A stretch of 20,108 bases of DNA from a virus: the IMG/VR virus record IMGVR_UViG_3300028024_000003; one strand, written 5' to 3'. Positions 1 through 20,108 of this stretch are shown one piece after another. A program made the position numbers and the translations under genes. Under the pieces are notes generated by a model that was not told the origin of the DNA, did no database searches, and worked only from the letters and a program-made list of their open reading frames with translations. Position 1 is the first letter of the stretch, and each line of letters opens with the position of its first letter.

Positions 1-43
1 CACCAACGGGTTCAAGCTTCGGGAGATCGGGAATCTGACTCAT
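1..43 (-). CDS. 5' start of putative IS66 TnpA accessory protein (MSQIPDLPKLEPVG..., partial)
   Basis: ATG at 43 directly follows the GGTGGACACC palindrome arm and the frame stays open to the window edge. Only 14 codons are visible. Confidence 0.5.
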   Translation of the reverse strand, partial: MSQIPDLPKLEPVG

Positions 44-126
44 GAGGTGTCCACCTGTTCATTAGGTGGACACCAGCATGACCTGGCCCCCGTCCCGACG
101 AAAGAGCGTGAACATTGATCGCTTAC
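1..126 (-). mobile_element. Left end of an IS66-family insertion sequence (continues beyond the window start)
   Basis: The minus strand from 126 reads GTAAGCGATCAATGTTCAC, matching the GTAA/GTAAGCG termini of IS66. An internal palindrome GGTGTCCACCT...AGGTGGACACC (46-56/64-74) sits just before an ATG at 43, an arrangement I recall upstream of IS66 tnpA. The junction falls where the ArdC-like ORF is cut short. Confidence 0.7.
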
Positions 127-529
127 GCATGAACTTGGTAAACTTCACCTTGCCCTTGCCTTTCTCATCCTCGTCGTCTTCGCCCTTCTTGGCACGAATG
201 GGAACCGGCATGATGAGCGCAATACTGGCCTTCTGCCCCTTCTGCACCGGGCGTTCAGCACTGAGCCAGCCCTTGAAGGTGTTGATGGGCAGAAGCGGCA
301 AACCTGCAGCGCGAAGCTGCGAGCTCGCCAGCCAGCGATTGGCCAGACTGTAGTTGTGGAAGAACTGATGCGCCGCAGCCAGTTGACCCGGCTCGTGCAC
401 AGCATCCACAAGCAGCTCATACCAGTCAGGCGTGTCGACGCGAGGTGCTGCGGCCGCGGGAGCGGCTGCGGGTGCTTCGACCTCCGACTGCTCAACTGCG
501 AGGGAACCAGCCTGTTGAATCGCTTCCAT
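62..529 (-). pseudogene. ArdC-like ssDNA-binding/antirestriction protein N-terminal domain, truncated by IS66 (native part 127-529)
   Basis: GGAG RBS before ATG 529. Motifs FHNYSLANRWL..Q, TFKGW...RPVQKGQKA..LIMP resemble the ArdC N-terminal (DUF1738-like) domain. The last ~20 codons are read from IS sequence. Confidence 0.65.
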
Positions 530-677
530 GATATTCACTCCGTATTGTCGCGCGTGCAGACATCGACAGCGACTGCCGTCTATGTAACCGCGCATTTCAC
601 GATATATATTGCCTGCCCTTTGTATAGGCTCAGGAGCACCCCCATCGTGATAGACTTTCAGCCACAAGGAGGGTTTT

Positions 678-1127
678 ATGCCGAGAGTTTCGATACAGCA
701 CCTGATTCGTGAGAGCCTGGGTCGGCCAATCCGGCACAACGTGCAATTGACTGGCGCGTACACCGGGCGACCAGGAGTGACGGCCGTCATCTCGCGGGAG
801 CGCAAATTGGGGTGGTGTCTGCTGGCTGACCATCCGGATAATCGCGGCGTCAGCGTGACGAATGGCGCGCTGGAGTATGCAGAGGCCATCTGCCGAGCGC
901 TAGAGTGCAGTCTGGTCGACCTCGCGTGGTTCGAACTGGACTCGGAAGGCAAGTTCGATGAGCTTCACGTGCACGGCGCAAGCGCGGGATTTGCGGCTCT
1001 CATCGAGGATGGCTGCGCCCCGAGGTCGTGGGAGGCATTTTCCGCCAGAGTCGCGCGACTGCCGGGCGGGTTTCCCGATGAGGCCGCCGTGTCCGTGAAG
1101 GCCTGCCTCGATACCTTCAAGCTTTGA
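678..1127 (+). CDS. Hypothetical protein (149 aa)
   Basis: Strong RBS AAGGAGG before the ATG, protein-like composition, divergent from the ArdC-like gene and followed by a hairpin. Confidence 0.75.
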   Translation: MPRVSIQHLIRESLGRPIRHNVQLTGAYTGRPGVTAVISRERKLGWCLLADHPDNRGVSVTNGALEYAEAICRALECSLVDLAWFELDSEGKFDELHVHGASAGFAALIEDGCAPRSWEAFSARVARLPGGFPDEAAVSVKACLDTFKL

Positions 1128-1130
1128 CAC

Positions 1131-1164
1131 AAGAAAAAAGAAACCCTCCAAAAAATGGAGGGTT
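1131..1164 (-). terminator. Intrinsic terminator for the acidic peptide gene
   Basis: Stem AACCCTCCA/TGGAGGGTT (1142-1150/1156-1164) with a T-rich tract after it on the minus strand. Confidence 0.7.
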
Positions 1165-1185
1165 CCAAGAGAAGTTTGCGCGACG

Positions 1186-1308
1186 TTAGTCGTCGTCGTC
1201 TTCGATGGTGTTATCGGCGTCGTTGTCTTCGAACAGGGCCTGAGCAGCATCACGACGGTCCATATCCGCCACGATTGCATTCACGTCCACACCGTAATCA
1301 TCGTACAT
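1186..1308 (-). CDS. 40-aa highly acidic small protein MYDDYGVDVNAIVADMDRRDAAQALFEDNDADNTIEDDDD (absent from the ORF track)
   Basis: Translated by hand. RBS GAGAGGA before ATG 1308, TAA at 1188-1186, and a minus-strand terminator directly downstream. Confidence 0.75.
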   Translation of the reverse strand: MYDDYGVDVNAIVADMDRRDAAQALFEDNDADNTIEDDDD

Positions 1309-1430
1309 AACTGTTTCCTCTCATTAGAAGCAGCGAAAACCACTGCATTCTTGTATAGCGCGCTGTTTCGTGATACACAGTCACTCACCACTGACATTTC
1401 AAATATGCCCAGTGATATAAGGAGAGTTTC

Positions 1431-1718
1431 ATGCACAAAACTGATTTGGTAGCGCAGGTAGCAGAAAAGACTGGCCAACCGGCCAAGGTCGTATCGGCCG
1501 TCGTCGATGCGGTGTTTGAATCCATCACCGACACGGTCGCCGCGGGCGAGCAGGTCACGCTCGTGGGCTTTGGGTCCTTCTCGAGCACGAGCCGTGCAGC
1601 GCGCACGGGGCGCAACCCGTCCACGGGTGAGGAGATGCAGATTGCCGCATCTACTGCGCCGAAGTTCAGCGCAGGCAGCGGGTTCAAGAACAAGGTGAAG
1701 AACGGAACGGCCGGCTGA
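1431..1718 (+). CDS. hup: HU family DNA-binding protein
   Basis: MHKTDLV..VA, VTLVGFGSF and ARTGRNPSTGEEMQI...PKF signature; RBS AAGGAG. Confidence 0.96.
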   Translation: MHKTDLVAQVAEKTGQPAKVVSAVVDAVFESITDTVAAGEQVTLVGFGSFSSTSRAARTGRNPSTGEEMQIAASTAPKFSAGSGFKNKVKNGTAG

Positions 1719-1722
1719 AGGC

Positions 1723-1758
1723 AAAAAAAAAGCCCGATGAGCGTTGAACTCATCGGGC
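1723..1758 (-). terminator. Intrinsic terminator, U-tract on the minus strand
   Basis: 10-bp stem GCCCGATGAG/CTCATCGGGC (1732-1741/1749-1758) followed by T9 on the minus strand. Confidence 0.85.
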
Positions 1759-1855
1759 AAAAGTCGCAAGGAGAGCACAGCGCTCAAATCCCGTTGACTC
1801 AGTCGTTGCCGACCACGGAGGAAAACCAGACAGTTAACTAACTACAAACTCTATG
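1723..1855 (-). ncRNA. Candidate ~130-nt small regulatory RNA with C/U-rich anti-Shine-Dalgarno-like motifs
   Basis: Bracketed by a perfect sigma70 promoter and a strong terminator, with no convincing ORF between them. Contains UUUUCCUCC and CUCUCCUU. The 5' end is estimated. Confidence 0.6.
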
Positions 1856-1861
1856 TTTAAC

Positions 1862-1890
1862 ATTATATTATTTTGAGCGTTAACTGTCAA
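1862..1890 (-). promoter_or_regulatory. Consensus sigma70 promoter
   Basis: TTGACA (1890-1885), 17-bp spacer, TATAAT (1867-1862). Confidence 0.9.
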
Positions 1891-1908
1891 GTGGTCATGC
1901 AATAGTTG

Positions 1909-2319
1909 TCAAGCGTGCAGGCTGAGACGGGCTTTCTTGCTGAATTGTTCGGCCAGCACGACGCAGGGTGAGCGCCAGAATGCATCACACGCCATCTCGC
2001 TCAGCTCCGCCCAGCTCAGGTGGGAGGCAACTTCAATGAGGAACTCGGGTCGCTCGCGCAGGATGGGCAGCACCTGGATGAGCAGATGCGTCATTGGCTC
2101 CGAGCCGGGAATCTGGATGCGGCTGGCGGCCTTGATGGCCAGGTCGGGCGCCCGCAGCTGGAAGCAGCTTCCTTCGGGAAACGAGACCTCGACGGACCGA
2201 TAAGGCATGGTGCGCCAGAACGGCAAGGCCTTCGCGGCCTGGAGAAACTGGGGTGACGGGCTGGCGACGCAGCTGCGCGCCGGCCTGCCGGACTGCTGTT
2301 GATGGTTGAGGTTGAACAT
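1909..2319 (-). CDS. Hypothetical protein (136 aa)
   Basis: Fills the gap in a minus-strand gene run and has a promoter-like element upstream. RBS is weak and there is no recognisable motif. Confidence 0.55.
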   Translation of the reverse strand: MFNLNHQQQSGRPARSCVASPSPQFLQAAKALPFWRTMPYRSVEVSFPEGSCFQLRAPDLAIKAASRIQIPGSEPMTHLLIQVLPILRERPEFLIEVASHLSWAELSEMACDAFWRSPCVVLAEQFSKKARLSLHA

Positions 2320-2348
2320 GGTTGGACCAGGGTGGTGCTGTAAGGCTT

Positions 2349-2377
2349 AGTATACTGATTAGGCCCGAAAGTAACAA
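2349..2377 (-). promoter_or_regulatory. Putative sigma70 promoter
   Basis: TTGTTA, 17-bp spacer, TATACT. Confidence 0.5.
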
Positions 2378-2386
2378 CTTTCTTAC

Positions 2387-2412
2387 AATAAAGCCCACCT
2401 CGCGGGTGGGCT
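2387..2412 (-). terminator. Putative terminator after the dNMP kinase
   Basis: Stem AGCCCACC/GGTGGGCT followed by a short T-rich tract on the minus strand. Confidence 0.55.
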
Positions 2413-2424
2413 CGCGAAACTGAG

Positions 2425-3075
2425 TCAGTGGAAGGACCGGAGCACGGCGCGACGGAGGCGGTCGAGGCCAGCGGTACCCTCTTCATTCAGGAATTCCTCC
2501 CTGATGGGGTAATCCAGCATCGCGACTTCCGACGAGTGCAACAGCGCCTTGTCGTTCGAACCACCCAGGCCCGGGCGCACGACGCGGCGCAGCTCGCCAC
2601 CGAGTTCGTTCTCGACGAGATGCCCTTCGTCCGGAAAACGTACGTCGGTGATGACGAATTTCTTGCGCGGATTGGCGCGGACGAAATCCGCGACCTGCGC
2701 GCGCCAGTAATCGTCGCGGAAGGTCATGCGGCGATATTCCGTGCCCCAGTATTGGAGCACTTCGCGCGGGCTGCGCGGCTTGCGCAGGAACGCCGCAATC
2801 CTGCGACTATCCTGGCCGAGGCGCAGGCCCGCTTGCGTGAGCAGGACCGCCACGAACAGCTGGTCCTTGCAGTTCGCCAGCGCCAGCTCGGGCTGTGGCA
2901 GCTCTTTCGACTCGCGGCGCTGCAGGAACTCGACGGTTACACCGAACGCCTGCGCGACTTCGAGGTACAGCGCATCGGCAAACGCAATGCGCGTCCAGCC
3001 TTGTGCGACGAGAAACTGGGCGACGGTATCCTTTCCGGAGCCGCGAATGCCCACCAGACCAACTACTCTATGCAT
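2425..3075 (-). CDS. Phage-type deoxynucleoside monophosphate kinase
   Basis: P-loop GLVGIRGSGKDT plus FADAL, PREVLQYWGTE, VITDVRFPDE and HSSE motifs of T4 gp1-like dNMP kinases. Confidence 0.88.
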   Translation of the reverse strand: MHRVVGLVGIRGSGKDTVAQFLVAQGWTRIAFADALYLEVAQAFGVTVEFLQRRESKELPQPELALANCKDQLFVAVLLTQAGLRLGQDSRRIAAFLRKPRSPREVLQYWGTEYRRMTFRDDYWRAQVADFVRANPRKKFVITDVRFPDEGHLVENELGGELRRVVRPGLGGSNDKALLHSSEVAMLDYPIREEFLNEEGTAGLDRLRRAVLRSFH

Positions 3076-3086
3076 GATGGAATCCT

Positions 3087-3569
3087 TCAGATGGGGCGGC
3101 CACGAGTGCCGTTAAGTTCGTTCTTCGCCAACTTGATTTGCACGGCCTTCTCGAGGTCGATGCCGTACAGGTCGGCGATGTAGACAACGCGCGCGACAAG
3201 GCGGCCCATGCCTTCACCGAAGTCAGGGCCGAGCTGAGGTTTGCGTGCGGTATTGCTCCAGAGGGCGTATTCGACGAGCACTTCGCCCATACGCTCAGGA
3301 GCGGTGATGCCCCGCCATTCCGGCTGGGCATTGATGACTTGCAGCGTGAGGTCGACCTTCTCAGTGCAGGCAAGGTCGACACAGCGCAGGATAATGTCGG
3401 CGAGTTCTTCGCCGAATCGCGTCAGGTCGATGACGTCGTAGCATTCGTCGGTGGCTTCACCGATTTCGGAAGCAATGAGCGACAGGCTCTCGAGCACTGT
3501 CTTGTTATGCCAGCCCATGCGCTCTACCCACGCCCAATGTTTGTAGGCAATTGCGTCAAAATCAATCAC
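3087..3569 (-). CDS. MazG-like NTP pyrophosphohydrolase with a duplicated domain
   Basis: LIASEIGEATDE and EELADIILR metal-binding motifs, and C-terminal GIDLEKAVQIKLAKN. Start taken as GTG 3569 (uncertain); the longer ORF overlaps the upstream gene. Confidence 0.8.
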   Translation of the reverse strand: MIDFDAIAYKHWAWVERMGWHNKTVLESLSLIASEIGEATDECYDVIDLTRFGEELADIILRCVDLACTEKVDLTLQVINAQPEWRGITAPERMGEVLVEYALWSNTARKPQLGPDFGEGMGRLVARVVYIADLYGIDLEKAVQIKLAKNELNGTRGRPI

Positions 3570-3622
3570 GATGGTCTTTGTTTGGTGAAATATTGGTATA
3601 GGAAACAACGCGACTTTCGCGC

Positions 3623-3928
3623 TCACCAGCGCAGTGGCTTGCCTTTTCGGCCGCGGCGCGGCGGACCATAGCCGGCGCGTGGCAAGTCCTCCGCCTGCAG
3701 AACGACGTCCGGGCACTCCACGGGCCGCACGAGCTCGGCAATCGCGAGAGGGAAATCCTGCGGGTCGGCGAGCACGGGCTCCCCTGACGGGGGCAGGTCG
3801 CGAATGTCGGTAACGAGCTGTACGGTCGCCCGCCCGTCGAGCTTCTGCGCCAGCAGCGCGGCCATGGCTACGACGTCGGCGTCGGGGTCGTCGGGCGCGA
3901 ACACCACGATGTGCGGCAACTCAGCCAC
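3623..3928 (-). CDS. Hypothetical protein (~101 aa)
   Basis: GTG start overlaps the stop of the upstream gene, suggesting translational coupling. Corresponds to the distal part of the 3623..4102 ORF. Confidence 0.6.
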   Translation of the reverse strand: MAELPHIVVFAPDDPDADVVAMAALLAQKLDGRATVQLVTDIRDLPPSGEPVLADPQDFPLAIAELVRPVECPDVVLQAEDLPRAGYGPPRRGRKGKPLRW

Positions 3929-4397
3929 GTTTCCGCTCGGTGGCGCCATACTGGACGACGGCTTCCATGACGCTTTTGGTCCAGCGCTTGGCCACGTCGT
4001 CAATAAAGAGCTGGCGCTGCTTGGGCGTCTGCTTCTCCGGGTCGATGGTGTATGCCAGCCGCCCCGCCCAGTAGACGGCGAACTGACCATTCGGGCCAGC
4101 AATGACGACGGTGTAGGCCGGCGTCATCGCCGCGCCGCCAATGCCACCAAAGCCCAGCGAGGTCGAGCCCCAGGTCTGGGCGAACATGGCATAGACCTCG
4201 CACTCGTCCGGACGCGGGCGCCGAACCACTTCCTTCTCTGGAATGGTGTTATTGCGCCGGGCTTCCTCGGCGAGCTTCGGGTCCATGCGCCGCCACGCGT
4301 CGAAGTCGCGGGCGAGATAATGGAAGTCGGGCAGAGCCACGTGCGCCGCGTGATGGACGGCACTGGCCACCGCGTCGATAGGCGACGACAGTTCCAT
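3921..4397 (-). CDS. Hypothetical protein (158 aa) with an F.QTWGSTSLGFGGIGG motif
   Basis: RBS GAAGGA, protein-like sequence, first gene of the minus-strand operon. Confidence 0.8.
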   Translation of the reverse strand: MELSSPIDAVASAVHHAAHVALPDFHYLARDFDAWRRMDPKLAEEARRNNTIPEKEVVRRPRPDECEVYAMFAQTWGSTSLGFGGIGGAAMTPAYTVVIAGPNGQFAVYWAGRLAYTIDPEKQTPKQRQLFIDDVAKRWTKSVMEAVVQYGATERKRG

Positions 4398-4475
4398 GGG
4401 ATTCCTTCAATTGGATGACGGAATTAATATACCATGAAATGCGTTATATGCCTACTTTGTGGCTGCGCCGCCAAT

Positions 4476-4506
4476 AAAAAAGCCTCCCGCGGTTAGCAGG
4501 AGGCTT
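4476..4506 (-). terminator. Intrinsic terminator after the four-domain fusion gene
   Basis: AAGCCTCC/GGAGGCTT stem with a T-tract on the minus strand. Confidence 0.75.
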
Positions 4507-4532
4507 GAGAGAGCGTTAGCTCGGTGGTTGAT

Positions 4533-6284
4533 TCAGAACAGACAGCCTTGCACCGCTTGCGGAGCGACCCACTCGCGGCCGTCAGCGCGCGCCGCCAGCA
4601 CTTCGCCGTGACACAGGTTGTGCACGTTGTCGCGGCTTTTACACCAGCAGCCTAGCGTCTTGCCCTTGAGCAGGTACACGTCGGCCAGCAGCTCCTGGTT
4701 GCCCAGCAGGTCTTCGGCGAAGTCAGCTACTGCCGTTTCGCGCGTACGATTGCTGTCGACCTTGTGCGGGTTGTGCCATTTGGAGTGCGGATAGTCCGAA
4801 CCCATCTGGCGCCCGATATAGACGTCGAACGGAGCCTCCTTCACGTGCACGACCCGGGTGACAGGTCCGCGGCCGGTCTTTGCCTTCACGTAGCCGTGAA
4901 TCAGGTTCCGGATGAACCGGGACCCATGGCCCTGACCTTCCCATGCCTGGAAGCGTTCCGACTTGGCCTGCGTGAAATGGCTGCATTTCTCCAGCCACGC
5001 CACACCGCCGTTCTTAGTCACGAGGTCATACAGCTTGGTGTTCTGAATAAACTTGAGCGCGATGATGTCAATCATCAGGCCGTCGTTGTACTCATCCTCA
5101 CCCGGAGCCTTCAGCGACTGATAGGCCGCTTCGGAATCCGGGTACGTCACACCATTGATTTTCACGGGATACGGGTGCTTGATGCCGCCCTTCTCCCGCG
5201 CACGCTCTGACATGTTCGTCAGCGCGCCACCAAGCCCCGGAGCACCGCTCCAGATATTGATGGCTGCTGCGACCTGCGGTGTTTCCGCCACCGTGAGCCA
5301 CGGCTTCCAGTCTTCCGGAAAGCTGCAGTTCGCCGGCGCCGCAGAAAACATCGGCGCTACCTCCTTGTCTTCGTAGCCGGCCAGACCGCAGCCGATACGG
5401 GTGACGAAGAAGTGTTCATCGGGATGTGCTTTCGCATACTCGATAAATTCGTCGACGAAAGGCTTGATGGCAGCCAGGGGAAGGGTCTGTTTCGGGTCAT
5501 TGAACGATGGACGCTCGATACCCGGAAGCGGCCGGCCATCCTTTGTGGGGATGCCGTAGCTTTGACCCTGACGCCCGGGACCCACGCCCGGTTTCGCGCC
5601 AAACTGCTCCCTGGCGACAGCTGCCGCGCCCTTGCCGTGACGACCAGCGAGGTTCGAGCCAAACACGAACACCTGATTTTCGAGTTCGGTCGGCAGCGAC
5701 CCGTCGTTATGGAAGTCCCAGCCCTTGCCCTTCATCAGCACAGCAGCCTCGCCCTCGAGCTCGGCACGAATCGCGGCGGCCGTAGCCGTCATTTCCGTGC
5801 CTTGCGCGTTGCGGCGACGAAACCGCGCCGGGTAGTGGCCCAGTGCAGGGACACCCAGGGCGATTGCCGCGACCAGGCCCGCCTGGTCGATGCCCGTCTG
5901 TCCGCCGGAGCGAATGAGCGTGAGCTTCACGGCTCGCAATACGACCGCGAGAACGCTGTGCACCCACGCATTCGCGCGCTCCTGGTTGACCCCGTGCTCG
6001 GCGAGCGTGTAGATGCCGTTTCCCGCCACGTTCAGCGTGCTGCCGTTACGCTCGACGATGAACGCGATGAGCCGAGCCGCTGCTTCGGATACGTCGATTC
6101 CGAAGGGAATACCGACGTAGCGAAACCCAGCCAGGCGCTTCGTGAGCTTCTCGCCTGCCGTGCCGAAGTCCGTGGCGAAGGCAACTGTAACGTCGGCTCC
6201 CATCGCGTTGTCCGTCGTGCGCGGCACATAGCTGTATTCCGCGTGCGCCTGAAGGCGCAGTTCTGCTGTTTTCATCTTCTGCAT
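4533..6284 (-). CDS. Multidomain protein: SLOG (YpsA/MoCo-carrier-like) + Macro-like (A1S_2505-type) + NADAR-like + DUF4326 (583 aa)
   Basis: RBS CAGGAG before ATG 6284. Motifs: Y.PRT..N, LNVAGN, SGGQTGIDQAGL; VFVFGSNLAGRHGKGAA, SYGIPT, FVTRIGCGLAG; LTN...PVKINGVTYPDSEAAYQSLK; VYIGR, KWHNP, LKGKTLGCWC, CHGEVL. Confidence 0.8.
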   Translation of the reverse strand: MQKMKTAELRLQAHAEYSYVPRTTDNAMGADVTVAFATDFGTAGEKLTKRLAGFRYVGIPFGIDVSEAAARLIAFIVERNGSTLNVAGNGIYTLAEHGVNQERANAWVHSVLAVVLRAVKLTLIRSGGQTGIDQAGLVAAIALGVPALGHYPARFRRRNAQGTEMTATAAAIRAELEGEAAVLMKGKGWDFHNDGSLPTELENQVFVFGSNLAGRHGKGAAAVAREQFGAKPGVGPGRQGQSYGIPTKDGRPLPGIERPSFNDPKQTLPLAAIKPFVDEFIEYAKAHPDEHFFVTRIGCGLAGYEDKEVAPMFSAAPANCSFPEDWKPWLTVAETPQVAAAINIWSGAPGLGGALTNMSERAREKGGIKHPYPVKINGVTYPDSEAAYQSLKAPGEDEYNDGLMIDIIALKFIQNTKLYDLVTKNGGVAWLEKCSHFTQAKSERFQAWEGQGHGSRFIRNLIHGYVKAKTGRGPVTRVVHVKEAPFDVYIGRQMGSDYPHSKWHNPHKVDSNRTRETAVADFAEDLLGNQELLADVYLLKGKTLGCWCKSRDNVHNLCHGEVLAARADGREWVAPQAVQGCLF

Positions 6285-6484
6285 GGATTGCTCCTGTACG
6301 TAGTTTTTCCTAAGTCTGTATAGGGCGATACGGTCTCCTCGGCGCCGTACAGGACCTTGCGCGCCCCGCATCCCGCCACATCACGCGAGAGCCTTGCTGG
6401 ACGGGCCTCGCGGCGACCTATACCGAATGTCGATTGACACACTCGGCTACGTGGCCATACATTTGAATAAGGAAAAACAGGAAA

Positions 6485-7135
6485 ATGTCGTTCGGATTTT
6501 TTGTGATGCTTGGTTTGTTCGCCGTGAACGTGATGACGCCTGGCGCATCGTTTGTGCTCACCGTCACCAACGCGATGACGCACGGCCGTCGGTCTGGTCT
6601 GCTCATCGCGCTTGGCCTGTCGAGCGCAGACACCGTGTTTGCCGCTATGGCCGCCGCGGGTCTTGCAGCGCTGGTCGCTCAAAACATCCTGGTGGTAAAA
6701 GCCATCAGTCTTCTGGGCGGCATGTGGTTCATATACGGTGGTGTTCGCTTGATACTCAAGCAGAAGGCCACTCAACTGCCGCAGGAAGCGCTCAAAACGG
6801 CGGGCGATTTGTCCGTGAGCCTGGCCTACCGGCTCGGCCTCACGGCGGGAATGGTGAATGCGCAAGCCATCATCTTTTTTTCCACGGCCTTCCTTGCTGC
6901 ACTCTCTGCCCGCCCCAGCGTTCGTGAAGCCCTCACGCTCGTGATTGGCGTTGCAGGTGTTAGCGCCATTACACGTTGCAGTATCGTTGCGGTGTTCACG
7001 ACCAAGACCGTTATGCACCTGTACACGGCTCAGCGCCGCAAGGTAGAGACTGTTTCCGGCGGCATGCTCGCAATTTTCGGCGTTAAACTCGCAGCACCCG
7101 CTGCAATGGTTATCTCGCATGTGATGCTCAACTGA
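6485..7135 (+). CDS. LysE/RhtB family translocator
   Basis: Hydrophobic 216-aa protein with TPGASF, GRRSGL..ALG and NAQAIIFF (an NPK-like position). Confidence 0.88.
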   Translation: MSFGFFVMLGLFAVNVMTPGASFVLTVTNAMTHGRRSGLLIALGLSSADTVFAAMAAAGLAALVAQNILVVKAISLLGGMWFIYGGVRLILKQKATQLPQEALKTAGDLSVSLAYRLGLTAGMVNAQAIIFFSTAFLAALSARPSVREALTLVIGVAGVSAITRCSIVAVFTTKTVMHLYTAQRRKVETVSGGMLAIFGVKLAAPAAMVISHVMLN

Positions 7136-7154
7136 ACTGGCCAACCAGTAACTC

Positions 7155-7180
7155 AAAGCCCAGCGTTTGCTGGGCTTTTT
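7155..7180. terminator. Terminator between convergent genes, likely bidirectional
   Basis: AAAGCCCAGC-GTTT-GCTGGGCTTTTT. Confidence 0.8.
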
Positions 7181-7212
7181 CTATGTGAGCCTCCAACATG
7201 ACGCGAGCACAA

Positions 7213-7698
7213 TCAGTTTTGCTGCGGAAAAATTTGGATTCTTTGCCTACTTGGCATTGGCCTTCCACCGGCAGTGGTCGGAGGTTTTGGTTCAACCAAA
7301 TACAAAGCGACCAGAGTGTCATCGAATTGAAGAATCAGCTGACCACCGTAAAGCGGCCTGCCTGCAAGCAGGCGAGCCACCTCGATGGTGGCTTCATGCT
7401 GAACATCTCTCGAATCAATCCAACGAACAACCATGGGCGTGTCGGCCAGTGGGGTAGTGGTCGACATAAGCGGCCCAAATCGGCTGCAGAGAGGAAAAGA
7501 AATCTTTCCGTGTCGAGCGATTACGCCCATATCTTTCCAGTCGATGGTGACATCGTGAACACACGATACTGGCTCTTCGGCTTCAATCCAGAAATCCCAA
7601 AGAGAAACGCTCTTGGGCTCGAACAAAGCTGCTGAATGTGCTGCGATTGGCGCAATCAACGCGGTAAGCACTAATGCGGAAAAGAATTTGTTCATCAC
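7213..7698 (-). CDS. Hypothetical exported protein
   Basis: Signal-peptide-like N-terminus (MMNKFFSALVLTALIAPIAAHSA); the ORF ends just before the shared terminator. Confidence 0.6.
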   Translation of the reverse strand: MMNKFFSALVLTALIAPIAAHSAALFEPKSVSLWDFWIEAEEPVSCVHDVTIDWKDMGVIARHGKISFPLCSRFGPLMSTTTPLADTPMVVRWIDSRDVQHEATIEVARLLAGRPLYGGQLILQFDDTLVALYLVEPKPPTTAGGRPMPSRQRIQIFPQQN

Positions 7699-7730
7699 CG
7701 ACTGCGACAGAAGGTTAGTTATATAGCTAT

Positions 7731-8228
7731 TTATTGTAGGCTGCCAGGCTTAAGTGCCGTGAAAGCAGTAGGCAGAAAAATCGCCAGGCCAGCCGCCAGT
7801 TTTTCTGAATCGTTCTGTACGGTTTCGTTCACAATGTCCACCAGAACATCGAAAGAAGCATGAAACAATTCCTTGCTACCGAGAGAGCGCCACTGTTCGC
7901 AGGCGCGATGCGCAAGCGCTTCCAGCCCGTGCGCGTCGTGCACTGCCCACGAGTGCGCCGCCACCCAGGGCGTCGCGACACCTGCACCGCTCAGTCCGCG
8001 CATGCGCGCCTCTACGGTCTTGCGCGTGCACCCGAGCTTGTACAGGCCGGGCCAGGACGCATTTGCCGCCAGATAGAGGTGCCCTGACTTGGCCTCGAGC
8101 CAGAGTGGCAAGCCTTCCGCCAGCGCATCACGCTCAAGGTCACCGACAGGGCCGTCTTCAAAATAAAGGGGTGTGCCGGAGCGCGCCAGCTGGATGGCGC
8201 GGGCTGCGGCCGCCATGGGTTCAAACAT
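7731..8228 (-). CDS. T5orf172/MUG113-type GIY-YIG domain protein
   Basis: GHLYLAAN..WPGLYKLGCT...EARMRGL..AGV.TPW, E..AH and ELF motifs; RBS AAGGAG. Confidence 0.82.
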   Translation of the reverse strand: MFEPMAAAARAIQLARSGTPLYFEDGPVGDLERDALAEGLPLWLEAKSGHLYLAANASWPGLYKLGCTRKTVEARMRGLSGAGVATPWVAAHSWAVHDAHGLEALAHRACEQWRSLGSKELFHASFDVLVDIVNETVQNDSEKLAAGLAIFLPTAFTALKPGSLQ

Positions 8229-8250
8229 TCGCTCGTTCTCCTTCTTCTAT

Positions 8251-8279
8251 AGTATACTGTCAATAATGTAATTAGCCAA
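8251..8279 (-). promoter_or_regulatory. Putative sigma70 promoter for the GIY-YIG gene
   Basis: TTGGCT, 17-bp spacer, TATACT. Confidence 0.5.
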
Positions 8280-8324
8280 CTTCGCAGCAGGGCTTGGTGC
8301 CGACGAAGGACCAGAACAAAGCGC

Positions 8325-8354
8325 TTGCGTATTCATGGCCGGTCGGCCTATACT
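8325..8354 (+). promoter_or_regulatory. Putative sigma70 promoter for the J-domain/vWA operon
   Basis: TTGCGT, 18-bp spacer, TATACT. Confidence 0.5.
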
Positions 8355-8387
8355 TAGTCGTAAATCGCAATTAAGAAATAACTGGAC

Positions 8388-9458
8388 ATGACGGAAACTG
8401 AGCAAGCCACCCTTTCAGCAGACGACATCCTCGACATTCCCGAGGATGCACCGGAGCGCCTGTATTCGGGCGCGGCCGCGGCCGAGAAAGAAGCGCGCCG
8501 GTTGGAGCAGAAGTGGCACCCCGACCGTTGCCAGGCGCCACGCGCCACCGACGTCTTCGACCGGCTGCGCAAATTGCAGGCGGCAGCCAAGCGCAAAATC
8601 GCAGAAGGCACCTGGGAGACTCCGGGCCTGCTCTCCTTATGCAGCACGTCTGGCACGCGGTTCGAGCTGCGGTACTCGCGCAAGGTCGCGCTCGAGGTCG
8701 GTACGATGTTCGTCGGCCGCACCGTGGTCGCCTTCGACATTCGGCACGACAATCTGGACCTGCTCGAAGATGGCGAGCGCCAGGTCGCACGCCTGAGCTA
8801 TGCCAATGACGCGATGCGCAAAGAGTTCTCGCGCTACTTCCCTGAAGTCGTCAAGAAGGTCGGAACGGCTACGGGCGCCTTCCTAGTGCTGAAAAAGGCG
8901 CCCGGAGAGCTGCTTCTGCAGGACGTTCTCGAGTTCTACAAGGGAAAAATGCCCGCGGCGCACGTCGCATGGGTCATTAGTCGGCTCCTGAACCTCGCCT
9001 GCTATCTCGAACTGCAGGGCAAGGTCGCGCACAACGCCATCGGCCCGGACACGGTCTTCATCTCGCCCGCGGAGCACACGGCGCACCTCTACGGTGGCTG
9101 GTGGTTCGCCACGCCGCTGGGCGCAAAGATGAAAGCCGCATCCCAACGGCTGATGCTCTGCGCGCCGCCGTCCGTGCTCCAGAACAAGGTCGGCGATACC
9201 CGCACCGATATGGAAATGATTCAGGCTCTCGGCCGCGAGTTGCTTGGCGATTCGACGGGCGTTCGCCTTGCACAGGATTCTTCGGTACCGGCTGCACTGG
9301 TCGACTGGCTGCAGCTGAGCACGCACCAGAGCGCTGTCGCGACCTACAAGGACTGGCAGTCGCGCGTGCTTATCGAAGCGTTCGGGCCGCGCAAATTCGT
9401 CCAGATGGACCTGACGCACGACGCGCTGTACGACCCGCAACGAGGAATCAAGCTGTGA
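8388..9458 (+). CDS. J-domain protein fused to a degenerate protein-kinase-like domain
   Basis: N-terminal KWHPDR (HPD) between helices. Kinase-like C-lobe pattern HVAWVISRLL..ACYL...VAHNAIGPDTVFI, with HNA at the HRD position and GGW at the DFG position. Confidence 0.72.
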   Translation: MTETEQATLSADDILDIPEDAPERLYSGAAAAEKEARRLEQKWHPDRCQAPRATDVFDRLRKLQAAAKRKIAEGTWETPGLLSLCSTSGTRFELRYSRKVALEVGTMFVGRTVVAFDIRHDNLDLLEDGERQVARLSYANDAMRKEFSRYFPEVVKKVGTATGAFLVLKKAPGELLLQDVLEFYKGKMPAAHVAWVISRLLNLACYLELQGKVAHNAIGPDTVFISPAEHTAHLYGGWWFATPLGAKMKAASQRLMLCAPPSVLQNKVGDTRTDMEMIQALGRELLGDSTGVRLAQDSSVPAALVDWLQLSTHQSAVATYKDWQSRVLIEAFGPRKFVQMDLTHDALYDPQRGIKL

Positions 9459-9745
9459 AGCCGCTCAAGGACAACGAAATCGCCGCGCTCGTGAACGCAC
9501 TACGCGACACGGCCGTGCAGTACGCGGGAACGCAGCAGTTGCGCGACCGCATTTCCCGGCTTGTCAATGACGCGCTGGGTGACCGGATGCAGTCGCCGCC
9601 GGGCTTTGAAGCCTTCATGACAGCGGAATACGGCAAAAGCTTCGCGCGCGCCAGCTATTCGGCGGAAGCAATGCGCACCTGCTGGCTGACGGCAACGGCC
9701 GCCGCCGGCGCAACACCTCAATCAACCAACATCGCAACGGAGTAA
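9455..9745 (+). CDS. Hypothetical protein (96 aa)
   Basis: GTGA start/stop overlap with the upstream gene, RBS GAGGA, and a stop 3 nt before the vWA start. Confidence 0.7.
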   Translation: MKPLKDNEIAALVNALRDTAVQYAGTQQLRDRISRLVNDALGDRMQSPPGFEAFMTAEYGKSFARASYSAEAMRTCWLTATAAAGATPQSTNIATE

Positions 9746-9748
9746 ATC

Positions 9749-10654
9749 ATGGGTTCAAGCAGCTGGAGTTCCACCGACTGGGATTCGTTTTCGTCGAACA
9801 CGCGCGCCAAGTCTACGGCGCAGGTGTTCAGCCAGAATTTCATGCACAAGGACCTGAATCCGCTCGGCGTCGCCATGCGCGAATCGCGCGATTCCGCGGT
9901 CAATCCTAATTCGACGGCCATCATCGTGGGCTCGGATGTCACCGGGTCGATGGGCTATCTCGCCGAAGCACTCGTACGCGAAGGCATGGGCGTCCTCGTC
10001 GAGGAACTGCTCGCGCGCAAGCCCGTGAGCGACCCGCACATCATGTGCATGGGCGTGGGTGACGCGTACAGCGACGACGCTCCCCTGCAGGTGACGCAGT
10101 TCGAAGCGGACATCCGTATCGCCACGCAGCTCGCGCAGATTTGGCTCGAGGGCAAGGGCGGCGGCAACGGCGGTGAAAGCTATCATCTTCCGTGGTACTT
10201 CGCCGCCCGCCACACGTCCATCGACTGCTTCGAGAAACGCAGGAAGAAAGGCTATATTTTCACCGTTGGTGACGAAAATCCCCACAAGGTGCTCCGGCGC
10301 GAACAGGTCAAGGCCATATTCGGCGACGACATCGAGCGTGACCTGACCTCCGAAGAGCTCCTGACGATGGCGAGCCGCAGCTACAACGTGTTTCACCTGC
10401 TCGTCGAAGAAAGCAACTCGTGCGACGCGTCGGTGAAGGCGAACTGGAAGGCGCTCCTCGGCGAACGCGCGTTGCCGCTTTCGGACCACAAGAAGATGGC
10501 GGAACTCATTGTGTCAACCATCCAGGTCATCGAAGGCACGAGCGTCGATGCAACGGTGAAATCGTGGTCGGGTAACACGGCGATGGTCGTCGCGCGCGGG
10601 CTCAACGGGCTGCAACCGGCGCGGGCCACAGGTTCCGGCCTGATGCGGTTTTAA
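9749..10654 (+). CDS. von Willebrand factor A (vWA) domain protein
   Basis: MIDAS-like IIVGSDVTGSMG, GVGD, GGGNGGESY and IFTVGDE motifs. Confidence 0.85.
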   Translation: MGSSSWSSTDWDSFSSNTRAKSTAQVFSQNFMHKDLNPLGVAMRESRDSAVNPNSTAIIVGSDVTGSMGYLAEALVREGMGVLVEELLARKPVSDPHIMCMGVGDAYSDDAPLQVTQFEADIRIATQLAQIWLEGKGGGNGGESYHLPWYFAARHTSIDCFEKRRKKGYIFTVGDENPHKVLRREQVKAIFGDDIERDLTSEELLTMASRSYNVFHLLVEESNSCDASVKANWKALLGERALPLSDHKKMAELIVSTIQVIEGTSVDATVKSWSGNTAMVVARGLNGLQPARATGSGLMRF

Positions 10655-10675
10655 CGCTATACCAGCATTCTACGC

Positions 10676-10704
10676 TTGACGGCGGGCTGTCAGTCTGCTA
10701 TAGT
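10676..10704 (+). promoter_or_regulatory. sigma70 promoter of ncRNA copy 1
   Basis: TTGACG, 17-bp spacer, TATAGT, with an extended -10 TG. Confidence 0.82.
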
Positions 10705-10710
10705 GTCGTC

Positions 10711-10864
10711 TCAGTTGGTTGTTGAGCGAAAGTTTCAGCAACCGACCAGTTTTGCAGGCTATTGCGCGGCTTCCTTCTATTCAACACACATGGGAACTAG
10801 CGGCGCTGCTCTCCTGCTCTACAACGTGAAACGGGGTGCCCAAACGGGCATCCCGTTTTGCTTT
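10711..10864 (+). ncRNA. Structured ncRNA candidate, copy 1
   Basis: Own promoter, 5' hairpin 10714-10746 with a GAAA loop, conserved core 10754-10817 and terminator 10829-10864. Ends are estimated. Confidence 0.75.
10829..10864 (+). terminator. Intrinsic terminator of ncRNA copy 1
   Basis: AAACGGGGTGCCC-AAAC-GGGCATCCCGTTT followed by TGCTTT. Confidence 0.8.
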
Positions 10865-10899
10865 GTGTATCAGAAATCGCAGCTTCAGCCGCAAGCTGG

Positions 10900-10928
10900 T
10901 TGACGAAAACTGGTTAATAACGTATAAT
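10900..10928 (+). promoter_or_regulatory. Near-consensus sigma70 promoter of ncRNA copy 2 and the downstream gene
   Basis: TTGACG, 17-bp spacer, TATAAT. Confidence 0.88.
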
Positions 10929-10934
10929 GTTTTT

Positions 10935-11076
10935 CAATGTCGGTGTCGCCTAGATGCCAGACAGGTTTTGCAGGCTATTGAACCGCTTCCTTCTATTCAA
11001 TTCATATCGGAACTAGCGGTTCTGCTCTCCTGCTCCAGACGTAGCGCGGGGTGTTCGTCGTCCGACGACATTCCGC
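10935..11076 (+). ncRNA. Structured ncRNA candidate, copy 2 (possibly also the mRNA leader)
   Basis: Own promoter, 5' hairpin 10938-10963, core 10970-11033 and 3' hairpin 11046-11076 without a U-tract. Confidence 0.75.
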
Positions 11077-11131
11077 ATTGCTGTCCTGCGGGTAGCCCTG
11101 TTCACAAAAATACGCTATCTGGGGAATCACA

Positions 11132-13405
11132 ATGCTTACGCTGGCCGACGTCGCCTATCGGGTTAACTCCCGCGAATTCAACATCCTCGCAGCGATTCTT
11201 CGCAGCGGCAAGCTGGTCCTCCCCGCGCTTGACCCGATGTATGCCGCGCAGGCGGCCAAAGGGCGGACGGGGCCGAATCTGGAGAAAGCTCTTCACAGCG
11301 AGCTGACCCTCGAAGCCCTGGGCTTCGTCTACGGCCATGACGCCCTGGTGACCCTCTCGTGGACGCCTGACGCTGAACTCATTCGCGTTCACAGCAACCT
11401 GGTGTTGATGCTGACGCGTGCGCTGGGAGCGCACAACCTCTACCAGCCGATGTATCCCAATTTCCCTGAGCGGGTGCTCGCTGCGTCCGACGCAGAGCTG
11501 CTCATGAACGCCTGGCGCCACTATTCAGGCGACTGGCTGGGCGTACGCGTTCTGCCGAGCTACTCGGCCGCCAAGCGCCCGCCGCTCAAGATGCTGGAAA
11601 GCATGAAGCCGACCGCGCTCGCACTCGCCGCCCCGAAGGCGGTTGAAGACCAGCTGCTGCGCCTCATCAACGGCAATGCCTCGATGTCCGCCGCGAACAA
11701 GGCTGTGGTACTCGAATCGCTCTCGTGGTTCAACGAATTCCAGCCGGCTCGTCTGCTCGAGCTGCTCAAGGAGCAAGCAACCATCCCGCAGAAGGAACAT
11801 CGCGCGCTGGTAGGCGGCTGGCTGCTCAAAACCGTCCCGATTACCTTCGTCGCATCTGGGTTCGACCGTTTCTTCCAGACGCCGACCGACGTGTTGCGGC
11901 TCGCCGCGGCCGTGGGTGCGAAAGACCTGAAGACGGTCGACCTGACGCTTTCCGCGCCGCCGCGCTTCGGCAAGATTTCGCGCGGCCTGCGTCGACTGTT
12001 GCTGAACCAGCTGAATGCCCTGGCTGCCAGCTCCGTTCAAGCTGAGATGTTCCAGCGTCGCGAGCAGTGGGTGCGCTTGGGTGAAGCCCTGCACCCGGGC
12101 GAATACCAAAGCCGCTTCCCGCTCGCATACGACCGTTTCAAGGCGCTGCGCGATAACGACAAGCCGGTAGGCTGGGCGGGAATCGTGGAACAGCGCATCG
12201 CCACCCGCGATACGCTGGCCGCCATCGACCTGCTTATCCAGCGTCCGGGCGTGTTCGCTCGCAAGCTGCACGAAGTTGTGCGCAAGGCGACGGGCGTCAA
12301 CAAGGAAGCGGTACTCAAGGCGTTCGCTGGCGTGGCTGACAAGGTGTCCACGCCGGTGCTGGTGCAGCTGCGTCACCGCATGCTGGCGGACCAGCACGGA
12401 GTGCAGGCGTTCTCCCCGAAAGCGGGTGCGGGCCGCATGTGGGTGCCGCAAGGTGGTTCCCCGCGCCTGACGGAAAGCGCGACCGACTTCATCGTCAAGA
12501 CGGTGTCGGACGTGCTGGCGGCGCGCTTTGCAAAGCTGCCGACCATGGGCAAGGTTTACGTTGACCCGGCGCTGTCGGGATTCAGCGTGCCGTTCGCTCA
12601 GCGTACCGCGCAGAAGAGCCTGCTGACGGTAGGCCGCGGCTCGCGCATCGACCTCGGCAGTGAGTCCATCATGCGTGCGTTCCTGTGGTGGAATGAAAGC
12701 GGCGTGACGAAGGACGGCGAGCCGTACACCATCGGTCGTACCGACCTGGACCTGTCCTGCGCGGTGCTCGACGAGAGCTTCAACCACATCGAACATTGCA
12801 GCTTCACGAATCTGCGTGCGCAAGGCCTGACGCACAGTGGCGACATCACATCGGCGCCGCAAGGCGCATGCGAGTTCATCGACATCGACTTCAAGATGCT
12901 GCCGGAGGAAGCCGCGTACATCGCGCTCGTGGCGTACGCCTACACGAAGCAGAATTTCGCGGACATGCCGGAAGCGTATCTCGGCTGGATGTCGCGCACC
13001 GACGGCCAGAGCGGCGCCATCTATGACGCACGCACCGTGCGCCAGAAGGTGGACCTGACCACATCCGGCGAGCGTGTGCTGGTCGGCTATGTCGACGTGG
13101 CGCGCCGTCAGTTCGTATGGGCGGACCTCGTGCTGCCGGCACGTTGCTCCGGCTTCAACGCGGTGGAAACGTCGACCGACATGATGAGCAAGCTGGCGCG
13201 CGGCATCGTGACGCCGATTCGGCCGACGCTGGGCGCGCTGCTGGAAGACCACGCCAAGGCGCGCGGTGAGCTGGTTGCGACCCCGGAAGATGCTGACATC
13301 GTGTTCACGGGCCGGCTTCCGACCGCGGTGACGCCGGCGAAGGATGGCCAGAAAGTGGTCACCGCCTATGACGCAGAAGTGCTCATCGCCGACTACCTCG
13401 CATAA
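11132..13405 (+). CDS. Large helical-domain protein with a C-terminal TerD-like domain (757 aa)
   Basis: TerD-like motifs DLDLSC and HSGDITSAP.GACEFIDID. N-terminal motifs PMYPNFP, TPTDVLRL, W.RLGE.LHPGEY and RPGVFARKL match an uncharacterised TerD-fused family as I recall it. Confidence 0.82.
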   Translation: MLTLADVAYRVNSREFNILAAILRSGKLVLPALDPMYAAQAAKGRTGPNLEKALHSELTLEALGFVYGHDALVTLSWTPDAELIRVHSNLVLMLTRALGAHNLYQPMYPNFPERVLAASDAELLMNAWRHYSGDWLGVRVLPSYSAAKRPPLKMLESMKPTALALAAPKAVEDQLLRLINGNASMSAANKAVVLESLSWFNEFQPARLLELLKEQATIPQKEHRALVGGWLLKTVPITFVASGFDRFFQTPTDVLRLAAAVGAKDLKTVDLTLSAPPRFGKISRGLRRLLLNQLNALAASSVQAEMFQRREQWVRLGEALHPGEYQSRFPLAYDRFKALRDNDKPVGWAGIVEQRIATRDTLAAIDLLIQRPGVFARKLHEVVRKATGVNKEAVLKAFAGVADKVSTPVLVQLRHRMLADQHGVQAFSPKAGAGRMWVPQGGSPRLTESATDFIVKTVSDVLAARFAKLPTMGKVYVDPALSGFSVPFAQRTAQKSLLTVGRGSRIDLGSESIMRAFLWWNESGVTKDGEPYTIGRTDLDLSCAVLDESFNHIEHCSFTNLRAQGLTHSGDITSAPQGACEFIDIDFKMLPEEAAYIALVAYAYTKQNFADMPEAYLGWMSRTDGQSGAIYDARTVRQKVDLTTSGERVLVGYVDVARRQFVWADLVLPARCSGFNAVETSTDMMSKLARGIVTPIRPTLGALLEDHAKARGELVATPEDADIVFTGRLPTAVTPAKDGQKVVTAYDAEVLIADYLA

Positions 13406-13422
13406 AACCAGGGATATTTGCT

Positions 13423-13893
13423 GTGACAACTATTTACGTCGGCCCCTACTTGGTCGTGCCCGCAGTGAAGCTGAAACGCGTCGCTCACGAGCGGGTCTGT
13501 TCCAACAATTGTGATGCGCCAGCCATCAATGCGCCCGCGAAGTTCTGCGGGAACTGCGGCGGCGCTGTCGTCGACAAGGACGTACCCGTCGAAGAAGTGA
13601 AGCCGTTGCCCATCCATGCGCTTGACCAGCGGTGGACGGACGTCATGGCTTGCCCCGAGTATGGCCAGCGACACCCGAAAGGCAGCATCTGGCTGCCGAA
13701 CCGCGGTAATCACGGGATGCGCTTTGACCGAGGTTCAGAGGACGTGTATACCCCCATTCAGCTTTCCGCCATCAAAGCAGACGCAATGCTTTTGAAGGCA
13801 GAAACAGCGCATGCCGCGTTCGTGGAAATGCTGAAGAAGGACTTTGGCGCCAAGCCGTTCTGGGAAGTCGGCATCATCGCCTACTCATCGTAA
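13423..13893 (+). CDS. Hypothetical protein with a putative zinc ribbon
   Basis: CSNNC...FCGNCG; GTG start 17 nt after the upstream stop. Confidence 0.72.
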   Translation: MTTIYVGPYLVVPAVKLKRVAHERVCSNNCDAPAINAPAKFCGNCGGAVVDKDVPVEEVKPLPIHALDQRWTDVMACPEYGQRHPKGSIWLPNRGNHGMRFDRGSEDVYTPIQLSAIKADAMLLKAETAHAAFVEMLKKDFGAKPFWEVGIIAYSS

Positions 13894-13924
13894 GAACACA
13901 CAAACCTGAGAACTGGAGAAAGCG

Positions 13925-14251
13925 ATGGACATGAATGCACAAGATGTCGACGGCACGCGCGATGCTGAAGAATGGAAGCCTTGGGCGGAGAAGCTCCTTC
14001 GCACGGTAAAGGGCGCACTGGAAAACGGCATTCCGCCGGCCTACAACGACTATCCGACGCCGGCAGAAGGATTCTGCTTCGAGCTGCACGCAGACCTGCC
14101 CTACGGCCGACCGTCCTTGCTCGCGCAAGTGAATGCGAACCTGGTGGAAATGCCGGAGTTCAAGGAACTGGACGCGCTGTTCGAACAGAAGTTCGGCTGC
14201 CCGATTCTGGGGCGCCGGCCCGGCGCGCACGCGCCTGCACAACAAGCCTGA
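13925..14251 (+). CDS. Hypothetical protein (108 aa)
   Basis: RBS GGAG and operon-like spacing. Confidence 0.68.
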   Translation: MDMNAQDVDGTRDAEEWKPWAEKLLRTVKGALENGIPPAYNDYPTPAEGFCFELHADLPYGRPSLLAQVNANLVEMPEFKELDALFEQKFGCPILGRRPGAHAPAQQA

Positions 14252-14261
14252 AGGAGCGAGC

Positions 14262-15494
14262 ATGCGCACGGCAAAGGTGGTGATTGGCGCGAACTATGGC
14301 GACGAAGGCAAAGGTCTCATGACCGACTACTTCGCGGCGCAGAGCGACAACAGCCTCGTGGTGCGGTTCAACGGCGGATGCCAGGCGAGCCATACGGTCA
14401 CGACGCCCGACGGCCGCCGCCACGCATTCAGCCACTTTGGTGCGGGCACGTTCACGGGAGCCCGGACGTATCTGTCGCGCCACTTCGCAGTCAATCCGAC
14501 GCTCTATGCAAAAGAACGCGCGAAGCTCCTGCCGCTCATTGGCCGGCTGCCGACTATTTACGTGGACACGCGCGCGCCAGTGACGACGTTCTTCGATATG
14601 CTGGTCAACCAGATGGTGGAGGATTTCCGCGGCGATAAGCGGCATGGCAGCTGCGGCATGGGCTTCGGCGAGACCATCGGGCGCCAGGAAGGCGAGATGT
14701 TCGCGCTGACCGTAGGTGACCTGCTCGACGTCACCGCGCTGCGCGCGAAGCTCCTGCAGATTCGCGACAGTCACCTGCCCGCCCGTTGCAAGGAACTGGG
14801 ACTGCCGGATTTCGGCAAGCATCACGAGCTGTGCACGACGGACGTGCTCGTGGACGCGTTCATCGTCGCCGCACAGGAATTCCTCGGCGATGTCACGCTG
14901 GTTTCGGAAGCCGAAGAACCCATCATTCTCGCGAAGAATGTGGTGTTTGAAGGCGCGCAAGGCCTGCTGCTCGACCAGCATCACGGCGCGTTTCCGTATG
15001 TGACCCGCTCAAACACCGGGTTGCGTAACGCGCTCGACGTCGCGAGCGAAGCCGGCATAACGAAGCTAGATGTGAACTACGTCACGCGCGCGTACATGAC
15101 GCGGCATGGTGCAGGCCCGCTCGCTCACGAACTGCCGGGTCGTCCGTACGAAGGTGTGGTTGACCTCACAAACCAACCGAACGAGTATCAGGGCACGCTG
15201 CGCTTCGCTGACTTGGACCTCGACCAGGTTGCACTGGCCATCGGCACGGACCTGGCCGACGTGTTCGGCACGCACGTCCACATCAATGCGCATCTGGCTA
15301 TCACATGTCTCGACCAGATTGGCGGGGACGTACCGGCGCGCGTTCGACTAGAAAACACGCTTCACCGCGTGAGGACAGACGAACTCATCGCCATGGCCAG
15401 CAGCCGTATCCTGCCTGTGGCGTTCTGCTCTTGGGGACCGACGCGCGATACGGTGCGTGCGCGACAAATCACGCGCATGACATGCGCCGCATGA
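14262..15494 (+). CDS. Divergent adenylosuccinate synthetase (PurA)-like protein (410 aa)
   Basis: GANYGDEGKG, RFNGG.QASHTV, FEGAQGLLLD, PYVTRSNT, YMTRHGAGP, TCLD and SWGP motifs; RBS AAGGAG before ATG 14262. Confidence 0.9.
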   Translation: MRTAKVVIGANYGDEGKGLMTDYFAAQSDNSLVVRFNGGCQASHTVTTPDGRRHAFSHFGAGTFTGARTYLSRHFAVNPTLYAKERAKLLPLIGRLPTIYVDTRAPVTTFFDMLVNQMVEDFRGDKRHGSCGMGFGETIGRQEGEMFALTVGDLLDVTALRAKLLQIRDSHLPARCKELGLPDFGKHHELCTTDVLVDAFIVAAQEFLGDVTLVSEAEEPIILAKNVVFEGAQGLLLDQHHGAFPYVTRSNTGLRNALDVASEAGITKLDVNYVTRAYMTRHGAGPLAHELPGRPYEGVVDLTNQPNEYQGTLRFADLDLDQVALAIGTDLADVFGTHVHINAHLAITCLDQIGGDVPARVRLENTLHRVRTDELIAMASSRILPVAFCSWGPTRDTVRARQITRMTCAA

Positions 15495-15510
15495 CGGACA
15501 CGGAAACGAG

Positions 15511-15897
15511 ATGAAGGTACTGCTGAACACGGGAAGTTATGCATTCCGGCTTCATCGCCCGGTGCTCGAGGCTCTCTGGGAGTCCAATCCGGAGCTTTTC
15601 GACGACGAGCCCATTCCGAGCGAGGAATTTCAGGACATGGTGCCGCCCGGAAGTGGCAAAGCCGTGACGGATGTCTTCGCGTGGGCTGTCGAGCGAGACG
15701 GTGTCCTTCACTTTCTCACGCTATTCAGTCCGCAGCTGCGCACGCTGCCGGCGCTCATCGCGCGCGCGGAGCTGGGCGAGGAACTGGGACCCGGACTTCG
15801 CGTGGTCAATGCACCCAACTGGCCACAATGGCACGTTTTCGTATTCGAGAACGGCCGGGAATCGGTGTGCGAGAGCGCGGGTAGCGTCAGCGCATAA
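15511..15897 (+). CDS. Hypothetical protein (128 aa)
   Basis: Operon-like spacing after the PurA-like gene; ends just before a hairpin. Confidence 0.68.
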   Translation: MKVLLNTGSYAFRLHRPVLEALWESNPELFDDEPIPSEEFQDMVPPGSGKAVTDVFAWAVERDGVLHFLTLFSPQLRTLPALIARAELGEELGPGLRVVNAPNWPQWHVFVFENGRESVCESAGSVSA

Positions 15898-15911
15898 GGG
15901 AGCCGTTGGGC

Positions 15912-15943
15912 AAAAAAGAAAAGCCCCAGCAATGCCGGGGCTT
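15912..15943 (-). terminator. Terminator between convergent operons
   Basis: AAGCCCC.GC/GC.GGGGCTT stem with a long T-rich tract on the minus strand. Confidence 0.7.
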
Positions 15944-15962
15944 CAAGAGTTGAGATATGTGG

Positions 15963-16547
15963 CTATGCAGCCTGGACGGACGCATAGTTGTCAGTCTTGA
16001 GCTCTGCATCGAGCATGGCCCGGAAATGCGGCCACAACTCTCGCCAGAAGCCCTTTGCCTGGTTGCTTGGGGTCGTCACCACGAATTCCGTGCTCGCGCC
16101 GATGGATTCTTCGGTGCAGAGGTCACTGAGCACATGATGGAACGCGCACTCGCAGCTCTGTGCTTCGTCGCTGACGAGGTCGAGTTCATCCCACAGGTTG
16201 CGCGCGTCGTCAGCCGACAGGCCTTCTTCGCGACGCGACTCCAGGATAGCGGTCTTCACGCTGGCCACCGACGCAAGCCCGTCAAAGTTCTCGAACTCCT
16301 CTCCGAGACACTTCATCATGAAGCTCTCGAAGGAGATGCCCAACAGGAACTGCTTGAACGGGACCGCACAGTGATTCCAGGTGTGACAGAACGTGCCGAA
16401 GCTCGAATGCACGAGAATCTCGCCGCCGTAGACCTGCTGTGACGGCTGGGCCACGGTCTCCCGCGACCAGACGCTCAGGCATACGGTTGCATACTCGCCG
16501 TTGGCGCGAACCCGGTACATCTCACACGTCGATTTCGAACAGTTCAT
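15963..16547 (-). CDS. Hypothetical phage-like protein (194 aa)
   Basis: RBS GGAGAGG, protein-like sequence and a terminator downstream. Confidence 0.78.
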   Translation of the reverse strand: MNCSKSTCEMYRVRANGEYATVCLSVWSRETVAQPSQQVYGGEILVHSSFGTFCHTWNHCAVPFKQFLLGISFESFMMKCLGEEFENFDGLASVASVKTAILESRREEGLSADDARNLWDELDLVSDEAQSCECAFHHVLSDLCTEESIGASTEFVVTTPSNQAKGFWRELWPHFRAMLDAELKTDNYASVQAA

Positions 16548-16558
16548 CGTCCCTCTCC

Positions 16559-16822
16559 TTATGCTTTGACGTCGATTAGTGCGCCAGGGCGGTAAGGCTC
16601 ATTGGCAGCCAGGGTACGCGGCTGGGTAGCCGGCTCCTGCTGTTGCAGTTGCGGCGCGCGCGCGGCGCGACGGTCCGCCTTCAGGCCACGCAGTTCAGGC
16701 GGGAGGTAACCGGACAGGAAGTCCGAGAAGCTCCGCATGTTCTCTGCTTGGCCGACCGGTGTTACCGCGGGTCCAACCGGCGTTACCGCCGTCGATACAG
16801 GCTTCTTGGGGATAGTGTTCAC
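16559..16822 (-). CDS. Hypothetical low-complexity protein (~87 aa)
   Basis: RBS GAGGAG before GTG 16822, AVTPVG present twice, C-terminal GALIDVKA. Confidence 0.6.
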   Translation of the reverse strand: MNTIPKKPVSTAVTPVGPAVTPVGQAENMRSFSDFLSGYLPPELRGLKADRRAARAPQLQQQEPATQPRTLAANEPYRPGALIDVKA

Positions 16823-16919
16823 TTCCGTAGGCTCCTCAGGTGTTTGCTGTCCTGCTCCGTATAGGAAAAAGAACACCCTCACCTGCGACGCGCCGCGTCA
16901 GTGTTTGTGCGTAGAAATG

Positions 16920-16947
16920 AAAAAAGAGCCTTGAAAAAGGCTCTTTT
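16920..16947. terminator. Intrinsic terminator
   Basis: AAAAGAGCCTT-GAAA-AAGGCTCTTTT. Confidence 0.8.
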
Positions 16948-16960
16948 GAGAGAACTGCGC

Positions 16961-18133
16961 TTATGCGTCAGGTTGCATTAACCGGGTACGCGAGAGCACA
17001 AAGTAAGGAATGAGCCCACCCGTATCGAGCTTGAGGCCGGCGCGCGCGGCCAGCTCGGGAAACTCCTCGGGCTCGCCGCAGTGATAAAGGTAGTACGTGC
17101 CGGGCTCAACCGTGAGCCGGTGCGTATGCCTGCTGACAACAGGTTCCTTCAGGTACTCGTCGACCACTTCCTTCGCCGTGTCCGGAAACGTGCGACCGAC
17201 CAGTTCGACGAGTTTTTCGTACTCGACAAACGAGGCGGCCCACAGGTCCGTACAGACCTTGCAAATCTTGGTCAGACGGGCAGCGACTTCCTCATCCGCG
17301 TCGTCCTCATAATGCTGGCCGACGATGACCTGGTTGCCGTCCTGATAGACGCCGGGGCTCGAATTGCTGACAAACACGCTGACCACGCCAAACTGCTCGG
17401 CGAGATGGCGCGCGCTGTCGATTACCCCTTGACGGGACTCAAGCGAGATATGCTTTTCCTTCGTGGCCTCCGTGAATGCCTTGATGCGGAACCAGTCCGA
17501 AACGAGCAACTGACCGGTCTTCAGTTCAAGCACGGTTTCCTGCAGGGTCGGCGCCGACAATGGCTCAATCGGAAAAAGACCGCCGCGTTTGGAGTCGATG
17601 CGAAACCCCTCTGCTTTCCAGTCATTGAATCGGAGCGACACCGGCAAGCCGCTATTCTGGCAAGTCTCGTGCTCCAGCCCCGACGAAATGAAAGAGCCCT
17701 GACTGAATTCACCGACGTACTGGTCGAATGCCACGCTCTTGTCCAGCGCAGCCGCGGCTTCAACACCTTTGTCTTTCAGCGTGCGCTCATACGGCCAGAC
17801 GATTCGGTGCGTCAGCGTGTGCGCGAAAAGCTTGGCCAGTCGCTCCAGTTTTTCGTTCGCGGCTTCGCCGGCTGCCGCTTCCTGCGACAGCAGTGCGACG
17901 TCGTTCCAGATGTTCCAGGTTCGCGTGAGATAGCCTTCGCTGTTCGGGATAACCATGATGCGGTCTTCAGCCTTCAGCGCCCGGAAGAAGGACACCAGCG
18001 CAGGGACCACGATGACAGCCAGGTTCTTGAAATACTGCGTTCGCCATGCTTCGGTGACGTTGTCGTCTCCGCGCGCGTTGTCGAAAAAAGGCTGCAGGGC
18101 TGCGAGGGACAGGTAATCGTTCAGATTGGGCAC
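16961..18133 (-). CDS. Hypothetical protein (390 aa)
   Basis: RBS AGGAG before GTG, long ORF and a terminator downstream. Confidence 0.82.
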   Translation of the reverse strand: MPNLNDYLSLAALQPFFDNARGDDNVTEAWRTQYFKNLAVIVVPALVSFFRALKAEDRIMVIPNSEGYLTRTWNIWNDVALLSQEAAAGEAANEKLERLAKLFAHTLTHRIVWPYERTLKDKGVEAAAALDKSVAFDQYVGEFSQGSFISSGLEHETCQNSGLPVSLRFNDWKAEGFRIDSKRGGLFPIEPLSAPTLQETVLELKTGQLLVSDWFRIKAFTEATKEKHISLESRQGVIDSARHLAEQFGVVSVFVSNSSPGVYQDGNQVIVGQHYEDDADEEVAARLTKICKVCTDLWAASFVEYEKLVELVGRTFPDTAKEVVDEYLKEPVVSRHTHRLTVEPGTYYLYHCGEPEEFPELAARAGLKLDTGGLIPYFVLSRTRLMQPDA

Positions 18134-18228
18134 GGTTATCTCCTATGAAGTGTGGCCTACTGGCGTATAGAGCACCGGACGTGAAGAAGCCCCGGCATGC
18201 GCGCGGGGCTTGAGTGAAAACGGCTGGA

Positions 18229-18543
18229 TTACGACAGCAACGCGCCGCCGCTCACGTTCAGTTTCCTGGAAAGCGTGTCCCTGAACATCGACATCAGAGC
18301 CGCCGCAACGATGGGTTTGCCGTATTCGGTCAGCTCGAGGCTGTCGACATCGCCACCTTCGACGGTCTTCACCGCGACAACCGCGCCAGTCGCATCCTTG
18401 TAACGAATGGTGCCGAAGTCACCTTCCTCACCGTCGACGCAGACGTAGTCGGTGTGGTCGGCGGTCAGCTTGAGGTCCTGCCGTTCGAGCAGACGGCTGA
18501 AGTCGAACAACAGCTCCTGTTCCCAGATGTCACGCAAATCCAT
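18229..18543 (-). CDS. Hypothetical acidic protein (104 aa)
   Basis: RBS GGGGAG before ATG 18543, which overlaps the end of the upstream gene. Confidence 0.68.
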   Translation of the reverse strand: MDLRDIWEQELLFDFSRLLERQDLKLTADHTDYVCVDGEEGDFGTIRYKDATGAVVAVKTVEGGDVDSLELTEYGKPIVAAALMSMFRDTLSRKLNVSGGALLS

Positions 18544-18898
18544 GGCAGCGCTCCCCCGGGTTGCGTTTTTTCTGGGTCGCCTTTTCGATAGCAGCGAGCG
18601 CAGATTCGAGTGCATCACACGCGGCCGGAGTTCCGGTCGCCGCTGCAGCTTCAAGAGCCGGCAGTGCTGCGCGCAGTGCGTCCAGCATATCGGGCGATGC
18701 CGACATCAGATACGCGTTCGCCACAGCTTCAGTCTGGCTCACGGCCGCATCCCACGTGTAGGGATAGAAGCCGCCAGGGCGCACGACTGTCTTGTCTTCC
18801 TCGTTGGTGGCTTCGATGGACAGCGGCCAGCCTGTCCACTGCCCGCCGTCATCCGCAATGAATACGTTCCAGGGACCCTCGGTATGACGTGTCTTCAT
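18530..18898 (-). CDS. Phage-like hypothetical protein (HTxGPW...ANA.L..A.P.ML.AL type)
   Basis: MKTRHTEGPW and ANAYLMSASPDMLDAL resemble a common small phage protein pattern; RBS GAGGA. Confidence 0.78.
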   Translation of the reverse strand: MKTRHTEGPWNVFIADDGGQWTGWPLSIEATNEEDKTVVRPGGFYPYTWDAAVSQTEAVANAYLMSASPDMLDALRAALPALEAAAATGTPAACDALESALAAIEKATQKKRNPGERCHGFA

Positions 18899-18951
18899 GT
18901 TTTCCTCGTCAGTAGGTTGAAATGAAACTGCCTACTGACGTATAGGGCGCG

Positions 18952-19497
18952 CTAGGGCTTGCGGGCGATACAGCCCTGGAGGTGCGGCGTGGGGTCGAGC
19001 AGTCCATTCGGACGGCGCGTGTTGTCCAGCCACTCAATGTCGGCGGTGTTGCCCGCTTCGCGAAGCTCGAGGTGGAGCATCGCGCGCGGCCGGCCCTTGT
19101 CCTTGCGCAGCACCGGAATGACCCTGCCAACTGGCATGCCCGCTTCGACCTGCGCGCCGACCTCGCAGAACGGTTTGATTTCGCCGTAGACCACGACGCC
19201 CGACGGGCCTTCAACAAAGACCGCCCAGGTGTCCAGCCAGTGAGCGAGCGTAGGGCCGGCGTGCGGCCCCGTAAACGGCTTGACCGCCACGACCTTGCCC
19301 GTCTCCACCGAGAACACCACTGTGCCCTCGGGGACGTACAGGTCGACGCCTTCGTGCGTGTGGAATTTGCGCTGGACACCGAACGCACCCGGATGTGGCG
19401 CGAGCGGCAAGCCCGTTTCGCCTTCGTGCATCGAGACAAACGACTCGCTATCCGTGGTCGGAACGAGCGCAAGCGGGATGGGTGACACCCAGGGCAT
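18952..19497 (-). CDS. M23 family metallopeptidase
   Basis: HEGVDL (HxxxD), GTVVF...GKVV, G.QVEAG..VG and LHLE; RBS GGGAG before ATG 19497. Confidence 0.85.
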   Translation of the reverse strand: MPWVSPIPLALVPTTDSESFVSMHEGETGLPLAPHPGAFGVQRKFHTHEGVDLYVPEGTVVFSVETGKVVAVKPFTGPHAGPTLAHWLDTWAVFVEGPSGVVVYGEIKPFCEVGAQVEAGMPVGRVIPVLRKDKGRPRAMLHLELREAGNTADIEWLDNTRRPNGLLDPTPHLQGCIARKP

Positions 19498-19509
19498 AAA
19501 GACTCCCAA

Positions 19510-20028
19510 TCAGCTGAAGCCAGCCGTAGCAAACGCGGCGAGAACGCATAGACCTACCGCAAGGTGCAGCGCGTTGGCAAATACAACAACGATGAAGCTC
19601 GATACGGCATTGAGCCAGGCCGGCGTCCCGCCCGCCGCGCCAAATGCAGCATAGAGCGCATCCATCGACGGCAGATGGATGAAAAGGTATTCGAGCACGA
19701 TGCAAAACACGACTATGCCGAGAAGGGCCGCGGCGCCGCGCAACTTTGTCTTGAACGCGGCCTCATCGTTGAGCGCGAGTGCGAGCACATAACTGGTGCC
19801 GAAAAATCCAACCCCGCCCGTCACGAGCCAGCTCGTAAGCGGCGAACCTTCGGTCCAGGCGTCAACCGCGTGGTCGAAGTTCGCGATGACAGCGCATACC
19901 CGTGCGACACCTACGCCGACCGTGAACGGAGCGGTGACGAGGAGCAGCAGAAGAACCGTGACGAGCAAATACGCACGCAGCGGCGTAATGAGTGGTTTCT
20001 GAATCGCTTCAGCGGGTGCGGCAGTCAT
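19510..20028 (-). CDS. Hypothetical integral membrane protein (about 4 TM segments)
   Basis: Several long hydrophobic stretches; RBS AAGGA. Confidence 0.75.
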   Translation of the reverse strand: MTAAPAEAIQKPLITPLRAYLLVTVLLLLLVTAPFTVGVGVARVCAVIANFDHAVDAWTEGSPLTSWLVTGGVGFFGTSYVLALALNDEAAFKTKLRGAAALLGIVVFCIVLEYLFIHLPSMDALYAAFGAAGGTPAWLNAVSSFIVVVFANALHLAVGLCVLAAFATAGFS

Positions 20029-20037
20029 GGATTGTCC

Positions 20038-20108
20038 TTATCGGGCGCCGCCGCGCGTCGTGACGCGCACCAGCCCCTTGCATTGGCCGTTCTTCCCGTC
20101 CAGCCGGC
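20038..20108 (-). CDS. 3' end of an upstream gene (partial)
   Basis: Open frame ...RLDGKNGQCKGLVRVTTRGGAR-TAA whose stop overlaps the next RBS. Confidence 0.4.
   Translation of the reverse strand, partial: RLDGKNGQCKGLVRVTTRGGAR

What the first reader, a model, noticed from the sequence alone, without database searches (positions are those of the whole stretch)
10676..11076. Two tandem, separately promoted structured ncRNAs with a covarying core
Seen: the gap between the vWA and TerD-fusion genes contains the same layout twice: sigma70 promoter (TTGACG-17-TATAGT; TTGACG-17-TATAAT), a 5' hairpin of unrelated sequence, GUUUU, a 64-nt core (55/64 identical), then a 3' hairpin starting CGGGGUG. 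The core folds as GCAGG/CCUGC, an internal loop CUAUU/UGCUCU, a 7-bp stem, a CUA bulge, UUCC/GGAA and an 18-nt loop. Two adjacent stem pairs switch from C-G/G-C in copy 1 to A-U/A-U in copy 2, while the internal loop and bulge are invariant. Inference: structure is under selection and the invariant unpaired bases are a protein-binding site. I do not recognise it as tRNA, CRISPR, Y RNA or a known riboswitch.
Basis: partly seen in the sequence, partly recalled or inferred. Interest (0 to 1): 0.93.

Follow-up and report, generated by a model that had tools for sequence, protein, structure and literature searches.

The report
Partner RNAs of Ro60-like TerD protein
The two small folded RNAs are real members of a widespread RNA family, absent from the RNA family database, that sits almost only beside one uncharacterised ~700-residue protein whose predicted shape resembles the RNA-binding ring protein Ro60, so the pair probably forms an undescribed RNA-protein particle.

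Summary
Two sigma-70-like promoters (10676-10704, 10900-10928) each precede a 5' hairpin, a 64-nt core (55/64 identical) and a 3' hairpin.

The core belongs to a large RNA family. P1 and P2 covary strongly: 90.5% of cells are paired against 42-51% in slid controls. The invariant unpaired blocks are GGCUAU, CUUCCUUCU, UAG and GCUUUCC. Rfam 15 has no match.

The family lies on the coding strand beside homologues of the 757-aa TerD-fusion protein:
- in 74 of 80 bacterial loci from many phyla;
- in 76 of 80 phage contigs, often as arrays;
- only at that locus in four complete genomes with a match (a fifth, which has the gene, gave none);
- with near-perfect presence/absence agreement over 61 related genomes.

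It is usually upstream of the gene. In 12 loci it lies just downstream, three times facing a convergent gene, so it is not merely a leader.

The protein model has a TerD domain (Z 11.5-15.9). Its only other PDB matches at Z 8 or more are Ro60 proteins (Z 9.5-10.4), without sequence similarity to TROVE.

Best reading: dedicated partner RNAs of a Ro60-like protein. Binding and transcripts are untested. This scan noted the same RNA-protein pair earlier on other DNA.

The parts
10676..10704 (+). Promoter of RNA copy 1 (TTGACG-17-TATAGT, TG-extended)
   Evidence: Consensus scan, 10 of 12 matches. The hexamers are conserved in position in relatives.
10711..10866 (+). RNA copy 1 (about 155 nt): 5' hairpin 10714-10746, core 10753-10816, terminator hairpin 10826-10861 with a U-tract
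   Evidence: Model R1 159.8 bits. Core model R2 65 bits, E 5e-16, at 10751-10820. Fold z = -6.1. Terminator scan. The ends are inferred, not mapped.
10900..10928 (+). Promoter of RNA copy 2 (TTGACG-17-TATAAT)
   Evidence: Consensus scan, 11 of 12 matches. It aligns with the single promoter of relatives L081-L083 and L290-L297.
10935..11080 (+). RNA copy 2 (about 145 nt): 5' hairpin 10938-10963, core 10970-11033, 3' hairpin 11046-11076 with a weak U tail. This is the copy orthologous to the single copy of relatives.
   Evidence: R1 124.3 bits. R2 66.5 bits at 10967-11036. Fold z = -3.5. It shares the post-hairpin tail with relatives.
11081..11131 (+). Short linker from RNA copy 2 to the gene, with the tail CCUGCGGGUAGCCCUG and the ribosome-binding site GGGGAA (11121-11126). 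No separate promoter was detected.
   Evidence: Sequence, promoter scan and clade alignment. Read-through from RNA 2 into the gene is inferred.
11132..13405 (+). 757-aa TerD-fusion protein. In the model: an N-terminal extension, a helical Ro60-like region (about 170-467), a TerD beta-sandwich (about 505-667) and a small alpha/beta C-terminal part.
   Evidence: Pfam TerD E 1e-4. Homologues in many phyla. AF2 model pLDDT 82. TerD Z 11.5-15.9 and Ro60 Z 9.5-10.4.

Best explanation
The two elements are small non-coding RNAs of about 145-155 nt. I infer that they are dedicated partners of the adjacent 757-aa TerD-fusion protein and form a ribonucleoprotein that works like Ro60 with its Y RNAs.

The conserved 'handle' would be the protein-binding site. 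It consists of P1, the CUAU/GCUUU internal loop, P2 and the invariant CUUCCUUCU...UAG loop bases. The lineage-specific 5' hairpin, variable loop and 3' hairpin would give stability or carry other contacts.

In this window a tandem duplication of the whole unit (promoter plus RNA) has produced two genes. Copy 1 is a stand-alone RNA ended by a strong terminator. Copy 2 is followed by a weaker hairpin and no further promoter, so read-through from it probably also supplies the mRNA of the protein.

Shown here: the structure is conserved, the association with the protein is exclusive, and the protein model is Ro60-like. Inferred: physical binding, transcript ends, read-through and cellular role. 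The likely role is RNA handling or quality control, in phages often within tRNA gene arrays.
For: Structure:
- Covariation on a structure-blind alignment of 81 cores: 90.5% paired, covariation score 0.685 against 0.12-0.16 in slid controls, 0 of 500 shuffles.

Association with the protein gene:
- The RNA lies beside the gene on the same strand in 74 of 80 bacterial loci whose proteins are only 33-39% identical to the window's.
- It lies beside the gene in 76 of 80 phage contigs, with 248 hits, all on the + strand.
- A simple motif regex gives 201 plus-strand against 0 minus-strand matches in viral loci, and 113 against 1 in genome loci.
- No other neighbouring gene is conserved.
- In five complete genomes of 5.4-8.4 Mb, every hit is at the TerD-fusion locus.
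- In 61 genomes of one family, 28 have the RNA and 27 the protein. The 27 protein-positive genomes are all among the 28 RNA-positive ones, 33 have neither, and every listed protein match lies on the same contig next to an RNA hit.

Not merely a leader:
- In 12 loci the RNA lies just after the stop codon. In L027, L062 and L072 the next gene is convergent.
- Phages carry arrays of up to 7 or more units on both sides of the gene.
- Copy 1 here has its own promoter and terminator, has no gene of its own, and keeps the fold through compensatory changes.

Protein fold:
- Against 48,161 PDB representatives, the only chains at Z 8 or more are TerD and Ro60.
- Whole model: phage phiLo Ro60, Z 10.1, 328 residues aligned, rmsd 3.8; Deinococcus Rsr, Z 9.5, 340 aligned.
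- N-terminal model alone: Z 10.4 and 10.0, next best 7.6.

Precedent:
- Known Ro60 genes also have their Y RNA genes next to them, including two upstream of the phage phiLo Ro60 gene (PMC4201824, PMC12135203).
Against: - No binding, expression or processing data exist.
- The protein has no sequence-level similarity to TROVE: no Pfam hit and hhalign probability 0.2%.
- Z of about 10 is below the roughly 13 at which helical-repeat matches become safe. The rmsd of the ring-only alignment is 6.9-8.5 A.
- The RNA lacks the Y-RNA GNCGAA motif (12 of 81 cores, and neither copy here). It has no tRNA-like module here.
- In the Burkholderiales clade the single RNA always sits about 50 nt before the start codon with no intervening promoter. 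That fits a leader equally well.
Confidence: 0.62

Rival explanations
1. The RNA is a cis-acting leader of the TerD-fusion mRNA. It could be a riboswitch aptamer or an autoregulatory protein-binding site, with the 3' hairpin as a terminator-type expression platform. Copy 1 would be a by-product of duplication that adds a second gate or promoter.
For: - Most copies lie 5-250 nt upstream of the start codon on the coding strand.
- In the close clade the RNA promoter is the only detectable promoter for the gene, and a terminator-like hairpin lies between the core and the ribosome-binding site.
- The core is conserved while what follows it varies. In Brevibacillus the core ends 12-13 nt before the ATG.
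- In the nearest relatives CAGGCUA can alternatively pair with UAGCCUG near the ribosome-binding site.
Against: - In 12 loci the RNA lies after the stop codon, three times facing a convergent gene.
- Phage arrays have several units downstream of the gene and sit inside tRNA clusters.
- Copy 1 regulates no gene yet keeps its fold.
- The alternative pairing is not kept in the more distant clade members L296, L297 and L204.
- A protein-binding leader would still imply an RNA-protein pair.
Confidence: 0.17
2. The RNA units are antitoxin-like or inhibitor RNAs, as in type III toxin-antitoxin systems. They would hold an otherwise harmful TerD-fusion effector inactive until phage infection or stress.
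For: - The layout is promoter, RNA unit(s), leaky terminator, protein gene. Phages carry multi-unit arrays.
- The module is a mobile, stand-alone two-part unit without conserved neighbours, often on prophages and phages.
Against: - The units are not near-identical short repeats. They have different flanks and their own promoters.
- The protein has no recognisable nuclease or toxin domain and no PADLOC match.
- Degraded protein genes keep the RNA next to them (G020, G011, G041, G058). This does not fit addiction by a stable toxin.
Confidence: 0.07
3. The conserved handle presents a variable loop, or the invariant pyrimidine loop, to another nucleic acid. The RNA would then act as a guide, decoy or tRNA-related mimic used by the protein.
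For: - The invariant loop CUUCCUUCU is single-stranded in the consensus and could pair with a purine-rich sequence.
- Loop length ranges from 10 to 26 nt in bacteria and is longer in phages.
- Phage copies are interleaved with tRNA genes on the same strand.
Against: - Within the Burkholderiales clade and in Paenibacillus the loops are semi-conserved rather than hypervariable.
- No target was identified.
- No tRNA-like fold was detected in the window's copies.
Confidence: 0.08

Closest known systems
Ro60 (Rsr, TROVE + vWA) with Y RNAs: bacterial YrlA/YrlB and Yrn1, and phage phiLo Ro60 with Yrl1/Yrl2 (PMC4201824, PMC12135203)
   Same: - Small structured RNAs are encoded directly beside the protein gene on the same strand, often two or more copies, in bacteria and phages.
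- The RNA has a stem with a conserved internal loop as a likely protein handle, plus variable modules.
- Residues 170-757 of the protein model align over 328-340 residues with nearly whole Ro60 chains (Z 9.5-10.4). These are the only non-TerD matches at Z 8 or more in 48,161 chains.
   Different: - There is no TROVE sequence signal.
- A TerD beta-sandwich is inserted and there is a ~170-residue N-terminal extension. No MIDAS motif is evident.
- The RNA has different invariant blocks (GGCUAU, CUUCCUUCU, UAG, GCUUUCC) and no GNCGAA motif. It has no tRNA-like domain here and no Rfam match.
- True Ro60 genes coexist elsewhere in two of the same genomes, and this RNA is not beside them.
TerD-domain proteins of tellurite-resistance / Ter stress systems (PF02342; PDB 2kxt, 3ibz)
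   Same: Residues of about 505-690 form a TerD-type beta-sandwich: Z 11.5-15.9, Foldseek E 4.5e-6 to 8e-4.
   Different: The domain is embedded in a 757-aa helical protein. None of the other Ter genes (TerB, TerC, TelA, TerY) is a conserved neighbour. No RNA partner is known for classical TerD proteins, to my knowledge.
Type III toxin-antitoxin loci (ToxIN-like)
   Same: The order is promoter, RNA unit(s), terminator, protein gene, on mobile elements.
   Different: The units are about 150 nt, diverged and separately promoted. The protein is four times larger and has no endoribonuclease signature.

Membership tests
Y RNA (YrlA-type, Rfam RF02553 and related) | Scores against the curated covariance models | tested here: not met
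   No Rfam 15 hit at gathering score in the window, and none on the core at E up to 10. Four related loci gave only tRNA and cobalamin hits.
Y RNA (YrlA-type, Rfam RF02553 and related) | GNCGAAN0-1G (CGAA) Ro60-binding motif in the stem or bulge (PMC4201824, PMC12135203) | tested here: not met
   Copy 1 has GGGAAC and copy 2 has UCGGAAC. GNCGAA occurs in only 12 of 81 family cores.
Y RNA (YrlA-type, Rfam RF02553 and related) | tRNA-like domain | tested here: not met
   ARAGORN finds no tRNA-like gene in the window, and Rfam gives no tRNA hit.
Y RNA (YrlA-type, Rfam RF02553 and related) | Gene lies beside the partner protein gene | tested here: met
   The RNA is adjacent to the TerD-fusion gene in 74 of 80 bacterial and 76 of 80 viral loci, and only there in whole genomes. 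The partner is Ro60-like only by predicted fold.
Y RNA (YrlA-type, Rfam RF02553 and related) | Bound by Ro60 in vivo or in vitro | not testable with these tools
   This needs immunoprecipitation or EMSA.
Ro60 / TROVE protein (PF05731) | Sequence match to the TROVE profile | tested here: not met
   No TROVE hit for any of 23 family members at E up to 5. hhalign of the family profile against a TROVE alignment gives probability 0.2%.
Ro60 / TROVE protein (PF05731) | HEAT-like helical ring capped by a vWA domain | tested here: inconclusive
   Ro60 chains are the only non-TerD PDB matches at Z 8 or more: 9l5y Z 10.1-10.4 and 2nvo Z 9.5-10.0, with 247-340 residues aligned. However, Z is below the ~13 caution level for helical repeats, ring closure was not examined, and the segment that follows the first strand of the C-terminal domain reads VYVDPAL, with no DxSxS MIDAS motif.
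TerD domain (PF02342) | TerD beta-sandwich | tested here: met
   Pfam E 1e-4 (22.3 bits, just under the 25.3 cut-off) for the window protein. Nine of 23 relatives match, best E 6.6e-9. Structural Z 11.5-15.9.
Riboswitch / 5' leader element | Always located in the 5' untranslated region of the controlled gene | tested here: not met
   In 12 of 80 bacterial loci the RNA lies after the stop codon, three times with a convergent next gene. Phage arrays lie downstream of the gene. Copy 1 here has no downstream gene before its terminator.
Type III toxin-antitoxin | Array of near-identical short repeats, and a ToxN-like endoribonuclease | tested here: not met
   The units share only the core (55/64) and have unrelated flanks and their own promoters. 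There is no PADLOC or Pfam nuclease match.

The most novel reading that the evidence does not exclude
The pair could be a ribonucleoprotein class of its own, not a diverged Ro60/Y RNA. In this reading a ring-like helical protein carries a calcium- or ligand-sensing TerD domain. It uses a dedicated RNA whose universally invariant single-stranded CUUCCUUCU loop base-pairs with a purine-rich cellular or phage RNA. That would give bacteria and large phages a sequence-directed, signal-gated RNA-handling device.
Probability: 0.15. Interest if true: 0.9.

Novelty: new variant of a known kind. Interest (0 to 1): 0.8.

Why it matters
A structured RNA with this breadth and this degree of covariation is rare to find outside Rfam. 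It spans Firmicutes, Proteobacteria, Planctomycetes, Bacteroidota, Cyanobacteria-related lineages, Saccharibacteria and many large phages.

It gives the first functional handle on a widespread "TerD family / cytoplasmic protein" of unknown role. It suggests that Ro60-type RNA surveillance has an unrecognised sister system, one that phages carry inside their tRNA clusters.

The pair is compact, one gene plus one RNA of about 70-150 nt. It occurs in tractable hosts (Priestia megaterium, Brevibacillus, Paenibacillus, Burkholderia), so the hypothesis can be tested directly.

Tried and rejected
- Rfam: gathering and E up to 10 searches gave only chance-level hits on the hairpins.
- BLASTN of the intergenic region against the phage and plasmid collections: no match.
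- A loose DNA pattern scan of viral contigs returned mostly chance matches and was dropped in favour of covariance models.
- PADLOC: nothing for the protein or its flanking genes except the T5orf172 gene.
- Sequence search of the family profile against PDB: nothing.
- Protein atlas: only sibling "TerD family" clusters.
- hhalign against a TROVE alignment: probability 0.2%.
- Literature: searches for TerD with RNA motif, riboswitch, TROVE or Y RNA, and for the motif strings, found no description of this pair.
- No whole genome is held for the window.
- The alternative pairing of CAGGCUA with UAGCCUG near the ribosome-binding site holds only in the nearest relatives.
- The Y-RNA CGAA motif was considered and rejected as a family feature.
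- Complex prediction was not used, because it takes no RNA chain.

Full report
**1. What is in the window**

The 477-nt gap between the 301-aa gene (ends 10654) and the 757-aa gene (starts 11132) holds the same layout twice:
- Sigma-70-like promoters at 10676-10704 (10 of 12 matches) and 10900-10928 (11 of 12). The scan found 2 sites against 0.3 expected from shuffles.
- A 5' hairpin whose sequence differs between the two copies.
- GUUUU, then a 64-nt core (10753-10816 and 10970-11033) that is 55/64 identical.
- A 3' hairpin beginning CGGGGUG.

Copy 1 ends in a 16-bp hairpin plus T-tract that the scan scores as an intrinsic terminator. Copy 2 ends in a hairpin with a weaker U tail, followed by a 51-nt linker and the ribosome-binding site of the gene. 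Both RNAs fold far better than dinucleotide shuffles, z = -6.1 and -3.5. The reverse strand folds less well.

**2. Close relatives**

The 757-aa protein has homologues at 54-95% identity in Burkholderia, Paraburkholderia and soil metagenomes.
- Twelve loci were fetched from this clade: L081-L084, L290-L297.
- Every clade locus searched has one RNA of the same build ending about 50 nt before the start codon.
- The nearest relative (L203, protein 94% identical) has the same two copies.

In an alignment from promoter to start codon of 13 sequences, the -35 and -10 hexamers stay fixed in position while the spacer varies. The 5' and 3' hairpins keep their pairing through sequence changes. The core is nearly invariant. 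Copy 2 is the orthologue of the single copy, because it shares the post-hairpin tail CCUGCGGG-N-AGCCUG. Copy 1 is the added unit.

**3. The core is a widespread RNA family**

A covariance model from five clade sequences (R1) was run over 80 genomic loci. These loci encode distant homologues of the protein (33-39% identity) from Priestia, Bacillus, Paenibacillus, Brevibacillus, Planctomycetota, Saccharibacteria, Sericytochromatia, Bacteroidota, Verrucomicrobiota, Myxococcota and others. All significant matches were on the coding strand next to the gene.

A structure-blind MAFFT alignment of 81 distinct cores (A6) shows this consensus:
- P1, 5-8 bp, always ending GG/CC;
- the block CUAU;
- P2, 8-9 bp;
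- the invariant CUUCCUUCU;
- a variable loop of 10-26 nt;
- UAG, then the return strand of P2;
- GCUUU, then the return strand of P1.

Counted on that alignment:

| measure | observed | slid controls |
|---|---|---|
| cells paired | 90.5% | 42-51% |
| cells with changes on both sides | 387 | 47-103 |
| covariation score | 0.685 | 0.12-0.16 |

Fourteen of 17 pairs show changes on both sides, and 0 of 500 shuffles reach the observed values. I treat it as local at best. Rfam 15 has no family for this RNA, in the window or in four related loci.

**4. Association with the protein**

- With the core model R2, 74 of 80 bacterial loci have the RNA. Two of the six without it are truncated contigs.
- In viral contigs, 76 of 80 loci have it. 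There are 248 hits, all on the gene's strand, clustered just before and/or just after the gene, with up to seven or more units per locus.
- No other gene is conserved next to the protein across the family.
- In five complete genomes every R2 hit lies at the TerD-fusion locus. One of the five gave no hit.
- In 61 genomes of one family, 28 carry the RNA and 27 the protein. The 27 protein-positive genomes are all among the 28 RNA-positive ones, 33 have neither, and the two features are adjacent in each case, including four genomes where the gene is broken.
- The RNA is absent beside true TROVE/Ro60 genes, which exist elsewhere in two of these genomes.

**5. Leader or free-standing RNA?**

Most copies lie 5-250 nt upstream of the gene. 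In the Burkholderiales clade the RNA promoter is the only visible promoter for the gene, so copy 2 very likely also serves as the leader of the mRNA.

A purely cis-acting role does not fit three facts:
- In 12 bacterial loci the RNA lies within 40 nt after the stop codon. In L027, L062 and L072 the next gene is convergent.
- Phages carry arrays on both sides of the gene, often spliced into tRNA gene clusters on the same strand.
- Copy 1 of this window has its own promoter and a strong terminator, has no gene to control, and still keeps the fold through compensatory changes.

**6. The protein**

Pfam sees only a weak TerD domain. An AlphaFold2 model (pLDDT 82) has these parts:
- a helical region at 14-467;
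- a beta-sandwich at 505-667;
- a small alpha/beta C-terminal part.

The sandwich matches TerD structures at Z 11.5-15.9. In an exhaustive comparison with 48,161 PDB representatives, only four chains reach Z 8. Two are TerD proteins and two are Ro60 proteins:
- Thermus phage phiLo Ro60: Z 10.1, 328 residues aligned, rmsd 3.8.
- Deinococcus Rsr: Z 9.5, 340 residues aligned, rmsd 4.1.

Both Ro60 alignments span model residues 170-757 against almost the whole Ro60 chain. The N-terminal 500 residues folded alone give the same two chains as the only hits at Z 8 or more (10.4 and 10.0). The next best is 7.6 over about 100 residues.

These values stand out from the background but stay under the level at which helical-repeat matches are safe. 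There is also no sequence similarity to TROVE, with hhalign probability 0.2%. I therefore call the protein Ro60-like in predicted architecture, with a TerD insertion, and not a demonstrated TROVE member.

**7. Comparison with Y RNAs**

Shared features (PMC4201824, PMC12135203):
- genes beside the protein gene;
- frequently two or more copies;
- a stem / internal-loop handle;
- presence in phages.

Features not shared:
- The defining GNCGAA motif is in only 12 of 81 cores and in neither copy here.
- The tRNA-like domain is absent.
- There is no Rfam match.

**8. Context**

The window is phage-like. Most neighbouring genes hit PHROG families, including a PurZ-type adenylosuccinate synthetase three genes downstream. 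This gene order is conserved in most of the clade loci. The label "vWA" for the upstream 301-aa gene has no support.

**9. Earlier notes of this scan**

Several earlier reports on other DNA describe the same RNA-protein pair and call it Ro60/Y-RNA-like. I used them as a lead. I tested the association, the covariation and the fold similarity independently here, and they hold, with the caveats above.

**10. Verdict**

This is a real, strongly supported member of an apparently undescribed RNA family, tied to one uncharacterised protein family. The most likely mechanism is a Ro60/Y-RNA-like ribonucleoprotein (confidence about 0.62). Binding, transcript ends and function remain to be shown.

Noticed in passing
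window 14133-15494 (+): A 453-aa adenylosuccinate-synthetase homologue (Pfam E 1e-42). It hits the phage PurZ-type family phrog_1211 and is conserved downstream of the TerD-fusion gene in most clade loci. Relatives also carry MazG-like and dNMP-kinase genes nearby, which hints at a modified-purine DNA pathway.
   Followed up: partly
window 4533-6371 (-): A 612-aa fusion with a circularly permuted YpsA-type SLOG domain and DUF4326, plus two PHROG families of unknown function. It is conserved in relatives L081 and L083.
   Followed up: no
window 7731-8228 (-): A T5orf172/MUG113-domain protein that matches the candidate defence family PDC-S57 in PADLOC (E 1.4e-14). It is divergently placed before the operon that leads to the RNAs.
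   Followed up: no
window 13423-13893 (+): A ~156-aa protein with weak zinc-ribbon hints directly follows the TerD-fusion gene in many clade loci (153-159 aa). It is not conserved outside the clade and may be a lineage-specific accessory.
   Followed up: partly
window 11077-11131; L081-L083, L290, L293: After the 3' hairpin of the gene-proximal copy, the tail repeats the core's GCUUUCCUGC. It then offers UAGCCUG, which is complementary to CAGGCUA of the core 5' strand. This is a possible alternative helix near the ribosome-binding site, seen only in the nearest relatives.
   Followed up: partly
L020-L024, L032, L038 (Brevibacillus): There is a second RNA copy about 1.85 kb upstream of the gene-proximal copy. 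The two are separated by two minus-strand genes, so the copies are not always tandem.
   Followed up: no
L242, L249, L255, L259, L262, L266 (viral contigs): The TerD-fusion gene and its RNA arrays are embedded in phage tRNA gene clusters on the same strand. In L242 five tRNAs run straight into the first RNA unit.
   Followed up: partly
G020, G011, G041, G058: The TerD-fusion genes are broken or truncated (five stops, split in two, or a 139-aa remnant), yet each still has the RNA next to it.
   Followed up: no
L206/L208 about 2400-3390 (-): The true Ro60 gene of one genome is preceded on its own strand by four to five 71-nt matches to the tRNA model. These may be an array of tRNA-like Y RNAs.
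   Followed up: no
window 10836-11306 (+) and 11102-11521 (-): Two open frames of 156 and 139 aa overlap RNA copy 2 and the start of the TerD-fusion gene. They are probably not genes and could mask the RNA in automatic annotation.
   Followed up: no
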